Sequence record: OR780565.1
Origin: Escherichia phage DCP2
Reading direction: 5' to 3' (one strand)
Length of the DNA: 64,000 nt
In this document: in pieces, positions 1-64,000 of the stretch
How positions within the stretch are numbered: the stretch's first letter is position 1
Layout: every line of letters starts with the position of its first letter
The notes under the pieces: model-generated
The model's input: the letters and a program-made list of their open reading frames with translations, nothing else
What the model was told of the DNA's origin: nothing
Database searches by the model: none
Program-made: the position numbers and the translations under genes

Positions 1-139
1 TGATATTGAAATAGAAGACAGAGTTGACTTTGCATCATTTGTTTCATCAAATGTTAAACAGAAAGTAGAATCATCTCTTGGAATTATTGCGTCTTGCATA
101 GATATTACAAACATGCCTTACAAGTTCGTTCAAGGATAA
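1..139 (+). CDS. 3' end of an upstream Alt-like ADP-ribosyltransferase paralog (partial)
   Basis: In-frame translation ends ...SSLGIIASCIDITNMPYKFVQG, with stop at 137-139; this C-terminus is paralogous to that of the full alt ORF downstream (..SQILASLVNINGMSKKFKM). Confidence 0.6.
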   Translation, partial: DIEIEDRVDFASFVSSNVKQKVESSLGIIASCIDITNMPYKFVQG

Positions 140-142
140 ATC

Positions 143-2200
143 ATGGAACTTATTACAGAATTATTTGACGGCGCTTCGGCGCCGGTTGTTAACTTAAATC
201 CGAAGCATAAAATACCTCAAATTTTTGCTATTCAAGCAGGCGAAGAAAGTGTGCTTCCTGGATTTAGATTTTGTACATACACCTCTGGCGGTGATACAAA
301 TAAAAACGTTAAGCCAGGCGATAAAATGATGCATATCGTAATGATAGGTGTTAATGAGAAACTATCATTAGTTAAACTTAAAAACTTAGGTGGAAATCCA
401 ATTGGCGTCATTAACGCTGTTTTTGATACTGCTCTTCAAACAATGAAACAGTATAAAATTGACGCATGCTTATTCCGCGTACTAAAAAGTAAAACAAACG
501 GCGCAGCTCGTCAAATGCAAGTTATTGCCGACCGTTTAGTACGTACTAAAGGAGCAGGTCGATATGTTCTTTTAAAGGAAATCTGGGACTACGATAAGAA
601 ATATGCATATATTATGGTTTACCGTAAAAATGCCAATTTAGAAGACATTCCAGGTGTACCTCCTATTTCAACTGAGTTATTCACAAAAGTTGAATCAAAG
701 GTTGGTGATGTTTATGTAGATGTTAAAACAGGCAATGCTGTTCCTAAAGCTGTTGCTGTTGCTGCTTCTATTGCTTTAGAAAACGATAAGCGCACGGATC
801 AAGCTGTTATTCAGAAAACTAAAATTAGTCGTCGGTTAGCAGCACAAGCTCAATATTCTACTGTCGATGCTTCACTTCAGGGTGATAGCTTCGCTGCTAA
901 GAAATATCAAGAGTTTGAATCTAAAGTTCCGGTATATAAAGCAGAAGGACCAATGAACTCTGGCGTTATTCAGGTTGGTTCAAACTTCAGCAAAGGAGCT
1001 ATCGGTGGTATGAGAAGTGCTTCTCGTTTTAAATCTAGTGATTATGAACTAGAAAGCTTCCGAAATCATATTGCATTGGCTCATGCACGTTTACGTGATC
1101 CATCTATCAAGTTACAGAGCGATATATCATATCAAGGTTCTCAAGAATATTTAAAGAATAAAGAATTTTTTGATTATAAAACTGATAAAATTTTAAGTGA
1201 TCTTGCTGACATTAATATTTCTAATAGCTTTGATGTTATTAAGAAAATTATCAATGATTTAGTTAAAGGTTCTAAAGCCACGCCAGATGAAAAGGTAGCT
1301 ATTGTTCAATTTGTCATGAATGGCGTTTATAAATTGATTAATGAGTCTGCTTCTCAAGCGTATGAATATGCAAGTACTGAAGTAACTCCAAAAGGATTAA
1401 CTCAGGCTGAGTCTGATGTAATTGAAGATTATTGTGCAGATTCATATGTTGAAATGAACTCGTTCCTTTTAGGTAAACCAGATTCTACACGTGAAGAATA
1501 CATGGAACGAGCTATTAAACACATCGAGACAATGGATTCTGCCTTTGCCAAAGGATCAGTTCTTCCTCCAGGAACTACACTTTACCGTGGACAAGAAGTT
1601 ACCTTTAAAACTTTACGTCATAATATTGAAAATAAAATGTTCTACTTCAAGAACTTCGTATCCACATCGCTTAAACCAAATATCTTCGGTGAGTATGGTA
1701 AAAACTATATGGCTCTAGATGATTCCGGCACAGTATTTTCTGGTGAAGGAGAAGGTTCTGTTGGCGCTGAAGATTTAATGCATATGGGCAGTCATTCTGC
1801 GTATGCCAATGAAGATGCTGAAACTAGCGTGGGTATGGTAATTAAAGGAGCTGAGCGAATCAAAGTTATCGTTCCAGGTCATTTATCAGGATTTCCATCA
1901 GAAGCTGAAGTTATTCTACCGCGTGGAATTTTGCTGAAGATTAATAAAGTGAGTACGTACATGATGAAAGAAACTGCTTATAACAAGTATCTAATCGAAG
2001 GCACAATCGTTCCTCCTTCTGAACAATTAGAAGAATCGGTATATGATGGTGACCATCTGATGGAAACTGGTGAAGTTCGTCCAATGACTGGATTTAACCA
2101 ATTCCTTGTAGAAGAATCAAAAGAAGAGGAAAATGAAGTTTCTCAAATCTTGGCTTCTTTGGTTAACATCAATGGAATGTCTAAAAAGTTCAAGATGTAG
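143..2200 (+). CDS. alt: Alt, packaged ADP-ribosyltransferase
   Basis: 685 aa (T4 Alt about 682 aa); MELITELFD N-terminus; R-S-E type ART motifs (LYRGQ, FVSTSL, SEAEVILPRG); sits next to gene 54 as in T4. Confidence 0.85.
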   Translation: MELITELFDGASAPVVNLNPKHKIPQIFAIQAGEESVLPGFRFCTYTSGGDTNKNVKPGDKMMHIVMIGVNEKLSLVKLKNLGGNPIGVINAVFDTALQTMKQYKIDACLFRVLKSKTNGAARQMQVIADRLVRTKGAGRYVLLKEIWDYDKKYAYIMVYRKNANLEDIPGVPPISTELFTKVESKVGDVYVDVKTGNAVPKAVAVAASIALENDKRTDQAVIQKTKISRRLAAQAQYSTVDASLQGDSFAAKKYQEFESKVPVYKAEGPMNSGVIQVGSNFSKGAIGGMRSASRFKSSDYELESFRNHIALAHARLRDPSIKLQSDISYQGSQEYLKNKEFFDYKTDKILSDLADINISNSFDVIKKIINDLVKGSKATPDEKVAIVQFVMNGVYKLINESASQAYEYASTEVTPKGLTQAESDVIEDYCADSYVEMNSFLLGKPDSTREEYMERAIKHIETMDSAFAKGSVLPPGTTLYRGQEVTFKTLRHNIENKMFYFKNFVSTSLKPNIFGEYGKNYMALDDSGTVFSGEGEGSVGAEDLMHMGSHSAYANEDAETSVGMVIKGAERIKVIVPGHLSGFPSEAEVILPRGILLKINKVSTYMMKETAYNKYLIEGTIVPPSEQLEESVYDGDHLMETGEVRPMTGFNQFLVEESKEEENEVSQILASLVNINGMSKKFKM

Positions 2201-2229
2201 TTTACAAGTCACTCGTGTTGTGTTATAAT
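2200..2229 (+). promoter_or_regulatory. T4 early-type promoter (GTTTAC-N18-TATAAT)
   Basis: gtttac at 2200-2205 and tataat at 2224-2229, upstream of the 96-aa ORF. Confidence 0.5.
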
Positions 2230-2260
2230 AATCTTACTGACATAACATGAGGAACACAAA

Positions 2261-2551
2261 ATGAAATCTTCTTTGCGCTTTTTAGGTCAAGAACTCATAG
2301 TTGAAGGCGTTATTCCTGCTGATAACGCTTTTAATGAAGCGGTTTACGACGAATTTATCAAAATTTTTGGAACAGATAAAAAGTTCGGAATTTTTCCTTC
2401 TGAAAATTTCTCAAAGCCAGAACAGACTGAAAGCATTTTCCAGGGTGTAGTAACAGGTAAATTTGAGTCAGAAACTCCGGTAAAAATTGAAGTTTATATT
2501 GAAGACAGTTTAGTTGCTTCAGTTGCTGCTTTTATTTCATTCCGTAAATAA
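2261..2551 (+). CDS. hypothetical small protein between alt and gene 54
   Basis: 96-aa ORF with ATG start, preceded by an early-promoter-like element and followed by a hairpin. Confidence 0.5.
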   Translation: MKSSLRFLGQELIVEGVIPADNAFNEAVYDEFIKIFGTDKKFGIFPSENFSKPEQTESIFQGVVTGKFESETPVKIEVYIEDSLVASVAAFISFRK

Positions 2552-2556
2552 AAACA

Positions 2557-2574
2557 TGGGGACCTTTCGGTCCC
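2557..2574. terminator. bidirectional stem-loop (GGGGACC-TTTC-GGTCCCC)
   Basis: Perfect 7-bp inverted repeat between convergent genes (96-aa ORF on plus, gene 54 on minus). Confidence 0.6.
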
Positions 2575-2579
2575 CATTG

Positions 2580-3545
2580 TTATATTGCTCCTAATATTTT
2601 ACTTTGCGAGTTGACAATTCCCGTCATAGTATTAATGTTTGAAATGCTTCCAGCAGTTCCTCCTAATCTACTAAGTCGTGAAAGCGAATTAGATAGTCCA
2701 GTAACACCTCCACTATTTCCGAGAACGCTTTGAATGCCATTTATAGCAGCAGATTCAAGCCATTCAAGCGCAGCTTGTCTATCAACTGCTCCAGCCTGCA
2801 TGACTCTATACGCAAAAGTAACATCAAATGTAGTTATTTGATTATCTCCATCATATGATAACTCAGGAGCGCTCACTGACACTGGAATGCATCCGGTGAA
2901 CATCACAGCAGTATGAGGTAATCCATTACGAGCATGAAGATTAACCTGAATGTCTGCCTCGACATCTTGTGGCAAAGCACGCAGTCCAGTTACTGGGTCT
3001 TGAACAGCGTTAACCCAGTCTTGCATTGCACGATAATTACATGCTTCTGAATCCATTCTAAATGAAATAACCAAAGGGTCTAATTCTCTCCCAGTTATAC
3101 GAATATTAGGAGAATTATAGTTCCAGTCAGTTTCATAGGATAATCTATTCTCTGGCATTTTTACAGAATATATCATCAATCCAGATGAGTTATATGCCAT
3201 GTTAAAGAAGTCAATTAAATATGTACCAACTGTAAATGAGCCCAATAAACTTTGAACTGTACGTTGACTCATGGCACCAATAAGATATTTACTAACCCCT
3301 GATTTTCTTATCAGTTTTTGTGTGCCAGCAGTAATTAGCGTGGTAATTCCCTGATTAATATCGCCTTGAGTCAATCCTAACCAATCTGAATTTAGACCCA
3401 AGTTATTATAAGAAAAGTTGCTAATTGAACTTATCAACGAAGAGCTTTTAGTTGATGGAGTTGTCGCAAAAACGCAGCTAAACATATTATTACGTTGGAA
3501 ATCTGCGTTTATTGCTTGATTATTAAATTCCTCTAAAGAATACAT
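2580..3545 (-). CDS. 54: gp54 baseplate tail-tube initiator
   Basis: 321 aa (T4 gp54 320 aa); position in the 54-48-29-28-27-51 block. Confidence 0.85.
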   Translation of the reverse strand: MYSLEEFNNQAINADFQRNNMFSCVFATTPSTKSSSLISSISNFSYNNLGLNSDWLGLTQGDINQGITTLITAGTQKLIRKSGVSKYLIGAMSQRTVQSLLGSFTVGTYLIDFFNMAYNSSGLMIYSVKMPENRLSYETDWNYNSPNIRITGRELDPLVISFRMDSEACNYRAMQDWVNAVQDPVTGLRALPQDVEADIQVNLHARNGLPHTAVMFTGCIPVSVSAPELSYDGDNQITTFDVTFAYRVMQAGAVDRQAALEWLESAAINGIQSVLGNSGGVTGLSNSLSRLSRLGGTAGSISNINTMTGIVNSQSKILGAI

Positions 3546-4639
3546 TAAAAAGTCCCCGCATATAAAGAAGCACGGTTTAACGTGATAATTTCTCTCATAG
3601 TAATCTCAAGAGTAAATGTACTAGGGAGGTTTGGAGCAATAGCTAATCCGTTAAAGTTACCATTAGGCGTTTTATCAAATCTGATGCTTTGTATTTGGCA
3701 TGGGCCAAATATTTCCGTTTTTCCATCAAACTTAGATGTTGCACCAAAGTTTTTCACCATCCAAATTGTCGGGTTTGAAACTACTAGAACGTTAGTTAAA
3801 CTCGATGTCATTTTCTCAAATAGTGTTTTATTTTTAGCTGCGTCTTCCGGAGATAAAGGTTCAATTAACGTAGAACGATACCAATCATCTAAATACCCCT
3901 TTATTTCAGCAGCATATTGAGATTTGCCCGTTTCACCATAAGAAAAATAGTTAAAATATTGATAGATATTAATAATAGCCATTAAATCTTCTGTGGAACG
4001 TGGAGTCAAATCCCATGTAAACACTTTAGTTCTATTCTCAGCACCACCATACATACTTCTGGCTGTCGTATAAATCTGTTCATTATTGTCAGCCATTATA
4101 CCTTGTGTTATACTTTCCAGTGCCCCAAATACTGCAGTTGAAGCAATATTACTTAGCACACCAGTAGCAGTACCTCCGCCTCTGCTGATAAGACTTTCTT
4201 GAACATCATTAAATCTATGTGATGATGTATCAACATCAGATTTAGATCTTGGTAAAAGAATATTTGCAACAGGGGCTTTACTTATTGTTCCTGAATTATT
4301 ATCTGATATTAATCCATTTGACAGTTTTGATACTGTATTACTGATAGTGTTTCTGGCTGTACGTAAAATACTCGAAGATGAAGAAGAGTAGTTAGATCTC
4401 ATCGATCTAAGACTTCCAGAATCCCTAGATGACATATTGTATGCAGTAAATAATAATCCATTCTTATATAGATCTGTTACCTGGAAGTCCCCTGTAGTGC
4501 CATTACCACTAGCACGCCCAGTTGGAAACTGGGCAGTGTATGTTTTAGTTGCTACTTCTGATTTAGTACTCTGTCCGGCTGAAATTTTCTCACCGGACTT
4601 TTTAATTAAATCAGCAGTTATTTCTTTAACAATTGCCAT
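3545..4639 (-). CDS. 48: gp48 baseplate tail-tube junction protein
   Basis: 364 aa, same as T4 gp48; synteny. Confidence 0.85.
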   Translation of the reverse strand: MAIVKEITADLIKKSGEKISAGQSTKSEVATKTYTAQFPTGRASGNGTTGDFQVTDLYKNGLLFTAYNMSSRDSGSLRSMRSNYSSSSSSILRTARNTISNTVSKLSNGLISDNNSGTISKAPVANILLPRSKSDVDTSSHRFNDVQESLISRGGGTATGVLSNIASTAVFGALESITQGIMADNNEQIYTTARSMYGGAENRTKVFTWDLTPRSTEDLMAIINIYQYFNYFSYGETGKSQYAAEIKGYLDDWYRSTLIEPLSPEDAAKNKTLFEKMTSSLTNVLVVSNPTIWMVKNFGATSKFDGKTEIFGPCQIQSIRFDKTPNGNFNGLAIAPNLPSTFTLEITMREIITLNRASLYAGTF

Positions 4640-4647
4640 ATTATTCC

Positions 4648-6420
4648 TTAATTAACTCCAGTCGCATCAAATACACCGGGAGCAGTCGTGCTCGTTACGG
4701 GTGTCATATTATGAACGACAGTATTTTTCTTAATAACATTATTAGTATTATTGATCGAAGGAGATGCTTGTTGAGCAGGAGCTTGCTGTGCTTTGTTCTT
4801 TTCTATTACCTGGACTTGTTTTGCTTCTGGCGATTTAGCAGAAGTTTCAGGTTTGGCATTAGGCTGATTTTTCTTGAGCTCTTGATATGTAGCATCAATT
4901 TTAGAAAATCTAGCAGCAAGTTCTTTTTTAACTGCCGGTGAATTATTTAAATCCGGGTCATCCATCCGTTTTTTAAGGTCTTCATAGGCAGCTTCAACTG
5001 ATTTAACCGTTGAGTCTTTACTCATATCAGCTGAATCAGCATATTTTTCAAAGCGAATCATTGCGGCACGGGCTTCATTAGCCTTCATTAAAGCATTTTT
5101 TCTTTCTTCAGGTGAAAGTTGCTTTAATTTTTCTTCTTCTGCTGCACGTTCTTCGTCAGTAGTTAGTGCTTCTTTATTATCAACACCACGAATCCAGTTA
5201 GATGCACGAGTTTTCCAGTTCGCAATTTTATCTAGTCCTTCTGCTATTGGACCGAGGTCTCCATTCATTCGTTTATCTTGATAATTTGCTACTTTTTCTT
5301 GGTCTTCTTTATTGAGAGATGCTCCAGTAGAATTTTGGAAATTTTCTAGTGCTCTTCCTTCTACTTCATCAGCGGTATCCTTCATACCAGGAATAACTCG
5401 AAGAATTGCCGCAGATAATTTAGCCATACCTAATTGGATAAGTTCACCTAAATTATAAAGAACCTTTCCAAGCCCTTCTACAATAGCTACTGTCAAACCG
5501 CCCCAATCTCCCGCTTCCCAGAATTTTTTAATTTCATCAATAGAACTAAAGATGCTCTGTAATAAAGGACCCCATGTTCCGGTTTCGCTAGAGAATTTAG
5601 TAAAGTCTGTACTAAACAAATCCCAAGCCTGTGAAAATTTATCTGACCAATATTTAAAATGGACCATCAACAGGTCTATTCCAACAACAACAGCCAATAT
5701 CATTGCAGTCATTTTAGCAGCTTCAATAGCAGCACTGACGGTGTACTTAAATAACATGCTTGATATTTTATCAGTAATTGAAATGGATTTCTTAAATCCA
5801 AAATCAACGGTCTTTGTTAATTTATCTAAAGCTTGAGATAATTTTAAGTTAAATGCGTCTTTTTTCTGTTTTTCTTCTGGCGATTCTTGTTTGGGTTCAA
5901 CTGGCTGAGGGGTAGGGAAAAAATCAGCATCAGGATCATTATTAACTGCTTCAGGAGCCGGTAATAAAGGACCCACAGATTCAGCTGTATCGTCCTCAAC
6001 AACTTTAACAGGAATAGCGCTTTCAACCGTAGCTAAACTAGTTCCTGTTTGTTGAATTCCGGCTGTCTGAATTTTTTGCTCTAGTAAACTTGTTAATTTA
6101 TCTAATTTGCTCCCGAGCGATTCACCGATTTCTTTATTAATATTGTTGCCAATTTCGACAGTTTCAGCAATTAACTCAGAACCAGCAGTAGTATCACTTA
6201 CTGCGCTTTCTACATTGTCAATTGCTCCAATTATTTCATTCGATTTTTCTTCGACAGTTTGAGCAATTAGTTCAGAAGCAGCTTGAGCATCATCCAATTT
6301 CGTAGATATATCGTTAAGTCCAGATAAAGTGTTGGAAGCGGATTTAGCCGCTTCCTGTGTTGGTTTATTATCTGAAATAACTTTTCTACGCATCGTTTGC
6401 ATTTCTTGTGGCTTTTTCAT
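4648..6420 (-). CDS. 29: gp29 baseplate hub / tail length determinator
   Basis: 590 aa, same as T4 gp29; extended coiled-coil-like low-complexity central region; synteny. Confidence 0.85.
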   Translation of the reverse strand: MKKPQEMQTMRRKVISDNKPTQEAAKSASNTLSGLNDISTKLDDAQAASELIAQTVEEKSNEIIGAIDNVESAVSDTTAGSELIAETVEIGNNINKEIGESLGSKLDKLTSLLEQKIQTAGIQQTGTSLATVESAIPVKVVEDDTAESVGPLLPAPEAVNNDPDADFFPTPQPVEPKQESPEEKQKKDAFNLKLSQALDKLTKTVDFGFKKSISITDKISSMLFKYTVSAAIEAAKMTAMILAVVVGIDLLMVHFKYWSDKFSQAWDLFSTDFTKFSSETGTWGPLLQSIFSSIDEIKKFWEAGDWGGLTVAIVEGLGKVLYNLGELIQLGMAKLSAAILRVIPGMKDTADEVEGRALENFQNSTGASLNKEDQEKVANYQDKRMNGDLGPIAEGLDKIANWKTRASNWIRGVDNKEALTTDEERAAEEEKLKQLSPEERKNALMKANEARAAMIRFEKYADSADMSKDSTVKSVEAAYEDLKKRMDDPDLNNSPAVKKELAARFSKIDATYQELKKNQPNAKPETSAKSPEAKQVQVIEKNKAQQAPAQQASPSINNTNNVIKKNTVVHNMTPVTSTTAPGVFDATGVN

Positions 6421-6950
6421 TCAAATAATCCAATAATATTGCCAATTCCAGTTATTGGACCATTAGGGCCAGGAATTGCTAAAGTTGTAAAAATGTCATT
6501 TGCCCATTTTAAAACGAATGCTGGCATCTCAAGAAAATTAATTTCTTTAACTTCATCATTGACCTTAAGCAAGCATTTGGATAACATATCGCTCACAGTT
6601 AAAAATTGTTCAAATTTTCCAGGAGGTCTAAAATAAAATGTATTTCCTTGGTATTGAAATTCTAATCTTTGGCATACATAAACATCATTAATGTCATAAG
6701 TATAACCATCTATTTCTTTACGAGATTTAATCTTTCCATTAAATTCCAATAAATGAATAGAAACGAAATCAACTTCTGCCGGTGACAAATTCGGACAAAT
6801 AGAATCAATAAGAAGTTTTAAATTTTCATCAGGACCTTTAACATCTTTTAAAATGTTATAATGTTTAAGACCCATTTTAGGAATAGAAACTTCTTTATTG
6901 CTTATTGGAAGAACTACTTTCTTCAGTGGTAGTATCAGATTTAAATTCAT
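6417..6950 (-). CDS. 28: gp28 baseplate hub distal subunit
   Basis: 177 aa, same as T4 gp28; ATG start; overlaps the 3' end of gene 27. Confidence 0.8.
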
Positions 6951-8070
6951 TTTTAACCTTAACTGGGTCTATTGTTTCCAGTTTCGTTGCATTAGTGAAC
7001 ATATATAGATGAGTTACTGAATTATTATTGGATAATTCATGAATAACTTCATCAACGTAAAATTCTGTTTTAAATTGGTTTTTACTATCATTAAAAATAA
7101 TTTTAACGCCAGGAGTCAAGTTAAAATTACCGACAGTAGAACATTTAGCATAGCCATCGTATTGCGCCATAGTTTGAAGACGAATAGCTTCTTCGTATCC
7201 ATTCCTATAAGTCATTTCAGAATAAGCACCTGACCTTGACACTACAATAGAGTTTTCGCCCTTTCCTGTAGTAATCATTGGCAATGAAGAATCTAAAAAT
7301 GAATGAGCATAGATAGTAGCGTTTTTCATTGGGTCACGTTTGTGAGGATTCGATTTAGTCAACCAAACGAAATCATACGCTAATGGATATTTTAATTCTT
7401 GGATGAATTGACCTATTAAAGATGGCTCACCGACAATCATTGGATATGGTTCTTGATTTATCATCATATCATAGTCCATCATGTTAACTCCCATGATGTC
7501 TTGCCACACAAACACAAATTTGTCACTTCCTACAGCTAGAGCAACTTCTCTGACATATGACAAATAGTTTTCAAATGTACTAGTCCACGGAATATCAGGA
7601 ACATAAGCATTTATAGCATTTATTGCTGGAGTTAATAATGTGCGATCTTGATAAATGACACCAAGCATTTCCTTTATAGATTCACCTGCGTCAGGGAAAA
7701 ACGGTCTGCCAAATTTAAGATTTTCTATGGAATGAATAGTTCCCAATTCAATAGCAATGATGTTATCACCCTTTGAATCTACTGACACGGAAAAATGCTT
7801 ACATCCATAAATTCGTGTTTTAACGTTATTAATATCGTTTGCATTAGCTACAGAAATCTGAATTATTTCATTTCCATCCATTTTTGTATGGATGTTTTTA
7901 GAATCATAAAACTGCAGCATTCCTTCATTTCGGCCATAAAGAGAATCCCGCATAGTTAATGTGGTAATAGTAGCAGCTAATTCAACAAATCTATTATTAC
8001 TCCAAGCGTCGTAGCTATCAAATAATTTAACGCTGAGATTTGGATATCCAGGGCGTTGCAACATACTCAT
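6895..8070 (-). CDS. 27: gp27 baseplate hub subunit
   Basis: 391 aa, same as T4 gp27; synteny. Confidence 0.85.
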
Positions 8071-8819
8071 TATTGTTTATCCTTCTCAATCAGTTTTAAT
8101 ACGAATCCGCGCTCGGCAGGAATCATTTTCATTATTGAATTTAAGCTATAATTACTTTTTACGAGTGTGTGATTAATTTGATAAAAAGTAAATATCTCAT
8201 CTGGGTTAACTAATAGCTTAAACACATCTACTATATCAGTGTATTTTTTTACATACTTATTACAACACGACATATGCAATGTTAAATTAATAGGATTCAT
8301 TGCATCAAGAATTTTTTCTAATGTTTCTATCTCGATGGCATCAACAAGTTCTATTTGACTTGATTCACTAATTTCCTTCCAATCATACCATATTTCATCT
8401 ACTTGAACAGAATGAATATTTTCAGTAATCATCTTTGCTTTATTTTCATAAAACTCAGAAGGAAACTTTAATTTAATTTTAACATTAGCTACATCAAAAA
8501 CAGGTTCCTTTAATTCTTTTTGATATATTTCAAATGGAACTGTCTTTTCTTTTTTACATTTTGGACATACAAATGTGACCGGTACTTTAGTTTTACCTAT
8601 TGACCCTACAAATACCTGCAAAAATATAAATGGTTGCCAAGTCTTCGGATAGTCTCCAAAATAATCGGCAATTAAGTCAGCAATTATTTCTTTTTGTTCT
8701 TGTGGTGACCGATGTTCTATATCGTTTCGAACTAACAAAAAATCTCGATAATCTTCTACCGTAAATGGTTTAAAACGATGAACACCATCTGGTAATTTAC
8801 AACGAATAATGTTTGCCAT
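8070..8819 (-). CDS. 51: gp51 baseplate hub assembly catalyst
   Basis: 249 aa, same as T4 gp51; divergent from gene 26 as in T4. Confidence 0.8.
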
Positions 8820-8836
8820 AGATGCTCCTTTTATTC

Positions 8837-8848
8837 TATTTATAAATA
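8837..8848. promoter_or_regulatory. divergent overlapping late promoters (TATAAATA on both strands)
   Basis: tatttataaata: plus-strand TATAAATA at 8841-8848 (gene 26) and minus-strand TATAAATA at 8837-8844 (gene 51). Confidence 0.65.
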
Positions 8849-8869
8849 TGATAAATAAAGGAGCTAAAT

Positions 8870-9496
8870 ATGTATGAATACAAATTTGATGTGAGAGTTG
8901 GTTCTAAAATAATCAACTGTCGCGCATTTACTCTTAAAGAATATCTAGAACTTATTACTGCTAAAAAGAACGGTTCAGTCGAAGAGATTGTTAAAAAGCT
9001 AATTAAAGACTGTACAAACGCAAAAGATTTAAACCGCCAAGAATCAGAACTACTGCTGATTCATTTATGGGCACATTCTCTTGGAGAAGTTAATCACGAA
9101 AACTCCTGGAAGTGCACCTGTGGAACTGAAATACCAACTCATATAAATCTATTACATACACAAATAGATGCACCAGAAGACCTCTGGTATACACTGGGTG
9201 ACATTAAAATTAAGTTCCATTACCCTAATATTTTTGATGATAAAAATATAGCCCACATGATAGTATCATGTATAGAAACAATTCATGCTAACGGTGAAAG
9301 CATTCCAGTTGAAGACTTAAATGAAAAGGAACTGGAAGATTTATATTCTATCATCACAGAGTCAGATATTGTAGCTATAAAAGATATGCTTTTAAAGCCT
9401 ACTGTTTATTTGGCTGTTCCAATTAAGTGTCCAGAGTGTGGAAAAACTCACGCTCATGTAATAAGAGGACTCAAAGAATTCTTTGAGCTATTGTAA
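8870..9496 (+). CDS. 26: gp26 baseplate hub subunit
   Basis: 208 aa, same as T4 gp26; AAGGAG RBS; late promoter upstream. Confidence 0.85.
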
Positions 9497-9894
9497 TGGC
9501 AAATATTAATAAGCTTTATTCTGACATTGACCCAGAAATGAAAATGGATTGGGACAAAGACGTTTCTAGATCTCTTGGATTAAGGTCAATTAAAAATAGC
9601 CTTTTGGGAATTATTACAACCAGAAAAGGGTCAAGGCCATTTGACCCAGAATTTGGTTGCGATTTATCTGATCAACTTTTTGAGAATATGACTCCTCTTA
9701 CTGCTGATACAGTTGAGCGTAACATCGAAAGCGCGGTAAGAAACTACGAACCGCGTATTGATAAATTAGCAGTTAATGTAATACCAGTTTATGATGATTA
9801 TACTCTGATAGTAGAAATACGCTTTTCGGTCATCGATAACCCTGATGATATTGAGCAGATAAAACTGCAACTGGCTTCCAGTAATAGAGTATAA
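9496..9894 (+). CDS. 25: gp25 baseplate wedge subunit
   Basis: 132 aa, same as T4 gp25; TAATG overlap with gene 26. Confidence 0.85.
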   Translation: MANINKLYSDIDPEMKMDWDKDVSRSLGLRSIKNSLLGIITTRKGSRPFDPEFGCDLSDQLFENMTPLTADTVERNIESAVRNYEPRIDKLAVNVIPVYDDYTLIVEIRFSVIDNPDDIEQIKLQLASSNRV

Positions 9895-9920
9895 TGCTTC
9901 ACGTATAAACGTGGTATAAT
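9895..9920 (+). promoter_or_regulatory. middle-type promoter (MotA box TGCTTCA plus TATAAT)
   Basis: tgcttca at 9895-9901 and tataat at 9915-9920, upstream of uvsY, which is a classic middle gene in T4. Confidence 0.5.
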
Positions 9921-9960
9921 GAATCTAAGTCCATCCAATAACAATTGAATAGAGAACAAT

Positions 9961-10374
9961 ATGAAATTAGAAGATCTTCAAGAAGAATTGAAGAAAGATG
10001 TGTTTATAGATTCGACTAAATTACAGTATGAAGCAGCTAATAATGTGATGTTATATAGTAAATGGCTTAATAAGCATTCAAGTATTAAAAAGGAAATGCT
10101 TAGAATTGAAGCGCAGAAAAAAGTTGCTCTTAAAGCTAAATTAGACTACTACTCGGGACGAGGAGATGGCGATGAATTTAGTATGGATCGTTATGAGAAA
10201 TCAGAAATGAAGACAGTTCTATCAGCTGATAAGGATGTTTTAAAAGTTGATACTTCATTACAATATTGGGGAATTTTATTGGATTTCTGTAGCGGAGCTC
10301 TTGATGCTATTAAATCACGTGGATTTGCTATTAAGCATATTCAAGACATGCGAGCATTTGAGGCTGGAAAATAA
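9961..10374 (+). CDS. uvsY: UvsY recombination mediator
   Basis: 137 aa, same as T4 UvsY; synteny with gene 25 and uvsW. Confidence 0.85.
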   Translation: MKLEDLQEELKKDVFIDSTKLQYEAANNVMLYSKWLNKHSSIKKEMLRIEAQKKVALKAKLDYYSGRGDGDEFSMDRYEKSEMKTVLSADKDVLKVDTSLQYWGILLDFCSGALDAIKSRGFAIKHIQDMRAFEAGK

Positions 10375-10598
10375 TGAAATATAGCATTGATGATGCTTTT
10401 AATTATGAAGAAGAATTCGAAACGGAAATTCAATTCTTAATGAAAAAGTATAATCTCAAGCGTCAGGATATTCGTATCCTGGCCGACCACCCATGCGGTG
10501 AAGATGTACTTTATATTAAAGGAAAATTTGCCGGGTATCTTGATGAGTATTTTTATTCTAAAGATATGGGCATTGATATGCATATGAGAGTTATATAA
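10374..10598 (+). CDS. uvsY.-1-like small protein
   Basis: 74 aa, ATG overlapping the uvsY stop (ATGA); position as in T4. Confidence 0.6.
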   Translation: MKYSIDDAFNYEEEFETEIQFLMKKYNLKRQDIRILADHPCGEDVLYIKGKFAGYLDEYFYSKDMGIDMHMRVI

Positions 10599-10626
10599 AT
10601 AGATATATAATTTAGAGGAGACAATC

Positions 10627-10794
10627 ATGTCAGATAAGATTTGTGTTGTCTGTAAAACTCCAATCGATTCTGCATTGGTTGTTGAAACAGACAAAGGTCC
10701 TGTACATCCTGGGCCTTGTTATAATTACATTAAAGAACTACCGGTTTCAGAAAGTTCGGAAGAACAATTAAATGAAACACAACTTTTGCTATAG
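10627..10794 (+). CDS. uvsY.-2-like small Cys-containing protein (not in the ORF track)
   Basis: 55-aa ORF MSDKICVVCKTPIDS...GPCYNY with CxxC...C spacing; GGAG RBS; followed by a hairpin and T-run. Confidence 0.5.
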   Translation: MSDKICVVCKTPIDSALVVETDKGPVHPGPCYNYIKELPVSESSEEQLNETQLLL

Positions 10795-10817
10795 TGTGAC
10801 CTTTAGTCTATAGTTTT

Positions 10818-10846
10818 GGCCCTTCCTTTTTGGTTGGGCCTTTTTT
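10818..10846. terminator. stem-loop plus T-run between convergent genes
   Basis: ggccc...gggcc inverted repeat followed by tttttt. Confidence 0.5.
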
Positions 10847-10849
10847 AAT

Positions 10850-11092
10850 TTAAAAGCTTTCTTCTACTTCATCGTCTGAATCTTCTAATTCAGCTCTTTT
10901 TCCTGCCAAAGCATCTCTGACTGAGATGTCATCAGTATCTTTTAATTCAGTTTCTTTAACTCTTTTCTTATAATAAGCTTCAAGTTCTTCTAGACCTTCT
11001 ATTGTTTGACAAGAGGCAATTTTACCCATAAATTCATCAATAGAAGCTTCATAAAGAAATTGTTTAAATTCTAGTAACATCTTTTTCTCCAA
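10850..11092 (-). CDS. UvsW.1-like small acidic protein
   Basis: 80 aa immediately downstream of uvsW on the same strand, as in T4. Confidence 0.6.
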   Translation of the reverse strand: MEKKMLLEFKQFLYEASIDEFMGKIASCQTIEGLEELEAYYKKRVKETELKDTDDISVRDALAGKRAELEDSDDEVEESF

Positions 11093-11105
11093 AGGGCCGA
11101 AGCCC

Positions 11106-12617
11106 TTATAAATTAACTGTTTTCATTACGTAATTAAATTTTTCATCTGCGTAGCGCTGAATACGATCAATGCCATGTTTTAAAAGATAGTTCAAATGAA
11201 CGTATTTCTTTTTCGTATTAGCAGATTTTGGCTTAACACCGCAATCATCAATGAGGTCCCAGACCGTTGCGATTGTTTTAGAACCATGCTTACGTAATAC
11301 GCGACCTATTGTTTGCAATACAATAATTTTAGATTTAACACCGTGTGCTAAAACAACGTGATGCAGATTTTTAACTGAAATACCAGTAGAAAATACACCA
11401 TAACTAGCTACTATAATTATTCCTTTACCGTTTTCAGCTAATGTTTTCATTACATTACGGGTTTCGGTATCAACTTCCCCTGATACGTAATAAACTTTAT
11501 CGTATTCATTTTTAATTAAATCGAAAATAGCTTTACCATGTGATACATGCTTAAACATGACAAAAGCGTTTTCATCTTTTTGTGCAAGTTTAATAGCTAA
11601 TTTAGCAATCCATTTATTTCTTTTACTGAGTCCAGTAATAATTTTTATTTCTTCTTGGTAAGTTTTTCCCTTTAATTTAGTAGTGAACTCATCGGGATAG
11701 CGAAGAAAAATACTATTAATTTTTAGCTCAGTTACTTGTCCATCTTCCATCAATTTAGAAGTCGTTACTGGCTTAAATATTTCACCAAACATTCCAACAT
11801 ACTGCATGATATTAGCTTTGCCATCACGTAATGAACCTGATAGACCGAATTTGAACATGCAGTTATTTAAACCTGATATGATAGATGAAATACTTTTTCC
11901 TGTAGCAAGATGGCATTCATCATTCATCATCATTCCAAACTGCGAGAACCATTCTTTTGGTTGTTTTACTACAGTTTGCCATGTACCAACAATTACCGGT
12001 GCATCATTTTTATATTTATCATCTTTTGATGCTCCGCCGCCGATTTTCTTTATCATTGCATGACTGAATAAACGATAATCAACAAAGTCATCAGCCATCT
12101 GAGTTGTTAAAGCGGTTGTTGGAACAATGATAAGAATTTTACCTTCATAATTTTCCAAATAATAACGTGCAAGCAAAGCTTGAATTAAAGATTTACCTGC
12201 GGATGTTGGAAGATTAAGAATTCTGCGACGATTAACTAATCCTTCGAACACTGCATCTTTTTGATACCAGTGCGGTTCAATTCTTTTATTTCCTGAATAG
12301 ATTTCTAATTTAGAAAGCCATTCATCAAAATCTTTTCTTGATAATTCTTCTTTTTCGTTAATTTGCGGGTCAATCCAGGCTTTATAGCCAAAATTATCAC
12401 AGAACTTTTTAATTTGCCCGACTAAGCCGAATGGAAGAAGGCGATTATAATCTAAAAGACGGATTCGTCCATCCCAGTGACCATATTTGTATTTCGGATT
12501 AAAACGATACCCGTCAGCTTCAAAGCTAAAGAAATCACGGAGTTCATGAAATGTACTTTCTTCACAATCAATTCTCACGTGACTAAAATCATAAAAATGT
12601 ACTTTAATGTCAGTCAT
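11106..12617 (-). CDS. uvsW: UvsW DNA/RNA helicase
   Basis: 503 aa; SF2 helicase motifs (PTSAGKS Walker A, DECH box); synteny. Confidence 0.85.
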   Translation of the reverse strand: MTDIKVHFYDFSHVRIDCEESTFHELRDFFSFEADGYRFNPKYKYGHWDGRIRLLDYNRLLPFGLVGQIKKFCDNFGYKAWIDPQINEKEELSRKDFDEWLSKLEIYSGNKRIEPHWYQKDAVFEGLVNRRRILNLPTSAGKSLIQALLARYYLENYEGKILIIVPTTALTTQMADDFVDYRLFSHAMIKKIGGGASKDDKYKNDAPVIVGTWQTVVKQPKEWFSQFGMMMNDECHLATGKSISSIISGLNNCMFKFGLSGSLRDGKANIMQYVGMFGEIFKPVTTSKLMEDGQVTELKINSIFLRYPDEFTTKLKGKTYQEEIKIITGLSKRNKWIAKLAIKLAQKDENAFVMFKHVSHGKAIFDLIKNEYDKVYYVSGEVDTETRNVMKTLAENGKGIIIVASYGVFSTGISVKNLHHVVLAHGVKSKIIVLQTIGRVLRKHGSKTIATVWDLIDDCGVKPKSANTKKKYVHLNYLLKHGIDRIQRYADEKFNYVMKTVNL

Positions 12618-12667
12618 GTCTAAATACCATGTAATAAATATATCTATATTTATACTGAGGAAATATT

Positions 12668-13348
12668 ATGATAGATAAAGATTATATTGCAGAGCTGAAG
12701 GCTCTTGATGATAATAAAGAAGCTAAAGCTAAATTAGCTGAATATGCTGAACAGTTTGGTATAAAGGTCAAAAAGAATAAATCTTTTGATAATATCGTTA
12801 TTGATATTGAAGAAGCCCTCCAGAAGCTCGCTAGTGAACCTATGCCAGAGACTGATGGGTTATCTATTAAAGACTTAATTGATGCTGCTGATGCCGCAGA
12901 AGGGTTAAAATATGACGATGAAGAAGTCAATCCAGAAGCAGCACTTCTGATTGATTCTCCGGTTAAATCTGACATTAAAATTGAAGTAGTAGAAACGGAT
13001 AAAATTCCTGAAAATACCGATGTTTTGATTGAAGATACTCCTTTTGTTGAAGAAAAATTCGAACAGGCTGTAGCTGAGATTATTGAATCTGAAAAGCCGT
13101 CTGTATTTACTCTTCCGGAAAACTTTAGTCCGAATCTTCAGCTGATTGGAAAAAATCCAGGATTCTGCACTGTTCCTTGGTGGATTTATCAGTGGATTGC
13201 TGAAACTCCGGATTGGAAATCTCACCCAACTAGTTTTGAACATGCGTCGGCACACCAAACTTTATTTAGCTTAATTTACTACATTAATCGTGACGGATCA
13301 GTTCTAATTCGTGAAACACGCAATTCTTCTTTCGTAACATTAAAATAA
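12668..13348 (+). CDS. inh: Inh-like protein (inhibitor of prohead protease)
   Basis: 226-aa acidic protein between uvsW and hoc; assignment is by position and size from memory. Confidence 0.55.
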   Translation: MIDKDYIAELKALDDNKEAKAKLAEYAEQFGIKVKKNKSFDNIVIDIEEALQKLASEPMPETDGLSIKDLIDAADAAEGLKYDDEEVNPEAALLIDSPVKSDIKIEVVETDKIPENTDVLIEDTPFVEEKFEQAVAEIIESEKPSVFTLPENFSPNLQLIGKNPGFCTVPWWIYQWIAETPDWKSHPTSFEHASAHQTLFSLIYYINRDGSVLIRETRNSSFVTLK

Positions 13349-13357
13349 GGATAACTT

Positions 13358-14776
13358 ATGGCTTTTACAGTTGATATAACTCCTAAAACACCTACTGGAG
13401 TTATAGATCAGACTCAGCAGTTTACTGCTACACCCAGTGGTCAAACTGGAGATGGACCTATTACATATGCTTGGACTGTAGATGATGTTCCACAGGAAGA
13501 AACATCTGCAACTTTTAGTTATGTACTAAAAGGACCTGCCGGTCAAAAAACTATTAAAGTAGTTGCAACAAACCCAGTTCCAGATACTGATGCTGAAACA
13601 GCTGAAATTAGTACAACTATCACAGTTCAAAATAAGACACAGACAACTACCTTAGCTGTAACTCCTAATAGTCCTCCAGAAGGAGTAATCGGAACAGCTG
13701 TTGAATTTACTGCTGCCTTAGCTTCACAGCCATCGGGCGCATCTGCTACGTATCAATGGTACGTTGACGGTTCTCCTGTGAGCGAAGCAACTTCTGCTAC
13801 ATTCAATTATACTCCTACTACAAGCGGAGTTAAAACAATTAAGTGTGTAGCTCAAGTAACCGCGGCAGATTATGATACAAAGGAAGTTACTTCTAATGAA
13901 GTGTCACTGACTGTTAATAAAAAGACGCAGACAACTACCTTGGCAGTAACTCCTGATAGTCCTGCTGCTGGAGTAATTGGAACCCCGGTTCAATTTACTG
14001 CTGCCTTAGCTTCTCAACCTGATGGAGCGTCTGCCACGTATCAGTGGTATGTAGATGATTCACAAGTTGGTGGAGAAACTAACTCTACATTTAACTATAC
14101 TCCAACTACAAGTGGAGTAAAAAGAATTAAATGCGTAGCCCAAGTAACTGCAGAAAATTATAATGAAAAGGAAGTTACTTCCAATGAAGTATCATTGACA
14201 GTTAATAAGAAGACAATGAATCCACAGGTTGCATTGACTCCTCCTTCTATTAATGTTCAGCAAGATGCTTCGGCTACATTTACTGCTAATGTTACTGGCG
14301 CACCTGAAGCAGCACAAATTACTTACTCATGGAAGAAAGATTCTTCTCCTGTGGAAGGGTCAACTAACGTATATACTGTTGATACCTCATCTATTGGAAG
14401 TCAAACTATTGAAGTTACTGCTGTCGTTACAGCAACTGACTATGATAGTAAAACAGTTAAAGCCACAGGTCAAGTTCAAGTGACTGATAAAGTTGCTCCG
14501 GAACCAGAAGGTGAATTACCTTATGTTCATCCTCTTCCACATCGTAGCTCAGCTTATATCTGGTGCGGTTGGTGGGTTATGGATGAAATCCAAAAAATGA
14601 CTGAAGAAGGTAAAGATTGGAAAACTGAAGATCCAGATAGTAAATACTACTTGCATCGTTACACTCTTCAGAAGATGATGAAAGACTATCCAGAAGTTGA
14701 TGTTCAAGAATCGCGTAATGGATACATCATTCATAAAACTGCTTTAGAAACTGGTATCATCTATACCTATCCATAA
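13358..14776 (+). CDS. hoc: Hoc outer capsid protein with four Ig-like domains
   Basis: 472 aa; repeated roughly 97-aa Ig-like modules plus a C-terminal capsid-binding region; position as in T4. Confidence 0.85.
   Translation: MAFTVDITPKTPTGVIDQTQQFTATPSGQTGDGPITYAWTVDDVPQEETSATFSYVLKGPAGQKTIKVVATNPVPDTDAETAEISTTITVQNKTQTTTLAVTPNSPPEGVIGTAVEFTAALASQPSGASATYQWYVDGSPVSEATSATFNYTPTTSGVKTIKCVAQVTAADYDTKEVTSNEVSLTVNKKTQTTTLAVTPDSPAAGVIGTPVQFTAALASQPDGASATYQWYVDDSQVGGETNSTFNYTPTTSGVKRIKCVAQVTAENYNEKEVTSNEVSLTVNKKTMNPQVALTPPSINVQQDASATFTANVTGAPEAAQITYSWKKDSSPVEGSTNVYTVDTSSIGSQTIEVTAVVTATDYDSKTVKATGQVQVTDKVAPEPEGELPYVHPLPHRSSAYIWCGWWVMDEIQKMTEEGKDWKTEDPDSKYYLHRYTLQKMMKDYPEVDVQESRNGYIIHKTALETGIIYTYP
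13631..14212 (+). repeat. tandem duplication of a 291-bp Ig-domain unit inside hoc
   Basis: Units 13631-13921 and 13922-14212 encode near-identical KTQTTTLAVTP...EVSLTVNK modules. Confidence 0.8.
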
Positions 14777-14781
14777 TCTCA

Positions 14782-14795
14782 GGGGCTTCGGCCCC
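14782..14795 (+). terminator. GGGGC-TTCG-GCCCC hairpin plus T-rich tail
   Basis: UUCG tetraloop hairpin directly after the hoc stop. Confidence 0.65.
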
Positions 14796-14864
14796 TTTCT
14801 TCATTTTAAAAGCACACAAAACGCAATCAGAAAACGATGTATATAATGGCACCAACTCGATAAC

Positions 14865-15080
14865 ATGAGATTGATTATGAGAACTGAGGTTGTGGTGTTT
14901 ACACTCCATGAGTCTGGAAAGTCATTCATTGAAATTGCTCGTGAATTGAACTTACAGGCAAAGGAAGTGGCTGTATTATGGGCTCGAGCTATGACTGCTA
15001 AGAATAAATTTGAGACTCGAGAAAAAGTTGTCTATAGAAAAAGACATATTAATAAAAAGGTGAAAAATGGAACAGTATGA
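14865..15080 (+). CDS. hypothetical small basic protein
   Basis: 71-aa ORF with ATG start between hoc and rnlB. Confidence 0.45.
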   Translation: MRLIMRTEVVVFTLHESGKSFIEIARELNLQAKEVAVLWARAMTAKNKFETREKVVYRKRHINKKVKNGTV

Positions 15081-15345
15081 TCTTTATGAAAATGAATCTT
15101 TTGCTAATCAATTACGCGAAAAAGCACTTAAAAGCAAACAGTTTAAGCTAGAGTGTTTTATTAAAGATTTTTCGGAACTTGCTAATAAAGCAGCTGAACA
15201 AGGTAAAACATATTTTAGTTATTATTGCACTGCTCGCGATAAATTGATTACTGAAGAAATTGGTGATTGGCTGAGAAAAGAAGGATTTAGCTTTAAAGTC
15301 AATAGTGACCAGCGTGATGGTGATTGGTTAGAAATTACATTTTGA
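15067..15345 (+). CDS. hypothetical protein
   Basis: 92-aa ORF with ATG start, translationally overlapping the previous ORF. Confidence 0.5.
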   Translation: MEQYDLYENESFANQLREKALKSKQFKLECFIKDFSELANKAAEQGKTYFSYYCTARDKLITEEIGDWLRKEGFSFKVNSDQRDGDWLEITF

Positions 15346-15354
15346 GGATTAATT

Positions 15355-16359
15355 ATGTTTAAAAAGTATAGCAGTCTTGAAAATCATTACAATTCTAAAT
15401 TCATTGAAAAACTTTATAGTTTAGGATTGACTGGCGGCGAATGGGTAGCTCGTGAAAAGATTCATGGCACAAATTTCTCACTGATTATTGAACGCGATAA
15501 AGCAACTTGTGCTAAACGTACTGGACCGATTCTTCCTGCTGAAGATTTCTTTGGGTATGAAATTATTCTAAAGAATTACGCTGATTCCATTAAAGCAGTA
15601 CAAGATATTATGGAAACTTCAGCAGTTGTATCTTATCAAGTCTTCGGCGAATTCGCTGGACCTGGCATTCAGAAGAATGTCGATTATGGTGATAAAGATT
15701 TTTATGTATTTGACATTATTGTTACTACCGAAAGTGGTGATGTGACTTATGTCGATGATTATATGATGGAATCATTCTGTAATACATTTAAATTTAAAAT
15801 GGCTCCACTTTTAGGTCGCGGTAAATTTGAAGAGCTTATTAAATTGCCAAATGATTTAGATTCTGTCGTCCAAGATTATAATTTTACAGTAGACCATGCT
15901 GGATTAGTTGATGCAAATAAATGCGTTTGGAATGCCGAAGCAAAAGGCGAAGTATTTACTGCTGAAGGATATGTATTGAAACCTTGTTATCCTTCTTGGC
16001 TTCATAATGGAAATCGTGTAGCCATCAAATGCAAGAATTCCAAATTTAGTGAAAAGAAAAAGTCTGATAAGCCTATTAAAGCTAAAGTTGAACTATCAGA
16101 AGCTGATAACAAATTGGTGGGAATTTTAGCTTGCTACGTTACACTGAACCGAGTAAATAACGTTATTTCTAAAATTGGTGAAATTGGTCCAAAAGATTTT
16201 GGAAAGGTGATGGGACTAACTGTTCAAGATATTTTGGAAGAAACTTCTCGTGAAGGTATTACTCTAACTCAAGCAGATAATCCTTCTTTGGTTAAAAAGG
16301 AATTAGTTAAAATGGTACAAGATGTACTTCGTCCGGCTTGGATTGAATTGGTAAGTTAA
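15355..16359 (+). CDS. rnlB: RNA ligase 2
   Basis: 334 aa, same as T4 Rnl2; nucleotidyltransferase KxHGT motif (REKIHGTNF) near the N-terminus. Confidence 0.9.
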
Positions 16360-16366
16360 ATAAAAA

Positions 16367-16382
16367 GGGACCGAAAGGTCCC
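16367..16382. terminator. GGGACC-GAAA-GGTCCC hairpin between convergent genes
   Basis: Perfect 6-bp stem with GAAA loop and flanking T/A runs. Confidence 0.6.
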
Positions 16383-16388
16383 TTTGTT

Positions 16389-17672
16389 TTATTCATCAAC
16401 GATAATTTTTGGTAGCTTAACACCTAATAAAACAGACAAATCTGAACGACCCGCCATTTTATCCATGTCTCCACCATCAATTATTCTTGCTTCTTTTTCA
16501 TCTTTTGCTACAGTGTAAGGATTTGCTGATAAAGCATATCTAACTAATAAACCGATAGATGGCTGCAAACTTTCTGGGTCAACTACAACTTTAAATGCAC
16601 CTACATGTTCAGGGTCATCTAAGTCAAGGCCTTCTGTATACGGAGCATAGAAAATTGATCCAACAATTTCTTTTTCACCGATATTTTCTACTACGCCAAC
16701 GATTACATAATCTAATGGGCTGTTAGTATCGCAATAAAGCGGTAAACCATTAGCTAAGAACCCATAGGCATTTTGTGAAAGATATTTATCATCTTCTGGT
16801 TTATGTTTTAACCAACCTGATGCAGCAAGAATCGCAGCAGCACGAGCTGAAGCAACACAGAACGTTGCTGTATAAGTTGATTCTTTTTGGATATGCGAAA
16901 CCATTTCACATACCATTCGGTATAATGAACGACCAGCTTCAGGTGCAGATGCATAACTCAAATCGATGAATCCAGTATCAGTAATTCCTGTAACTTTATA
17001 GCGTTTTGACACTGTAATCAAAGACTGCAGAATATCTTTATTGATTTCATCTGCCATTTCAGTTGCAAGCAAATCTTCCAAGAAATTAGGAGCATCGAAT
17101 CCATTTGCTTCTAAATCTTGTGCTAATTCAACTGTGATACCAGTTTTAAGTTTACGAGATTTAACTGCGGTTTGCCATTTATTAATCTGGAATCTAGCAT
17201 CCGCAATTTCACTATCAGAGCTTTCAAATTTGCTTGTTGACGCTGCGTCAGAAAATAGACGAACCTTTAAAAGAACAATTGCAATCTGAAGAGCTAATTC
17301 TAAATCGCTTTCTTCAATATCAGCAAATGGTGTATCTTCTAATACTTTATAAACGATATTATTATATTTGAATAAATCGCCCTTATTGAGAGTTAATTTA
17401 GACTCTTCTGTTAATTCTGTGATTTGTTCTCGGTCTACATATCCAGCTTCGCCAGCATAAGTAGCACCAGTTTTAAATGTAAATTCATTGTCTGGGTTAA
17501 GGTATTTGATACCATAAAAAGCAGCAACAGGTTGATTAGTTCTTTGCGTTGCTACAATGTCAGAATATATTAATTTAGTGGTAGCGCGAGTCAAAGCAAC
17601 GAGATTTGGGCGACCGATTGAGTTGCTATTCGTTGTGGTTGATTCGCGCAGAAGTTCGTTGATTTTAGCCAT
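16389..17672 (-). CDS. 24: gp24 head vertex protein
   Basis: 427 aa, same as T4 gp24; minus-strand TATAAATA at 17700-17707 upstream. Confidence 0.85.
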   Translation of the reverse strand: MAKINELLRESTTTNSNSIGRPNLVALTRATTKLIYSDIVATQRTNQPVAAFYGIKYLNPDNEFTFKTGATYAGEAGYVDREQITELTEESKLTLNKGDLFKYNNIVYKVLEDTPFADIEESDLELALQIAIVLLKVRLFSDAASTSKFESSDSEIADARFQINKWQTAVKSRKLKTGITVELAQDLEANGFDAPNFLEDLLATEMADEINKDILQSLITVSKRYKVTGITDTGFIDLSYASAPEAGRSLYRMVCEMVSHIQKESTYTATFCVASARAAAILAASGWLKHKPEDDKYLSQNAYGFLANGLPLYCDTNSPLDYVIVGVVENIGEKEIVGSIFYAPYTEGLDLDDPEHVGAFKVVVDPESLQPSIGLLVRYALSANPYTVAKDEKEARIIDGGDMDKMAGRSDLSVLLGVKLPKIIVDE

Positions 17673-17771
17673 TGTATTTTCCTTGTTGAAATATAATACT
17701 ATTTATAAAGTTATTTACAAGACCAAAGTAATATGATATTATATTCATATACAAATGGAGTGGTGTTTAAA

Positions 17772-18434
17772 ATGAAATATTTAATATATCAAATTACTAA
17801 TATCATCAATGGAAAAATTTACATCGGAGCTCATGCTACTCTTGACGAAAACGATGGTTATATGGGTTCTGGCGTAAACATCAAAAAATCCATCAAAAAA
17901 TATGGTATTCATAACTTTAAAAAAGAAATTCTTTATTCTTTCTCCTCATCTGAGGAGATGTATAAAATGGAAGCTTTACTAGTCAATGAGGAATTCGTTA
18001 TGAGAACTGATACTTATAATGCTGCTATTGGTGGTAGAGGAAATCCAGTTATAGTTCATTTGCAAGATCCTTCATATCGTAATATGTTATCAATGCGAAC
18101 AAAAGAAGGAATGACTGCGGAAGCTAAACGAAAAATATCAAAGGCAAAAACAGGCGTTAAGCAATCTGATGAAACTATCGCGAAGCGAGTTAAAGGGCGC
18201 AATGAATATTATAAAACACATGTTCATCCACGAAAAAATAAACCTATATCGATTTCACATCGTAAAGCTATTTCTGAAAAACTTAGCGGTATTAAAAAAT
18301 TTATTCCAATATGTATAAAGGGTGTCAAATTTGATAATCCTGATTACGCAGCGGAGCATTTTAAAGTTAGTCCTAAAACTATTCGCAATTGGATAAATGC
18401 GGATGATATGCCTGATTGCTATCGTATAAAATAG
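17772..18434 (+). CDS. segD: GIY-YIG homing endonuclease, SegD-like
   Basis: KYLIYQITNIINGKIYIGAH GIY-YIG motif; first ATG at 17772; lies between genes 24 and 23. Confidence 0.7.
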   Translation: MKYLIYQITNIINGKIYIGAHATLDENDGYMGSGVNIKKSIKKYGIHNFKKEILYSFSSSEEMYKMEALLVNEEFVMRTDTYNAAIGGRGNPVIVHLQDPSYRNMLSMRTKEGMTAEAKRKISKAKTGVKQSDETIAKRVKGRNEYYKTHVHPRKNKPISISHRKAISEKLSGIKKFIPICIKGVKFDNPDYAAEHFKVSPKTIRNWINADDMPDCYRIK

Positions 18435-18439
18435 AAAAA

Positions 18440-18457
18440 GGGAACCCGAAGGTTCCC
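18440..18457. terminator. GGGAACC-CGAA-GGTTCCC hairpin
   Basis: Perfect 7-bp inverted repeat between the seg gene and gene 23. Confidence 0.6.
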
Positions 18458-18483
18458 TAAAATTGTGCTTCTATCGTTAGAGA

Positions 18484-20049
18484 TTAGATACCTTTAACAT
18501 ATACACGTCTAAAGTAAGCGTTTTTACCAAGGCTATTCAGAATAGAAGGCATACCGCTCTGGATGCGAGAAGCCGGAGCCTGAGCAGCGGATTCTGCAAA
18601 TGGGTTGATACCGATACCGTAACGAGTTTTGAATCCCATTACTGGTTGGAAGTTCTTCGGATCGGAACCACGCAGCGGAGTCAGAGCTACATATGGAGCA
18701 TAGTAAATACCAGCATCCATTTCGTTCGGACCTTTATAACCTACAGTGAAATAATCCTGTTTAGCATACTGGTCGATATATACACGGTATTTACCACCCA
18801 GAACACCCGCAAATACTGACTTGGTAGTATCAGTGTTAAAGCCGGTAGCCAGACCCTGTGCAGCATAAGAAATGCCAGTATCAACTGAAGCCAGAACGTT
18901 AACTACGTTACGGGAAGCGATAATGAAGTTACCTTCACCACGACCGGTCTGACGAGCAATTTCAACTGCTTCTTTGTCAATCTGGAACAACAGAGCTTTA
19001 AAGGATTCACCCGCCCAGCGAGCACCACGAATATCAATCGGATCCTGGAAGTCAAATACACCAGCTTTAGAACCCGGAGTCAGGGTCATACCAGATTTAC
19101 CAACCTGAGCGGAGTAGTTAATCCAATCAACAACTTCGCGGTTGATTTCCAGCATAATTTCTGTAGCCAGAATACCAGACAGTTCAGCATCAGCATCCAT
19201 ACCGTGAACAGCGCGAAGGTCTTGTGCTAATTCAATAGAGTAAGCAGCTTTCAGCTGACGAGATTTAGCTTCGATAACTTGTTTATCGATACGGAAGCCC
19301 ATTTCATTCCATGGGTTATCGGTAGAACCGTTGAAACCTTCCTGAAGTTCAGCGATAGAAGTAGCCATACCTTCAGCGATTTCTACCAGTACACCAGCTT
19401 CCATTTGTTTCTTAATTTCAGCATCTAATTTGTCTGCGTCAGATGCGCCTGAATCAATTTGTTTAGCTGCTGTAGCTTGCAGATATACTGTACCAGTTTC
19501 CTGGAAGAAGTGAGTGTAAATAGTTCCGACTTCAAGAGTATCACTTGCTTTCAAAGCAGCGAATTTCTTAGCAGCACCCTGACCAGAGAACATTGCATCT
19601 GGACCATACATTGGGTGGAATGCTTCTTTAGCGCCGGAAGCGATTGGATCTTTACCATATACTGCGCGCAGCGCGAATACCTGGCCAGTCGGGCTGTTCA
19701 TTGGCTGAACACCACAAATATCGAAAGCAATCAGGTTAGGAATAGCACGACGTACCATACCCATAACAGCTGGGCCAATCTGAGTTACTGCGCCAGAAGT
19801 CTGACCTGCGGCGATGTTGGTAGCATTGTAACCGTGGTCACCACCGATTTCAGCTTCTGTTAAGAAAGAACCGAATGCCTGAGCAATTTTTTCGTCTTTA
19901 TATTCCGGAGCTGTCTGGAAATCTTTTTCCTGGTTTTCAAAGATTTTAGCGATAATCGCTTGTTTGCTATTAGCAATTTCCGGTAAACCTTCACCTTCCA
20001 GTAATGGCTTCCATTTGTTCAAAAGTTCAGCTTTAGTTTTGATAGTCAT
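18484..20049 (-). CDS. 23: gp23 major capsid protein
   Basis: 521 aa, same as T4 gp23; MTIKTKAELLNKW N-terminus. Confidence 0.95.
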   Translation of the reverse strand: MTIKTKAELLNKWKPLLEGEGLPEIANSKQAIIAKIFENQEKDFQTAPEYKDEKIAQAFGSFLTEAEIGGDHGYNATNIAAGQTSGAVTQIGPAVMGMVRRAIPNLIAFDICGVQPMNSPTGQVFALRAVYGKDPIASGAKEAFHPMYGPDAMFSGQGAAKKFAALKASDTLEVGTIYTHFFQETGTVYLQATAAKQIDSGASDADKLDAEIKKQMEAGVLVEIAEGMATSIAELQEGFNGSTDNPWNEMGFRIDKQVIEAKSRQLKAAYSIELAQDLRAVHGMDADAELSGILATEIMLEINREVVDWINYSAQVGKSGMTLTPGSKAGVFDFQDPIDIRGARWAGESFKALLFQIDKEAVEIARQTGRGEGNFIIASRNVVNVLASVDTGISYAAQGLATGFNTDTTKSVFAGVLGGKYRVYIDQYAKQDYFTVGYKGPNEMDAGIYYAPYVALTPLRGSDPKNFQPVMGFKTRYGIGINPFAESAAQAPASRIQSGMPSILNSLGKNAYFRRVYVKGI

Positions 20050-20067
20050 TTGTGTTAACCTTTAAAA

Positions 20068-20877
20068 TTAGAAACGAGATGCGACTTTCGCATATACACT
20101 TACAATATCTTCTGCACCTTGTGCAGATTTATCTTCTACAGCTTCAGTGACGAAATTCAGTCCGGCTGCTTCAGTATCAGGAGTATTTATACTCTCAGTA
20201 ATAGTGCTTTCATCTTTATTAGATTTCTTCACCATTTCTACGATTGCACTCAATTTACTTGAGAATGCATCTGAATAATCCATACCTTCGACCAGAGCAG
20301 AGACTTTTTCTTTTTGAGACTCAGTCAGATCTTTAGTACTTTCGCTCAATGCCACTTCACGCTGCACATAATTGATATATGCGTCACGCTTATTGAGTTC
20401 TTCGAACAGACGAGCTGATTCTTCTTTATGTTCTTGCAGTTCTTCTTCCATTTCAGCTACAACATCAACTGATTCTTCTGGAACAACAACGTTGTGTTCA
20501 ACGAAGAGCTCTTTCAATCCACCAAGCATGGATTCAAACAGTTCGGCTTTGATACCTTTATCTACTGCTAATTTATTTTCAGTGAGCCATTCTTTTGCAA
20601 GATGGTCAAGGAATTTAGAAGCTTGCTCAGCGATTTTCTTCTCAGCTTTTTCTTCTGCTTCTTCTTTATTTTTTTCTACTTCTTCTTCTGCTTTTTCAGC
20701 AATTTTAGCGATATGAGATTCAGCTAATTTAACGGCGTGCTGCTTGACGGTAGCTTCGAATACAGTGCCGAAAGTTTCTTTTGCTTCCGGAGAAATATTA
20801 ACTGATTCGAAAATACTATCAAGAGCAACGGAAGCATCAATTTTCTGCGCTTCGGCAATCAGTTGTTCTTTAAGCAT
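20068..20877 (-). CDS. 22: gp22 prohead core scaffold
   Basis: 269 aa, same as T4 gp22; highly charged coiled-coil composition; minus-strand TATAAATA at 20905-20912. Confidence 0.85.
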   Translation of the reverse strand: MLKEQLIAEAQKIDASVALDSIFESVNISPEAKETFGTVFEATVKQHAVKLAESHIAKIAEKAEEEVEKNKEEAEEKAEKKIAEQASKFLDHLAKEWLTENKLAVDKGIKAELFESMLGGLKELFVEHNVVVPEESVDVVAEMEEELQEHKEESARLFEELNKRDAYINYVQREVALSESTKDLTESQKEKVSALVEGMDYSDAFSSKLSAIVEMVKKSNKDESTITESINTPDTEAAGLNFVTEAVEDKSAQGAEDIVSVYAKVASRF

Positions 20878-20907
20878 TTTGTAGTCCTGTTGTTTAGATA
20901 ATAATAT

Positions 20908-21546
20908 TTATAACGCTTTTTTCATGGCCTCTGCGAGAGCCATATAGGCGTCATCGGCACTTGTATCGGCTTCCGCCGTCTGTGATTCGGTAATTTCCTT
21001 AGGAGTTACCCATGCATCTGGAGCACTTGGACCCCATACTGCATCAACACCTACAGTTAATTTGAATCCTTCGTTTACGATACGATAACCTTTATTTGTG
21101 TCAGTCAATGAACCTAATCCACGAGAAGAAACTCCTGGAATCCATCCGGCACGAATATTAGCTGCTAATTTATCTCCAGGACCGTGGTCACCTTCAATAA
21201 CACGAGCTCGTCCGTATACGTCATTTCCTTTCCACCACATATCTTCTATAATGATAGCGGCTTGCATCGGGTCAACATTAGCGCGTGGAGGATGATTTAA
21301 TTCTCCGAGAGCTTGTTTAGTTAAAACTTGCTCATTAATATAGTCTTTTACCGCTTTTTCTAATATGCGTTTTGGATAAAGACGTTTATTTCTATTGACG
21401 ACTTCTGCTTGCATGAATATTCCTTCGATGTATAAACCCGGTTTTAAACCTAAGTCTTTTCCATCGTGGGATTCAAGCATTGGCACACCATCAATAATTT
21501 CGCCAGGTTGACCCCAAGTTTCAATTAGTAATTGGGGTTCATTCAT
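20908..21546 (-). CDS. 21: gp21 prohead core protease
   Basis: 212 aa, same as T4 gp21; synteny. Confidence 0.85.
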   Translation of the reverse strand: MNEPQLLIETWGQPGEIIDGVPMLESHDGKDLGLKPGLYIEGIFMQAEVVNRNKRLYPKRILEKAVKDYINEQVLTKQALGELNHPPRANVDPMQAAIIIEDMWWKGNDVYGRARVIEGDHGPGDKLAANIRAGWIPGVSSRGLGSLTDTNKGYRIVNEGFKLTVGVDAVWGPSAPDAWVTPKEITESQTAEADTSADDAYMALAEAMKKAL

Positions 21547-21971
21547 TAGCTTAATCCTAATGCTTTACGGCGTTTAAGAGCTTTTTTACGCTTACGCTGA
21601 GCACGAGATTGACCTGCTGGATTGGCAATCTTCGTTTTGGTAGCTTTGCGAGCAATTTGTCTACGTTTTGCTTTAGACAGCCCAGTGGTTTGAAATGCAT
21701 TACGTTCGCGTGTTTTGCGGTCTTTAGTACGTGTAATTTCACCACGAGCTGAAACGTGCTTAACAATGAATTCATTTAACGGCATATTTTCATTAATAGA
21801 AGCTAATGCAACTGCTAAATCAGTTTCATCATCAAGCATATTCTCGACAATTGTATTTATATCGTCTTTATTTAAAGCAGAAGACAATTCGTCAAAGCGA
21901 CCCTGTGCTTCAGGAATAAGTGCTTCGACATTCTCGAGAACTAATTCATGAGTTTCAGGGATCAGAAGCAT
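21546..21971 (-). CDS. 68: gp68 prohead core protein
   Basis: 141 aa, same as T4 gp68; synteny. Confidence 0.8.
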
Positions 21972-22212
21972 TATTCATCATCCTCGTCTTCGTCATCTTC
22001 GTCAGAGTCTTTGTCTTTTTTGTCGTCTTTATCATCACCGTCTTCGTCATCATCCTCGTCTTCAGGTTCTTCACCTTCGATTAAGAAATTACGAGCGATA
22101 GCGATTTTTTCTTCTTTAATTAAATCAATCGTTCTTGCAGCCATGGCTTCAGCAAATAATTTACGAGCTGCTACGAGGTCGTTTGATTTAATAGCTTCAA
22201 TTAAACCTTCCA

Positions 22213-22213
<1 letters not shown>
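21971..22213 (-). CDS. 67: gp67 prohead core protein
   Basis: 80 aa with poly-acidic C-terminus ([14 protein letters not shown]...); same length as T4 gp67. Confidence 0.8.
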
Positions 22214-23838
<1,625 letters not shown>

Positions 23839-23870
23839 TTAAGCAGGATGGGGATTTCTCCCCATTCATT

Positions 23871-24362
23871 TTATTCCCAATAATCGAGAGCGAGAGTTAC
23901 TTCAAAGGTTTGGATTTCATTGTTTGAATCCCAATCTAATTGAAGTTCACCCACGTTAGTAGGCCACAGGCCTTTAATTTCGACTTCTTTTGTTACAGTT
24001 TTAGCGTCACGAGCATATTGGCGTACAATAGCACTCTTTTTATACTCTGCTGGTTTTCCACCAGTAATTTCGTTTCCTTGCCCAGCAGCAATGCTTTGCC
24101 AGTCAACAAACTTCTGACGTGCATCATGCGCCTCATCATTCATTACTGTAATAGTCCAGTCATCGAATGTACGATCGCCTGCTACGTTAATTTTACGGTT
24201 CATAAATCCGACTGGAATTTTTTCTACAATACCAGCTGGTAAAGCAGTGGCTTTACATTGGAATGTAAAATTTTGTCCAAGATAAGAAATTTCTACTTGG
24301 AATAAGTTAGGTCGAGCAAAATCACCAGATTCAAACGCTCGTGTTACATCATCTACAAACAT
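23871..24362 (-). CDS. 19: gp19 tail tube protein
   Basis: 163 aa, same as T4 gp19; minus-strand TATAAATA at 24377-24384 and 24436-24443. Confidence 0.85.
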   Translation of the reverse strand: MFVDDVTRAFESGDFARPNLFQVEISYLGQNFTFQCKATALPAGIVEKIPVGFMNRKINVAGDRTFDDWTITVMNDEAHDARQKFVDWQSIAAGQGNEITGGKPAEYKKSAIVRQYARDAKTVTKEVEIKGLWPTNVGELQLDWDSNNEIQTFEVTLALDYWE

Positions 24363-24469
24363 ATTAGCCTCTGTAGTATTTATATCCCTATGTTTAACCT
24401 AGGGCATATAGAATTAAAGAATTAAGGATATAGTGTATTTATATGGCCTGCCGAAACAGGCCTTTAGAA

Positions 24470-25027
24470 TCATTCTAGTAAATCCCAAAGATCTACGCTA
24501 TTTCTTTTTGACTTTTCTCGGTTAGATTCCCAAGTGATTATTTCTAAATTTTTTACGCTTGCTATAATTTCCGGCGGAATTAAATTATCAAATCCATATT
24601 TGATAGATACTTTATGATCGAGTTGGTAAGCACCTTCTACACCGCACACTCCTATTTTATCAGCATTCGGCCATTTTGACCAAATTTTTCTTATTTTAGC
24701 TGACTTAGTTATAGAATGAACTCTACTAGCATATAATGCAAACTCTTTTCTTTTACCAGTCCATCGAGGATGTTTATCGCCTCTTTGCCATGGTCTGCTT
24801 ATTCCGGATTGAACTTCCGAATTTTTAATAGCAACTTGTTTAATACTACATTTTCTACATGCATGTGTGGGTGTTCTATTTAAAAGCTGAATGCTTCTAC
24901 TAAATTTAATACCGCACAAATCACATTTAGCGTCAACTATTTTATTACTATTCTTTGGCATTAATTCTATTGGAACAGATACTGTATCATGATATGATAC
25001 TTTATATCCTAGAATTGTCGACCACAT
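24470..25027 (-). CDS. HNH homing endonuclease inserted between genes 18 and 19
   Basis: Cys-rich zinc-finger region plus HNH motif (QLDHKVSIKYGFDN...ITWESNREK); start set at the first ATG (MWSTI) because the track's TTG start overlaps the gene 18 terminator hairpin. Confidence 0.7.
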   Translation of the reverse strand: MWSTILGYKVSYHDTVSVPIELMPKNSNKIVDAKCDLCGIKFSRSIQLLNRTPTHACRKCSIKQVAIKNSEVQSGISRPWQRGDKHPRWTGKRKEFALYASRVHSITKSAKIRKIWSKWPNADKIGVCGVEGAYQLDHKVSIKYGFDNLIPPEIIASVKNLEIITWESNREKSKRNSVDLWDLLE

Positions 25028-25092
25028 TTTTGAATGATTTCTTGGTTTTATTGTAACAAACTTAGAAATAATCACTTGTTTCCTCGAGAATA

Positions 25093-25106
25093 GGGGCCGA
25101 AGCCCC
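25093..25106 (-). terminator. GGGGC-UUCG-GCCCC hairpin after gene 18
   Basis: Minus strand reads ggggcttcggcccc immediately 3' of the gp18 stop. Confidence 0.6.
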
Positions 25107-25114
25107 ACAATCAA

Positions 25115-27094
25115 TTAACCTGCAAGACCAGTTAACTCATCGAAATCTGCGCCAGTAGCAGTTGCGACGAAATTAAGTTGGATATAATTTATACTACGAG
25201 CCGGTTGGATGTAGAATGTTGCAACAAACTCATTTCTATCAATTACTGACGGAGTGTTATTTGTTGTATCGCAAACTACACGATATTCATAAATTCCACC
25301 GAGAGCTTTAATTCCCTGTAAGTATTGGGCAGTTTCTGTGCGGAATGATGAACGAGTAAACGCGTTGTTTAATTCGAACAAACGATATTTTGAACTACGT
25401 CCGATATTCGTTTTCAACATATTAAACAGACGACGAACGTTAATACGATCAAATGGAGAAGGAACAGAAGTAGCTGTTTTATCACCATATAATACGTAAC
25501 CATCACCACCTGTACCAGTTACTGGGTTGATAGCTTCTTGGTATAAACGGTCGCGCTGAGCTTGGCGAGTTTCAATAGCAAGTTTAATAACGTTAAGAAT
25601 CTGGCCGCGATTATAACCAGCTGGAGACATCCAAGTCTGAGAAACGTTATCGGTTCTTGCACATAAACCGGCAATATCAGCTGCTAATGGAACCCAACGA
25701 TTTACATCATTATATTTGTCATACTGATATTTGTAGTTACCATCAATTGCTGCGTAGGTTGAACTGATATTAAAGTTATTATCAGTGTATGAACCTGTTG
25801 CGGTTCTCCAATTGACTAAGTTATCAACAGCGCGAGTTACAGGAATTCCAACTACAGTTTCGCGCGGTGGTGAGCACAATACTAAGCAATCCTGGCGAGC
25901 ATCCCCAATTGAAACAACGTGTTTTTGGACAGTAGATGCTGTTTCCAAAGATTCACCGGCGCAAGAACCAGCAATAAACAGCTGAACGTCAACAGATTCA
26001 CGGTCAGCAAAGAAGTCCCAGGCTTCCATTAAATCTCCTGCTGTTACTTCAGCATTTGATGATAATCCACCAGACAGAGTTAAAATTCCAGAGAATCCTT
26101 CTGGCCAGTTTTGTGCAGTTGCGAAAATATATTCTGAACCACCTTTTGCGAAAAAGTCATCAATGTAGATGTTACTATCGTAAATATCTTTTTCACCACG
26201 CTTTGTTGAAAGAACAATACTTTGAACAATAGCATCATTACGGCGAACTATAATAGCGTATTGTGAATCAGTTTGTGGTCCATATCCAAACACTGCCTTA
26301 GCAGTAGATGCGCGTGTTCCGCCACCTGGATAAATTGGGAGTAATGCAGAAGCTCCTTTTGCGTAGTCAGCTTTAGATACGATTTCGATTTCGATTTTAT
26401 CGCCCAACTCGCCTGGATAAAGAGCTACTACTCCTGGAATTCCATATTTTTCGAGATTTGCTTGAAAGTCAACCGCTGTCATAGCAGCTTCAGCATTTTC
26501 AATTTCAGCTAATAAAATACCGGAATCAGTAATAATTTTTCCGAGAGTTATTACTGCAGCTAAGCCAGATGAAGACGAAGAAATTTCCGCGGTCCAGTTA
26601 GAACCTAGTTCTGGATATTCACCGACTTCTTTCGCTTTAGCGATAATTTTTGCGGTAGGAATATTAATTTTCTTAATTTTTCCATCAGCATCTACTTCGG
26701 TAATTTTACCTTCCGTTTCAATGTCTTCTGAAACATACTTAACTGTGATTTTATCTCCAACCGCGTAGTTACTACCTGGGGTAGAAATAGTGTATTCAAT
26801 ATTACCAGCAATCGGAGATGAGTTTTTAGCGGTATCTCTATCGACAGCACGCACAACTCGCAAATCATTTCCATATTGTAAGAAATTCATTGCAGACATA
26901 AAATAGTCAGCAGTTTCAGCTGTAGGTTGACCAAAAGTATTAACTAAATCTACTTCATTTGTAACCTGTTTGATCTGAAAAGCAGGACCCCACTGGAATT
27001 TACCGGCCAAAGCTGCTGTACCAGTAGAGTTATTAACCACGGTGCTTTGAACCGTAGTTTCTTTGAGCTCAATGCCCGGAGATAATAAAGTCAT
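25115..27094 (-). CDS. 18: gp18 contractile tail sheath
   Basis: 659 aa, same as T4 gp18; minus-strand TATAAATA at 27124-27131. Confidence 0.9.
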   Translation of the reverse strand: MTLLSPGIELKETTVQSTVVNNSTGTAALAGKFQWGPAFQIKQVTNEVDLVNTFGQPTAETADYFMSAMNFLQYGNDLRVVRAVDRDTAKNSSPIAGNIEYTISTPGSNYAVGDKITVKYVSEDIETEGKITEVDADGKIKKINIPTAKIIAKAKEVGEYPELGSNWTAEISSSSSGLAAVITLGKIITDSGILLAEIENAEAAMTAVDFQANLEKYGIPGVVALYPGELGDKIEIEIVSKADYAKGASALLPIYPGGGTRASTAKAVFGYGPQTDSQYAIIVRRNDAIVQSIVLSTKRGEKDIYDSNIYIDDFFAKGGSEYIFATAQNWPEGFSGILTLSGGLSSNAEVTAGDLMEAWDFFADRESVDVQLFIAGSCAGESLETASTVQKHVVSIGDARQDCLVLCSPPRETVVGIPVTRAVDNLVNWRTATGSYTDNNFNISSTYAAIDGNYKYQYDKYNDVNRWVPLAADIAGLCARTDNVSQTWMSPAGYNRGQILNVIKLAIETRQAQRDRLYQEAINPVTGTGGDGYVLYGDKTATSVPSPFDRINVRRLFNMLKTNIGRSSKYRLFELNNAFTRSSFRTETAQYLQGIKALGGIYEYRVVCDTTNNTPSVIDRNEFVATFYIQPARSINYIQLNFVATATGADFDELTGLAG

Positions 27095-27125
27095 TTTTAA
27101 TCCTCTTTAATATGCTTTAATATAT

Positions 27126-30263
<3,138 letters not shown>

Positions 30264-30305
30264 GATTTTCTCCTAATCTGGGCTTTAATTAGTTTATAAT
30301 ATTTA

Positions 30306-32007
<1,702 letters not shown>

Positions 32008-32009
32008 TT

Positions 32010-32025
32010 AAAATCCTTTGGGGCC
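32010..32025 (-). terminator. GGGGCC-TTGC-GGCCCC hairpin after wac
   Basis: Perfect 6-bp inverted repeat between wac and gene 13. Confidence 0.55.
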
Positions 32026-32038
32026 TTGCGGCCCCATG

Positions 32039-33496
32039 TTATGCTGGTGATAAAAAGGTAGAAAGTAGTACCCATTCGCCGTCTTTACGAACGTAAGCTT
32101 GGCCATCTTTTGGAGCTTCAGGAATATAACCCGCTTCTTGTAGAGCTTGAACGCTGCTCTGTAAAGAGGATATATTGTCTTTAGCTGTATTTACTTCATG
32201 CGTGACTGCCGCAATGTTAGTTTCATTCGTTTTTATAGAATTAGTTAATCCTCGTTCTTCAACAGTTGATCCGTCAGGATTATTTCCATTTATAAGTGAA
32301 GTAAGTTCAATAACTTGACCTTTAATTCCTGTTCTATTATTTCCTATTTCAACTTGTATATTTTGAACATTATTGTTTAAAACTGAAACTTCTCCTTCAA
32401 GCACTGAAACTTTATTTAATAGAGATCCAGAAGGAGACGGTTGTCCTCCGCTGGAGTCAGTTCCAACAATTTGATTTAACCACGAAACATTCGCTCTTAA
32501 ACCAGACGAAGTGTTTTCACCAACAATTCCGTTTAAAGACTCAATAGAAGTTGTGTGATTTTTAATTTTTCCTTTAATACTAGAAGGAATATCATCTGAA
32601 CCTATAGAAGTTTCAATAGCCGTTAAGCGCTGTTTAACACCTTCACTCTGATTTAATTCATTATTAATAGATTCAATGCTACTTTTGTTATTATTAATTT
32701 CTGTTATTATAGAAACATTTTCTGGGTATCCAATAGAAGATTTAATTTCTGCTATATCAGAATTTATTAAAGTTTGTTTATCATCTATAGTGTTTAATCT
32801 ATTATAAATATTTGGTCCAAAATCTACTGGTTTATTACCAAGTTCATCGCGTAATTTACCAACTTCAACCGTCAATGATCCTACGTCAGATTCAGTAAAT
32901 TTATTTTCTAATTCACTTAAACGAATGCCTTGTGAAGATAATAATGTACTATTTGTTATTATTCTATGTTTCATTCCTGTGCTAGCATTACCAACAACAG
33001 GAAGACCGTTAATGTCTTGGCCAGAATATTGTCCTAATTCCTGTTTAATCCACAATAAATCATTTCTAATTGTTCTATAAACAGAGTTTTCTTCATCATT
33101 AAATGGACCTATATCAGCAATAATTTTGTCAACTGTATTATTAGTTCCAGTTAATATATCAGTGTGTTCACTGGTAAGTGTCTTTAAATTCGATATGTCA
33201 TTTTTATTAACACTGATCTGCGATAGTGCTTCTATATCTCCTGATACATCTAAAACTCCTTGAATTGTTTTAATATCTTTCTGTGATGTTTCAATGGCAG
33301 TTTTAAGAATTCCCACATTTTCATCAAGAACTTCGACGTTTTTAAACACGGAAACAATTGGTCTATTCATTGATCCATCATTTCCATACTTAGTACTAGC
33401 TCCTAATATTTCTTCACCATTTTTAATCCATGAAATACGTTCCTGACCTTCGTCAGGAACGCTATCAACAAAAGGTAACTCTTTTAATTCAATCAT
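32039..33496 (-). CDS. wac: fibritin (whisker antigen control) with C-terminal foldon
   Basis: 485 aa; C-terminus [30 protein letters not shown] is the fibritin foldon. Confidence 0.95.
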
Positions 33497-33505
33497 TTGT
33501 AATCC

Positions 33506-35056
33506 TTAGTAATGAACTTTAATAATATAGTTTAATGATATATTCCATGGTCTAGTTTCATAACCAATTAATCCTTCACGATTAAGTGTACCATGAGCAT
33601 CTCTCGGTCCACCTAATTCAAATCCATCATTAGTGAAGTATGAAGCATTATCCCAGTCGGAATATTTTCTAGTTCCAAGATATCCTTGATAAACTGACGC
33701 GCCAAATGGGCCTTCACTTCTGTTATATTCACCCCAACCACCAGCATGTTTATGGTATGACATTTGTTGTGCCTGAACACCACCAACATGCATTCCGTCA
33801 CATCCTACGCCCAGTCTATCCTTTCCATAGCCATCTTGTCCACGTTGATTTAAAATATGACCGCCTGTGCCGGCTCCTCTGACGAAAAGACCCCGCATAT
33901 CAGGAACGCCAGGATTATTCCAATCGCCACCAAATCTTGTTCCAACTACGTTTCTATAATCAGGAAATTGGTCACCTGACACGGTTCCGCCGTGGCACAT
34001 AATCCAACCTGGAGGTGCTGAATCACCTGCAAACATCATAATAGTCCCAACCGGAACTCTTTCTGATGCATAACGTTCTGTCGCAACAGGTTGATCACCA
34101 TTTTTCCACATTCCGCCGCGCGACCAAATTCCGTTTGCTGTAAGATGGTCTAAATTTAAAGAACCATTAATAGTTTGTCCACCACGAGTATTAATTACAT
34201 CTGCGTTCCATGCTAATGCTCCAGAGCTATCACCTTCAGGGGCAATACCGGCTTGCGTCGTTAATTTTACCACTCCACGCATAGAACCGGTAGCTCCTCG
34301 ACCATTTAGTGTTTCACCTGTTACTGCAACACCACCCAAATTATTATTAATTTCAGTCTGCGTTCCTAGGCGTATAACACCCTTATATTCATGTGTTGCA
34401 ACAGAATTCATAAAGGTATACGGGGAAATTGCATATCCTTCGCGGAGAGTTCCTTGACGAATTTGTGCAACAGTAGATAATTGAACTACTCCTCTCACCG
34501 ATTCTGTTGCAGTGTCTTCTGAAGGAGCTATTTGCGAAATTAATTTTATTGCAAGTTTTTGGGTTTTTAGCGGAGTCATCGCAGTAGTATCATCAACTCC
34601 AGCCAAAGCTGCAGGTGTAGATGATATTTTAATAACCCCGTTTGATGACTCAGACGAATATCTATTTTTGAACACATCGTCAGTGTGGTATTTCAGTTTT
34701 TGTGGTGTTATTGATGAATTATTATCTGAGCCTTTTAATGTTTCTTCATTTGTTGAATAACGCGTTAAACCATATTTAGTTTCAGTAGCATTTGGATACA
34801 ATAATCTTGTTGCTAATGTAGCTGGTGTAACGATTTTAGAATTATTAGTTCCATCTAAAACCTCTTGCTCTGACGCAATCATTGCTATTCCTTTAACTTC
34901 CATAGTTGCATCAGGAATACCATTTACGCCGATATTACTTATTTTTGATAATGCAGACTGTACTGTCGTAACAGTGCCAGGAAAATTCGATCCAGTAGGA
35001 TCGAATTTAACATATTTTGATTCATTTGATACGTGCTGATATGTATTGTTACTCAT
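33506..35056 (-). CDS. 12: gp12 short tail fibre
   Basis: 516 aa (T4 gp12 527 aa from memory); [14 protein letters not shown]-terminus; C-terminus ...[13 protein letters not shown]. Confidence 0.85.
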
Positions 35057-35712
35057 GCTACTCTCTCAAAATAATAAAATACTGTAGGTTGTGTGTGACT
35101 ATCTAGCGTAACAGTTTGCGCACCTAATAATTGCCAAGTTCCATACCCAGGTTTAGAAGGAGAAATTATTTCCTGTTTGAAAGTAATTCCTTTATCAGAG
35201 TATTGTTCTAAGATATGTTCTTGGTTATCTAAATACTTAACTTGTATTTTATTTCCTATGGTAGGATGGTCTTCAAATGAATCAATTGCAATAAATTTTA
35301 CAACCATTTCCTGTAGAGCTATTCTAACGGCACTAGTAAATTCAATTGAAGTCATTCCATTAGTAGCTTTAACTGGAATACCAAACATGTTAACAATAAC
35401 TGGGTCACCTGATTTGACTGAAGTATCAGTAACAGTTCCTTCAAATGACCAATAGTCGGTTTGTTGCACGCCAGTAGGAGATACGCCGCTTATATTAACT
35501 AATACAGCTCCAACCGGTTGCTCTGCCATATTTCTAACATCATTGATAGCAGATTCTACATTCGGGTCATAAAAACCTTTTGCTATTTGTGAAATTGTTA
35601 CAGCGCCTACTGGCTGATTATTCATAACCGAAATATCATTTTTCTTAGTTCTAAAACCAAGAAAATCTGCTAAGCGGGAAATAACTCCCGCTTTATTATT
35701 AAGTAAACTCAT
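35053..35712 (-). CDS. 11: gp11 baseplate wedge / short-fibre attachment
   Basis: Start set at MSLLNNK (35712), giving 219 aa as in T4; TAATG overlap with the gene 10 stop. Confidence 0.85.
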
Positions 35713-37517
35713 TATGCAATCCTTATCCAACGGTATACAGTAATAGACGGTTGAATATTACTAATATTAGTAGGAGGAGTATGTGAAGAGTTTGTTGTTG
35801 CGTAGTCTTCACGATATTTTGTATATATAGGACCAGTTTCGTCTGGGTCATATTGACAACCTCCAATAATAACTGATCCGTTTTCATCTTCAATTAAAAC
35901 TTTTTCATCAGTTTTAGTCGCAGGAAGATTTGCGTTCTCAAGTGTCACCGATGTTGTTCCAACTGTTCCACCGGCAGTATGTGAAGGATTTCCGCTAGAA
36001 TCTAAATCATTATTGTTTAAAGCAAAGTTTGGATCCGTAACATCATCATTCCATCCTACTAAAACTTGTCCTTTACCAAATAATTTCCATGAACCAAATC
36101 CCATATAAGTCACCGGATTATTTGGATTTATAGCATTTTCATAAATTGAACCTACAGGATAAATGCTATCGAAAATAGATGATATTGAATTATACGTTCT
36201 AGTATAAGAATCAACTTTTTCAACATTTGGCCAACCGATTTTATCAAAATCTGTTAAGGCTACATCACCAGTAACTTCGGTAGATGATCCTTTACTAACA
36301 TAACGGTCATCCGTTAATTCAATGATGTCATCTTTTTCTAAAAGAGTTCCTAAATCATTATTGAACCACGTTATAACGATTATATCGCCTGATTCAAATT
36401 TTCTATCAAATAAAAGACTGGTAGGTTTTCCATCTTCATATTCTATAGAATAATCTGTGTTTGATTCTTTCCATTCGCCACCAAGAGATATACATCCTTC
36501 TTGCGTATCTGAATTAGCGCCTTCGCACAAAAACAGAGGATACCCAGCTGTTCCAGCCTGTTGCTGTAAAATTCCATTAAAACGAACCTCAAGAGAATTA
36601 GGATTAATGGGTTCGCCAGGAATTAATCCAAAAGCTGAAAATGGAATTGATTTCATCGCCGATAAATCAGTAACATAAATGCTTCCTTCTAAAGAAGTCT
36701 TTGATGTTAGTTTTGAATCTAGCACTTTTATTTGGCGTCTTGTATATGAACTTCTCCATTGTGATACACCATCCATAAACGTTTCAATTTGAACAGTGTC
36801 GCCAATATTACAAGGCTGTCTTAACCTAATATTAAATCCATCAAGAGGAATTAATTCTCCTTCATTTTCCCCCGGAGAGCCAAAGTCACTGTTTTCACTA
36901 AATACATCGCCGTAATATAATTCGTTACCGCGGTGTTTTACTCTGATGTTATTGACATTATAACTAGTTCCATGGAAAACATCTAAAAAGTCAGTTTGTC
37001 CTTGAACTTCTACTAAAAATTCTTTGCGAGCTACATTACTAATATCTGAACTAATAATTTTATCAATTTGTTTGTTTTTGACATACTCCCAACGTCCTGG
37101 AGCGCAATAAACGAGCTCTAAATCACTAAATTGAATATTAATTTCAACTGACGATGACGACCCTTTAATTGTATCCCCAGAAGCAGCTACTAAAGTAACT
37201 GGATTAATGTTCCATGTTGCAAATACATCCCTAGCTCTAATTACTTTATTATAATCATTAACAGTTCCTTTAGGAAGTTGTAAAGTTACTCTTCCAGAAG
37301 AGGTATTAATAGCGTATGATTTTCCCCACTTAGCTTTTAATGTTTGACCGGATGAAGCATTATAAGTTTTCCAGGCACCGGCTGAATATGGAACATCTCC
37401 ATCGCCAAGTTCATAATAAAGTTCATCAAAGTTTTCATTTATTTTTATACCACCTTTACGCAGGTAGTCACCGGTACCATCATCAACAACATTACCGATA
37501 TTAATATTTTGTTTCAT
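35712..37517 (-). CDS. 10: gp10 baseplate wedge subunit
   Basis: 601 aa (T4 602). Confidence 0.85.
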
Positions 37518-38383
37518 TATTGAGCCACCCCGATTTTCTGCGTAGCGATAACTTTAACTGCTGCTCTCATACCGACAGTTGAAGAACTTATAGTCGCTGT
37601 TACATAATTTGTTTTAATACTAAATGCAATATTAGCGATTTCGTCTTCTTCAGTTTCATTCCCAACTCGCATGACAGCATATTCAGAAGAAATGACCTCT
37701 GAATTAACATTATCCACAAGAATATTTATTTCTGCTGTTTTAATTTTTCTTCCATCTATCGATTGGCACGTAACTAACAATTTAGCCATGTTATATTCAG
37801 TACGGTGAAATAGTGGAATGTCAACTGATCCAGATGTAGAAATATTCCATGTACCTTCAGCTGGTGATTCCTTTTGTCCAAACATACTTTCAATAGAATA
37901 ATTCCAAACAGATGTAGAATTATCAGATGAAATACATCGTAAAGTAACTTTACTATATGGGCTAGTTACTACCAAATTACCCGAAACGCCTTTGATTGAA
38001 TCAATAGCCTGAATTGTTAAAGGATTAGTAACTGATATTGATCCATTTGAGTTAATAAATTCAACACAGTCGCCAAGTTCGCCTTTTTCAATGATAACTT
38101 TAACACCTACAGTAGAGGTATCAATATCATGTCTAGTGCCAACTTTTACTGGAGTTGCGTACTCTGCTATAGAGTGCTTTTGATAATATCCAGTAGCATG
38201 GATAATTTGGCCATTTGCTCCAGTGCCATTTGCTACTGCCATTTTGCGCTGATCGCCAAACGCATTATAAATTGCGTTAAAATCACTATTAATTTTATTA
38301 CCACCGTCGAATAAGATATCACCAGTAGAAGCGTTACCAATTTCGCCGGTATCAATCAATTTCTTTGGTTCTTGAATGAACAT
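37517..38383 (-). CDS. 9: gp9 baseplate wedge, long-fibre socket
   Basis: 288 aa, same as T4 gp9; minus-strand TATAAATA at 38408-38415. Confidence 0.85.
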   Translation of the reverse strand: MFIQEPKKLIDTGEIGNASTGDILFDGGNKINSDFNAIYNAFGDQRKMAVANGTGANGQIIHATGYYQKHSIAEYATPVKVGTRHDIDTSTVGVKVIIEKGELGDCVEFINSNGSISVTNPLTIQAIDSIKGVSGNLVVTSPYSKVTLRCISSDNSTSVWNYSIESMFGQKESPAEGTWNISTSGSVDIPLFHRTEYNMAKLLVTCQSIDGRKIKTAEINILVDNVNSEVISSEYAVMRVGNETEEDEIANIAFSIKTNYVTATISSSTVGMRAAVKVIATQKIGVAQ

Positions 38384-38423
38384 AGCGGTTTCCTTATGAG
38401 TTTATAGTATTTATAAAGAAAAA

Positions 38424-38441
38424 GGGAGCCCATGGGCTCCC
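38424..38441 (-). terminator. GGGAGCCC-ATG-GGCTCCC hairpin after gene 8
   Basis: Perfect 8-bp inverted repeat between genes 8 and 9. Confidence 0.5.
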
Positions 38442-38446
38442 TTAAT

Positions 38447-39451
38447 TTAAAATGTAAACAGAATATTGATTTCTTCTGTCTGATCCATTGCCATGATAAT
38501 AGGTGGCCTATTTTCCATATAAATCATTTCGCCCGAATGCCTCATTAAATCTTCTGGATCATAATAATCCTTTTCAGCTTTAACGTTTGGGTCATTTGGA
38601 TGAACTTTAGCTTCAAGAGGATTGGTGATTATTGATATTTGTCTAAATCCTTTATTTCCCGGTAATGCAGCATCAGGAAAATAAACTGAATCTAAATATG
38701 CTTTAAAACGGATAGTATTTGCCTTAACACGGTAAATTAATCCAAAATCATCTTGTTGCCAAGTGAGATTATCTTCATACCCCCATCTAGTTGGGTCTTC
38801 TTTTAATTCCTCAGGCCAAGGAACTACGATATATTCATTTGTGCATCTATTTATAGATACATCAGGCGGAATCTCAAAAAGATATTCCCAAACATATCCG
38901 TCTCCAGGTTCGATTGTTCCTTCCGCGTCTCCTCGACCTTCAGGAGGAGTCATTGACCTAACAGAAGGAGTCCATTTTCCACCTAACTTAATACATTCAT
39001 CCTTGTCAGTCAAAGATGTTATTGAGCATGTTCCTGTGTCAGGAACATCTAAACAACGATATACTAGCCATCCTGCGCCTGATTCAGTAGCATTGTAAGG
39101 AGCTGAGTTACATACTACAATATCGTTAATTCTAAATGTGTATGGATCCGGATATCTAGTATCTCCCCAATCTCTACGAGGAATAACCGCATCAAGCATA
39201 GATGGAAGAACCTTTACGGTTCCCATCATATGAGTCCACATGTCAGTTACACCCAATACAGAATCAGTTGGATAAGGTGGAGCAAAGCCCACCTCATTTT
39301 CATTTGATGACCACGGTTCTGATCTTCCAAATGTGATAAAGATAGTGTTTTTATCCGGACCACTCCCAATTGAATTATAAAAATTCAACATTTTTTCTGT
39401 TCTAAATTTTGAAGTAACTATCGCACGATAGATAACACTTGAATCATTCAT
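38447..39451 (-). CDS. 8: gp8 baseplate wedge subunit
   Basis: 334 aa, same as T4 gp8. Confidence 0.85.
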   Translation of the reverse strand: MNDSSVIYRAIVTSKFRTEKMLNFYNSIGSGPDKNTIFITFGRSEPWSSNENEVGFAPPYPTDSVLGVTDMWTHMMGTVKVLPSMLDAVIPRRDWGDTRYPDPYTFRINDIVVCNSAPYNATESGAGWLVYRCLDVPDTGTCSITSLTDKDECIKLGGKWTPSVRSMTPPEGRGDAEGTIEPGDGYVWEYLFEIPPDVSINRCTNEYIVVPWPEELKEDPTRWGYEDNLTWQQDDFGLIYRVKANTIRFKAYLDSVYFPDAALPGNKGFRQISIITNPLEAKVHPNDPNVKAEKDYYDPEDLMRHSGEMIYMENRPPIIMAMDQTEEINILFTF

Positions 39452-42400
39452 CTATTTTAACCTGTGTTGGATTTTCAGGGTCTCTTGGATTTCCTATATT
39501 ATCTTTTAGACGTTTATTAACTAAATCCCTAAACTGTGCAAATGTTGTTCCAGATGCGTCAAATAGAGGACTCATTAACTTGCGTCGTTCAGAAGGCAAT
39601 TGACCTTGAAATATTGAATTACTATTTTCAGCATTATAGTCATCAGGAAGAGGATATTTTACACCAGCCATTGGGCCAGGTTCATAAATTGCTTCTCCTG
39701 TCACTGAATCATGTTCAATTTCGCCAGTTGGAGTTAATTTAGCTACTCTATCAGCATATTCAGTAGGCAATCCAGAATCCCATTTGTAGTTTTTGTATTT
39801 ATTAATTATAGTCTCTGTGTGTTTAAGAGTTAAACCAACATTAATAAACATCGTTAAAAGGGTAATTGCTATAAATCCAAATCCTACTGGATGAACAAAA
39901 CGAATAACGTCAGATTTCCAGCGAGAAGAAGGTAAATTGGATTTAATTTTCATTACATAATATGATCGGCTTCTATTAATATAGTCTATATTATTTTGAA
40001 GCAAATCCTTTCCTTTAACACCACGAATAATTTCGCCTTCAAAACTCGGAAGTCTTTCTGCTTTAACTTCTTGACCAGCAATTAATCTTCCCAAAAGATT
40101 ATGAATAGTTACGGTCCATTGCAATTTACCATTAGAATAACTTCTTTCTATATAAGTAACATTACATCTTCCTGTGGCTGTATAAATCGTTTGTCCTACC
40201 AAATCTTCAGTTAAAGAATCAGATTGAACGATTATATCGTATTCAGTACCAGCACCAGATTCAATTTCAATTTCAACTTCTTCATTATAAAGAACTTTAA
40301 AAAGAAATTTGTATGATGCTTCAATTCCTTTAGTAGAATAAAAATCATAGCTACGTGATTCAAAAAATCTTGCAACAGCATCACGTTTGTCAGCATTTAA
40401 ATAAATGTTTCTTTTATATATCTCTGACCACAAATATTCCCATGCATGCTCTTCTCGTGGATATTTGTTACGAATTAAATTTCGTAAATTGTTATACTGA
40501 GTTCCATATCCATCAGAAAGATATTGAATATATGCTTCGCAAAATGCCTCAAAATTCGAATCTTGTAGTAAATAAGAATCAGGCATCATTGTGCCAATCA
40601 ATGGTCTTAAATCAGGGTCAGCTAATCCGTGCTCTTCTTCTGGTGACCAAGGAGTCTCATGCTCTTGGTTTTGTAAAAATGCTTTTAAAAATATTCCAGT
40701 TGGCTTCCAAATTATTTCAACCGTGTCTCTCACTCGATAGTTAAAATCATAATAAGAAATTATTTCACCAGAGGATTTATAAAAAAGCATCCCAGACGCA
40801 TATTTTTTAAATCCCGTGAATTTAACGTTTGGCATTACTATAGTGCAATCGCCGTCATCCCAGTATTCATGAACTAATCTATCTGGCGATGTTTCTGGAA
40901 AATTTTCAATAACTTTAGTATATTTTAAATCTGCATAAACTACCACAGCCCTATTAGAGTTGTTTATCCAGCACCGTGTATTAGACTTTTTAGACCAGTT
41001 AAAGAATGGTTCTGCATAGTATTTCATTGGCTGAGGCGTAAAAGTTTCCCAATCAGACTTTTCATCTGCTATAAATGCCATCATATGATAATGCTTATCA
41101 GCTAACCATTCACGAGGAAATTCATATTTAACGGCACCGATTAACTGATATTTTGCTACAGTTTCAGGGTCATTAACAACGTTATCATTTAAAAATTTAA
41201 AATTACTCGAAGATAGAGAAACTAATTTACCATCAGTTGACATATTCGCATACCCAGGTTGAATACGTCTTCTTTCTTCTTCAGTGTTGCCAAAAACTCT
41301 TTTCCACGTTTTTGTGTCATGATTTAAAACATATATTCCTTTATCAGTAGAATCAATTATTTTTGACGTTCTAGGATTAGCATTTAATGTTTCAACTTCA
41401 CCGATAATAAGAGCAAAAACTTTATCACCAATAGAATCCATTTTATAGCATACTGCTTTAGGATTTCCAGTTATAGTCATTGTATCAGGTTCAAATAGCC
41501 TTTCCGAATATGTTGGAGATAATGGATCAGAATCTATAGGTGCATTACTCGTTTTTATGTATCTAACTTTGTCTCTGGCGACAACGTAAATGTAATCATC
41601 GGTGCAAGTAATAGCTTCAGCTATACGATACACGTTTGCAGGTAATGTAGCATAAGTACCAAAGATTTCAACATCAAATCCCAAATGAAGTTGATCACCA
41701 AGTTTAGCGAATGTTATGTCCTGCGAACTAAATCTGACATCATCAGCTGACCATCTAACATCAGTAGATTTGCGGCCATAGAAAATCTTGTCGTATCCTA
41801 GAACGTATGTTGTGCTCGCAGATTGGTAATATACAGTCTTAGATAAAGGATATCCTACACGGTCATTGAAGAGCTTTACAGCTTTCCAGGTTTGACCTTT
41901 ATCATTGGATACTTTAACTACAGGTTGATAACGCTCAAAAAGATATAGAATCCCTTCTGATTCCATCAAATAAACTCGATTAATATCCTTACATACTTGC
42001 TGAATAGAACCTTGTATTTCATGATACTCATTTTCACCAATAATAAAATTACTTATTGATGAAACATCAGCATATGATGGGCTGAATTGGAATGATTCAT
42101 TCATCAATGCAGCCATTATAGTATCATTATTAAAATTAACATAGTCAGAATTATTAAGAGTAAATTTTTCCTGAATGAATTTATTAGCTAATTGCATTTC
42201 AATCATGTTTTGAAATGTATAAGCGTTTGTAGCAAAAGTTTCAAACTCTTCGGTATAAATCCAATCAGACTGCTCAAAATCCTGTGCAGCTGTAGCTACT
42301 CTAATAATGTACGATGTCAATGGATTAGCATTATCAAAAAAGAAGCTGTTATTTGCAGTATATCCTAAGTTAATCCATCGGTATTGATTGCTCGGGAGAT

Positions 42401-42542
42401 TTTCCCCCGAGTTTGTTTTTGTCTCAGCGATTTCTACAAAATAGTAGAAATTAGCACCAACGTCATCCCAGCGTACTTGCACCTGATTTGCGGATAACTT
42501 GGAAATTCTGAGACTAGTGACTGAAGGTGCTTTTACTGTCAT
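39444..42542 (-). CDS. 7: gp7 baseplate wedge initiator
   Basis: 1032 aa, same as T4 gp7. Confidence 0.9.
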   Translation of the reverse strand: MTVKAPSVTSLRISKLSANQVQVRWDDVGANFYYFVEIAETKTNSGENLPSNQYRWINLGYTANNSFFFDNANPLTSYIIRVATAAQDFEQSDWIYTEEFETFATNAYTFQNMIEMQLANKFIQEKFTLNNSDYVNFNNDTIMAALMNESFQFSPSYADVSSISNFIIGENEYHEIQGSIQQVCKDINRVYLMESEGILYLFERYQPVVKVSNDKGQTWKAVKLFNDRVGYPLSKTVYYQSASTTYVLGYDKIFYGRKSTDVRWSADDVRFSSQDITFAKLGDQLHLGFDVEIFGTYATLPANVYRIAEAITCTDDYIYVVARDKVRYIKTSNAPIDSDPLSPTYSERLFEPDTMTITGNPKAVCYKMDSIGDKVFALIIGEVETLNANPRTSKIIDSTDKGIYVLNHDTKTWKRVFGNTEEERRRIQPGYANMSTDGKLVSLSSSNFKFLNDNVVNDPETVAKYQLIGAVKYEFPREWLADKHYHMMAFIADEKSDWETFTPQPMKYYAEPFFNWSKKSNTRCWINNSNRAVVVYADLKYTKVIENFPETSPDRLVHEYWDDGDCTIVMPNVKFTGFKKYASGMLFYKSSGEIISYYDFNYRVRDTVEIIWKPTGIFLKAFLQNQEHETPWSPEEEHGLADPDLRPLIGTMMPDSYLLQDSNFEAFCEAYIQYLSDGYGTQYNNLRNLIRNKYPREEHAWEYLWSEIYKRNIYLNADKRDAVARFFESRSYDFYSTKGIEASYKFLFKVLYNEEVEIEIESGAGTEYDIIVQSDSLTEDLVGQTIYTATGRCNVTYIERSYSNGKLQWTVTIHNLLGRLIAGQEVKAERLPSFEGEIIRGVKGKDLLQNNIDYINRSRSYYVMKIKSNLPSSRWKSDVIRFVHPVGFGFIAITLLTMFINVGLTLKHTETIINKYKNYKWDSGLPTEYADRVAKLTPTGEIEHDSVTGEAIYEPGPMAGVKYPLPDDYNAENSNSIFQGQLPSERRKLMSPLFDASGTTFAQFRDLVNKRLKDNIGNPRDPENPTQVKIDE

Positions 42543-44521
42543 TGTGATATAGGCTCCAAATCGATAGTTAAGTATTGCGGGCGTAAATCATTTTCAAATA
42601 CAATCAGTGAACCATCACGTGTGAAAATAACATCGTCTATTGGGTCAGAATATAGTTCAATAGTCTGAACCTCAAATTTATCGGATGTTAAATTAATTTT
42701 AGCGATATTCCAATAAATCATATCAGCTGGATAATTTATTTCACCGATAACATAGTATTTGTCGCGTCCATCAGAATTTGCTAATTTATTAAAATCATTG
42801 CCTGTATATGGCTGAATGTTTTCATTTTCTGTAACATCGCCAGAAGCAAATGGACCAATAATAACTTTACCAATTCCTTTAGAATCTCGGTCTGTTGATA
42901 CTATACGAACATCATATAATACATCTTCTTCTAAACCAGTATCAGGATTTACAACCTTTCGTCCAGAATTAAATGAAAACGTATTAGATTCCATAGAACG
43001 ATCTTTTATTTGATTATTGTATTTAATACCTGCTTCAGGTGTTTTATAGAAGTTTTGTACTTCACGAACCATTTGAATAGTCGCTGATGAACCAATGACA
43101 GAATGATCTGCATCATCTACATAAGTTAACATCTTAGATTTAGCGAAAGACGAGTTAAAAATTTCTACATCTTCGGTATAATAGCGATCAATTTTATCAA
43201 TTATTTGACCTTCTAGCCACTGTTCTGATTCTTGCAGCTTATTTAAAGCATATGTGACTTTTAAATTAGTCTTAACAAAAAGATAATTAGGAGAAATAAT
43301 TGATGGTGTAATAGGAGCTAAATTATAATCTTTGAGATAATTTTTAATATCTTCACGTTGTACAGTAGTTAAATATAGTCCTGATTTAGGTTTAGCAGCA
43401 ATAAATGCATAACCGGGTTTAGTAGAATCAGTGAAAGTCTGAACCGCTTGAATAATAGAACCGAATCTTTCTGAAACAAATGTATCATAGTCGGTCGCAG
43501 TTACGCAGCGTTGCTGGGTTTCGCGTTTAATAGTACCCAATTCGCGAATACGCTCAATATCTTCTGGATCGCCACCGCCATCTGCCCCAACAAAATCTGG
43601 GTCATCGTTTGGATTTTCATTAATGTTGATGACAGTTATATTTGTTAATGTATCTGCATATGAAAATCCGACTGCGCCATTCGCATCTGCACCGTTAGTA
43701 CTGATGTACTCAATAACAATCGTAGAGTTCTGGGTAGGTTTAAGACCTCCAATATAATTAGCGGTCAATGCTCCTTCTGCCGCATTAACGGAAATCTCAC
43801 CTTCACCAAAATAAAATTCAGTATTTCCATCAATAGTTTCACGCATGTAGTAAATTGTTGATGTAGAACCAGCATGAACCATTGACTTTCTTGTCCAGTT
43901 AATCCATTCTGCTCCATCAACATACAGCTTAACTTGGTTTCTATCTATATTTTTGTCATAAATGATAATAGGTGTTAATTTATCATAAATGATTTCAGTT
44001 CTTACTATACGTCCCTGGGCTAATTTTAAACGCGGAAAATATTGGTTATTTTTATCGCGAATAGCAATAACATCTTCGGTAGATACAAAGTTATAAGGAT
44101 TAACGGAAGTATCTTTTGCATATGCTAAAAAGCGAGTACCGCGAGGAATAGTAATGTAATTTCTATTCAATGCGTCGGTGCATGTTAACATAATTTCGGT
44201 CTGCGCAGCGGATTTTGAAGTAGGTAAATATCCGTTATCTTGTGCAGCTTGAACAACTGAACTTCGTAAGTTAGCAGTACGCATAAAGCTTTCATACACA
44301 GCAGCATTACCAAACTGTTGAATGTACAGCGTATTATAAGCCAAAAGGTCGCACAGAACGTTTAATCTTGAGCCTTCAAAATCATAATCCAAAAATTCAT
44401 TTTGGCCATTAAGCCATTCAATGAGGTTTTGTTTTATTTCAGCAAATGTACCCCCGACGAATATCTCGGGAATAGCATTTGCTGTTCTTGTTAATTGATA
44501 ATTTACAGGGGTATTTGCCAT
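42539..44521 (-). CDS. 6: gp6 baseplate wedge subunit
   Basis: 660 aa, same as T4 gp6. Confidence 0.9.
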   Translation of the reverse strand: MANTPVNYQLTRTANAIPEIFVGGTFAEIKQNLIEWLNGQNEFLDYDFEGSRLNVLCDLLAYNTLYIQQFGNAAVYESFMRTANLRSSVVQAAQDNGYLPTSKSAAQTEIMLTCTDALNRNYITIPRGTRFLAYAKDTSVNPYNFVSTEDVIAIRDKNNQYFPRLKLAQGRIVRTEIIYDKLTPIIIYDKNIDRNQVKLYVDGAEWINWTRKSMVHAGSTSTIYYMRETIDGNTEFYFGEGEISVNAAEGALTANYIGGLKPTQNSTIVIEYISTNGADANGAVGFSYADTLTNITVININENPNDDPDFVGADGGGDPEDIERIRELGTIKRETQQRCVTATDYDTFVSERFGSIIQAVQTFTDSTKPGYAFIAAKPKSGLYLTTVQREDIKNYLKDYNLAPITPSIISPNYLFVKTNLKVTYALNKLQESEQWLEGQIIDKIDRYYTEDVEIFNSSFAKSKMLTYVDDADHSVIGSSATIQMVREVQNFYKTPEAGIKYNNQIKDRSMESNTFSFNSGRKVVNPDTGLEEDVLYDVRIVSTDRDSKGIGKVIIGPFASGDVTENENIQPYTGNDFNKLANSDGRDKYYVIGEINYPADMIYWNIAKINLTSDKFEVQTIELYSDPIDDVIFTRDGSLIVFENDLRPQYLTIDLEPISQ

Positions 44522-44529
44522 TTTAAATC

Positions 44530-44823
44530 CTATTTAATGAATACTTTAGATGATGCCTGAGCCACAGTATCACCGCATGATATTGGATCAGCCATTTGAA
44601 CCGCTTTCTTTCCAGTGACATATACCTTAGAAGTTCTAGGTTGTGTCACTCCGCCATGTGTTTCATATGGCTTTTTAATTTCTGTATGTTCTGTAATTGG
44701 ATCACCTGCTACGAGAACAGCAATTCCTCCAGTGAATACTTTACTTTGTGTGGCATTCACAACTGTTGGAGGCCATGCTTCATGGCCAGCAGTAACACAC
44801 TTATCATAACTTAATCCTGACAT
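44530..44823 (-). CDS. 5.4: gp5.4 PAAR-repeat spike tip
   Basis: 97 aa, same as T4 gp5.4; position between genes 5 and 6. Confidence 0.8.
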
Positions 44824-45378
44824 CTATGACCTCTCATACACATAGCTTCTTAATTTATTAGCCCAACGACTCCAATTTCCAACTATAGTTTTTGTGTAAT
44901 TTTTAACTAGAGTTTTTCTTACTGGAGCAGGAGGATCCGTCGGTTCAGTAGTATCAGAGGATGACCTAGAATTACTGCCAGAACCTCCAGATTCACTTTG
45001 TTCTTGGTAGTCATATATTAATGTTACTTCGTAAGTGAATGTCTTCTGGAGGTTTTGAGGAGCTTTCCATAAATACAACTGAGTATCAGAATCAGTAGGA
45101 AGTTCTTCCCATGAAGCAGCAGTTTTAAATTCATCGCCTAAACGATATTTCAACGCGTCATTTCCAAATCCAAACACAGATTCATATGTTCCGTATAAGC
45201 GATTTTCTTCTACTAAAACCCCAGGAGTTTCTTCGTAACTAGTTATATTTATAGATACTAACGTTTCACCTGTTTCTAATTGAGCGGTAAAGGTGACGTC
45301 GATAGAAGAACCTTCCATGGATTCTCCTAAATCAGCGCTCATTGGAAGTATATTAGCCAATGTCAATCCTCGATCCAT
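44824..45378 (-). CDS. gp5.1-like hypothetical protein
   Basis: About 184-aa ORF between genes 5 and 5.4; start uncertain (ATG at 45378 or 45342; track start is TTG). Confidence 0.55.
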
Positions 45379-47080
45379 CAATTGTGTATTGACCAGATGA
45401 AATAGAACTCATAGATGCCATTTTTTCTGTCCAATCACCACCAACGTCCCAATCAACTGTCCCAGCAACTTTCCAAGAAAGATTTCCATTTACTGTGTTA
45501 GTTTGATTTCCTTCAACTAAAGTGGTAGCATCTCCTTTAACTGTAATGTCAGCATTACCTTCAACTACAATAGTAACATTACCTTTAACTAGGATAGTTC
45601 CATTGCCTTCAACTGTCTTAGTTTCATCGCCACGTACAAATATTGTATTGCTTCCATCTATTTGGTGAAGACGATTATCCATGTTGTAATAAATTTCTGA
45701 TCCACCGACGTTAGTCTTTTTATCACCGGCTACCAAAAAATTACCATCAGCATTTGTTATATCATACAAATTATCAACAGTTTTTCTTGTTCTTCTTCCT
45801 GACGGTGATACTTCCTCATATGTTCCAGTCGGATGAACTAATCTGTATCGTTCTTGTCCCGGGGTATCGTCAAATTCCTGAATATGACCGCTTTCAGTTT
45901 CCATTGTGTGAACATACGGATATTCACCTTTATATGAAGAAACAGGTTCTTTGAATAAAATTCTTGAATCATTCGGAATAGGAGGATCGGCCGGGTCAGA
46001 AGACTTTACTACAGTAGCAGCCATTGCTGACAAAGACCTAGCTGGCGTTTTAACTTCAATACCGTATGATTCCAAATTCCCTGTAAGAATAATCATGGTA
46101 ACACGGGATGCACGGCCTTTTGTTTGTTGATACCACAATGAATCACGACCGGCTTTATATGCTTTTTCCCAATCTCCGGCTAACATAGCAGTTAACATTG
46201 TGTTAAATTTAGCTACGCCACCAACGCCCATTTGGAATGCCATATTTTCTAACGCCATTTGACGAGAACGATTAACTGCTTTCCAAACTGGGCCAACTTT
46301 AGAATGTGATTTAATGTCACGTTGCATATCAGCCAAATCGCGTTCAAATAAAGTTACCGCTTCTTCCATTGTAATAGAACCTGGATTTCCGGTAATTTCA
46401 CGACCAACTTGTTTTGATAAAACTTTATTAATTTGAGCCATATCACGAACTGGCTGCTTTATGATAAGATGACCAATACCAATTGTCGGATATCCTTCAG
46501 TATCCCAATAAACTTTTAGTCTTAATCCTTCATCACGGCGAAGCATGTCAGCCATTGACATATTTGGATTATCATCGGTTGGAATCTCTGATAGTGGTCT
46601 ATCATCGGGATTTATTGCAGTGTCTAAGTTACTATCTTGGATAATGTTAGAAGACGAATCATATCCTACTTCTCCGCCTTGGTTTAATACATTAGTATCA
46701 TTTCCTAGACGTCTAGGATACTGTCCAGTTGGGTCAGAAAATCCTTCAAGTCTATTAGGTTTTTCGCGAACTATTCCACCATACGTGCCAAGAACAATTC
46801 CGTTAGTTTTCCATTTGTCTAAAAAATGACCATAAACTCTAGTTCCTTCTACCGGACCAGTAACGGAGCCTCCAATTCCAGACATTGCTGCAGAAGTTAT
46901 AGGTTGAATAACTGACATCCATGGTAATTTATCAGTTGGAATACCCATTACATCGCCTTGTGCTCTTTGAGGTGGATGCAGACCAACTACACGAACACGA
47001 ACACGACCTAATTTTAATGGGTCCATTCTATCTTCAACAACACCAACAAACCAATTAAGGTTATTACTTATCATTTCCAT
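45353..47080 (-). CDS. 5: gp5 baseplate hub spike with lysozyme domain
   Basis: 575 aa, same as T4 gp5; internal T4-lysozyme-like segment (RRDEGLRLKVYWDTEGYPTIGIGHLI); C-terminal beta-helix repeats (VxGxxTxxVxGN). Confidence 0.95.
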   Translation of the reverse strand: MEMISNNLNWFVGVVEDRMDPLKLGRVRVRVVGLHPPQRAQGDVMGIPTDKLPWMSVIQPITSAAMSGIGGSVTGPVEGTRVYGHFLDKWKTNGIVLGTYGGIVREKPNRLEGFSDPTGQYPRRLGNDTNVLNQGGEVGYDSSSNIIQDSNLDTAINPDDRPLSEIPTDDNPNMSMADMLRRDEGLRLKVYWDTEGYPTIGIGHLIIKQPVRDMAQINKVLSKQVGREITGNPGSITMEEAVTLFERDLADMQRDIKSHSKVGPVWKAVNRSRQMALENMAFQMGVGGVAKFNTMLTAMLAGDWEKAYKAGRDSLWYQQTKGRASRVTMIILTGNLESYGIEVKTPARSLSAMAATVVKSSDPADPPIPNDSRILFKEPVSSYKGEYPYVHTMETESGHIQEFDDTPGQERYRLVHPTGTYEEVSPSGRRTRKTVDNLYDITNADGNFLVAGDKKTNVGGSEIYYNMDNRLHQIDGSNTIFVRGDETKTVEGNGTILVKGNVTIVVEGNADITVKGDATTLVEGNQTNTVNGNLSWKVAGTVDWDVGGDWTEKMASMSSISSGQYTIDGSRIDIG

Positions 47081-47654
47081 AAGATTTCTCCATTATACGT
47101 ATAAGGTCGTTCATAAATGAATTGATGTCTGATTTTGCTATTATTTTTATTTGACGAAGTTTTTCATTTTCAAGAACAGCAGCTTCATACGTATCGACCG
47201 CAGCAAGTGCTCCTTCATATTGAGGATATTTTCTAGCTTTATCGCCTTTGTCATACCAAACATATGGATTATCATCGTATGATATTAAATTATAAAATTT
47301 TTCACCATTCTCATTCACATGATATACTATTTGGTCTCCACCTACATTTTTGTATTTTTGTATAGATGCTTGATAAGCAGCTTCTTGCGAAGTAATCCAT
47401 CCATAATACGGATCATAATTATCATTACACATCAATAAAACCCAATACAACTGTGGATTTCCATATATAGCATTTGCTAATTCTTCCGGGCGTGGTGAAC
47501 CTTTAATATAATAAGTACGTAAACGGTATCCCGCAAGAGCGCGTTTGAAATAGTCTTTATAGTTTCTAAAAATATCTGTCATAGGAATAGTCGGCGCGTT
47601 TTTATTCACCGTTTTGGCCGCATATTCAATCGGATCAAAAAATGTAAAGAGCAT
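47064..47654 (-). CDS. 53: gp53 baseplate wedge subunit
   Basis: 196 aa, same as T4 gp53. Confidence 0.85.
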   Translation of the reverse strand: MLFTFFDPIEYAAKTVNKNAPTIPMTDIFRNYKDYFKRALAGYRLRTYYIKGSPRPEELANAIYGNPQLYWVLLMCNDNYDPYYGWITSQEAAYQASIQKYKNVGGDQIVYHVNENGEKFYNLISYDDNPYVWYDKGDKARKYPQYEGALAAVDTYEAAVLENEKLRQIKIIAKSDINSFMNDLIRIMEKSYGNDK

Positions 47655-47667
47655 GGGCCCTCCTGTT

Positions 47668-47690
47668 TATAAATATATTATCTATTTATA
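47668..47690. promoter_or_regulatory. divergent late promoters for genes 4 (plus) and 53 (minus)
   Basis: Plus-strand TATAAATA at 47668-47675; minus-strand TATAAATA (tatttata) at 47683-47690. Confidence 0.6.
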
Positions 47691-47701
47691 AGGAGAATCC
47701 A

Positions 47702-48154
47702 ATGGCATATTCTGGAAAATGGGTTCCTAAAAATATATCAAAATATAGAGGTGACCCTAAAAAAATTACGTATAGATCAAATTGGGAAAAATTCTTTTTT
47801 GAATGGTTAGATAAAAATCCAGAAATTATTGCATGGGGTAGTGAAACAGCAGTAATTCCTTATTTTTGTAATGCAGAAGGGAAAAAACGTAGATACTTCA
47901 TGGATATTTGGATGAAAGATTCTTCTGGACAAGAATTTTTTATTGAAATAAAGCCTAAAAAAGAAACACAACCACCAATTAAACCAGCACATCTAACAAC
48001 CGCAGCGAAGAAAAGATTTATGAATGAAATTTATACATATTCCGTTAATACTGACAAATGGAAAGCAGCTCAAGCTTTAGCTGAAAAGCGTGGAATAAAA
48101 TTTAGAATTTTAACAGAAGATGGATTACGAGCTCTTGGCTTTAAGGGGGCATAA
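47702..48154 (+). CDS. 4: gp4 head completion protein
   Basis: 150 aa, same as T4 gp4; AGGAG RBS. Confidence 0.85.
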
Positions 48155-48981
48155 TGGCTATTTTTCAAATAATTAATGAAAGCACTCCCCAAGTTCCAAA
48201 GGTTAAGCAATCATTAAACGAAAAGAAATGGATTCAGATAGGTCTTGAATACAAAAAGGCCAAAGCAAAAGGAATGACAGGAAAGCAATTTGCTGAAGAA
48301 AGAGGAATCAAATACTCTACGTTTACTTCGGCAATGTCAAAATATGCTTCAGGAATTAAAACAGCTGAAAAGATTCAAAATCTTGAATCAAAACCAATGA
48401 ATAAACTCAATAAGCAAGAAAGACAACTGCTTATGATAAATTCATTCAGACAAACATTGCGTGATAAAATTCGTAATGAAGGCGCAGCAATTAATAATAA
48501 AACCAGAAAGTGGTTTGCTGAAACTATTAAGCAGGTAAAAGGACATAAAGTTGTTCGCCCGCAGCCGGGACGAATATATGCTTTTGCTTATGATGCTAAA
48601 CACAAGGAAACTCTTCCTTATTGGGATAAATTTCCTTTGATAATTTACCTTGGTTTAGGTAAACATAATTTAATGTACGGATTGAACTTGCACTATATTC
48701 CACCTAAAGCTCGTCAACAGTTTCTAGAAGAGCTTTTAAAGCAATATGCAAATACACCTACTATTACTAATAAAACGAAATTGAAAATTGATTGGAGTCA
48801 AGTGAAAGGATTTAGGGGTGCAGACCAAATGATTAAGGCATATATACCTGGTAATATTATGGGTAGCCTAGTTGAAATCGCCCCGAAAGACTGGGCGAAC
48901 GTTGTGTTAATGCCACTCCAAAGCTTCTACTCCAAAGGAAAACGTTTCTCTGCAAACAAAGTTTGGAGCAATGTACGATGA
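48154..48981 (+). CDS. 2: gp2 DNA end protector protein
   Basis: 275 aa (T4 gp2 274); ATG overlaps the gene 4 stop. Confidence 0.85.
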
Positions 48982-49637
48982 ATTATGAAAAAATTTATAA
49001 TTCACTAATTGATAGGGCTCGCAATAGAGCCCTTACTGGATATAAAGAAAGACATCATATTATTCCGAAATGTTTAGGCGGTAGTAATGATGCTTCTAAC
49101 TTGGTTGATTTAACTCCAGAAGAGCATTATGTTGCACATCAACTATTAGTAAAAATACACCCAAATTCTTTAAAATTATCTTATGCGGCCATAAAAATGA
49201 CGGTTTCAACTAAATATGTTAGGAGAAATAATAAAGTTTATGGTTGGTTAAAAAGAAAACATGCAAATAATATTTCAAATACACAAACTGGACGAAAATA
49301 TTATAATAATGGTAAAAGATGTATAAAATTGCATGATGGAGATATAATTCCTGAGGGATTTATTTTAGGAAGAGGATGGAGTCCGACACAAGGCACAACT
49401 CATTCTAGAAAAAATGATACATTTAAAAACAAAAAGCTTCAATCTGCTTTAGCTAATAAACGGTGGGAAAAAGAAAAGAAAATAATGTTAGATAACTTTG
49501 GAGTTAGCACTATTGATGAAGCAAAGAAAATTGTTCTTGATTTTAAATCAACTTGTCATCCAAGATATTGGCGAAAGCCAACTTTAGAAAAATTTCCATT
49601 TATGACTTCTGCTCGTTTAAGAAGTCTAATAAATTAA
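48978..49637 (+). CDS. HNH homing endonuclease inserted between genes 2 and 3
   Basis: HNH motif ([32 protein letters not shown]); ATG at 48978 overlaps the gene 2 stop (ATGA). Confidence 0.7.
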
Positions 49638-49743
49638 TTCTATTATCTTCCATTCTTTTCTATTGTTTGTTCTAATTGGAATTGAATGGAAGGGACTTAG
49701 ACCCATTATACCACCAACATTTATAAAGCATTATGAGGAATAT

Positions 49744-50274
49744 ATGTCACAAGCTCTGCAACAAATTTTTAACCAAGCAAATACAACTAACTTTGTAGTA
49801 TCAATACCACATAGTAATACTACATCTGCTTTTACTTTAAATGCTCAGTCAGTTCCTATTCCGGGAATTAGGATACCTGTTACTGATACCGTGACTGGGC
49901 CGTTTGGACTAGGCCGAGCACAGCGTCCAGGAGTTACATTTGAATACGACCCACTCATCGTGAGATTTATAGTTGATGAAGAGCTTAAGTCGTGGATAGG
50001 AATGTATGAATGGATGCTAGGAACTAGTAACTATCTTACAGGCGAAAATACTGCCCAAAAAACAGGTCCTGAATACATTACGCTTTACATTTTAGATAAT
50101 AGTAAAACTGAAATCGTGATGTCAATAAATTTTTATAAGCCCTGGGTTTCTGACCTGTCTGAAGTAGAATTTAGCTACACAGAAGATTCAGACCCAGCCT
50201 TAGTATGCACAGCAACGATTCCTTATACGTATTTTCAAGTAGAAAAAGATGGCAAAATTATAGCAGAAGTTTAA
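49744..50274 (+). CDS. 3: gp3 tail completion / sheath stabilizer
   Basis: Start set at the MSQALQQIF ATG, giving 176 aa as in T4 gp3 (the track ORF uses an upstream TTG). Confidence 0.85.
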   Translation: MSQALQQIFNQANTTNFVVSIPHSNTTSAFTLNAQSVPIPGIRIPVTDTVTGPFGLGRAQRPGVTFEYDPLIVRFIVDEELKSWIGMYEWMLGTSNYLTGENTAQKTGPEYITLYILDNSKTEIVMSINFYKPWVSDLSEVEFSYTEDSDPALVCTATIPYTYFQVEKDGKIIAEV

Positions 50275-50298
50275 TGCTTCAGTTTCATGTGTTATAAT
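50275..50298 (+). promoter_or_regulatory. middle-type promoter (MotA box TGCTTCA plus TATAAT)
   Basis: tgcttca at 50275-50281 and tataat at 50293-50298, upstream of gene 1; same taaTGCTTCA context as the uvsY element. Confidence 0.5.
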
Positions 50299-50323
50299 CT
50301 TAACTAAATTTGAGGAGAAACAT

Positions 50324-51048
50324 ATGAAACTAATCTTTTTAAGTGGTGTAAAGCGTAGTGGAAAAGATACTACCGCAGATTTTATCATGAATAATTATTC
50401 TGCAGTTAAATATCAACTTGCTGGTCCTATTAAAGATGCATTGGCTTATGCATGGGGTGTATTTGCAGCAAACACTGACTATCCTTGCTTAACTCGTAGA
50501 GAGTTTGAAGGAATTGACTATGATCGTGAGACTAATTTGAATTTGACTAAATTAGAAGTAATTATGATTATGGAACAAGCATTTTGCTATCTTAATGGTA
50601 AAAGCCCAATTAAAGGTGTGTTTGTTTTTGATGACGAAGGAAAAGAATCAGTTAATTTCGTAGCATTTAACAAAATTACTGACGTTATAAATAATATTGA
50701 AGATCAATGGTCAGTCCGTCGTCTGATGCAAGCCCTAGGTACGGATTTGATTGTTAATAACTTCGACCGCATGTACTGGGTAAAATTATTTGCTTTAGAT
50801 TATCTTGATAAATTTAACTCAGGTTATGATTATTATATCGTTCCTGATACCCGTCAAGATCATGAAATGGATGCGGCTAGGGCGATGGGTGCTACAGTAA
50901 TTCATGTAGTTCGTCCTGGTCAAAAATCCAATGATACACATATTACAGAAGCTGGATTGCCAATTCGTGATGGCGATTTAGTAATTACAAACGATGGTTC
51001 TCTTGAAGAACTTTTTTCTAAAATTAAAAATACACTAAAGGTACTATA

Positions 51049-51049
<1 letters not shown>
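50324..51049 (+). CDS. 1: gp1 dNMP kinase
   Basis: 241 aa, same as T4 gp1; P-loop GVKRSGKDT. Confidence 0.9.
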
Positions 51050-51734
<685 letters not shown>

Positions 51735-51746
51735 TTTCACAAAGTT

Positions 51747-51776
51747 GTTTACATAGGGTTTTAGTTGTGATACTAT
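51747..51776 (+). promoter_or_regulatory. early promoter with embedded stem-loop (PeSL-like)
   Basis: gtttac-N18-tactat; flanking atagggt...accctat inverted repeat; upstream of ipI. Confidence 0.5.
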
Positions 51777-51810
51777 TACCCTATCAAAACAAAACCAAAT
51801 GGAAATCAAA

Positions 51811-52044
51811 ATGAAAACTTACCAAGAATTTATTGCTGAAACTGCTGATGTAAAAGTTGAGTTTATTTACACTGGCAAGAAAGATAAAATGGGTGAAATG
51901 CCTCATGGAGTTCTTCGTGATGCATTAGATAATTTCGGTCAACTCGCCGCAGAAGATTACGGTGATAAAATTGTTGTTACTGGTCCTGCTGCAGTTATTG
52001 AAAAATGGGCAGCAGAAAATAAATCAATTTTTCGTAAAAAATAA
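51811..52044 (+). CDS. ipI: internal protein I (capsid-targeted, injected)
   Basis: N-terminal capsid targeting sequence MKTYQEFIAE; about 77 aa; position next to 57B as in T4. Confidence 0.85.
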   Translation: MKTYQEFIAETADVKVEFIYTGKKDKMGEMPHGVLRDALDNFGQLAAEDYGDKIVVTGPAAVIEKWAAENKSIFRKK

Positions 52045-52074
52045 GTTTACTTTTAGATAGGGTAGTGATACTAT
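52045..52074 (+). promoter_or_regulatory. early promoter with embedded stem-loop (PeSL-like), second copy
   Basis: gtttac-N18-tactat with gataggg...ccctatc inverted repeat; shares the 19-nt string gtgatactattaccctatc with the copy at 51768. Confidence 0.5.
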
Positions 52075-52102
52075 TACCCTATCTACTACTGAGGAGAATA
52101 AA

Positions 52103-52288
52103 ATGAAACGTTGTGAATTAATTCGAAATGTTGCTATTGCAATTTCTGCTTCCGCTTTTAGTTTTTCAATGTTTGTTGGATTTATATGTGGATTATTGAC
52201 TACAGCAGAAAATGTGTTTTCACTTGTAGTAGCATTTTTAATTGGTTTAATTGCTATTGTTATGGATAAAATTTCTAAAGGTGAATAA
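52103..52288 (+). CDS. small hydrophobic membrane protein
   Basis: 61 aa with two predicted TM segments; GAGGAG RBS. Confidence 0.55.
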   Translation: MKRCELIRNVAIAISASAFSFSMFVGFICGLLTTAENVFSLVVAFLIGLIAIVMDKISKGE

Positions 52289-52686
52289 TGAACGTTGAAT
52301 ATTATGTATATGCGGATTACGAAAATAATCCGTCTAAAGATGAAGATAATCGTTTAGGTGTAGATGCTTTCGATTCCCCTGCGGCGGCATGGCAATGGGT
52401 TGAAAGAACCGATATTCCTTACCGTTATATTGAAGTGGTTGACCACGCAGGAAACAAGTATCCTAAGGAAGCATATGTTGCTTCCGGGAAGGTAAATTTC
52501 CTTTTGTTTGCAGGTGATAATTATTATCCCCGTGGTGGGTATACCGATTTAATTGCTAAAGCATTCTCTGAAGATGAACTCCGTGACATTATCAAAGAAA
52601 ATGAAAACAAACCGATGGATTCTAATCGCTTTGATTGGTGGCAAATCGTAAATGCTAATACTCACACTATTGTTGATGAAGGCTGA
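52288..52686 (+). CDS. hypothetical protein
   Basis: 132-aa ORF; ATG overlaps the upstream stop (TAATG). Confidence 0.55.
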   Translation: MNVEYYVYADYENNPSKDEDNRLGVDAFDSPAAAWQWVERTDIPYRYIEVVDHAGNKYPKEAYVASGKVNFLLFAGDNYYPRGGYTDLIAKAFSEDELRDIIKENENKPMDSNRFDWWQIVNANTHTIVDEG

Positions 52687-52688
52687 TA

Positions 52689-52976
52689 ATGATTCTTTAT
52701 GCGAAAGTATCATCCATTGAAAATGGATATAAATATGATCAAGACGCGGCTAAAGCTTTGATTGATGATTATGGCATTTTAACATGTTTTGAAGTTGAAA
52801 AGGTTTACATTGACCGTTCATCTTCTCAAGTTAAATTAGTGAAGGAAGAACGTAAATTTAATACAGTAAATTTTGATTTCTTTATTGAAACGGAAAAAGG
52901 TCCTCTTGAATATGATATTTTCAAGAATCCTTTGGGTCTTGAATGCATCGTAAATATGTATTATCATAAATGGTAA
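52689..52976 (+). CDS. hypothetical protein
   Basis: 95-aa ORF with ATG start in an early-gene block. Confidence 0.5.
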   Translation: MILYAKVSSIENGYKYDQDAAKALIDDYGILTCFEVEKVYIDRSSSQVKLVKEERKFNTVNFDFFIETEKGPLEYDIFKNPLGLECIVNMYYHKW

Positions 52977-53086
52977 ATATGCTTTAAGAATTATTTGTTA
53001 TTATTAACTTATATCGCACTGATTAATACCCTCTATCATCAAGGGCTCTTTCCTGAGAGCCTTTGTTAATAATTGGGAATCATATT

Positions 53087-53695
53087 ATGGATACTAAATT
53101 AGCTGAAATTTTTGAAGGAAAACATCCAAATTTTAGTACAGGAAAGCTGAAAGACAAAATAATAAAAGAAAATATTTTTCCATATGAGTGTGCAATTTGT
53201 AAAATTTCAAAATGGCAAAATAAGCATATTGTTCTGCAATTAGACCATATTGATGGAAATAACAAAAATCATCTTAAATCAAATTTAAGATTATTATGTC
53301 CAAATTGCCATTCGCAAACTGATACTTTTGCTGGTAAAAATATTAAAAATAATAAAAAGCGTTATAATGTTAGTGATGAAGAAATTTTAAACGCATTATT
53401 AAATTCGGCTACTATATCATCTGCAATTACTTCATTAGGTTTAAGTAAAGGCGGAAACTATAAAAGATTCATTAAAATTGCTAATGATAATAAATTATAT
53501 CATTTACTGGTAAATATTAATGAAAAGATTTTAACTGATGAAATTTACGAAGAATTAGTTAAAATCGATTATTCTAAATTTGGATGGGTTAGTAAAGCTG
53601 CTAAAATAATAGGTATAAGCCCACAAAAAGCTAGAAAATGGATAGAACGAAAATGTCCAGAATTGATAGAACAATCTTTTTCACGTAATAAATAA
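53087..53695 (+). CDS. HNH homing endonuclease immediately upstream of the tRNA cluster
   Basis: HNH motif (LQLDHIDGNNKNHLKSNLRLLCPNCHSQ); first ATG at 53087 (the track start is TTG). Confidence 0.7.
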   Translation: MDTKLAEIFEGKHPNFSTGKLKDKIIKENIFPYECAICKISKWQNKHIVLQLDHIDGNNKNHLKSNLRLLCPNCHSQTDTFAGKNIKNNKKRYNVSDEEILNALLNSATISSAITSLGLSKGGNYKRFIKIANDNKLYHLLVNINEKILTDEIYEELVKIDYSKFGWVSKAAKIIGISPQKARKWIERKCPELIEQSFSRNK

Positions 53696-53701
53696 TATAG
53701 A

Positions 53702-53788
53702 GCGAGAATGGTCAAATTGGTAAAGGCACAGCACTTAAAATGCTGCGGAATGATTTCCTTGTGGGTTCGAGTCCCACTTCTCGCACCA
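53702..53788 (+). tRNA. tRNA-Leu (anticodon TAA), CCA encoded
   Basis: Manual cloverleaf: gcgagaa/ttctcgc acceptor, anticodon loop cttaaaa, long variable arm, ggttcgagtcc T-arm. Confidence 0.8.
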
Positions 53789-53793
53789 AATTT

Positions 53794-53867
<74 letters not shown>

Positions 53868-53877
53868 ATTTAATTTA

Positions 53878-53951
53878 CTCCGTGTAGCTCAGTTTGGTAG
53901 AGCGCCTGATTTGGGATCAGGAGGTCCAAGGTTCAAATCCTTGTATGGAGA
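53878..53951 (+). tRNA. tRNA-Pro (anticodon TGG), no encoded CCA
   Basis: Manual cloverleaf: anticodon loop tttggga, ggttcaaatcc T-arm; 2 nt upstream of tRNA-Ser (dimeric precursor arrangement). Confidence 0.75.
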
Positions 53952-53953
53952 CT

Positions 53954-54043
53954 GGAGGCGTGGCAGAGTGGTTTAATGCACCGGTCTTGAAAACCGGCAG
54001 TCGCTCCGGCGACTCATAGGTTCAAATCCTATCGCCTCCGCCA
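53954..54043 (+). tRNA. tRNA-Ser (anticodon TGA), long variable arm
   Basis: Manual cloverleaf: ggaggcg/cgcctcc acceptor, anticodon loop cttgaaa, long variable arm, CCA encoded. Confidence 0.8.
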
Positions 54044-54047
54044 GTTT

Positions 54048-54124
54048 TGCTGATTTAGCTCAGTAGGTAGAGCAACTCACTTGTAATGAGAAGGTCGGCG
54101 GTTCGATTCCGTCAATCAGCACCA
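54048..54124 (+). tRNA. tRNA-Thr (anticodon TGT)
   Basis: Manual cloverleaf: tgctgat/atcagca acceptor, anticodon loop cttgtaa, ggttcgattcc T-arm. Confidence 0.75.
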
Positions 54125-54125
54125 A

Positions 54126-54199
54126 GGCCCTGTAGCTGGAAGGTTCAAGCAAGCGACTCATAATCGCCAGATGGTGGTTCAATTCCACCCAGGGCCACC
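54126..54199 (+). tRNA. tRNA-Ile/Met (anticodon CAT; probably lysidine-modified Ile as in T4)
   Basis: Manual cloverleaf: ggccctg/cagggcc acceptor, anticodon loop ctcataa. Confidence 0.75.
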
Positions 54200-54208
54200 A
54201 AATTAATT

Positions 54209-54296
54209 TGGGGAGTTATCCCGTAGAGGTAGCGGTGTGGACTGTAAATCCATTGTCATTGCGACTCGGGTGGTTCGACTCCACCACTCCCCACCA
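54209..54296 (+). tRNA. tRNA-Tyr (anticodon GTA), long variable arm
   Basis: Manual cloverleaf: ggggagt/actcccc acceptor, anticodon loop ctgtaaa, ggttcgactcc T-arm. Confidence 0.7.
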
Positions 54297-54300
54297 ATTT

Positions 54301-54375
54301 GGATGTGTAGCTCAATGGCAGAGCGATCGCCTGTTAAGCGATTGGTTATAGGTTCGAATCCTATCACGTCCGCCA
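54301..54375 (+). tRNA. tRNA-Asn (anticodon GTT)
   Basis: Manual cloverleaf: anticodon stem atcgc/gcgat with loop ctgttaa, ggttcgaatcc T-arm. Confidence 0.75.
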
Positions 54376-54489
54376 AATTTGTGACAACTGTCACATTAAT
54401 ATCTACTTGACGCGATTATAGGGGTTGAACTGATCACTCTTCTCTTAATTTCGTGTGAAGACATCTTGATTGTTGGAGTAGGTATTAAT

Positions 54490-54565
54490 GTGGCCGTAGT
54501 TCAGTTGGTAGAACTCGAGATTGTGATTCTCGTAGTCATGGGTTCGACTCCCATCGGTCACCCCA
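54490..54565 (+). tRNA. tRNA-His (anticodon GTG) with extra 5' G(-1)
   Basis: Manual cloverleaf: anticodon loop ttgtgat; 8-bp acceptor stem including G-1 opposite discriminator C. Confidence 0.75.
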
Positions 54566-54569
54566 ATTA

Positions 54570-54645
54570 CGGGGCATAGCTCAGAAGGAAGAGCAAGGAC
54601 CTTCTAAGTCCTAGGTCGTAGGTTCGATCCCTACTGCCTCGACCA
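54570..54645 (+). tRNA. tRNA-Arg (anticodon TCT)
   Basis: Manual cloverleaf: anticodon stem aggac/gtcct with loop cttctaa, ggttcgatcc T-arm. Confidence 0.8.
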
Positions 54646-54663
54646 ATTATAAGTGAGGAAAAT

Positions 54664-55014
54664 ATGAAAGGTAATGTTTATTTAGTAGTTCATGATTTAA
54701 CATTCTATTTTAATCATAATGATACTGTTATTTCTGAACGTGTAATTAATTTGCTTTATCAGCATGCAGATTATGTTTATGTCGAAAACGAATATGGTCA
54801 TTGGCAATTTCTCAAAAATCGTTCATTTGGTTTAGATGGTTACGAATATTTTGATCGTAAAGACCTTTTAGATACAATTCCGTTATCTACACAATATCAA
54901 AATCATAAGTCTTTACATAAATGCCGGCTAATTCGAAATGCTGAATCCGCGTATGAAGCAATTGATTTGTGGCGTAAACGCCGTGAATATATTGATTCTT
55001 TAAAAGAATATTAA
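54664..55014 (+). CDS. hypothetical protein downstream of the tRNA cluster
   Basis: 116-aa ORF with GAGGAAA RBS and ATG start. Confidence 0.55.
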   Translation: MKGNVYLVVHDLTFYFNHNDTVISERVINLLYQHADYVYVENEYGHWQFLKNRSFGLDGYEYFDRKDLLDTIPLSTQYQNHKSLHKCRLIRNAESAYEAIDLWRKRREYIDSLKEY

Positions 55015-55318
55015 GAAACCGGGTCGCTACCGGTAAGTCGTCGGACTGATGTTCCCTGGAGTATAGTTTCCTCCCACAGTTTTACTGTGTTCTGGCTCTT
55101 TACTATCACAGCAGAAACGGCGCACCGAATTATCGATTCGAGGAAATATCTTTGCCGTAAGCCGAGTAGCGTTTTTGACGGAACGTTCGGATATGGTCGA
55201 GATATGGCCTTTTAAAAATATTGAGTAGCGTCAACTACTTAATAACCGGGTTCGAATCCCGGCGTTTCGTACAAACACTTGCCTTAGCAGGTGGAACCCC
55301 GACAAGGTTGCCGCAAGG
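55015..55318 (+). ncRNA. GC-rich structured non-coding region; candidate small stable RNA(s)
   Basis: About 300 bp with no convincing ORF, above-background GC, and a tRNA-like T-arm (ccgggttcgaatcccgg); T4 has stable RNAs of unknown function near its tRNA cluster. Confidence 0.35.
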
Positions 55319-55349
55319 CTTAGCCCCGACCGAAAGGTTGGGGCTTTTT
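55319..55349 (+). terminator. 31-nt hairpin plus T-run (repeat copy 1)
   Basis: cttagccccgaccgaaaggttggggcttttt; identical copy at 55876-55906; followed by TATAAATA at 55352-55359. Confidence 0.65.
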
Positions 55350-55397
55350 GGTATAAATATTAGTATATTAAATCTACAAATTAAAACAGGAAATAAG

Positions 55398-55871
55398 ATG
55401 AAATCATATACTCAATTTTTAAATGAAGCGGTGTTAAATGAAGCATCTAGCACCGAAATTCAAGCTGTTGCAAAAGCTGCCATTGCCGCGGGTAAATATT
55501 CCTATAAAGATGCTTCTGATGAATCGCGATTCCAGTTTGCACGCGACATGAAAGCGGAAGGATTTACGGGAAATGCAGTTAGTATGGCCTGGAAAAGTTT
55601 AGTTGCTACTGGCGCTGCTTTTGCAAAGGCTTCGGGTAAACCTGCTCCTAAAGCAGATCCTAAAGCGGCACAAGAAAAAAATATCGTTAAAGGAATTATC
55701 GCTAAATATGAAGCTATCCTTAAAGAGCTTTTAGTAATCAAAACCGAAGGCCAAAAGTTAGCCCGTGCTTATAGTTTCAAAGATAATCCACATGTTCACT
55801 CTCTTGAGTATGTTGAAGACATCCAAAAAATTATTAAAGACCGCATTTGGTCTGCTAAACAAATCAAATGA
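55398..55871 (+). CDS. internal protein (CTS-bearing, IPII/IPIII-class)
   Basis: N-terminal MKSYTQFLNE resembles the MKTYxEF(L/I)xE capsid targeting sequence; late promoter upstream; the track ORF's 5' extension is rejected. Confidence 0.7.
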   Translation: MKSYTQFLNEAVLNEASSTEIQAVAKAAIAAGKYSYKDASDESRFQFARDMKAEGFTGNAVSMAWKSLVATGAAFAKASGKPAPKADPKAAQEKNIVKGIIAKYEAILKELLVIKTEGQKLARAYSFKDNPHVHSLEYVEDIQKIIKDRIWSAKQIK

Positions 55872-55875
55872 CATT

Positions 55876-55906
55876 CTTAGCCCCGACCGAAAGGTTGGGG
55901 CTTTTT
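55876..55906 (+). terminator. 31-nt hairpin plus T-run (repeat copy 2)
   Basis: Exact repeat of 55319-55349, directly after the IP gene stop. Confidence 0.65.
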
Positions 55907-55996
55907 AGTTTGAATCACTCGGATAACGCTGTTACGGATAGTAACAAAGTAATAAATAATTAATAACCAACCGATAAATTATTTCAAGGATTTTAA

Positions 55997-56560
55997 ATGA
56001 AAACCTATGCCGAATTTTTAACCGAAGCAGCAAAATTACCATCTGAAGCAGATCTTACTAAAGTATTCTTCCAATTGGACCCAAAAGACCGCGGCGATTT
56101 TCTTAAGTGGAAAGCTAAAGCTATTGAAATGTACAACATCGATAATAGTTCTTTTACAATGAGTCAAGAAAATAAATTCAATAAAGCATTTTTCAAAATT
56201 TCTAAGAAATTGGCATCTGGCGCTCAGGTTCCTAAATCTGTGTTAGCTACTCCTGAACGCGCACCTGTTAAAATTTCTAAGAATATGTTCGACACTAAAA
56301 AATACGTTAATGCTTTGAATAAAGCTCTTGATGCATTGGATGATGCAAAGAAGGCAGCCCGCGATCTTCAAGACGTGTACACCGATTTTGACCGCAAAAC
56401 TAAAGGTTCTATTTCAAATAGCGAACGCAATAGTGTAAGTGTTTATTCTGATAGCCTTGATGTTCTTGGCGATGCGTATACTGAAATTAAAAATCGTATT
56501 AACACTGCATCTAAGCTAAAAGCTGCTGCAGAAGCTATAATAAGTAAACTAGGTAAATAA
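55997..56560 (+). CDS. internal protein (CTS-bearing, IPIII-like)
   Basis: N-terminal MKTYAEFLTE capsid targeting sequence; 187 aa; followed by ccctatc-taaat-gataggg hairpin plus T-run at 56569-56592. Confidence 0.7.
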   Translation: MKTYAEFLTEAAKLPSEADLTKVFFQLDPKDRGDFLKWKAKAIEMYNIDNSSFTMSQENKFNKAFFKISKKLASGAQVPKSVLATPERAPVKISKNMFDTKKYVNALNKALDALDDAKKAARDLQDVYTDFDRKTKGSISNSERNSVSVYSDSLDVLGDAYTEIKNRINTASKLKAAAEAIISKLGK

Positions 56561-56789
56561 TTTTAAATCCCTATCTAAATGATAGGGCTTTTTGGTATCT
56601 AGGCCTTTCTGGACCTCTCTAGGCATCATTTAGTTTATACCCTTTATAATATATTATCCTATCCTTTAATTGCCCATCCCTGCCCTAGAATTCCCTAAAA
56701 ATTTTTTCACAAAACTGTTTACATCTCTGTTCTTCCATGGTACTATACAACTATCAACTACTGATACAGAAAACAACTTGGAGAATGAA

Positions 56790-57053
56790 ATGGATAATTA
56801 CGGCGAACTGTTCAACTTCTTTATGAAATGCGTTTCAGAAGATTTCGGTCGTACAGTGAATGATATTAAAGTTATCGGTCCTGATCATCCGATGTTTGAA
56901 ACTTACGCAGTAATGGGTAATGAAGACGGTCAGTGGTATACTGTAAAAGTTGTGATTAATATGTTCACAGCAGAAGGTTATGTTAAACTGTCTTCTAAAG
57001 TTTACCATGATAACGACGAAATCGCAGAAGAATATTTCAATAATATGAAATAA
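56790..57053 (+). CDS. hypothetical small acidic protein
   Basis: Start set at the MDNYGELF ATG with GGAG RBS; early-promoter-like gtttac-N18-tactat at 56716-56745. Confidence 0.5.
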   Translation: MDNYGELFNFFMKCVSEDFGRTVNDIKVIGPDHPMFETYAVMGNEDGQWYTVKVVINMFTAEGYVKLSSKVYHDNDEIAEEYFNNMK

Positions 57054-57154
57054 GTTTACGCAGGCTCATGATTGAGATATTATGAGCCTATAATTTGACG
57101 ATAGAGTATTATACTCCTACGGATTTTAAATCTCAATTAACCTAAGGAAATACT

Positions 57155-57748
57155 ATGAACACACTGAAGAAAATTGTTGAGTTTATTCGCACTAAACTTG
57201 GTTCTGCTATGGCTAAAAATCTATCTGTCGAAGAACAGTATACTGCTGCAGCAGCAAAACTACTTGATAAAATTAAAGATCTAAAAACTGCTTCTGTTAA
57301 ATCTATTAACGAAGAAAAACGTATTCGTGAACTTGTTATCGAAAAGAATCGACAGGCCGAATCAAAAGAGCGTGAAATTCGTAAACTTCTTTCCGAAGGC
57401 CAAGATGTAACAATGCATGCTAAACTCGGTTTACTATATCGTCGAACAGCTGAGCAGTTGACTACTAAGGCTGACGGTTATGCTGAAATGCGAATTGAAA
57501 TCGCCAAGAAAGTAGTTGAGTTAGATGATGCTCGTCAAGAACTTGCGGTTAAATTGGAATATATCCGTGAAACTCGTGCAGCAAATGCCCTTGGAATTAG
57601 TACTGCCGATGATGTAGTTGAAATTGCAGCACTGACTAAGGTTGATATTGAAGATACCCTTGCTCGAGTTGAAACCTTTAACGGTAATATTTCTGGGGTT
57701 GAAACTACCTCTGCCGATGTTCAGGAATACATTAATTCTCTGAAATAA
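57155..57748 (+). CDS. coiled-coil protein, possibly PspA/IM30-like
   Basis: 197 aa, almost entirely heptad-rich helical sequence; the PspA-like call is a weak impression from composition only. Confidence 0.5.
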
Positions 57749-57752
57749 TGAT

Positions 57753-57770
57753 AAGGGGCTTCGGCCCCTT
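57753..57770 (+). terminator. AAGGGGC-TTCG-GCCCCTT hairpin
   Basis: Perfect 7-bp inverted repeat with UUCG loop after the coiled-coil ORF. Confidence 0.6.
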
Positions 57771-57789
57771 ATACTTGGAGTAAATAGGA

Positions 57790-58404
57790 ATGAAAATGAA
57801 AATGCAAAGTGATTTCAATTCAATGTTTGAAGAGTTCCAAAGACAGGTTGATGTTCCAGACCAATTACTAAATGCTCTTAAACGCATGGCAGAAGGACGT
57901 AATTACTATTGGGGGTCTTCATATGAAACTGATGAAAGCCTTTCCGGAAGATTTTCTAGAGGTAAAAAGTCTTTAATACGTCCTGGAATACTTATTAACA
58001 GTATTGAATCAATTCATTTATTAACATGTGATTTTGACGTTGAATTTACTGATTTTGTTTCTCCTGAATGGACGGTCTGTTATTTAAACGACGATTATGA
58101 TTATCTTGGCGTTTATAGTTTAAGTGATGCACGGTTTAAACGTAATTTACAAAAGTCAAATTTATTTTATATTGATACTACGGTAAAATTTCAGGGCAAG
58201 AAATATTTCTTTACTCTTATAGTTGATTCTGAAACGAAGCATGAGAATAAACGTATTCTTAGTAAAAAGAATATCTTAACTATTGTTGATGATCTTTTTG
58301 ATAAATTCGTAGAAAATCCCAATTTTGAAAGCGATTTATTACTAGAAAAATTTGTTAAGGAATGTAGAGAATATGTCAAAACCATCACTATACCTTCCAA
58401 GTAA
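57790..58404 (+). CDS. hypothetical protein
   Basis: 204-aa ORF with ATG start and GGA RBS. Confidence 0.5.
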   Translation: MKMKMQSDFNSMFEEFQRQVDVPDQLLNALKRMAEGRNYYWGSSYETDESLSGRFSRGKKSLIRPGILINSIESIHLLTCDFDVEFTDFVSPEWTVCYLNDDYDYLGVYSLSDARFKRNLQKSNLFYIDTTVKFQGKKYFFTLIVDSETKHENKRILSKKNILTIVDDLFDKFVENPNFESDLLLEKFVKECREYVKTITIPSK

Positions 58405-58765
58405 ACCGTTGAAGTATGAATTAAAGCGCCAGCTAATTCCTACTGATGTATTAGTAGGTCCTGTGACAGCTGTATCATTTATAATCCTAATGATTATTGG
58501 AATAGTTATAGATGTTACTACTGATATTGAATCAGACGCAGTATTTCTGTTAGTATTAATTCTTCCATTAGTAGTTCCATTTTTATTAGTACCTGTAAAT
58601 TGGGTAGGATACTGGTATCAAGGAAGACATTATCGTAAACGCGTACGCGAATGGAAAGCTCAGTGTAAAAAGATTAAAAAGGAACATCAGCTTAAACTTG
58701 CTGCGTATGAATTTAATGAAATTATGAAATTTGTTAAGGAATCACGATGCAAAAGCCAAAACTAA
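58373..58765 (+). CDS. small 2-TM membrane protein, paralog A
   Basis: First ATG at 58373 (MSKPSLYLP); two hydrophobic helices then a basic tail ending ..FVKESRCK. Confidence 0.5.
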   Translation: MSKPSLYLPSKPLKYELKRQLIPTDVLVGPVTAVSFIILMIIGIVIDVTTDIESDAVFLLVLILPLVVPFLLVPVNWVGYWYQGRHYRKRVREWKAQCKKIKKEHQLKLAAYEFNEIMKFVKESRCKSQN

Positions 58766-59109
58766 ATAAAGTCAAATATTCGTTTCCAGAGGCACTATTA
58801 ATTCTTGCCATATCAGCATTTGCAGCTCTTGCAGGTAGTCTTATTGGATTAATGATTGACTGTCTTATTTTAAACATCGACGGCACAGTAAATATAACAG
58901 AAGTTTGGAGTGAGCTTTGTTATACTAAAATTATTTCATTGTTTTCATTCTTTGGTATCATTTTATATTTTCATTATGATAATTTTAAAATAAATTGGCA
59001 AAGAAAAAAGGATTACAAAATACAATTAAAAGAATATAATAACTACATGTCTTATATTGAAAAAGAATCAATGGAAGAGTTTGTGAGTGATTGCAGGAAA
59101 ATTAAATGA
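58747..59109 (+). CDS. small 2-TM membrane protein, paralog B
   Basis: 120 aa; two hydrophobic helices then basic tail ..EEFVSDCRKIK; the start lies within the end of paralog A. Confidence 0.55.
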   Translation: MQKPKLNKVKYSFPEALLILAISAFAALAGSLIGLMIDCLILNIDGTVNITEVWSELCYTKIISLFSFFGIILYFHYDNFKINWQRKKDYKIQLKEYNNYMSYIEKESMEEFVSDCRKIK

Positions 59110-59594
59110 TTTTAAAAACTCGCTGGTATGATTTAGATGATGGAGATGATGGCATTCCAGTTGATAGAGTTGATTGGAATGGCTGTTCCGAAGATATGAA
59201 AAATTTGTTGATTAGGGAGTTTAGAATGGGATATCAAGTAGTTAAGCCATCTACTGTAACAGACGATAAATTCGTTTGTATTCAAAACGGTCGTGCTAAG
59301 TTAACGAACGCTGAATGGTTTACGGATAAGAATATGCTTCTGTGGTATATCATTAGTCTTCCTGCGTCATCATTCGTATTTTACTTCTTTGGAAAAAATC
59401 CAATGGACAGAATAGGAGATTGGGCTCTTTGTACTATATTTGTTAATATTTTTACTGCAGCAATATTATCCGGAATATGGTGTGTGTTCATTGAAATGCC
59501 ATGGCGGTTACGCAGACAACAAAAGATTTTTGATGAAAAGAAATATGCTCAAAATTTAAATAACTTTATCACTGAATGCAGGAAATTAAAATGA
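59106..59594 (+). CDS. 2-TM membrane protein, paralog C
   Basis: 162 aa; soluble N-terminal region, two hydrophobic helices, tail ..NFITECRKLK; ATGA overlap with paralog B. Confidence 0.55.
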   Translation: MILKTRWYDLDDGDDGIPVDRVDWNGCSEDMKNLLIREFRMGYQVVKPSTVTDDKFVCIQNGRAKLTNAEWFTDKNMLLWYIISLPASSFVFYFFGKNPMDRIGDWALCTIFVNIFTAAILSGIWCVFIEMPWRLRRQQKIFDEKKYAQNLNNFITECRKLK

Positions 59595-60031
59595 AAACAT
59601 TATCAGCTGGTATTATCTTTATGACAGAAGATAAAGATTTATTTATGGGACGAGTTACCGGTTCTCGTAAACCTGGAATGATTGCACATCGCTGGGATAT
59701 TCCAAAGGGGCGTGTAGAAAGTTCTGATTTGAATGCACTGGAAGCTGCAAAAAGAGAATGCTCAGAAGAGACTGGTTTTATCGATTATAATCCAGACCTT
59801 CTAGAAGACTTAGGTGTATTTAAATATTCTAGTAATAAAGACTTACAGTTATTTTATTATACGATTCCAGTAGAGCATGAGATGTTTAGAAATTGCCATT
59901 GCGAGTCTTATTTTGAAAATAAAGATGGCGTTATGATTCCAGAGATGGATGCTTTTGCTCTTATTCCTCGTACTCAGTGGCAATATGTGATGGGTCCTTC
60001 ACTTTACCGAATAATGAACAGCCTCTTTTAA
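59576..60031 (+). CDS. nudE: NudE Nudix hydrolase
   Basis: 151 aa from the ATG at 59576 (alternative ATG at 59591 gives an ATGA overlap); Nudix box GRVESSDLNALEAAKRECSEETG; directly upstream of e as in T4. Confidence 0.8.
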   Translation: MQEIKMKTLSAGIIFMTEDKDLFMGRVTGSRKPGMIAHRWDIPKGRVESSDLNALEAAKRECSEETGFIDYNPDLLEDLGVFKYSSNKDLQLFYYTIPVEHEMFRNCHCESYFENKDGVMIPEMDAFALIPRTQWQYVMGPSLYRIMNSLF

Positions 60032-60834
<803 letters not shown>

Positions 60835-60835
60835 T

Positions 60836-60865
60836 GTTTACTTCCTCCAAGGACTTTGATACTAT
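60836..60865 (+). promoter_or_regulatory. early promoter with embedded stem-loop upstream of denV
   Basis: gtttac-N18-tactat; inverted repeat cctccaa (60844-60850) / ttggagg (60881-60887) pairs the promoter region with the denV Shine-Dalgarno. Confidence 0.5.
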
Positions 60866-60892
60866 ACATTCATCAACTACTTGGAGGAAATT

Positions 60893-61309
60893 ATGACTCG
60901 TATCAATTTAACACTTGTTTCTGAACTGACCGATCAACATCTTATGGCTGAGTATCGTGAATTGCCACGTGTTTTTGGTATAGTTCGTAAGCATGTGGCA
61001 AACGGTAAGCGCGCTAAAGATTTTAAAATATCTTCTAAATTTATTTTAGGTTCTGGTCATGTTACTTTCTTTTACGATAAGTTAGAATTTTTGCGAAAGC
61101 GTCAATCGGACATTATAACGGAATGCTTAAAACGCGGGTTCAGTATAAAAGATACTGAAGTTCCTGACATCAGCGATATTCCAGTAGAATGGAAAAATGA
61201 TTATAATCCATGCAAATCAGCTATTAAGTTGAGTCAACAACGACTCGATGAAAAAATTTTAATGAAGCCACACTGGTATAAGTATTACGGCAAAAATATT
61301 TACATTTAA
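60893..61309 (+). CDS. denV: endonuclease V, pyrimidine-dimer DNA glycosylase
   Basis: Start set at [12 protein letters not shown], giving 138 aa as in T4 DenV; GGAGG RBS. Confidence 0.9.
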
Positions 61310-61454
61310 ATAACATGGGAATAACCTGGACCTCATGATTCTATGAGGGATTCCCGCCAACCTGTAATAAGGTCGAGCCCAAGTGCGGTAATGGGTAAAT
61401 ACAGAAATGGACAATTCATGCGCCATGGAATGGCCCAAATTTAGAGAGAATAAA

Positions 61455-61994
61455 ATGAGAACATTTTTAACTGGTCCTTATCTATCCCTGATGAATGCTT
61501 TTACACACCATTCTGATGCTAGAGTAGAAGAAATTTGTAAAAACGAATATATCCCACCATTTGAAGACTTACTTAAGCAGTATTGCACACTTCGACTAGA
61601 CGGTGGACGTCAATCCGGTAAATCAACTGCTGTGACTAACTTTGCTGCTAATTGGCTGTATGACGGTGGAACAGTTATTGTTCTTTCTAATACTTCAGCT
61701 TACGCTAAAATTTCTGCAGGCCACATTAAAAAAGAATTTTCTCGTTATTCTAGTGATGATATTCGATTCCGCTTATTTACTGATTCTGTCCGTAGTTTTA
61801 TCGGTAATAAAGGAAGCAAGTTCAGAGGTTTATCTCTTTCGCGAATTTTGTATATAATCGATGAGCCTGTTAAATCTCCTGATATGGATAAAATTTACGA
61901 TATTCATATTGAAACTGTGCAACACTGCTGTAATAGTAAATGCTGCATTGGCGGTATTACTCGTCCGCAGTTTTTCGTAATTGGAATGCAATGA
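61455..61994 (+). CDS. small P-loop NTPase
   Basis: Walker A GGRQSGKST and Walker B-like ILYIIDE; start at MRTFLTG (alternative ATG at 61425). Confidence 0.55.
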   Translation: MRTFLTGPYLSLMNAFTHHSDARVEEICKNEYIPPFEDLLKQYCTLRLDGGRQSGKSTAVTNFAANWLYDGGTVIVLSNTSAYAKISAGHIKKEFSRYSSDDIRFRLFTDSVRSFIGNKGSKFRGLSLSRILYIIDEPVKSPDMDKIYDIHIETVQHCCNSKCCIGGITRPQFFVIGMQ

Positions 61995-62320
61995 TGACAG
62001 ATACGCAACTTTTCGAATATCTTTATTTTTCGCCAAAAACTATTAAAAATAAATTGGTGAATCATTTTGAAATTTTGGCAAATAACAACGTCTTGAGCGA
62101 ATTTTATCCCAAGCAATACAAATTACAAAAAGGTGTATTCAAAGGATGCAGAGTTTTGTGCACTGCTCCTAATGCAAGATTAATGAATAAAATTCCATAT
62201 TTTACCATGGAATTTATTGATGGACCATTTAAAGGATTAATTACTCAAAGTTTAATGGCATATGATTCTGAGCCATTTTTAATTAAAGAACAGTCTTGGA
62301 TAAATTTATTTTCTAATTGA
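61991..62320 (+). CDS. hypothetical protein translationally coupled to the P-loop ORF
   Basis: ATGA overlap with the upstream stop; 109 aa. Confidence 0.5.
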   Translation: MMTDTQLFEYLYFSPKTIKNKLVNHFEILANNNVLSEFYPKQYKLQKGVFKGCRVLCTAPNARLMNKIPYFTMEFIDGPFKGLITQSLMAYDSEPFLIKEQSWINLFSN

Positions 62321-62326
62321 GGTTAT

Positions 62327-62689
62327 ATGAAAGCATATCAAATTCTTGAAGGCACGCATAAAGGTACTATTTATTTTGAAGATGGTATTCAAGCACGAAT
62401 TATTGTCTCTAAAACCTTTAAAGAGGACTCTTTTGTAGACCCGGAAATTTTTTACGGTTTGCATGCCCGCGAAATTGAAATTGAAACACAACCTACAGTT
62501 AAAATTGAAGGTGGTCAGCACCTGAACGTTAACGTTCTGCGTCGCGAAACTCTGGAAGATGCAGTTAAGCATCCGGAAAAATATCCGCAGCTGACCATCC
62601 GTGTATCCGGTTATGCAGTTCGCTTTAACTCTCTGACTCCGGAACAGCAGCGCGACGTTATCGCTCGTACCTTTACTGAGAGCTTGTAA
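62327..62689 (+). CDS. GrcA/YfiD-like autonomous glycyl radical cofactor
   Basis: C-terminal 60 aa ([59 protein letters not shown]) matches the E. coli GrcA / pyruvate formate-lyase glycyl-radical domain, including the RVSGYA glycine; T4 Y06I is a known homolog. Confidence 0.85.
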
Positions 62690-62910
62690 TGGCAAAGATA
62701 ATTATTGAAGGTTCTGAAGATGTGCTAAATGCTTTCGCCGAATGGTTTAGTAATTCAGGCGAACAGCAATTTAATGAAGCATGGAACATGGGTGATATTA
62801 ATGGAATTTATCCTACGACAGAAATTTCTGTTCAGGGATATGGCATTCATGAACCTATTCGTTTAGTTGAATATGATTTGGGAACAGGTGAGGAAGTAAA
62901 ATATGATTGA
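62689..62910 (+). CDS. hypothetical small protein (vs-region)
   Basis: 73-aa ORF; ATG overlaps the GrcA-like stop. Confidence 0.5.
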   Translation: MAKIIIEGSEDVLNAFAEWFSNSGEQQFNEAWNMGDINGIYPTTEISVQGYGIHEPIRLVEYDLGTGEEVKYD

Positions 62911-63169
62911 AGACATTAAAGGTTATAAGCCACATACTGAAGAGAAAATCGGTAAAGTGAATGCTATCAAAGACGCTGAAGTTCGTTTAGGACTTATCTT
63001 TGATGCTTTATACGATGAATTCTGGGAAGCACTAGATAATTGTGAAGACTGTGAATTCGCAAAGAATTATTCCGAAAGTCTCGATCAGTTAACTATTGCT
63101 AAAACGAAGCTTAAAGAAGCCAGTATGTGGGCTTGTCGTGCTGTGTTCCAACCAGAGGAAAAATATTAA
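62903..63169 (+). CDS. hypothetical small protein; candidate Vs.4/Acb2-like cyclic-nucleotide sponge
   Basis: 88-aa ORF with GAGGAAG RBS; the Acb2 suggestion is positional (counting back from regB), not from recognised motifs. Confidence 0.5.
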
Positions 63170-63447
63170 TGGCTCAATTAAGCGCAGGGTTTGGTTATGA
63201 GTATTATACTGCCCCTCGTCGTGTATCTGTCGCTCCTAAGAAAATTCAAAGTCTTGATGACTTCCAAGAAGTAGTCCGTAAAGCTTTCCAGGACTACGCA
63301 CGTTATCTTAAAGAAGATTCACAGGACTGTCTCGAAGAAGATGAAATTGCTTACTATGAGCAGCGTCTTGAACAGCTTAAAAACCTACATGAGGTTCGTG
63401 CAGAAGTTACAAAGTCTATGAATAAATTGATTAGATTTAAAGAATAA
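63169..63447 (+). CDS. hypothetical small protein (vs-region)
   Basis: Start at the [11 protein letters not shown] (TAATG overlap); 92 aa. Confidence 0.5.
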
Positions 63448-63450
63448 CTG

Positions 63451-63480
63451 TTTACTTTTCCTCTTGACTGTGGTATAATT
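63451..63480 (+). promoter_or_regulatory. early promoter (GTTTAC-N18-TATAAT) with embedded stem-loop upstream of regB
   Basis: gtttac at 63451-63456 and tataat at 63475-63480; inverted repeat cctcttgactg / cagttaagagg brackets the -10 and abuts the GAGGAG RBS. Confidence 0.6.
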
Positions 63481-63506
63481 TTTCTATCAGTTAAGAGGAG
63501 AATAAC

Positions 63507-63968
63507 ATGACTATCAACACAGAAGTTTTTATCCGTCGAAATAAGCTTCGTCGTCACTTTGAGTCGGAGTTTCGTCAAATTAACAATGAGATTCGTGAGG
63601 CATCAAAAGCAGCAGGGGTCTCATCGTTTCATCTAAAATATTCTCAGCATCTTCTTGATCGTGCAATTCAACGGGAGATTGATGAGACATATGTTTTTGA
63701 ATTATTCCATAAAATAAAAGACCATGTTTTAGAAGTTAATGAATTCCTGAGTATGCCTCCGCGTCCTGACATTGACGAGGATTTTATTGATGGGGTTGAA
63801 TATCGTCCTGGGCGTTTAGAAATCACCGATGGAAATCTTTGGCTTGGATTTACAGTTTGTAAACCTAATGCGAAGTTCAAAGACCCGTCACTTCAGTGCA
63901 GGATGGCAATTATCAATAGTCGTCGTTTACCAGGAAAGGCTTCTAAAGCAGTAATTAAAACTCAATGA
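63507..63968 (+). CDS. regB: RegB site-specific endoribonuclease
   Basis: 153 aa, same as T4 RegB; strong early promoter and GAGGAG RBS. Confidence 0.8.
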   Translation: MTINTEVFIRRNKLRRHFESEFRQINNEIREASKAAGVSSFHLKYSQHLLDRAIQREIDETYVFELFHKIKDHVLEVNEFLSMPPRPDIDEDFIDGVEYRPGRLEITDGNLWLGFTVCKPNAKFKDPSLQCRMAIINSRRLPGKASKAVIKTQ

Positions 63969-63975
63969 GGTAAGC

Positions 63976-64000
63976 ATGAGAAAAGCACTACTCGCTGGTC
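63976..64000 (+). CDS. 5' end of next gene (partial)
   Basis: ATG at 63976 reading MRKALLAG... runs off the window end. Confidence 0.35.

Follow-up and report, generated by a model that had tools for sequence, protein, structure and literature searches.

In a T4-like phage, the four adjacent early genes e.5, e.4, e.3 and e.2 were found to end in variants of one short peptide, the codons of which lie in direct repeats and hold the Shine-Dalgarno (SD) sequence of the next cistron. The preferred reading, to which a probability of roughly 0.6 is given, is that e.5-e.2 constitute an accessory block of T-even phages in which a selected tail peptide doubles as ribosome-binding site (RBS) and as repeat, and likely serves as a docking helix. 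The genes are known, and the shared tail and the junction cassette are apparently undescribed: gene-name literature searches returned no functional study of e.2-e.5, and neither the shared tail, nor its extension to e.5, nor the rearrangements at the junction repeats were found described in the literature searched.

Layout of the e.5-e.2 locus

The window, a stretch of 64,000 nucleotides from Escherichia phage DCP2 (OR780565.1), belongs to a T4-like phage (Tequatrovirus) and shares 94-99% DNA identity with sequenced Tequatroviruses. Its ORFs correspond one-to-one, and in the same order, to T4 e.5, e.4, e.3, e.2, nudE and e, and the three consecutive ORFs that the initial annotation had placed upstream of nudE and the endolysin gene were recovered as such (Table 1). 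By this correspondence, positions 58373-59594 are identified as e.4, e.3 and e.2 of T4, early genes that are already catalogued and dispensable. The PHROG matches of e.2-e.5 extend over the full length (E 1e-57 to 1e-109), and the T4 proteins e.2, e.3, e.4 and e.5 have the UniProt entries P32273, P32274, P39222 and P39223, respectively. In T4, e.2, e.3 and e.4 carry the label 'conserved hypothetical, predicted membrane protein'; several public product names of the e.2-e.5 genes are without support.

The genes are tightly packed, with overlaps of 32 nt (e.5/e.4), 19 nt (e.4/e.3) and 4 nt (ATGA; e.3/e.2) and a further ATGA at 59591 (e.2/nudE). Because of these overlapping stop and start codons, the e.5-e.4-e.3-e.2 cistrons are likely to be translationally coupled, and the true start of nudE is probably the ATGA-coupled ATG. 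The endolysin gene e has a strong SD of its own (TAGGAGGT) and is uncoupled from the e.5-e.2 cluster. At the upstream edge, counterparts of the e.6/e.5 UUCG hairpin, with compensatory changes, were found in RB69 and dhaeg. The reference T4 e.2 is frameshifted and encodes 102 aa, whereas that in the window is intact, so that full e.2 should be annotated as 162 aa; its N-terminal soluble domain is encoded by 59106-59330.

Table 1. Features of the e.5-e.2 region, in coordinates of the window.
Feature	Position	Strand	Description	Basis or remark
UUCG hairpin	57751..57772	+	GC-rich, between e.6 and e.5	Upstream edge of the packed run e.5-e.4-e.3-e.2-nudE
e.5	57790..58404	+	Soluble, 204 aa, ends ..LLLEKFVKECREYVKTITIPSK	phrog_2607 E 9e-109; T4 annotation
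16-nt repeat, copy 1	58348..58363	+	AAATTTGTTAAGGAAT; encodes KFVKE of e.5, holds AAGGA SD for e.4	
e.4	58373..58765	+	130 aa, 2 TM (~58457-58513, ~58538-58606)	phrog_2604 E 5.5e-70; hydropathy
TM1-start patch	58460..58468	+	CCTGTGACA; start of e.4 TM1	Microhomology with e.2 TM1 of related phages
Internal tail-motif copy	58646..58678	+	REWKAQCKKIK, inside e.4	W94 and C98 invariant across genera
16-nt repeat, copy 2	58727..58742	+	AAATTTGTTAAGGAAT; encodes KFVKE of e.4 tail, holds e.3 SD	
e.3	58747..59109	+	120 aa, 2 TM (~58792-58875, ~58915-58974), ends ..MEEFVSDCRKIK	phrog_2330 E 1.3e-57
Junction repeat, copy 1	59080..59109	+	TTTGTGAGTGATTGCAGGAAAATTAAATGA; e.3 tail and e.2 start	Direct-repeat search
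e.2	59106..59594	+	Intact, 162 aa, 2 TM (~59334-59390, ~59421-59498), tail ..NFITECRKLK	phrog_2203 E 5.6e-76
Junction repeat, copy 2	59565..59594	+	TTTATCACTGAATGCAGGAAATTAAAATGA; e.2 tail and nudE start	Direct-repeat search
nudE	59591..60031	+	Nudix hydrolase	PF00293 E 3.8e-13; phrog_1185; T4 annotation
e	60068..60556	+	T4 lysozyme (endolysin)	T4 annotation

The tail peptide and its DNA

The endings first noticed in e.4 (..FVKESRCKSQN), e.3 (..EEFVSDCRKIK) and e.2 (..NFITECRKLK) were confirmed, and the underlying motif, L-x-x-F-[IV]-x-[ED]-C-[RK] with L, M or I at the first position, was found also at the end of the soluble e.5 (..KFVKECREYVK..). The shared ending of the proposed triplet is therefore real, but the set that bears it comprises four genes instead of three. 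In its strict form, F[VI]x[ED]C[RK], the motif was seen three times against 0.21 expected in the six-frame window, each time at one of these C-termini, and the shared endings are thus beyond chance; across all 168.9 kb of the T4 genome, its only occurrences are the ends of e.5, e.3 and e.2.

The motif is kept across four genera (Tequatro-, Mosig-, Dhaka- and Gaprivervirus). In e.5 the tail is invariant across genera (in the versions FVKECREY, FIMECREY and FIAECREY), e.3 ends in FVSDCRK, FIKECRK or FIKECKS and e.2 in FITECRK or FIEECRK, and e.4 carries FVKESRC, FVKEIRC or FIKEVR plus the internal W..xC copy. The motif is not wholly uniform, since its terminal copy in e.4 has S, I or V in place of Cys. 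In Dhakavirus, the protein encoded at the e.5 position resembles e.5 in a 15-aa tail only. The codons of the tail vary between Arg AGA, AGG, CGT, CGA and CGC, Cys TGT and TGC, Phe TTT and TTC, and Glu GAA and GAG. As the peptide is kept across genera through such synonymous changes, the comparison of codons demonstrates that selection maintains it at the amino-acid level, and not through the embedded SD alone; the overlapping translation-initiation region surely accounts for part of the conservation. The tails are only moderately amphipathic (hydrophobic moment p 0.02-0.16). Natural e.3 variants without the tail were found in P0037 and P0040, and any function must be dispensable, given these variants and the broken e.2 of T4.

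The C-terminal codons do hold the RBS of the next gene, as had been proposed: the best SD:anti-SD duplexes lie 5-10 nt before each ATG and fall in the K-E or C-R-K codons of the tails, with AGGAA located 6 nt upstream of the start at the e.3/e.2 and e.2/nudE junctions. The tail might then be without function and conserved only because translation initiation at the next cistron needs the SD and AU-rich leader that overlap it. That every tail holds the best duplex, that the ORFs overlap (ATGA, 19 nt and 32 nt) and that L009, with an internal deletion of e.3, keeps the e.3 3' junction despite the deleted gene body all agree with this reading. It is nevertheless considered improbable, because the peptide survives multi-base synonymous changes (for example, Arg AGG to CGT or CGC), because the SD shifts among the motif codons by junction (K-E, C-R-K or, in VR25, E-E) and lies downstream of the motif at the Dhakavirus e.5>e.4 junction, because e.2 of VR25 retains FIEECRK ahead of an unrelated downstream gene, and because this peptide arises at no other coupled junction of the T4 genome, of which there are many. 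Thus the overlap of motif and RBS stands, whereas the RBS as sole cause of the motif does not.

The repeat of about 20 nt reported at the last two junctions is genuine, with 17-nt patches TGCAGGAAAATTAAATG (59092-59108) and TGCAGGAAATTAAAATG (59577-59593) that sit in a 30-nt repeat of 80% identity, the top direct repeat of the region. A second repeat, absent from the initial annotation, is exact over 16 nt (AAATTTGTTAAGGAAT) and is located at the e.5/e.4 and e.4/e.3 junctions; its exact presence in Tequatrovirus and absence from RB69 suggest local homogenisation. RNA folding of the four junctions revealed no structure beyond that of shuffled sequences (z −0.7 to +1.6). A promoter scan was uninformative (27 sites versus 23 expected), with no strong match at the junctions.

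Comparison with related phages showed that the repeat patches coincide with breakpoints of natural deletions and fusions. In L005 and PP01, e.2 is precisely absent and the e.3 tail becomes CRKLK, the new junction being composed of a left half from e.3 (repeat copy 1) and a right half from e.2/nudE (copy 2). In the natural e.4::e.2 fusion of UFV05/06, the crossover lies at CCTGTGACA, for which the corresponding e.2 TM1 patch in the window is CCTGCGTCA (59361-59369); a PVT..SF patch at TM1 is common to e.4 and e.2. In WG01, e.4 is absent. At the level of Tequatrovirus, about 511 records carry e.4, about 498 carry e.3 and about 447 carry e.2. Judging from these end products, the repeats, together with the TM1-start patch common to e.4 and e.2, probably constitute a recombination substrate.

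Membrane architecture and kinship

Hydropathy (Kyte-Doolittle, 19-residue windows) bore out the two hydrophobic segments that had been claimed for each of e.4 (residues ~29-47 and ~56-78), e.3 (~16-43 and ~57-76) and e.2 (~77-95 and ~106-131), and found none in the flanking e.5, e.6, nudE and e. The net charge of the C-terminal domains is +10 in e.4, +2 in e.3 and +6 in e.2, and that of the loops of e.4 and e.3 is −3. This distribution confirms the basic tails and, because it fits such a topology, makes the three products probable N-in/C-in inner-membrane proteins with a basic cytoplasmic tail. The predicted periplasmic loops measure 8-14 residues, and the conserved parts of e.4 and e.3 are on the cytoplasmic side. 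AlphaFold2 models were poor, with pLDDT of 48 for e.2 (8-sequence alignment) and 45 for e.5 (single sequence); at this low confidence, that of e.2 has helices at 69-94 and 99-161.

For e.4, the phrog_2604 match covers residues 1-130 of 130, PF26873 (precomputed) is found on all 102 homologues, and the gene is syntenic, between e.5 and e.3, in RB69 and dhaeg as in T4. Exhaustive profile searching with HMMER returned 7 representatives among 1.84 billion, all of them from the T-even group, and yielded no distant relatives of e.4. The e.3 family (phrog_2330) has 46 homologues of 64-100% identity, syntenic after e.4, and orthologues with the same tail are present in RB69 (36% identity) and Dhakavirus (19%). 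In the e.2 family (phrog_2203), all homologues carry PF26896 (precomputed), and the VR25 orthologue, upstream of nudE, has 35% identity (E 3e-24). When the Dhakavirus proteins of e.3 and of the e.5 slot were used as tblastn queries, no match fell outside Tequatro-, Mosig-, Dhaka- and Gaprivervirus, and sequence searches of e.5, e.4, e.3, e.2 and e.6 against Pfam, NCBIfam, PADLOC and PDB found nothing above noise; among the PADLOC models, the only match was a weak one of TM composition between e.4 and a 4TM effector (E 0.0085). A PspA/IM30-like identity of e.6 was not supported, as the Pfam search with it, up to E 1, gave no match to PF04012.

The three membrane genes had been described as paralogues, and this found partial support, in the cytoplasmic domain of two of them. 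Cross-genus profiles were needed, shallow within-genus hhalign comparisons giving tail matches only. With such profiles, e.4 and e.3 aligned over 42 columns that correspond to the whole cytoplasmic domain after TM2 (E 4.5e-5, probability 69%), whereas e.2 matched e.3 in the 17-residue tail only (E 3.7e-5) and e.4 not significantly (E 0.15). The two proteins e.4 and e.3 align in register in each of two genera (E 1e-3 and E 2e-4), and their N-termini are alike (MSKPSL and MQKPKL). With the tail removed, within-segment shuffles gave p ~0.03 for e.4-e.3 and no significance for either pair with e.2; whole-sequence shuffles inflate the e.4-e.3 similarity (z 5.6 versus z 2.3 with segment-preserving shuffles). 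A likeness that ends with the tail, which the initial annotation took to speak against paralogy, was therefore found for e.2 and not for e.4-e.3. Between the TM regions of the three, no similarity was detectable.

These data bear on another reading, by which e.4, e.3 and e.2 are tandem duplicates of one two-TM ancestor, the tail being the part that has diverged most slowly and been homogenised by gene conversion, and that of e.5 having arisen through recombination with a neighbour. The common architecture, the alignment and similar N-termini of e.4 and e.3, the 16-nt repeat that is exact in Tequatrovirus and not in RB69, and the PVT..SF patch of e.4 and e.2 are what such a history would leave. 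Yet the TM regions lack detectable similarity, e.2 is alike in its tail only, and gene conversion cannot explain why the peptide is conserved between genera with differing codons. Duplication is accordingly held possible at less than even odds. It is compatible with, and not exclusive of, the selected-tail reading.

Possible role and relation to known systems

In T4, e.2-e.5 give early RNA and all four proteins have been detected (PMC9697503); the genes were scored 'Not Fit' in CRISPRi-ART (PMC11879866) and 'Non-essential' in HIDEN-SEQ, in which e itself is essential (10.1101/2025.11.20.689424). Under the selected-tail reading, e.5-e.4-e.3-e.2 form a closely packed block of early-transcribed genes, in which e.4, e.3 and e.2 are predicted to span the membrane twice, with very short periplasmic loops and cytoplasmic termini, and all four products end in one short, putatively helical peptide. 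The DNA of the tails carries the SD of the next cistron, in a position that suggests coupling, and, jointly with the TM1-start patch, it probably acts as a recombination substrate. As to function, the peptide would most likely be a cytoplasmic helix, common to the four proteins, that serves in docking or assembly; by means of it, the membrane anchors and e.5 may contact each other or a partner that they share at the inner face of the membrane. The whole block could then be a redundant and conditionally useful host-interaction module outside the core lytic programme. A further proposal, regarded as rather doubtful, is that the tail is a dedicated assembly tag that brings e.5 (or its Dhakavirus substitute) and up to three interchangeable anchors into one inner-membrane complex. 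If so, the tag DNA, being both RBS and recombination site, would be a plug-in point for new gene bodies, and bodies swapped in would automatically be translated and targeted to the complex.

About half of the T4 genes still lack an assigned function, e.2-e.5 among them. A peptide that is common to four adjacent products and unique in the genome, that is conserved in four genera, and that persists where the rest of the e.5-slot protein has no detectable likeness to e.5, offers a concrete and testable handle on these genes.

The initial annotation had pointed to superinfection exclusion or lysis timing, and this hint was not borne out, as no match to Imm, Sp, holins or antiholins was found in Pfam, PHROG, NCBIfam, PADLOC or PDB; in particular, the Imm, Sp and holin families are missing from the Pfam (E up to 1) and PHROG (E up to 0.1) matches of e.4, e.3 and e.2. 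For lysis T4 requires gene t, and its superinfection exclusion is explained by imm and sp. The three proteins do resemble T4 Imm and class II holins in small size, two TM segments, N-in/C-in topology and a charged cytoplasmic C-terminal domain, and the cluster lies two genes upstream of e; the likeness is generic, not diagnostic. Holins and antiholins, however, would be expected to be expressed late and to be required for lysis or control it, whereas e.4, e.3 and e.2 have early RNAs, are dispensable (knock-down and transposon insertion are without fitness effect) and have a conserved surface that is cytoplasmic, with periplasmic loops of just 8-14 residues. Moreover, RB69 and Dhakaviruses have e.4 and e.3 several kilobases from e. 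That these are holin, antiholin, lysis-timing or superinfection-exclusion proteins is therefore considered very improbable.

In their stop/start overlaps and in an SD inside the upstream ORF, the junctions are like those of translationally coupled cistrons. Ordinary coupled junctions, however, impose no common cross-genus peptide on the upstream proteins, whereas the e.2-e.5 tails have one. A further comparison is with PeSL, short regulatory elements that recur between non-essential genes in T4-type phages and serve as homologous-recombination sites for deleting, inserting or swapping gene modules (PMC2839356; PMC4122927). The deletion of e.2 fits such recombination at short repeats. PeSL carry an intergenic sigma-70-like early promoter and a terminator stem-loop, whereas the e.2-e.5 repeats lie in ORFs, carry an RBS, show no significant folding, encode a conserved peptide and are confined to one block. 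The block suggests that RBS-bearing repeats inside coding sequence can drive gene loss and fusion in the hyperplastic regions of T-even phages, and in this they would complement the PeSL cassettes.

Gene map of the block

The 2.9 kb around e.4-e.2 shares 94-99% identity with sequenced Tequatroviruses (for example, D5505, Sf21 and C2-3), and the ORFs of the window correspond one-to-one to T4 genes e.6, e.5, e.4, e.3, e.2, nudE and e. Therefore the three small ORFs of the initial annotation are e.4, e.3 and e.2, each annotated in T4 as 'conserved hypothetical, predicted membrane protein'. Overlaps between neighbouring ORFs in the block measure 4 nt (ATGA), 19 nt or 32 nt.

Positions of the block genes and their neighbours in the window and of the broken e.2 in T4
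Feature	Position	Remark
e.6	57155-57748	T4 gene match
e.5	57790-58404	T4 gene match; soluble protein
e.4	58373-58765	T4 gene match
e.3	58747-59109	T4 gene match
e.2	59106-59594	T4 gene match
nudE	from 59591	T4 gene match
e	60068-60556	T4 gene match; lysozyme gene
Broken T4 e.2	NC_000866 5491-5961, minus strand; OZ035787 about 140258	compare window 59106-59594

Directly upstream of the block, e.6 encodes a highly conserved, mostly helical, coiled-coil-like protein of 197 aa, the N- and C-terminal residues of which are nearly identical in four genera. No family match was found for it, and a suspected relationship to PspA/IM30 received no support from Pfam. Between e.6 and e.5 lies a GC-rich, UUCG-looped hairpin (57751-57772), with equivalents carrying compensatory base changes in RB69 and dhaeg; as it is without a T-run on the plus strand, its role may lie in RNA stability or processing instead of termination. 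For nudE, the T4 annotation uses an ATG inside the e.2 tail (window 59576; MQEIKMKT..., 151 aa). The alternative start at 59591 forms an ATGA overlap with the e.2 stop, is preceded by AGGAA at a distance of 6 nt and is the one retained in e.2-less recombinants; the resulting 146-aa form is probably correct. Two internal-head-protein-like genes (55997-56560 and 60553-60834) carry a leader of the capsid-targeting type, MKTY(A/S)EFL; the latter and the stop of e overlap by ATGA, whereas in T4 an intergenic gap precedes ipIII and ipII at this place. The names 'sulfurtransferase', 'DNA primase', 'major capsid protein' and 'host specificity protein' given to public homologues of e.3, e.4 and e.6 are without support in any HMM library used and thus look like propagated misannotations.

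The C-terminal tail and the junction repeats

The quoted endings of e.4, e.3 and e.2 are present as claimed, and the reuse of TGCAGGAAA(A)TTAAA-ATG at the e.3/e.2 and e.2/nudE junctions was confirmed: over 30 nt (80% identity) it ranks first among the direct repeats of the region. Absent from the initial annotation were a second, exact 16-nt repeat, AAATTTGTTAAGGAAT, at the e.5/e.4 and e.4/e.3 junctions, and the ending of soluble e.5 in the same motif (..KFVKECREY..). Therefore the shared ending of the proposed triplet stands, but the set comprises four consecutive genes. In the six frames of the window, F[VI]x[ED]C[RK] was found three times (0.21 expected), always at C-termini of the e.5-e.2 block; in the complete T4 genome the strict motif occurs only at the ends of e.5, e.3 and e.2, and a relaxed motif near a C-terminus only in e.5, e.4, e.3 and e.2. 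The spacing of the hydrophobic positions in the tail (-3, 0, +1 and +4, counted from Phe) suggests a single helix face, the hydrophobic moment being only moderately above that of shuffles. Moreover, an internal copy of the motif in e.4 (REWKAQCKKIK; W94 and C98 invariant) is closer to the e.3 and e.2 ends than is e.4's own end, which hints that e.4 was extended through capture of a second tail.

As had been proposed, the motif overlaps the ribosome-binding site (RBS) of the next gene: the best duplex between Shine-Dalgarno (SD) and anti-SD lies within tail codons, 5-10 nt before the ATG, and the junction RNA is unstructured. The tail might then merely be a by-product of the RBS. However, F, [IV], E/D, C and R/K are retained across families and genera despite changing codons (Arg AGA/AGG/CGT/CGA/CGC; Cys TGT/TGC; Phe TTT/TTC; Glu GAA/GAG), while the SD shifts among the K-E, C-R-K and E-E codons and, at the Dhakavirus e.5>e.4 junction, lies downstream of the motif. 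The e.2 of VR25 (Gaprivervirus), 35% identical overall, ends LNSFIEECRK ahead of an unrelated gene. In Dhakavirus, the e.5-slot protein (dhaeg_125; dhaeg locus 2466-3020) has significant similarity to e.5 only over the 15-residue tail LxxFIxECREYxK (E = 3e-4); its gene body has apparently been exchanged, or has changed past recognition, with the tail kept. Within every family, the tail ranks among the best-conserved segments. Judged by such conservation, these observations show that the tail peptide itself is under selection, not merely the RBS of the next gene.

Another family with a common C-terminus forms a second tandem array in Mosig-, Dhaka- and Gapriverviruses, between e.3 and e.2 (RB69 locus 3231-4026; dhaeg locus 3691-4936; L011-L014, further compared loci). 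It consists of 3-5 small acidic ORFs, each ending W[VFI]SSSxxC followed by TAAGGAA-N5-ATG.

Membrane architecture and paralogy

Hydropathy bore out the two proposed hydrophobic helices, with two TM-length segments in each of e.4, e.3 and e.2 and none in their neighbours. The charge distribution fits an N-in/C-in topology with basic C-terminal domains, and the loops of e.4 and e.3 are acidic (8-14 residues). A low-confidence AF2 model of e.2 has two long helices, the second continuing into the tail.

By pairwise BLASTP and within-genus profiles, e.4, e.3 and e.2 show little similarity outside the tail. When orthologues from RB69 (Mosigvirus), dhaeg (Dhakavirus) and VR25 were added to the profiles, hhalign aligned e.4 with e.3 over 42 columns that represent the whole post-TM2 cytoplasmic domain (E = 4.5e-5, probability 69%), and the dhaeg e.4-e.3 pair by itself aligns in register (E = 2e-4); the match of e.2 to e.3 was confined to 17 tail residues, and that to e.4 was not significant. 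After tail removal and shuffling within topological segments, e.4-e.3 was marginal (p = 0.03; a whole-sequence shuffle inflates this signal) and neither e.2 pair was significant. A common patch at the start of TM1 in e.4 and e.2, CCTGTGACA..TCATT (PVT..SF), is a small extra link. Thus, on these alignments, a homologous C-terminal module is well supported and e.4-e.3 paralogy is plausible, while whole-gene paralogy of e.2 with e.4/e.3, also implied by the term 'paralogous', is unproven.

Rearrangement, dispensability and known systems

Natural rearrangements coincide with the repeats. PP01 and a 167,948-bp IMG/VR contig (L005) lack precisely e.2: the stop of e.3 there overlaps the start of nudE, the junction combines the left half of the e.3 repeat copy with the right half of the e.2/nudE copy, and the e.3 protein ends CRKLK instead of CRKIK, as in several e.3 clusters (P0003, P0007, P0018 and P0025). 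Since Gaprivervirus also has e.2-like genes upstream of nudE, the e.2-less cases look like deletions rather than insertions. Tequatrovirus-level records with e.4, e.3 and e.2 number about 511, 498 and 447 (identity bins), thus roughly a tenth are without e.2. In UFV05 and UFV06, e.4(1-32) is fused in frame to e.2(90-162), with e.3 deleted and the crossover within the shared CCTGTGACA; in L009, a Mosigvirus contig, e.3 has an internal deletion but its 3' junction is kept, and in WG01 the e.5-slot gene is directly followed by an e.3-like gene. In both reference T4 and an independent T4 assembly, two indels (-1 and +1), some 80 nt from one another, break e.2, which is intact at 162 aa in the window and most relatives; the T4 annotation gives a 102-aa product, and the tail is left as a 63-aa ORF. 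Truncated variants of e.3, e.4 and e.5 were also found. The pattern is that of dispensable genes in an accordion-like array that decays and re-fuses. In L005, e.5 is frameshift-split into 145-aa and 92-aa ORFs (1917-2532), further decay in the same phage.

In T4, e.2-e.5 RNAs are of the early class, and mass spectrometry detected the products of all four genes (PMC9697503 supplements). The genes scored 'Not Fit' in dCas13d knock-down (PMC11879866) and 'Non-essential' in transposon mapping, with 27/27, 37/37, 42/43 and 52/53 insertion sites tolerated (10.1101/2025.11.20.689424); no functional study of them was found in the literature. The observation of the initial annotation is confirmed and extended, its interpretation right only in part. 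As T4 accessory genes, e.4, e.3 and e.2 are already known and are not essential. The apparently new element is a C-terminal peptide unique in the genome, common to the four neighbouring products and maintained by selection at the protein level; its coding DNA also appears to serve as the RBS of the following gene and as a site of recombination. As a best guess, the tail would be a cytoplasmic docking or assembly helix that joins e.5 and the membrane anchors, or all of them to a common partner.

The e.5-e.2 proteins have no match in Pfam, NCBIfam, PADLOC or PDB, and their families are confined to four T-even genera, that of e.4 having 7 representatives among 1.84 billion clusters, all in this phage group. 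The likeness of e.4, e.3 and e.2 to Imm or class II holins is one of architecture only, as they differ in having no homology, early expression, dispensability and cytoplasmic conserved surfaces, and as e.4 and e.3 are unlinked to e in other genera. In its recombination logic the block is similar to PeSL-mediated shuffling (PMC2839356), yet the repeats here are coding and RBS-bearing, whereas PeSLs are promoter-terminator cassettes.

Follow-up and report, generated by a model that had tools for sequence, protein, structure and literature searches.

The T4-type vs.8 and vs.7 genes encode a predicted minimal P-loop NTPase and a putative small beta-barrel protein, and follow a candidate structured RNA

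We analysed a 64,000 nucleotide stretch of DNA from Escherichia phage DCP2 (sequence record OR780565.1; the whole stretch is referred to below as 'the window') and found that two overlapping open reading frames on its plus strand are, by sequence comparison, orthologues of T4 vs.8 and vs.7, the pair that opens the vs.8-to-vs.3 early operon. The product of the first, as judged from its conserved motifs and its structure model, is a real minimal single-domain ASCE (RecA-like) P-loop NTPase that is predicted to be catalytically competent. Both genes are already catalogued from T4; what is new here is an RNA motif in the spacer upstream of vs.8, which is the most novel thing at the locus and may matter more than the proteins. 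For the proteins themselves we tentatively favour, at just short of an even chance, a model in which an oligomeric early Vs.8 ATPase and a Vs.7 adaptor form an accessory host-takeover or counter-defence module.

Gene identity and surroundings

The first reading frame extends from an ATG at position 61455 to a TGA at 61992–61994 (61455..61994 with its stop codon, plus strand) and encodes a protein of 179 amino acids that begins MRTFLTG. The second extends from an ATG at 61991 to a stop at 62320 (61991..62320, plus strand) and encodes 109 amino acids beginning MMTDTQLF. The stop codon of the former and the start codon of the latter overlap within an ATGA at 61991..61994 (plus strand), seen in the window sequence and in a comparison of the same junction in related contigs. 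The pair is flanked upstream by denV (60893–61309; MTRINL...) and downstream (62327–62689) by a gene for a 120-residue Gly_radical/GrcA-like protein (Pfam PF01228, E 2.2e-18).

Bases 61300–62700 match 886 phage records and display 98.6% nucleotide identity to Yersinia phage ZN18; the window belongs to a Tequatrovirus-type phage. Annotated relatives name the two products Vs.8 and Vs.7, and their genes are followed there by vs.6, vs.5, vs.4, vs.3 and regB. The T4 proteins (UniProt P13318 for Vs.8 and P13317 for Vs.7), described as 'conserved hypothetical proteins', are orthologous to those of the window, are encoded in the same order (denV, vs.8, vs.7, vs.6) with the same stop/start overlap, and differ from them in nothing functional. 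The two proteins correspond to PHROG families 1488 and 2049, with Vs.7 also assigned to Pfam PF26834, and tblastn searches recovered 1,009 phage records for vs.8 and 922 for vs.7.

An earlier note on this DNA, made from its letters alone, had described the MRTFLTG reading frame as carrying GGRQSGKST and ILYIIDE within about 180 residues, and had placed it in the T4 vs region. The window sequence bears out the description, and the placement is right: vs.4 (whose product has a solved structure, PDB 7uq2) and vs.3 (encoding TadIV-1, PMC13243611, with a solved homologue, 9wiw) lie close by. The same note did not recognise the reading frames as the already annotated vs.8 and vs.7, and it missed the RNA element upstream of them.

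Several starts have been annotated for vs.8. A longer in-frame reading frame beginning at 61407 corresponds to 195 amino acids and is chosen by many gene callers (cluster P0001), while the T4 record MT984581.1 gives Vs.8 a length of 216 amino acids, with 37 additional N-terminal codons that span the conserved RNA element (L006, 2354–2464). In the window the frame used for the 216-residue T4 protein is closed by a stop codon (MRDSRQ...MAQI, then stop), and the Kosakonia and Dhakavirus relatives have these upstream nucleotides, which are conserved there too, in yet another reading frame. Because the reading frame of the extension differs between phages, the upstream conservation is non-coding and the ATG at 61455, which follows a conserved purine-rich GAGA box, appears to be the real start. 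We rejected the starts that yield 195–216 residues, as the extension shows no coding conservation; those annotations are probably mistaken.

Several database labels in this region deserve comment. In some GenBank and PDB records, homologues of Vs.8, Vs.7 or Vs.3 are named 'RegB domain-containing' or 'endoribonuclease', and in one Vs.8 goes under the name 'terminase large subunit' or 'toxin'. No evidence stands behind these names, which seem to have spread from the annotation of regB nearby. Further upstream, a single gene encoding 98 amino acids (60538–60834) occupies the space between the lysozyme gene e and denV, where T4 carries ipIII and ipII. At its start the product resembles proteins that related phages have annotated as internal head proteins and that begin ...MKTYKEFITEAK, and the gene is a variable internal-protein cassette.

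Motifs and fold of Vs.8, and its relation to terminases and helicases

The Walker A motif (P-loop) of Vs.8, GGRQSGKST (residues 50–58; 61602..61628, plus strand), has the terminase-type RQxGK[ST] form and is invariant in a set of 17 homologues that reaches down to 41% identity. It is followed by R124-G125 and then by the Walker B motif ILYIIDEP (residues 131–138, including the D136/E137 catalytic pair), which together span 61824..61868 (plus strand) and are likewise marked by homologue conservation; the ILYIIDE portion corresponds to residues 131–137 and nucleotides 61845–61865. Positions that are invariant across the 17 homologues comprise D49-G-G-R-Q-S-G-K56, R113, R124-G125, I134, I135, E137, P138 and, at the C-terminus, G177 and Q179; D136, at least 90% conserved, comes close to this. 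A conserved arginine is found about 13 residues before Walker B, and the final strand ends in G-x-Q.

These features are those expected of the ASCE division: a GxxxxGK[ST] Walker A sequence (GGRQSGKS, residues 50–57), a Walker B of the form hhhhD plus Glu, and a RecA-like alpha/beta core. The last of these is seen in an AlphaFold (AF2) model of Vs.8 (pLDDT 79.8), in which an N-terminal helical pair precedes a five-stranded alpha/beta domain. The motifs, invariant or nearly so down to approximately 40% identity, are not fortuitous and mark a genuine NTPase, as the earlier note had proposed; it had allowed that profile searches might expose the Walker A match as accidental, an outcome that did not materialise.

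When a profile was run against 1.84 billion representative proteins, it returned 51 relatives of Vs.8 at E <= 0.001, most of the full-length ones being about 150–185 residues long. The most distant of them retain the fold signature, sometimes with GH[ST] in place of GK[ST] and with the Asp-Glu pair gone; only in such distant His variants is the pair missing. Since such members have exchanged the lysine for histidine and lack Asp-Glu, hydrolysis would not be universal in the family. Four of its distant members (P0065, P0067, P0069 and P0075) display the Lys-to-His change in Walker A (xRQSGH[ST]) and have no Walker B Asp-Glu, and their sequences suggest a non-catalytic sub-branch.

Above their thresholds, Pfam, NCBIfam and PADLOC provided no family for either Vs.8 or Vs.7, and searches of PDB sequences with single sequences and with profiles returned no solved relative of either protein. 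A Foldseek comparison against viral models indicated that Vs.8 resembles small uncharacterised proteins of other T4-type phages and of jumbo phages. Separately, residues 156–177 of Vs.8 (61920–61985) form a cysteine-rich insertion, modelled with low confidence (VQHCCNSKCCIGG) and present only in Vs.8 of the Tequatrovirus type, which could be a small metal-binding knuckle. A match of Vs.8 to the Pfam 'Conotoxin' family was discarded as an artefact of these same cysteine-rich residues.

The only specific sequence affinity that recurred for Vs.8 was to the large subunits of terminases. The PHROG terminase large subunit profile (phrog_2) matched Vs.8 with an E-value of 4e-6 across about 105 residues of its 807 positions, and matched 17 of the 31 family members. 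Pfam Terminase_6N gave 15.0 bits against a cut-off of 22, and was also sub-threshold in 15 of the 31. Alignment of Vs.8 with T4 gp17 by hhalign (E 0.0015, probability 17%) placed GGRQSGKS in register with the gp17 P-loop (LSRQLGKTT, residues 160–168), aligned the Arg-Gly motif, and paired IIDEP with YIDEC. Vs.8 thus displays the [GS]RQxGK[ST] sequence and the conserved arginine ahead of Walker B that are looked for in a terminase, but its profile score does not rise above the curated threshold.

Structurally, the nearest neighbours of the Vs.8 model were the first domains of SF2/SF1B helicases and the ATPase of the T4 gp17 terminase. When compared with subdomain I of the terminase ATPase N-terminal region (T4 gp17, PDB 2o0h; Sf6 gp2, 4idh), Vs.8 amounts to approximately 180 residues that lack the lid (subdomain II) and the nuclease; its chain ends at residue 179, directly past the strand that follows Walker B, leaving no lid and no RNase H-like nuclease. 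Terminase large subunits are expressed late and are linked to small-terminase, portal and head genes, whereas vs.8 is expressed early, its neighbours are denV, vs.7 and vs.6, and the actual gene 17 is located elsewhere in T4. Relative to the first RecA-like domain of SF2/SF1B helicases (Mfd, DEAD-box proteins, Dda, RecD2 and Pif1) the identity of Vs.8 is 8–21%. SF1/SF2 helicases contain two RecA-like domains in tandem, while Vs.8 contains one and therefore has none of the motifs of domain 2; the SH3-like part is a separate polypeptide, the predicted barrel of Vs.7.

We rejected the assignment of Vs.8 as a terminase on the grounds of its sub-cut-off score, the missing lid and nuclease, its early expression and its neighbours, and its assignment as a helicase on the grounds of its single RecA-like domain. 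The earlier view that the protein is too small for either is upheld by its 179 residues, which hold one RecA-like domain. The sequence comparisons are consistent with Vs.8 being a minimal stand-alone ATPase of the terminase/helicase lineage, with an affinity to terminases that lies below family thresholds. If so, a single-domain terminase-lineage ATPase that acts outside DNA packaging would broaden the known uses of the terminase/helicase fold.

Pairing with vs.7 and proposed role

The structure model of Vs.7, like that of Vs.8, is confident. It points to an SH3/KOW-like small beta-barrel core (approximately residues 40–95) behind an N-terminal helical hairpin, for which the nearest known kind are the SH3, KOW and Tudor-like small beta-barrels (such as the KOW domains of Spt5 and the tandem SH3-like domain of KIN17). 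The N-terminal 40 residues of the protein are dispensable in many lineages.

We examined the arrangement of the two genes in 35 dereplicated viral contigs that encode Vs.8 relatives at 34–100% identity; a wide alignment lacked a sufficiently conserved block, and this set rests on a narrower one. The vs.7 gene lies directly downstream of vs.8 in 31 of the 34 contigs that could be evaluated. Conversely, among 19 contigs found via Vs.7, all 18 that could be evaluated have vs.8 immediately upstream. Where a Vs.8 relative is present the junction is nearly always CAATGATG or TAATG, with an ATGA or TAATG overlap retained at 34 of 35 junctions; the exception is L110, in which vs.7 starts about 118 nucleotides downstream of vs.8. 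Three contigs (L093, L111 and L112) have no vs.7, and in these a vs.5-like gene takes its place in the overlap with vs.8. The gene for a distant Vs.8 relative (P0060) stands alone between the topoisomerase and rIIA genes. The linkage of the two genes, as read from these contigs, is strong and asymmetric: Vs.7 seems to need vs.8, and not the reverse.

The earlier note had taken the overlap as a sign of a two-component module, to be abandoned if the two reading frames were not conserved together. They are conserved together, in the contig counts given above, and the overlap is real. The overlap itself, though, is generic: between vs.7 and vs.3 the window has four further gene junctions, and three of them overlap too. 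Because overlaps are common in the operon, and because vs.8 overlaps vs.5 where vs.7 is absent, the ATGA is no specific evidence for such a module, and vs.8 also occurs without vs.7.

Published data place both proteins at the start of infection. Proteomic analysis of T4 detected Vs.8 and Vs.7 and assigned both to the class 'early RNA, early protein', whereas the genes of the operon that it lists besides these (vs.6, vs.4 and vs.3) were assigned to 'early RNA, middle protein' (PMC9697503, supplementary files 4 and 6). Cloning in E. coli is possible for the T4 segment that extends from vs.8 to vs.3, and when Vs.3 to Vs.8 were each expressed from 'the promoter of vs.8', only Vs.3 (TadIV-1) impaired type IV Thoeris; Vs.8 and Vs.7, each expressed singly, produced no inhibition (PMC13243611). 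Literature searches on vs.8 and vs.7 returned this one cloning paper and the one proteomics supplement, and no functional study. The two, which rank among the earliest T4 proteins, have been retained in about a thousand of the T4-type phages sequenced, and other genes of their operon encode Vs.3, which is a proven sponge of immune signals, and Vs.4.

In the model that we favour, Vs.8 would assemble into a homo-oligomer that hydrolyses ATP, with the conserved R124 acting in trans as in packaging ATPases. Oligomerisation is probable because one RecA-like domain on its own does not form a complete active site, and the proposed role of R124 follows from its invariance and from its placement where packaging ATPases have a conserved arginine. 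Vs.7 would be translated, in a coupled fashion, from the mRNA that also encodes Vs.8. It most likely binds to Vs.8 and, as an adaptor or regulator, connects ATP turnover with a target, and this target is likely a host or phage macromolecule that is handled in the first minutes of infection. The pair would then act as an immediate-early host-takeover or counter-defence module, outside replication and packaging. A counter-defence role is plausible from the gene neighbourhood, and the ATPase reading singles out K56, E137 and R124 as the residues for mutant alleles.

It is possible, although on balance we consider it unlikely, that Vs.8 is instead an autonomous small ATPase, that Vs.7 is an unrelated accessory neighbour, and that their overlap represents compact packing of a T4 early operon. 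The overlaps at the other junctions of the window, the overlap of vs.8 with a vs.5-like gene where vs.7 is absent, the solitary P0060 and the dispensable N-terminus of Vs.7 all agree with such independence. It is harder to reconcile with the finding that vs.7 has vs.8 immediately upstream in all 18 evaluable contigs, and with the persistence of the adjacent pair across several genera at approximately 35–45% protein identity while ip genes and vs.6 come and go. The early-protein class that Vs.8 and Vs.7 share, unlike the listed downstream genes of the operon, also argues against it.

An improbable alternative is that Vs.8 binds a nucleotide without turnover and serves as a sponge or sequestering protein in the manner of Vs.4 and Vs.3, with Vs.7 stabilising it. 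Vs.4, the structure of which is solved, is reported to be a CBASS antagonist (Jenson et al. 2023). Distant members of the Vs.8 family keep the fold despite loss of the catalytic lysine and of Asp-Glu, which would suit a binding function, but T4-type members keep both the P-loop lysine and the Asp-Glu pair (D136 being nearly invariant), which argues for catalysis. With Vs.3, which sequesters N7-cADPR (PMC13243611), two genes of the operon are tied to immune signalling; the known sponges, however, are not P-loop proteins, and Vs.8 had no effect on type IV Thoeris (PMC13243611).

We give little credence to the further idea that Vs.8 is a terminase-derived decoy, an early-made ATPase fold that would engage Avs-type STAND sensors of terminase large subunits without activating them. 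Finally, the proposition that the Walker-like motifs are fortuitous and the reading frames non-functional, which could appeal to the lack of a curated Pfam or NCBIfam family above threshold, retains next to no probability and is already refuted by conservation and proteomic data: the motifs do not vary between genera, the structure models of the two proteins are confident, both proteins have been detected in T4-infected cells, and both genes recur in the many phage records recovered by tblastn.

A candidate structured RNA upstream of vs.8

The spacer between denV and vs.8 is 145 nucleotides long (61310–61454). Within it, nucleotide conservation, a covariance model (R1) and covariation define the core of a candidate structured RNA at 61346..61407, on the plus strand. 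The proposed fold is a three-way junction, in which P1 pairs 61357–61359 with 61392–61394, P2 is the hairpin ACCU-GUAAUA-AGGU (61360–61373), and P3 is the hairpin GCC-CAAGUGC-GGU (61377–61389), all on the plus strand. A second leader module (AUGCGCCAUGGAAUGGCCC), together with a purine-rich ribosome-binding region before the vs.8 ATG, occupies 61415..61454 on the same strand and was recognised from cross-genus conservation. The sequence GCCAWGGAAYGGCCC is conserved across genera and has no other exact copy in the window; since this module falls in different reading frames in different phages, it is not coding.

The nucleotide block of the RNA element is far more conserved than the flanking proteins, to the extent that the spacer block CCTGTAATAAGGTCGAGCCCAAGTGCGGTAA is identical in the window and in phages whose Vs.8 is only about 40% identical. 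By blastn the spacer is found in 1,124 phage records, which include Vequintavirus phages without vs.8. The R1 model, built on 22 diverse copies, scores 75.9 bits on the element of the window. Matches to R1 together with exact matches to the core pattern located the element on the vs.8 strand, 50–530 nucleotides upstream of vs.8, in 34 of the 35 contigs. Some contigs of the Kanagawavirus type carry a tandem second copy about 114 nucleotides apart (L087, 2762–2823 and 2876–2935; L071, 356–417 and 470–529; L025, 1987–2048 and 2100–2159), in which the P3 region of the second copy is differently composed.

Covariation is clearest at one closing base pair, which across 43 distinct sequences appears as A-U (19), U-A (10), C-G (9), U-G (4) and G-C (1), with no mismatches; the two pairs that adjoin it also display double changes. 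No sequence leaves the ACCU/AGGU hairpin unpaired, which displays one double change, from A-U to G-C (in L093), and the covarying columns abut invariant anchors. On an alignment that was fitted to it, the three-way-junction model is 93.7% paired, compared with 84.6% in shuffles (none of 500 reached the former value), and all slid controls were lower as well. In a first version of the model a single long helix had joined ACC to the GGU of GGUAA; this version was given up for the three-way junction, since the partner with which ACC covaries is the nearer GGU. A pseudoknot that would join GACCUU to AAGGUC, with 72.7% paired and only one-sided changes, is not claimed.

Folding of the spacer as a single sequence performed no better than shuffles (z = 0.55), and a plain RNAalifold consensus of the spacer was uninformative. 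Rfam 15 contained no match at E-values up to 10 for 60800–62800, and the whole window, compared with Rfam at the gathering score, produced nothing besides tRNAs. A scan for sigma-70 promoters found none in the spacer; a 'GTTTAC' box resembling T4 early promoters is present in some lineages, without a conserved −10 partner. Among 5,426 E. coli genomes there was no match to the element, and three matches in bacterial genome contigs were set aside as GC-rich look-alikes that lack the rest of it. The comparative evidence identifies the leader as the site of a candidate covarying three-way-junction RNA of about 50 nucleotides for which Rfam has no match. The element may belong to the vs.8 mRNA, form the 3′ end of the upstream transcript, or be a small RNA of its own.

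Outside T4-type phages the element is carried by Vequintavirus and by unidentified gut-phage contigs, where it is found on the strand of the tRNAs, either inside a tRNA cluster or at most about 1.2 kb from one. It is situated between tRNA genes in L052, 32 nucleotides downstream of a tRNA cluster in L074, a few hundred nucleotides upstream of tRNA genes in L030, L037, L040, L055 and L061, and about 1.2 kb downstream of a cluster in L043; the available stretches of L044, L065 and L072 contain no tRNA gene. Near the element in these non-T4-type contigs there is no homologue of vs.8 or vs.7. Because the element covaries, has no match in Rfam, and is shared near tRNA clusters by otherwise unrelated large phages, it suggests a small phage RNA that has not been described before. 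The small stable RNAs of phage tRNA clusters (T4 RNA C and RNA D) offer the closest parallel, in that the element is likewise small, has a covarying stem and, in non-T4-type phages, lies near tRNA clusters. It differs from them in having no Rfam match and in lying, in T4-type phages, about 6.7 kb from the tRNA cluster and before vs.8. The window itself contains a cluster of ten tRNA genes (53702–54645, plus strand), which points the same way as the element and precedes it by about 6.7 kb.

As a long shot, the RNA, Vs.8 and Vs.7 might constitute one cassette in which the RNA, as a stable small RNA or as a leader, is bound or remodelled by the ATPase, or the RNA might act together with tRNAs to evade a host attack on translation. 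The packaging ATPase of phi29 is RNA-dependent, and provides a loose comparison for a Vs.8–Vs.7 pair that binds or remodels the RNA. Either version, if real, would tie a previously undescribed class of phage RNA, associated with tRNA clusters, to an orphan early ATPase.

One further arrangement recurs among the Vequintavirus carriers. In Escherichia phage isim (L023, 2178–2516), and equivalently in L030, L040 and L067, downstream of the element come a pair of hairpins, a near-consensus sigma-70 promoter, a gene for a protein of 112 amino acids and, after these, the tRNA cluster. The N-terminus of this protein is very basic (MADTTKKRRRRGRP...) and its C-terminal part acidic.

Follow-up and report, generated by a model that had tools for sequence, protein, structure and literature searches.

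The gene at 62327-62689 of Escherichia phage DCP2 (sequence record OR780565.1) raises the question of how one short reading frame came to have two halves of such different composition, and of what its product is for. The window, that is the whole stretch of 64,000 nt that was analysed, has a GC content of 0.359, and the gene goes from 0.339 in its first half (62327-62506, 180 nt) to 0.503 in its second (62507-62689, 183 nt), with GC3 values of 0.22 and 0.48, respectively. We compared the second half with 766 windows of 61 codons taken from the 62 long ORFs of the 64-kb window, in which GC3 had a mean of 0.23 (sd 0.06) and a maximum of 0.43; the second half of the gene exceeded all 766, and its codon-preference score fell within the lowest 0.4% of them. 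It uses CTG five times, CGT or CGC six times, CCG three times and CAG four times, against a phage background preference for TTA, AGA/CGT, CCA/CCT and CAA. The original prediction, that the last roughly 60 codons are host-like and richer in GC than an AT-rich first half, thus held when measured. The E. coli grcA gene has a GC3 of 0.39 in its N-half and 0.45 in its C-half, and the 0.48 of the phage gene is near these values.

We conclude, with good confidence, that the gene, vs.6, is an old phage-resident homologue of grcA (yfiD), encoding a spare part for PflB, whose 3' part has been overwritten by host grcA in a recent and recurrent manner.

The vs.6 gene and its product

The gene and its landmarks, with the evidence for each, are as follows.

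62327..62689, + strand: vs.6 / grcA coding sequence (ORF, Pfam, TIGR04365, PDB 6OWR, T4 Y06I orthology)
62319..62322, + strand: Shine-Dalgarno-like GAGG, 4 nt 5' of the ATG (direct sequence reading)
62609..62611, + strand: predicted glycyl-radical site Gly95, codon GGT in an RVSGY motif (motif position and GrcA/PFL alignment)

The reading frame has the ATG start and the length of 120 amino acids that had been given for it. The GAGG overlaps the stop codon of vs.7 (TGA, 62318-62320), with which the upstream ORF ends at 62320, and the stop codon of vs.6 (TAA, 62687-62689) overlaps the ATG of vs.5 (62689-62691), the order vs.7 - vs.6 - vs.5 being in agreement with the annotation of T2 and T4. A promoter and terminator scan of 60500-64000 gave counts not above those of shuffled sequence, and vs.6 appears to be translated inside a series of tightly packed early genes. 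Rfam gave no match at E ≤ 1 in 60500-64000, which speaks against an RNA element as the cause of the conservation. A conserved GC-rich island at 61310-61430, considered as a structured RNA, folded no better than shuffled sequence.

The product carries a Pfam Gly_radical domain at residues 60-101 (E 2.2e-18), matches YfiD in the PDB (6OWR, E 4.6e-42) and, from residue 58 to 120, aligns to PFL 697-759 (PDB chains, E 4.8e-26). Its residues 61-120 are E. coli GrcA 68-127 with no difference, as expected from the proposed GrcA/YfiD match of the 3' domain, and Gly95 corresponds to Gly102 of E. coli GrcA. With TIGR04365 (spare_glycyl, GrcA) the score was 154.6 bits, over residues 20-120 only and below the equivalog cut-off of 170, because of the diverged N-half; since the model is built on bacterial proteins, this shortfall weakens the claim of a bacterial-type GrcA and not the claim that the protein works as GrcA. 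The product and T4 Y06I (T4 ORF 63.1) are identical at 118 of 120 residues, and vs.6/GrcA is the name given in the annotation of T2 and hundreds of other phages; the matches to vs.6 in Straboviridae came to about 1,500 records. The product is the orthologue of T4 vs.6/Y06I, a characterised autonomous glycyl-radical cofactor.

Two spare parts of PFL have been validated, Y06I and YfiD (PMC8683613). Y06I restores oxygen-cleaved PFL, according to Wagner et al. 2001 as cited in PMC8683613, and the repair activity claimed for the T4 homologue extends by orthology to the DCP2 protein as a predicted function. Residues 61-127 of YfiD share a fold with PFL 693-759, and residues 1-60 are disordered and required to bind cleaved PFL (PMC8683613). 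From the Y06I orthology and the YfiD literature, the host activase PflA would install the glycyl radical on Gly95, and the structured C-terminal domain would replace the C-terminus of PflB molecules cut by oxygen at the radical glycine and bring the activity back. Such a rescue of PflB may keep up acetyl-CoA, formate and ATP in an infected cell unable to make new host proteins.

Service to the phage's own anaerobic ribonucleotide reductase had been proposed as another role, and T-even phages do encode NrdD, a glycyl-radical enzyme that suffers the same oxygen cleavage. An early comparative paper also proposed a role of vs.6 in nucleotide metabolism (PMC1524935). However, a spare part for NrdD instead of the host PflB is highly improbable: the domain is identical to that of host GrcA and follows host grcA, not any phage gene; the PDB matches at E ≤ 1e-5 include the PFL segment and no ribonucleotide reductase chain; and the biochemistry of Y06I, as reported by Wagner et al. 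2001 through PMC8683613, is the rescue of PFL. The 64-kb window holds no second glycyl-radical motif and no nrdD gene.

The host-derived tract and its borders

Comparison with the host divides vs.6 into three parts.

62327..62504, + strand: 5' half of phage lineage, from codon 1 to the first base of codon 60 (GC 0.34, GC3 0.22; 56 against 6 informative sites; hhalign 97.3%)
62505..62679, + strand: host-derived conversion tract of 175 nt (blastn, base-by-base comparison, triplet test)
62680..62689, + strand: phage-specific 3' end (62680 and 62684 differ synonymously from E. coli)

Of the 175 nt of the tract, 174 are those of E. coli K-12 grcA, with the sole mismatch at 62518 and a perfect run of 161 nt (62519-62679), which is the reason to consider the event recent. 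Over the last 186 nt of the gene, mismatches with K-12 grcA occur only at 62504, 62518, 62680 and 62684. The tract encodes most of the structured glycyl-radical domain, GrcA residues 68-125 as numbered in E. coli. When the gene was searched with blastn against complete E. coli genomes, nt 179-363 of the query were 98.4% identical to grcA in 5,426 of 5,426, and the first 178 nt were without comparable similarity to E. coli grcA. A triplet test set the window gene against E. coli grcA and the gene of CC31, a phage relative without conversion; the informative sites were 6 E. coli-like against 56 CC31-like upstream and 36 against 1 downstream (Fisher p = 1.4e-19), with a breakpoint between nt 177 and 189 of the gene.

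Over a core of 171 nt, a single site separates the window from K-12; a cryptic Escherichia clade shows 4 differences and Citrobacter, like the other genera, at least 13. The alignment to enterobacterial grcA therefore identifies a source, and E. coli sensu stricto can be given as the donor of the window tract. Apart from the tract, nothing in the 64-kb window has a megablast match to E. coli chromosomes: positions 1-40000 gave no match to E. coli genomes, and with positions 40001-64000 the vs.6 tract was the top match in every E. coli genome. The usual second match per genome is probably the paralogue pflB, because the tract alone gives an equal number of places per genome and lists pflB. Matches of the window to plasmids originate in its tRNA region.

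The 5' half, 62327-62504, is AT-rich, and its counterpart in E. coli YfiD is the greater part of the disordered half. As a single sequence it had no match in NCBIfam, and its homology was seen only by profile-profile comparison: an hhalign comparison of a profile of 11 phage N-halves with one of 11 host GrcA N-halves gave a probability of 97.3% and an E-value of 2.5e-11 over the full length. It is a strongly diverged GrcA N-terminal region, 7 residues shorter than that of bacterial GrcA and about 27% identical at profile level. At the other end, the last four codons and all sequence 3' of them are specific to the phage lineage. The terminal codons are GAG AGC TTG in Tequatrovirus, GAG AGT CTA in Mosigvirus and GAG GCA CTA in Jiaodavirus, compared to GAA AGC CTG in the hosts, and no host match was found past the vs.6 stop codon in the window or in isolated phages.

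Homologues of vs.6 are kept across T4-like phages, in 6 of 6 genomes (PMC1524935). Unconverted full-length homologues occur in T5-like, RB49-like and Aeromonas phages, RaK2 and CC31, with 3' halves at phage composition that differ from every host in our panel at 24-50 of 171 sites. The homology of the N-half to GrcA, together with the phage-specific last codons and flanks, points to an internal homologous replacement, and the event is best described as a gene-conversion patch inside an old phage-resident grcA homologue and not as a fusion to an unrelated N-terminus. Of the idea that a recent host-derived segment had been fused to a phage N-terminus, the host origin stood and the fusion did not.

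Recurrence of the tract and rival accounts of the mosaic

The patch is not a one-off, being found in related phage genera with different host donors. About 645 records of Tequatrovirus and Mosigvirus match E. coli grcA at 90-99%, with a start base that is always the same, and for K. pneumoniae grcA there are 134 phage records with 90-99% identity, beginning at this base too; these counts are BLAST identity bands, and about 25 phage sequences were compared base by base. All the K. pneumoniae-type tracts listed are from Klebsiella phages, which were Jiaodavirus where the taxonomy was checked. KPV15, for example, has one difference from K. pneumoniae grcA over about 150 nt. Over 171 nt, the tracts of E. 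coli phages differ from E. coli at 1-8 sites and those of Klebsiella phages from K. pneumoniae at 4-8, and comparison with the grcA of the other host gave 85-89% identity. At least two sequences of Jiaodavirus type, phage ATCCa and the metagenome locus L174, carry a tract nearest to Raoultella, the nearest sampled host differing from the ATCCa-type tract at 11-12 sites. The 5' junction is common to all tracts, whatever the donor. The donors number no fewer than three (E. coli, K. pneumoniae and a Raoultella-like species), and exchange has taken place more than once. Among Tequatrovirus phages, the Yersinia and Serratia isolates have tracts of E. coli type, and one phage with K. pneumoniae as its isolation host bears a tract nearest to Raoultella. 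No Salmonella-type tract at ≥90% was found in any phage. Bootstrap values for the Klebsiella groupings were moderate (78% and 55%), because the tract is short.

Synonymous divergence (dS) in the two halves tells separate histories. Between Tequatrovirus and Mosigvirus, dS was 0.35-0.55 in the N-half; in the C-half it was 0.07-0.12 where the Mosigvirus-type sequence had a fresh tract and 0.23-0.33 with the drifted tracts of JK42 and EP32a; within Jiaodavirus the order was reversed, with 0.05-0.14 in the N-half and 0.12-0.32 in the C-half. The histories of the two halves are thus decoupled in both directions. Local identity between the window and a Mosigvirus-type locus reaches a peak of 1.00 that coincides exactly with the tract, the flanks having 0.7-0.9. 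In some E. coli strains grcA matches the T2 tract at 100%; this tract has CGT at a codon where K-12 and the window have CGC, a difference of a single site that could be due to parallel mutation. Phage-private changes in the tracts are mostly third-position changes from G/C to A/T, of which there are 19, against 7 from A/T to G/C and 2 of neither kind. In Slopekvirus Miro and Pseudotevenvirus GAP161, 60 of 60 domain residues are of K. pneumoniae or E. coli type with 25-30 synonymous differences, a pattern that reads as selection at the protein level.

These observations suggest the following mechanism. The segment 62505-62679 would have been replaced via homologous recombination between phage and host, that is by gene conversion with both crossovers within vs.6, the 5' one where phage-host nucleotide similarity begins, at a conserved block of ten residues, and the 3' one a few codons 5' of the stop codon. 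T-even phages degrade the host DNA and carry a modified base for cytosine, which should limit recombination with the host. The long perfect match of a converted tract may ease the next conversion, so that the process would be self-reinforcing; between conversions the tract would drift towards A/T at third codon positions. We propose tentatively that concerted evolution between the structured half of vs.6 and the grcA of the current host bacterium is still going on, this half being a self-renewing copy maintained by frequent and favoured host-to-phage conversion; the 5' half would simply follow phage descent. The selective reason is likely to be that the spare part must fit the host PflB and be recognised by the host PflA.

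An account with fewer host events is that one conversion took place per host group (E. coli, Klebsiella) and that the converted allele then spread by phage-phage recombination. The low divergence of the tract between Tequatrovirus and Mosigvirus could come from such an exchange of one converted allele: the two genera have common hosts and recombine readily, their tracts differ at 3-6 of 183 sites compared to about 19 of 180 in the N-halves, and the tract is locally the most similar stretch between them, so that phage-phage crossovers would fall there. However, both crossovers would be needed within about 175 nt, as each phage genus keeps its own N-half, last four codons and flanks. Most tracts are 1-2 differences from E. 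coli with private changes towards A/T, a star pattern centred on the host; the T2-type and window-type tracts match different E. coli alleles, and tracts within Jiaodavirus have at least two donors. We consider this account rather unlikely, and at least three host-to-phage events would still be required, so that it would alter the count and not the mechanism. Much less credit can be given to a single ancient acquisition of grcA with a 3' half frozen by nucleotide-level selection on codon usage, mRNA structure or an embedded signal. Protein-level constraint is indeed extreme, with 60 of 60 residues of host type even where codons have drifted, and host grcA has high expression and a biased codon usage, but the synonymous sites follow the host of each phage group (dS between E. 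coli and K. pneumoniae is 0.51) and drift freely to phage composition in JK42, EP32a, Miro, GAP161, CC31 and T5. The codons of the tract are disfavoured in the phage background and the region is without an Rfam family match, and we regard this reading as very improbable.

Near-identity by itself gives no direction, and the 3' half of host grcA might in principle be of phage origin. The chance of this is slighter still, as the composition of the tract is that of the host and not of the phage, E. coli grcA is uniform in GC3 (0.39 and 0.45) and present in 5,426 of 5,426 genomes, E. coli and K. pneumoniae are similarly identical in the 3' and 5' halves (89% and 85%), enterobacterial hosts cluster broadly in the tree, and phage-private changes go from G/C to A/T, away from the host state. 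Least probable of all, to the point of being negligible, is an artefact of host contamination or chimeric assembly of the DCP2 genome. A shared tract can mislead assemblers, and the metagenome contig OCHD01000040.1 (L175) passes from Mosigvirus into the E. coli chromosome within the tract; the same in-frame mosaic, flanked by phage sequence, nevertheless recurs in hundreds of phages that were sequenced independently, the early T4 GenBank record X04567 among them, and in the window phage sequence returns 10 nt before the end of the vs.6 stop codon.

Significance and comparison with known systems

T-even phages are usually viewed as nearly closed to recent gene flow from the host. On the present comparisons, vs.6 would be a datable host-to-phage transfer by homologous recombination in such a phage, and the sole segment of this kind in 64 kb. 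The gene and its biochemical function are already known, and the repeated copying of host sequence into it appears to be undescribed before, as a new example of a known process. The full-text papers searched report what Y06I does and that vs.6 matches a Pfam family, and neither conversion nor a nucleotide match to host grcA is mentioned in them; an earlier remark may stand in Miller et al. 2003, Bowman et al. 2019 or Wagner et al. 2001.

The mosaics can be read as a repeated natural experiment, in which the swapped piece is most of the structured domain that would fit host PflB and PflA, and the disordered half that binds cleaved PFL stays phage-specific, which hints at which half must match the host and which the phage tunes. 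The vs.6 tract is also a possible system for measuring recombination between a lytic phage and the DNA of its host. If the proposed concerted evolution is true, the tract would record the recent natural host of a phage lineage, and vs.6 would offer a clear example from nature of a phage that is strictly lytic and modifies its DNA, yet regularly recombines with a chromosome under destruction. In practical terms, a tract of 175 nt identical to the host can join phage and E. coli contigs in metagenome assemblies, of which L175 is one probable case. The grcA gene has been proposed as a marker of this phage family (PMC12845203), and grcA-based PCR or qPCR for the family would cross-react with E. 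coli DNA. Contig L175 is the one case in which the host match went past the stop codon, continuing over no fewer than 785 nt into E. coli eamB, and a chimeric assembly is the most likely explanation.

Among known systems, T4 Y06I is the closest: the DCP2 protein is predicted to be functionally no different from it, and the vs.7 - vs.6 - vs.5 neighbourhood is common to DCP2, T4 and T2. With E. coli GrcA/YfiD, the product shares the RVSGY radical motif and the domain (residues 61-120, GrcA 68-127), and differs in the N-half, which is 7 residues longer in GrcA and has a profile identity of about 27%. The GrcA-like genes of T5-like Demerecviridae, RB49/Phi1, Aeromonas T4-like phages, the Klebsiella jumbo phage RaK2 and Karamvirus CC31 are full-length and encode about 120-150 amino acids, with the same domain, which has the conserved ten-residue block and, further on, RVSGYAVRF. 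In the representatives checked, their exact runs with E. coli or K. pneumoniae grcA are mostly of 12-20 nt, with one of 29 nt. Unlike vs.6, they bear no sign of recent conversion.

The nearest parallel for the process is the mosaic psbA of cyanophages, reportedly described by Zeidner and colleagues in 2005 and Sullivan and colleagues in 2006 as the outcome of intragenic recombination between host and phage. There too, a phage copy of a host metabolic gene carries host patches that are seen by composition and identity breakpoints, in a pattern that implies homologous exchange between the host and phage copies. The vs.6 case differs in that the patch can be assigned to a named host species at about 99-100% identity, its 5' junction is fixed by where similarity begins, it covers most of one structural domain and the donor changes with the host genus, and in that the phages are strictly lytic, with modified DNA, and destroy the host chromosome.

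Host-like sequence in the second half of vs.6

The window covers part of the genome of a T4-type phage (genus Tequatrovirus), where vs.6 lies in the order e (lysozyme), denV, vs.7, vs.6, vs.5, vs.4 and regB, identical to that of phage T2.

62327-62689, + strand, vs.6 ORF (120 aa)

The nearest database relative of vs.6 is found in Yersinia phage ZN18 (99.2% nucleotide identity), and its protein differs from the T4 homologue already named in the original prediction, ORF 63.1 (Y06I), by two residues, T54P and R73H. The product carries a Pfam Gly_radical domain and an RVSGY motif with Gly95; it aligns with E. coli YfiD/GrcA, solved by NMR (6OWR, E 4.6e-42), and with the pyruvate formate-lyase C-terminus (residues 697-759, E 4.8e-26). 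The gene is kept in 6/6 T4-like phage genomes (PMC1524935), with homologues also in T5-like, RB49-like and Aeromonas phages and in jumbo phage RaK2; gene, name and biochemical function were previously known. Two genes 3' of vs.6, the 88-aa ORF at 62903-63169 is the homologue of vs.4, whose counterpart in phage Mizar is annotated from a BLASTp match to the T4 anti-CBASS protein Acb2.

The predicted shift in composition within vs.6 is real and extreme. GC is 0.34 in the first half and 0.50 in the second, and GC3 is 0.22 and 0.48, respectively, compared to a maximal GC3 of 0.43 among 61-codon windows drawn from the window's 62 other long ORFs; codons of the second half are CTG, CGT/CGC, CCG and CAG, whereas the phage background favours TTA, AGA, CCA/CCT and CAA. 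Nucleotide alignment to grcA was decisive, with a source of E. coli type, and strongly confirmed the recent host origin proposed for the 3' half: nt 179-363 of vs.6 are 98.4% identical to grcA in 5,426/5,426 complete E. coli genomes. Over the last 186 nt, mismatches to K-12 grcA were solely at 62504, 62518, 62680 and 62684, leaving a perfect 161-nt match at 62519-62679. When the 171-nt core of this tract (62505-62679) was compared with 82 host grcA genes, we counted 1 difference from K-12, 4 from a cryptic Escherichia clade, 13 from Citrobacter and more from the others.

As a control, the full 64-kb window was searched against E. coli genomes. Positions 1-40000 gave zero matches, and within 40001-64000 the vs.6 tract was the best match in every genome; the typical second match per genome was assigned to the paralogue pflB, given that a search with only the tract yields an equal count. 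Other short stretches of high GC (0.48-0.54, compared to 36% for the window), at 18495-19933, 33691-34158, 2846-3049 and 25790-26045, were without E. coli genome match at megablast level. Plasmid matches of the window linked the phage tRNA cluster to plasmids of roughly 100 kb. This cluster (53702-54645) holds 10 tRNAs (Leu, Gly, Pro, Ser, Thr, Met, Tyr, Asn, His, Arg), and its Tyr/Asn part (54205-54361) has counterparts at 82-88% identity on ~200 non-mobilizable plasmids of that size, mostly from E. coli, which may be phage-plasmids.

An internal patch in an old phage homologue

A host segment fused to a phage N-terminus had been predicted; its host-derived 3' half stands, but the N-half is itself GrcA-homologous and the last codons are of phage type. 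For the 5' half, profile-profile comparison of 11 phage with 11 host GrcA N-halves gave an end-to-end alignment (hhalign 97.3%, E 2.5e-11), and the N-termini of some phage lineages (L101-L106) are visibly intermediate. At the other edge, similarity to E. coli ends a few codons 5' of the gene end (GAG AGC TTG TAA in the window, GAA AGC CTG TAA in E. coli), and both the terminal codons and what follows them are characteristic of the phage genus. In a triplet test with E. coli grcA and the unconverted Karamvirus relative CC31, informative sites 5' of the breakpoint were 56 like CC31 and 6 like E. coli, compared to 1 and 36, respectively, 3' of it (p = 1.4e-19), with the breakpoint at gene nt 177-189. 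The simplest reading of these sequences is an old phage grcA homologue in which an internal segment was swapped for host sequence via homologous recombination.

The two halves have divergent histories. Synonymous divergence (dS) of Tequatrovirus from Mosigvirus amounts to 0.35-0.55 for the 5' half, compared to 0.07-0.12 in the 3' half for fresh tracts and 0.23-0.33 for the drifted tracts of JK42 and EP32a; within Jiaodavirus the relation is reversed (5' half 0.05-0.14, 3' half 0.12-0.32). Along the locus, the window and a Mosigvirus-type sequence are most alike on the tract (identity 1.00, with flanks at 0.7-0.9). In T2, the tract matches grcA of certain E. coli strains at 100%, and a codon that is CGC in K-12 and the window is CGT there. 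Phage-private differences fall nearly all at third codon positions, and are mostly G/C to A/T (19, compared to 7 A/T to G/C and 2 neither); host sequence decaying under phage mutation bias would look like this, which sets the direction of transfer as host to phage. Transfer from phage to host is contradicted both by this direction and by the composition of the tract.

A GC-rich island (0.47) separates denV from the ORF after it, at 61310-61430. It shares 97-98% identity with a Mosigvirus-type locus, compared to 40-90% for neighbouring sequence, is without Rfam match and has a predicted fold no better than shuffled sequence.

Recurrence across phage genera and hosts

Two queries were run against 50,697 phage records: the grcA locus of E. 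coli and grcA of K. pneumoniae, the latter taken from a chromosome filed as a plasmid. The E. coli query matched 604 records at 95-99% and 41 at 90-95%, spanning Tequatrovirus and the distinct genus Mosigvirus, and the K. pneumoniae query 106 and 28, respectively; all matches listed for the latter were Klebsiella phages, Jiaodavirus where taxonomy was checked. Both sets of matches start at the identical base, in GAAGG of the conserved EGGQ block. Cross-comparisons between the two types gave 85-89%, and Salmonella grcA matched no phage record at >=90%. Klebsiella phage KPV15 has 1 difference from K. pneumoniae grcA in about 150 nt and phages 15882, JD18 and M21a have 2-5, while phage ATCCa and a metagenome contig (L174) share a distinct tract, nearest to Raoultella (11-12 differences). 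A neighbour-joining tree built on the core tract nests E. coli phages within Escherichia and joins four Jiaodavirus phages to K. pneumoniae (78% bootstrap) and ATCCa to Raoultella (55%). The sequences show that host-to-phage replacement in vs.6 occurred repeatedly, from different hosts.

Part of the Tequatrovirus-Mosigvirus pattern may come from spread of one converted allele among co-infecting phages, a reading that still needs at least three host-to-phage events overall. An ancient grcA acquisition frozen by nucleotide-level selection is contradicted by synonymous sites that are host-specific and by the drift evident in other phage lineages. In the T5-like, RB49-like, Aeromonas and RaK2 homologues, the 3' half is at phage composition, with 24-50/171 sites off every host. 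An artefact as source of the mosaic is excluded, hundreds of independent genomes carrying it, the early T4 record X04567 included.

Phage RB55 (KM607002.1), where vs.6 is unannotated, has a frame-breaking 13-nt deletion inside the host-like tract, and KPV15 as filed in IMG/VR lacks 1 nt in the 5' half. Either the gene is occasionally lost or these are sequencing errors. A 19-kb IMG/VR 'viral' contig (L111) holds a full-length bacterial-type grcA with host-type N-terminus, nearest to Yersinia (15/171 differences). A bacterial or prophage-flanking origin is likelier for it than a phage vs.6. Metagenome contig OCHD01000040.1 (170,927 bp; locus at 7577-8539) is 99.2% identical to Mosigvirus JK42 up to and into vs.6 and switches at gene nt 315-353 to E. 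coli chromosome (grcA 3' flank, eamB; 99.2% over 785 nt, reaching the end of the reference used). It is likely an assembly chimera via the shared ~175-nt tract; a real phage-host hybrid is less favoured. grcA was chosen in 2026 as a core-gene PCR/qPCR typing marker for Straboviridae among E. coli phages (PMC12845203), and primers sited in its 3' half would have 96-100% identity to E. coli chromosomal DNA as well.

Domain boundary and proposed mechanism

The functional account of vs.6 is drawn from orthology and literature. A GrcA-type domain stands in for the PflB C-terminal piece lost after oxygen attack at Gly734, restoring activity; YfiD residues 61-127 are structured, folding as PFL 693-759, and residues 1-60 are disordered yet required both to bind cleaved PFL and for activation to be efficient (PMC8683613). 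The converted tract corresponds to E. coli GrcA residues 68-125, most of the structured part, and the phage retains its own version of the disordered part; the tract boundaries are close to the domain boundary. In the infected cell, host PflA would place the radical on Gly95 of the vs.6 protein, whose domain would then replace the PflB C-terminal piece and bring back its activity. The likely benefit is PFL kept working after shut-off of host gene expression; the role predicted for the phage anaerobic ribonucleotide reductase is not supported.

Recombination between phage and host copies would generate the patch, its 5' junction being fixed because crossovers are possible only where the two are similar. 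Exact runs shared with host grcA are mostly 12-20 nt (one of 29 nt) in unconverted representatives compared to about 160 nt in converted ones, so that a first conversion should greatly ease later ones, and the tract may evolve in concert with the host copy. In the Klebsiella phage Miro (Slopekvirus) the C-terminal 60 residues are exactly those of K. pneumoniae-type GrcA, and in the Cronobacter phage GAP161 (Pseudotevenvirus) those of E. coli-type GrcA, with DNA 25-30 synonymous differences from every sampled host. These sequences suggest that selection on the protein favours an exact match to the host; they would reflect either older, since-drifted conversions or such selection in very strict form.

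What is added here is that an old grcA homologue of the phage carries a conversion patch in its interior, with edges near a domain boundary and recurring, host-matched donors; we found no description of these features in the literature searched, whose reach did not extend to key older papers. Host-phage intragenic recombination in auxiliary metabolic genes is a known process, reported for cyanophage psbA, and this is the process that the vs.6 patch has in common with psbA.

Follow-up and report, generated by a model that had tools for sequence, protein, structure and literature searches.

The window analyzed here is a 64,000-nt stretch of Escherichia phage DCP2 (OR780565.1), a T4-like (Tequatrovirus) genome, and our follow-up concerned the interval 62689-63447 on its + strand. 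An ORF list with translations confirmed three ORFs there, of 73, 88, and 92 aa (Table 1). The vs.6 stop codon overlaps the vs.5 start codon as TAATG, vs.5 and vs.4 share 8 nt (ATGATTGA), and the vs.4 stop again overlaps the vs.3 start as TAATG, junctions from which we conclude that vs.6-vs.5-vs.4-vs.3 are translationally coupled. In the mechanical ORF list the third ORF is a 106-aa reading that opens at a GTG farther upstream (63127). Translation from the ATG at 63169 instead yields the 92-aa vs.3 product, in agreement with how T4 is annotated and with the residue at which PDB chain 9WIW begins (MAQ...).

Table 1. Features between vs.6 and regB in the window, with residues identical to the T4 protein.
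Feature	Coordinates	Strand	Identical to T4	Description
vs.6	62327..62689	+	118/120	GrcA-like autonomous glycyl-radical cofactor, 120 aa; Pfam Gly_radical, 2.2e-18; upstream flank
vs.5	62689..62910	+		73-aa acidic protein (pI 4.05); translationally coupled to vs.4
vs.4 / acb2	62903..63169	+	87/88	88-aa predicted cyclic-dinucleotide sponge (anti-CBASS protein 2); matches to 7UQ2, PF24729, and PHROG 717
vs.3 / tadIV-1	63169..63447	+	89/92	92-aa predicted N7-cADPR sponge (anti-type IV Thoeris), long form; matches to T4 Vs.3 and 9WIW
Early-type promoter before regB	63451..63479	+		TTTACT, 17 nt, TATAAT, TG extension
regB	63507..63968	+	152/153	Site-specific endoribonuclease; Pfam REGB_T4, 1.4e-68; downstream flank

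It is in our view almost certain that this interval is best explained as a coupled vs.5-vs.4-vs.3 block in which vs.4 is Acb2, vs.3 is TadIV-1, and vs.5 is a conserved partner gene. The explanation is based on the sequence identity, family membership, conserved residues, and synteny established in this analysis, and the oligomeric states, ligand binding, and phenotypes we ascribe to Vs.4 and Vs.3 would carry over from published proteins that are 97-99% identical to them. The three genes would form a segment of the T4-like early-gene block, read from a single translationally coupled message running on from vs.6.

Conservation of the cluster is far beyond chance. Matches to the 1.2-kb stretch were found in 810 phage records and covered 80% or more of it in 490 of these. 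Nearly all of the records belong to Tequatrovirus and its relatives, the best match being Salmonella phage pSe_SNUABM_01 (98.5%). The annotated genomes of T4 and PP01 have vs.8, vs.7, vs.6, vs.5, vs.4, vs.3, and regB in the same order and orientation as the window. A core of vs.8-vs.7-vs.5-vs.4-regB is kept across four genera, and the order around that core varies: vs.6, the GrcA gene, precedes vs.5 in the T4-like phages, lies between vs.5 and vs.4 in Klebsiella phage KP179, and is absent in Edwardsiella phage PEi26 and Serratia phage X20. Similarly, vs.3 is absent in KP179 and X20, and PEi26 has it in the short form, which belongs to a class described as inactive. The sequence-only reading had described the three ORFs as tightly coupled, had set them between a GrcA-like gene and regB, and had taken the interval to hold vs.3 to vs.5; the coordinates, the overlaps, the Pfam matches of the two flanking genes, and the gene order of T4 and PP01 bear out that description.

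The region upstream (window 60538-61994, + strand) is mosaic relative to T4. The window denV product is identical to that of T4 at 106 of 138 residues (77%), the Vs.8 ORF as called starts later than its T4 counterpart (195 vs. 219 aa), and a 98-aa ORF is found between the lysozyme gene (e) and denV, where T4 annotates ipIII and ipII.

The promoter between vs.3 and regB scored 10/12 in a promoter scan and has a TG preceding its -10 hexamer. The window, T4, and PP01 have the same sequence for this early promoter, and the Shine-Dalgarno region is also base-for-base as in T4. A general sigma-70 scan returned 12 promoter-like sites vs. 13.8 expected in shuffled sequence, that is, no excess, and the regB promoter alone was accepted, on the strength of its identity to T4. 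An Rfam search of 60000-64000 gave no match. The spacer between denV and vs.8 seemed structured by eye and was rejected as a candidate, being ordinary conserved T4-like sequence.

The first of the three ORFs differs from its counterpart in the T4 reference genome, where Vs.5 is annotated as a 58-aa protein that has only its first 17 residues in common with the 73-aa ORF. The T4 gene occupies 4382-4558 of the extracted NC_000866 locus, equivalent to 62689-62910 of the window, and alignment of the DNA revealed a one-base deletion in the T4 reference after codon 17. When the T4 frame is shifted (+1), it continues with the conserved Vs.5 sequence and matches the 73-aa ORF of the window. X04567, AF158101, and NC_000866 are the only records with the deletion; 11 others of the hit list, nine of them named T4 or T4T and the remaining two the near-identical RB55 and RB59, have the intact frame and span 322 nt, not 321. 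The PP01 vs.5 annotation (138 nt) copies the wrong frame. This pattern suggests that T4 vs.5 contains an old sequencing error, since carried over into other annotations, PP01's among them. We regard the 73-aa ORF, not the 58-aa product of the T4 reference, as the true Vs.5, an identity that the sequence-only reading had missed. The wrong-frame T4 annotation may be part of the reason that Vs.5 has been overlooked.

By tblastn, Vs.5 was detected in 988 phage records (full-length in 986) at identities down to about 41%, and the protein matches PHROG 1986 (function unassigned) across the whole 76-position profile. No sequence match was obtained in Pfam, NCBIfam, or the PDB. Some homologs have C-terminal extensions (100-163 aa in BFVD). 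A 28-sequence alignment showed F16, W19, G24, E25, Q26, E30, G50, V60, E61, and E69 to be invariant, and from the same alignment AF2 produced a model with a pLDDT of 88.2, in which one long helix is packed on a small sheet; a first model, from 11 sequences, was discarded (pLDDT 55.8). The model of Vs.5 has no fold relative in the PDB, and neither by sequence nor by fold does the protein resemble the solved sponges (Acb2, Tad1, Tad2, Acb4, Sequestin, Lockin, and TadIV-1).

Might Vs.5 be a third immune-evasion factor, or an accessory or partner of Acb2, making vs.5-vs.4-vs.3 a compact three-gene anti-signaling island? We consider this doubtful, although several observations speak for it. Vs.5 is about as widespread across the Tevenvirinae as Vs.4 (988 vs. 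1236 phage records), its gene is located between known anti-defense genes, and in no fewer than three genera (Tequatrovirus, Kanagawavirus, and Winklervirus) the vs.5 stop codon and the vs.4 start codon overlap. The protein is also small and acidic, and a small alpha/beta fold without known relative is confidently predicted for it. However, the case is one of guilt by association only, and the association is not constant, as in Jiaodavirus KP179 vs.6 intervenes between vs.4 and a longer vs.5 (114 aa). When the T4 "Part I" genes were tested singly, impairment of type IV Thoeris was reported for vs.3 alone (PMC13243611), although vs.5 possibly lies outside Part I. Furthermore, T4 without vs.4 is CBASS-sensitive (PMC10097602) although resequenced T4 strains keep an intact vs.5. 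A conserved partner gene of the block is the description of vs.5 that we prefer. Our best guess at its role, made with low confidence, is a further early accessory or anti-defense protein, perhaps with a tie to Acb2.

The 88-aa ORF at 62903 had been proposed, by position, as Vs.4/Acb2, and its alignment with the T4 protein upholds that choice. In a comparison with the crystallized T4 Vs.4 (PDB 7UQ2), 87 of 88 residues were identical (E = 4.7e-57), the sole difference being A57S, and a weak full-length alignment was also found with the Acb2 of PaMx33 (8H2J/8IXZ, E about 0.05). The ORF matches all 58 positions (1-58) of the Pfam profile PF24729, Acb2_Tad1_hairpin, at 71.3 bits (7.6e-20; the gathering score is 27 bits), and it matches PHROG 717 (5.1e-32), the family by which Jenson et al. 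defined Vs.4 homologs (PMC10097602). NCBIfam has no model for Vs.5, Vs.4, or Vs.3, and hence gave no curated equivalog call. Window Vs.4 is identical to the T4 protein at all of the residues that contact the cyclic dinucleotide (Y8, H11, K23, R79, and F82, together with S74), at all of those of the hexamer interface (L29, F33, A66, A73, and A77), and at T12 and L60. The contacts Y8, H11, K23, R79, and F82 are also kept in homologs from Edwardsiella, Klebsiella, and Serratia phages. By these measures we identify the 88-aa ORF as Vs.4/Acb2, an already characterized T4 protein.

The published work on T4 Vs.4 indicates what the window protein would do. T4 Vs.4 has a Kd of about 30 nM for 3',3'-cGAMP, takes up three cGAMP per hexamer, and blocks the activation of CapV; the bases are stacked on Y8 and F82, H11, K23, and R79 provide polar contacts, hexamer formation requires L29, A66, A73, and A77, and T12I, S74N, and A77I each inactivate the protein (PMC10097602). 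The T4 protein also sequesters 2',3'-c-di-AMP, and thereby triggers the Panoptes system OptSE (PMC12657218). As window Vs.4 is near-identical (99%) to this protein, we infer that it too forms a hexamer, binds its ligands at nanomolar concentrations, and blocks CBASS. Six copies would assemble into an interlocked hexamer that traps one cyclic dinucleotide at each of three dimer interfaces, its bases stacked on Y8 and F82 and its polar contacts made by H11, K23, and R79. The ligands would be 3',3'-cGAMP, bound at tens of nM, along with 2',3'-c-di-AMP and other dinucleotides used by CBASS. By denying CapV and other CBASS effectors their signal, Vs.4 would allow the infected cell to survive until the phage cycle is complete, and it would at the same time expose the phage to Panoptes, a decoy-nucleotide system. 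Natural T-even alleles can be defective, as in T2, where a mutation in Acb2 probably disrupts the binding site (PMC12657218); window Vs.4 has no such T2-like change.

The ligand spectrum of window Vs.4 is most likely that of the T4 type, which is limited to dinucleotides and does not include cyclic trinucleotides. This is expected because the window protein resembles T4 Acb2 in having D61 and T68, at positions where trinucleotide binders of the PaMx33/JBD67 type have an Arg and a Thr, together with a kinked pocket helix. T4 Acb2 itself binds dinucleotides and not cA3 (PMC10312549).

Against this background we considered whether the 88-aa ORF, while belonging to the Acb2 family, has through A57S acquired a changed specificity or weakened binding, for example by an opening of the trinucleotide pocket or an avoidance of decoys. 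Codon 57 is TCC in the window vs. GCT in T4 and PP01, a difference of two bases, and the exact Ser57 protein was found in a single record of the phage collection, that of Shigella phage sb1 (PQ666539.1). A57 is among the residues (with Y37, L60, D61, and T64) that line the closed trinucleotide pocket of T4 Acb2 (Cao et al., PMC10312549), and selection tuning the specificity of Acb2 has been proposed in the Panoptes study (PMC12657218). We nonetheless judge such a change to be very improbable. The replacement of Ala by Ser is conservative, and the slightly larger side chain would not open the pocket; even the D61R mutant of T4 Acb2 was without cA3 binding, owing to its differing helix geometry (PMC10312549). 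Position 57 is also within the most variable segment of the functional homologs, and the residues of the dinucleotide site are all intact. A57S could conceivably bring about a small shift in specificity, and we continue to treat window Vs.4 as a dinucleotide sponge of the T4 type.

We identify the 92-aa ORF as a second known sponge, Vs.3/TadIV-1, which the sequence-only reading had missed. Its product is identical to T4 Vs.3 at 89 of 92 residues, the substitutions relative to T4 being K38N, E64T, and T81S, and a PDB sequence search aligned it from residue 1 with 9WIW, the TadIV-1 of UPEC07 (E = 5.9e-38). The Pfam match of Vs.3 to Tex_N was below threshold (19.2 bits; cut-off 32) and was superseded by the identification as TadIV-1. 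T4 Vs.3 is a dimeric N7-cADPR sponge with a KD of about 216 nM (Chen et al. 2026, PMC13243611) and is necessary and sufficient for the evasion of type IV Thoeris by T4 (PMC13243611). Its pocket is formed by a flexible N-terminal loop, mutation showed R17, R18, and K24 to matter, and only the long forms of TadIV-1 (about 90 aa) are active, the short forms (about 70 aa) being inactive (PMC13243611). Window Vs.3 is of the long form (92 aa), possesses the N-terminal loop, and retains R17, R18, and K24. From its 97% identity to the T4 protein, we expect that it would form a dimer in which the flexible loop, with these three residues, sequesters N7-cADPR, and that this capture would block the caspase-like effector of type IV Thoeris.

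The range of TadIV-1 bears on which of the three ORFs handles cyclic dinucleotides. TadIV-1 was not seen to bind the type I Thoeris signal or that of the Yersinia CBASS in vitro, and it failed to suppress a second CBASS in vivo; the authors conclude that it is specific for N7-cADPR or has a narrow signal range (PMC13243611). On these grounds we conclude that Vs.3 is not the cGAMP sponge. That the cyclic-dinucleotide sponge is the 73-aa or the 92-aa ORF instead of the 88-aa ORF has practically no chance of being correct, for although Vs.5, Vs.4, and Vs.3 are all small, acidic, early phage proteins, as is typical for sponges, and in vivo TadIV-1 brought a slight recovery of plating on one CBASS strain, that with the Yersinia system (PMC13243611), neither Vs.5 nor Vs.3 matches Acb2/Vs.4 by sequence, TadIV-1 shows the in vitro result just described, the Vs.5 model is unlike any solved sponge, and the loss of vs.4 alone renders T4 CBASS-sensitive (PMC10097602).

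With vs.4 as acb2 and vs.3 as tadIV-1, two sponges for different immune signals would be encoded side by side, the stop codon of one gene overlapping the start codon of the next. Elsewhere in the window (51276-51731, + strand), gene 57B codes for Acb1, a cyclic-oligonucleotide phosphodiesterase that does not differ from its T4 counterpart (100% identity over 152 aa). The window thus has at least three anti-signaling genes, acb1 (57B), acb2 (vs.4), and tadIV-1 (vs.3), and from their presence we would expect the phage to evade many CBASS systems and type IV Thoeris, yet to be vulnerable to Panoptes. The content of the cluster is not new, Acb2 having been described by 2023 and TadIV-1 by 2026, and although acb2 was correctly located in a T4-like genome from position alone, nothing is added to what is known of Acb2. 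The analysis does illustrate how far annotation is behind the literature: most records, the closest matches included, label these genes "hypothetical protein", as do almost all of the phage records listed for vs.3, and 9WIW was deposited under the name "Endoribonuclease". It also draws attention to vs.5 as a well-conserved neighbor that is mis-annotated in the T4 reference genome.

Among characterized systems, the nearest to window Vs.4 is T4 Vs.4 (7UQ2; Jenson et al. 2023, PMC10097602), which has the same length of 88 aa, the same contact and hexamer residues, the same flanking genes (vs.5 and vs.3), and the same TAATG junction with vs.3. The window protein differs from it by A57S, which is away from the dinucleotide site. 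The Acb2 of PaMx33 (8H2J, 8H2X, 8IXZ; Huiting et al. 2023; PMC10312549) is more distant, its identity to T4 Acb2 being about 24% (Cao et al., PMC10312549), but it belongs to the same Pfam family and aligns with window Vs.4 end to end, and its Y11 and K26 are the equivalents of Y8 and K23, both conserved in the window. The two would also share the mechanism of a hexameric dinucleotide sponge, which for Vs.4 is transferred by sequence. PaMx33 Acb2 binds cyclic trinucleotides as well, via a second pocket (R67 and T74), in contrast to the T4 type with its D61, T68, and unkinked helix. For window Vs.3, the likeness to T4 TadIV-1 extends from the long form, the N-terminal loop, and R17, R18, and K24 to the site directly downstream of vs.4, whereas the TadIV-1 of UPEC07 (9WIW) is distinguished by a 9-residue insertion in its N-terminal loop.
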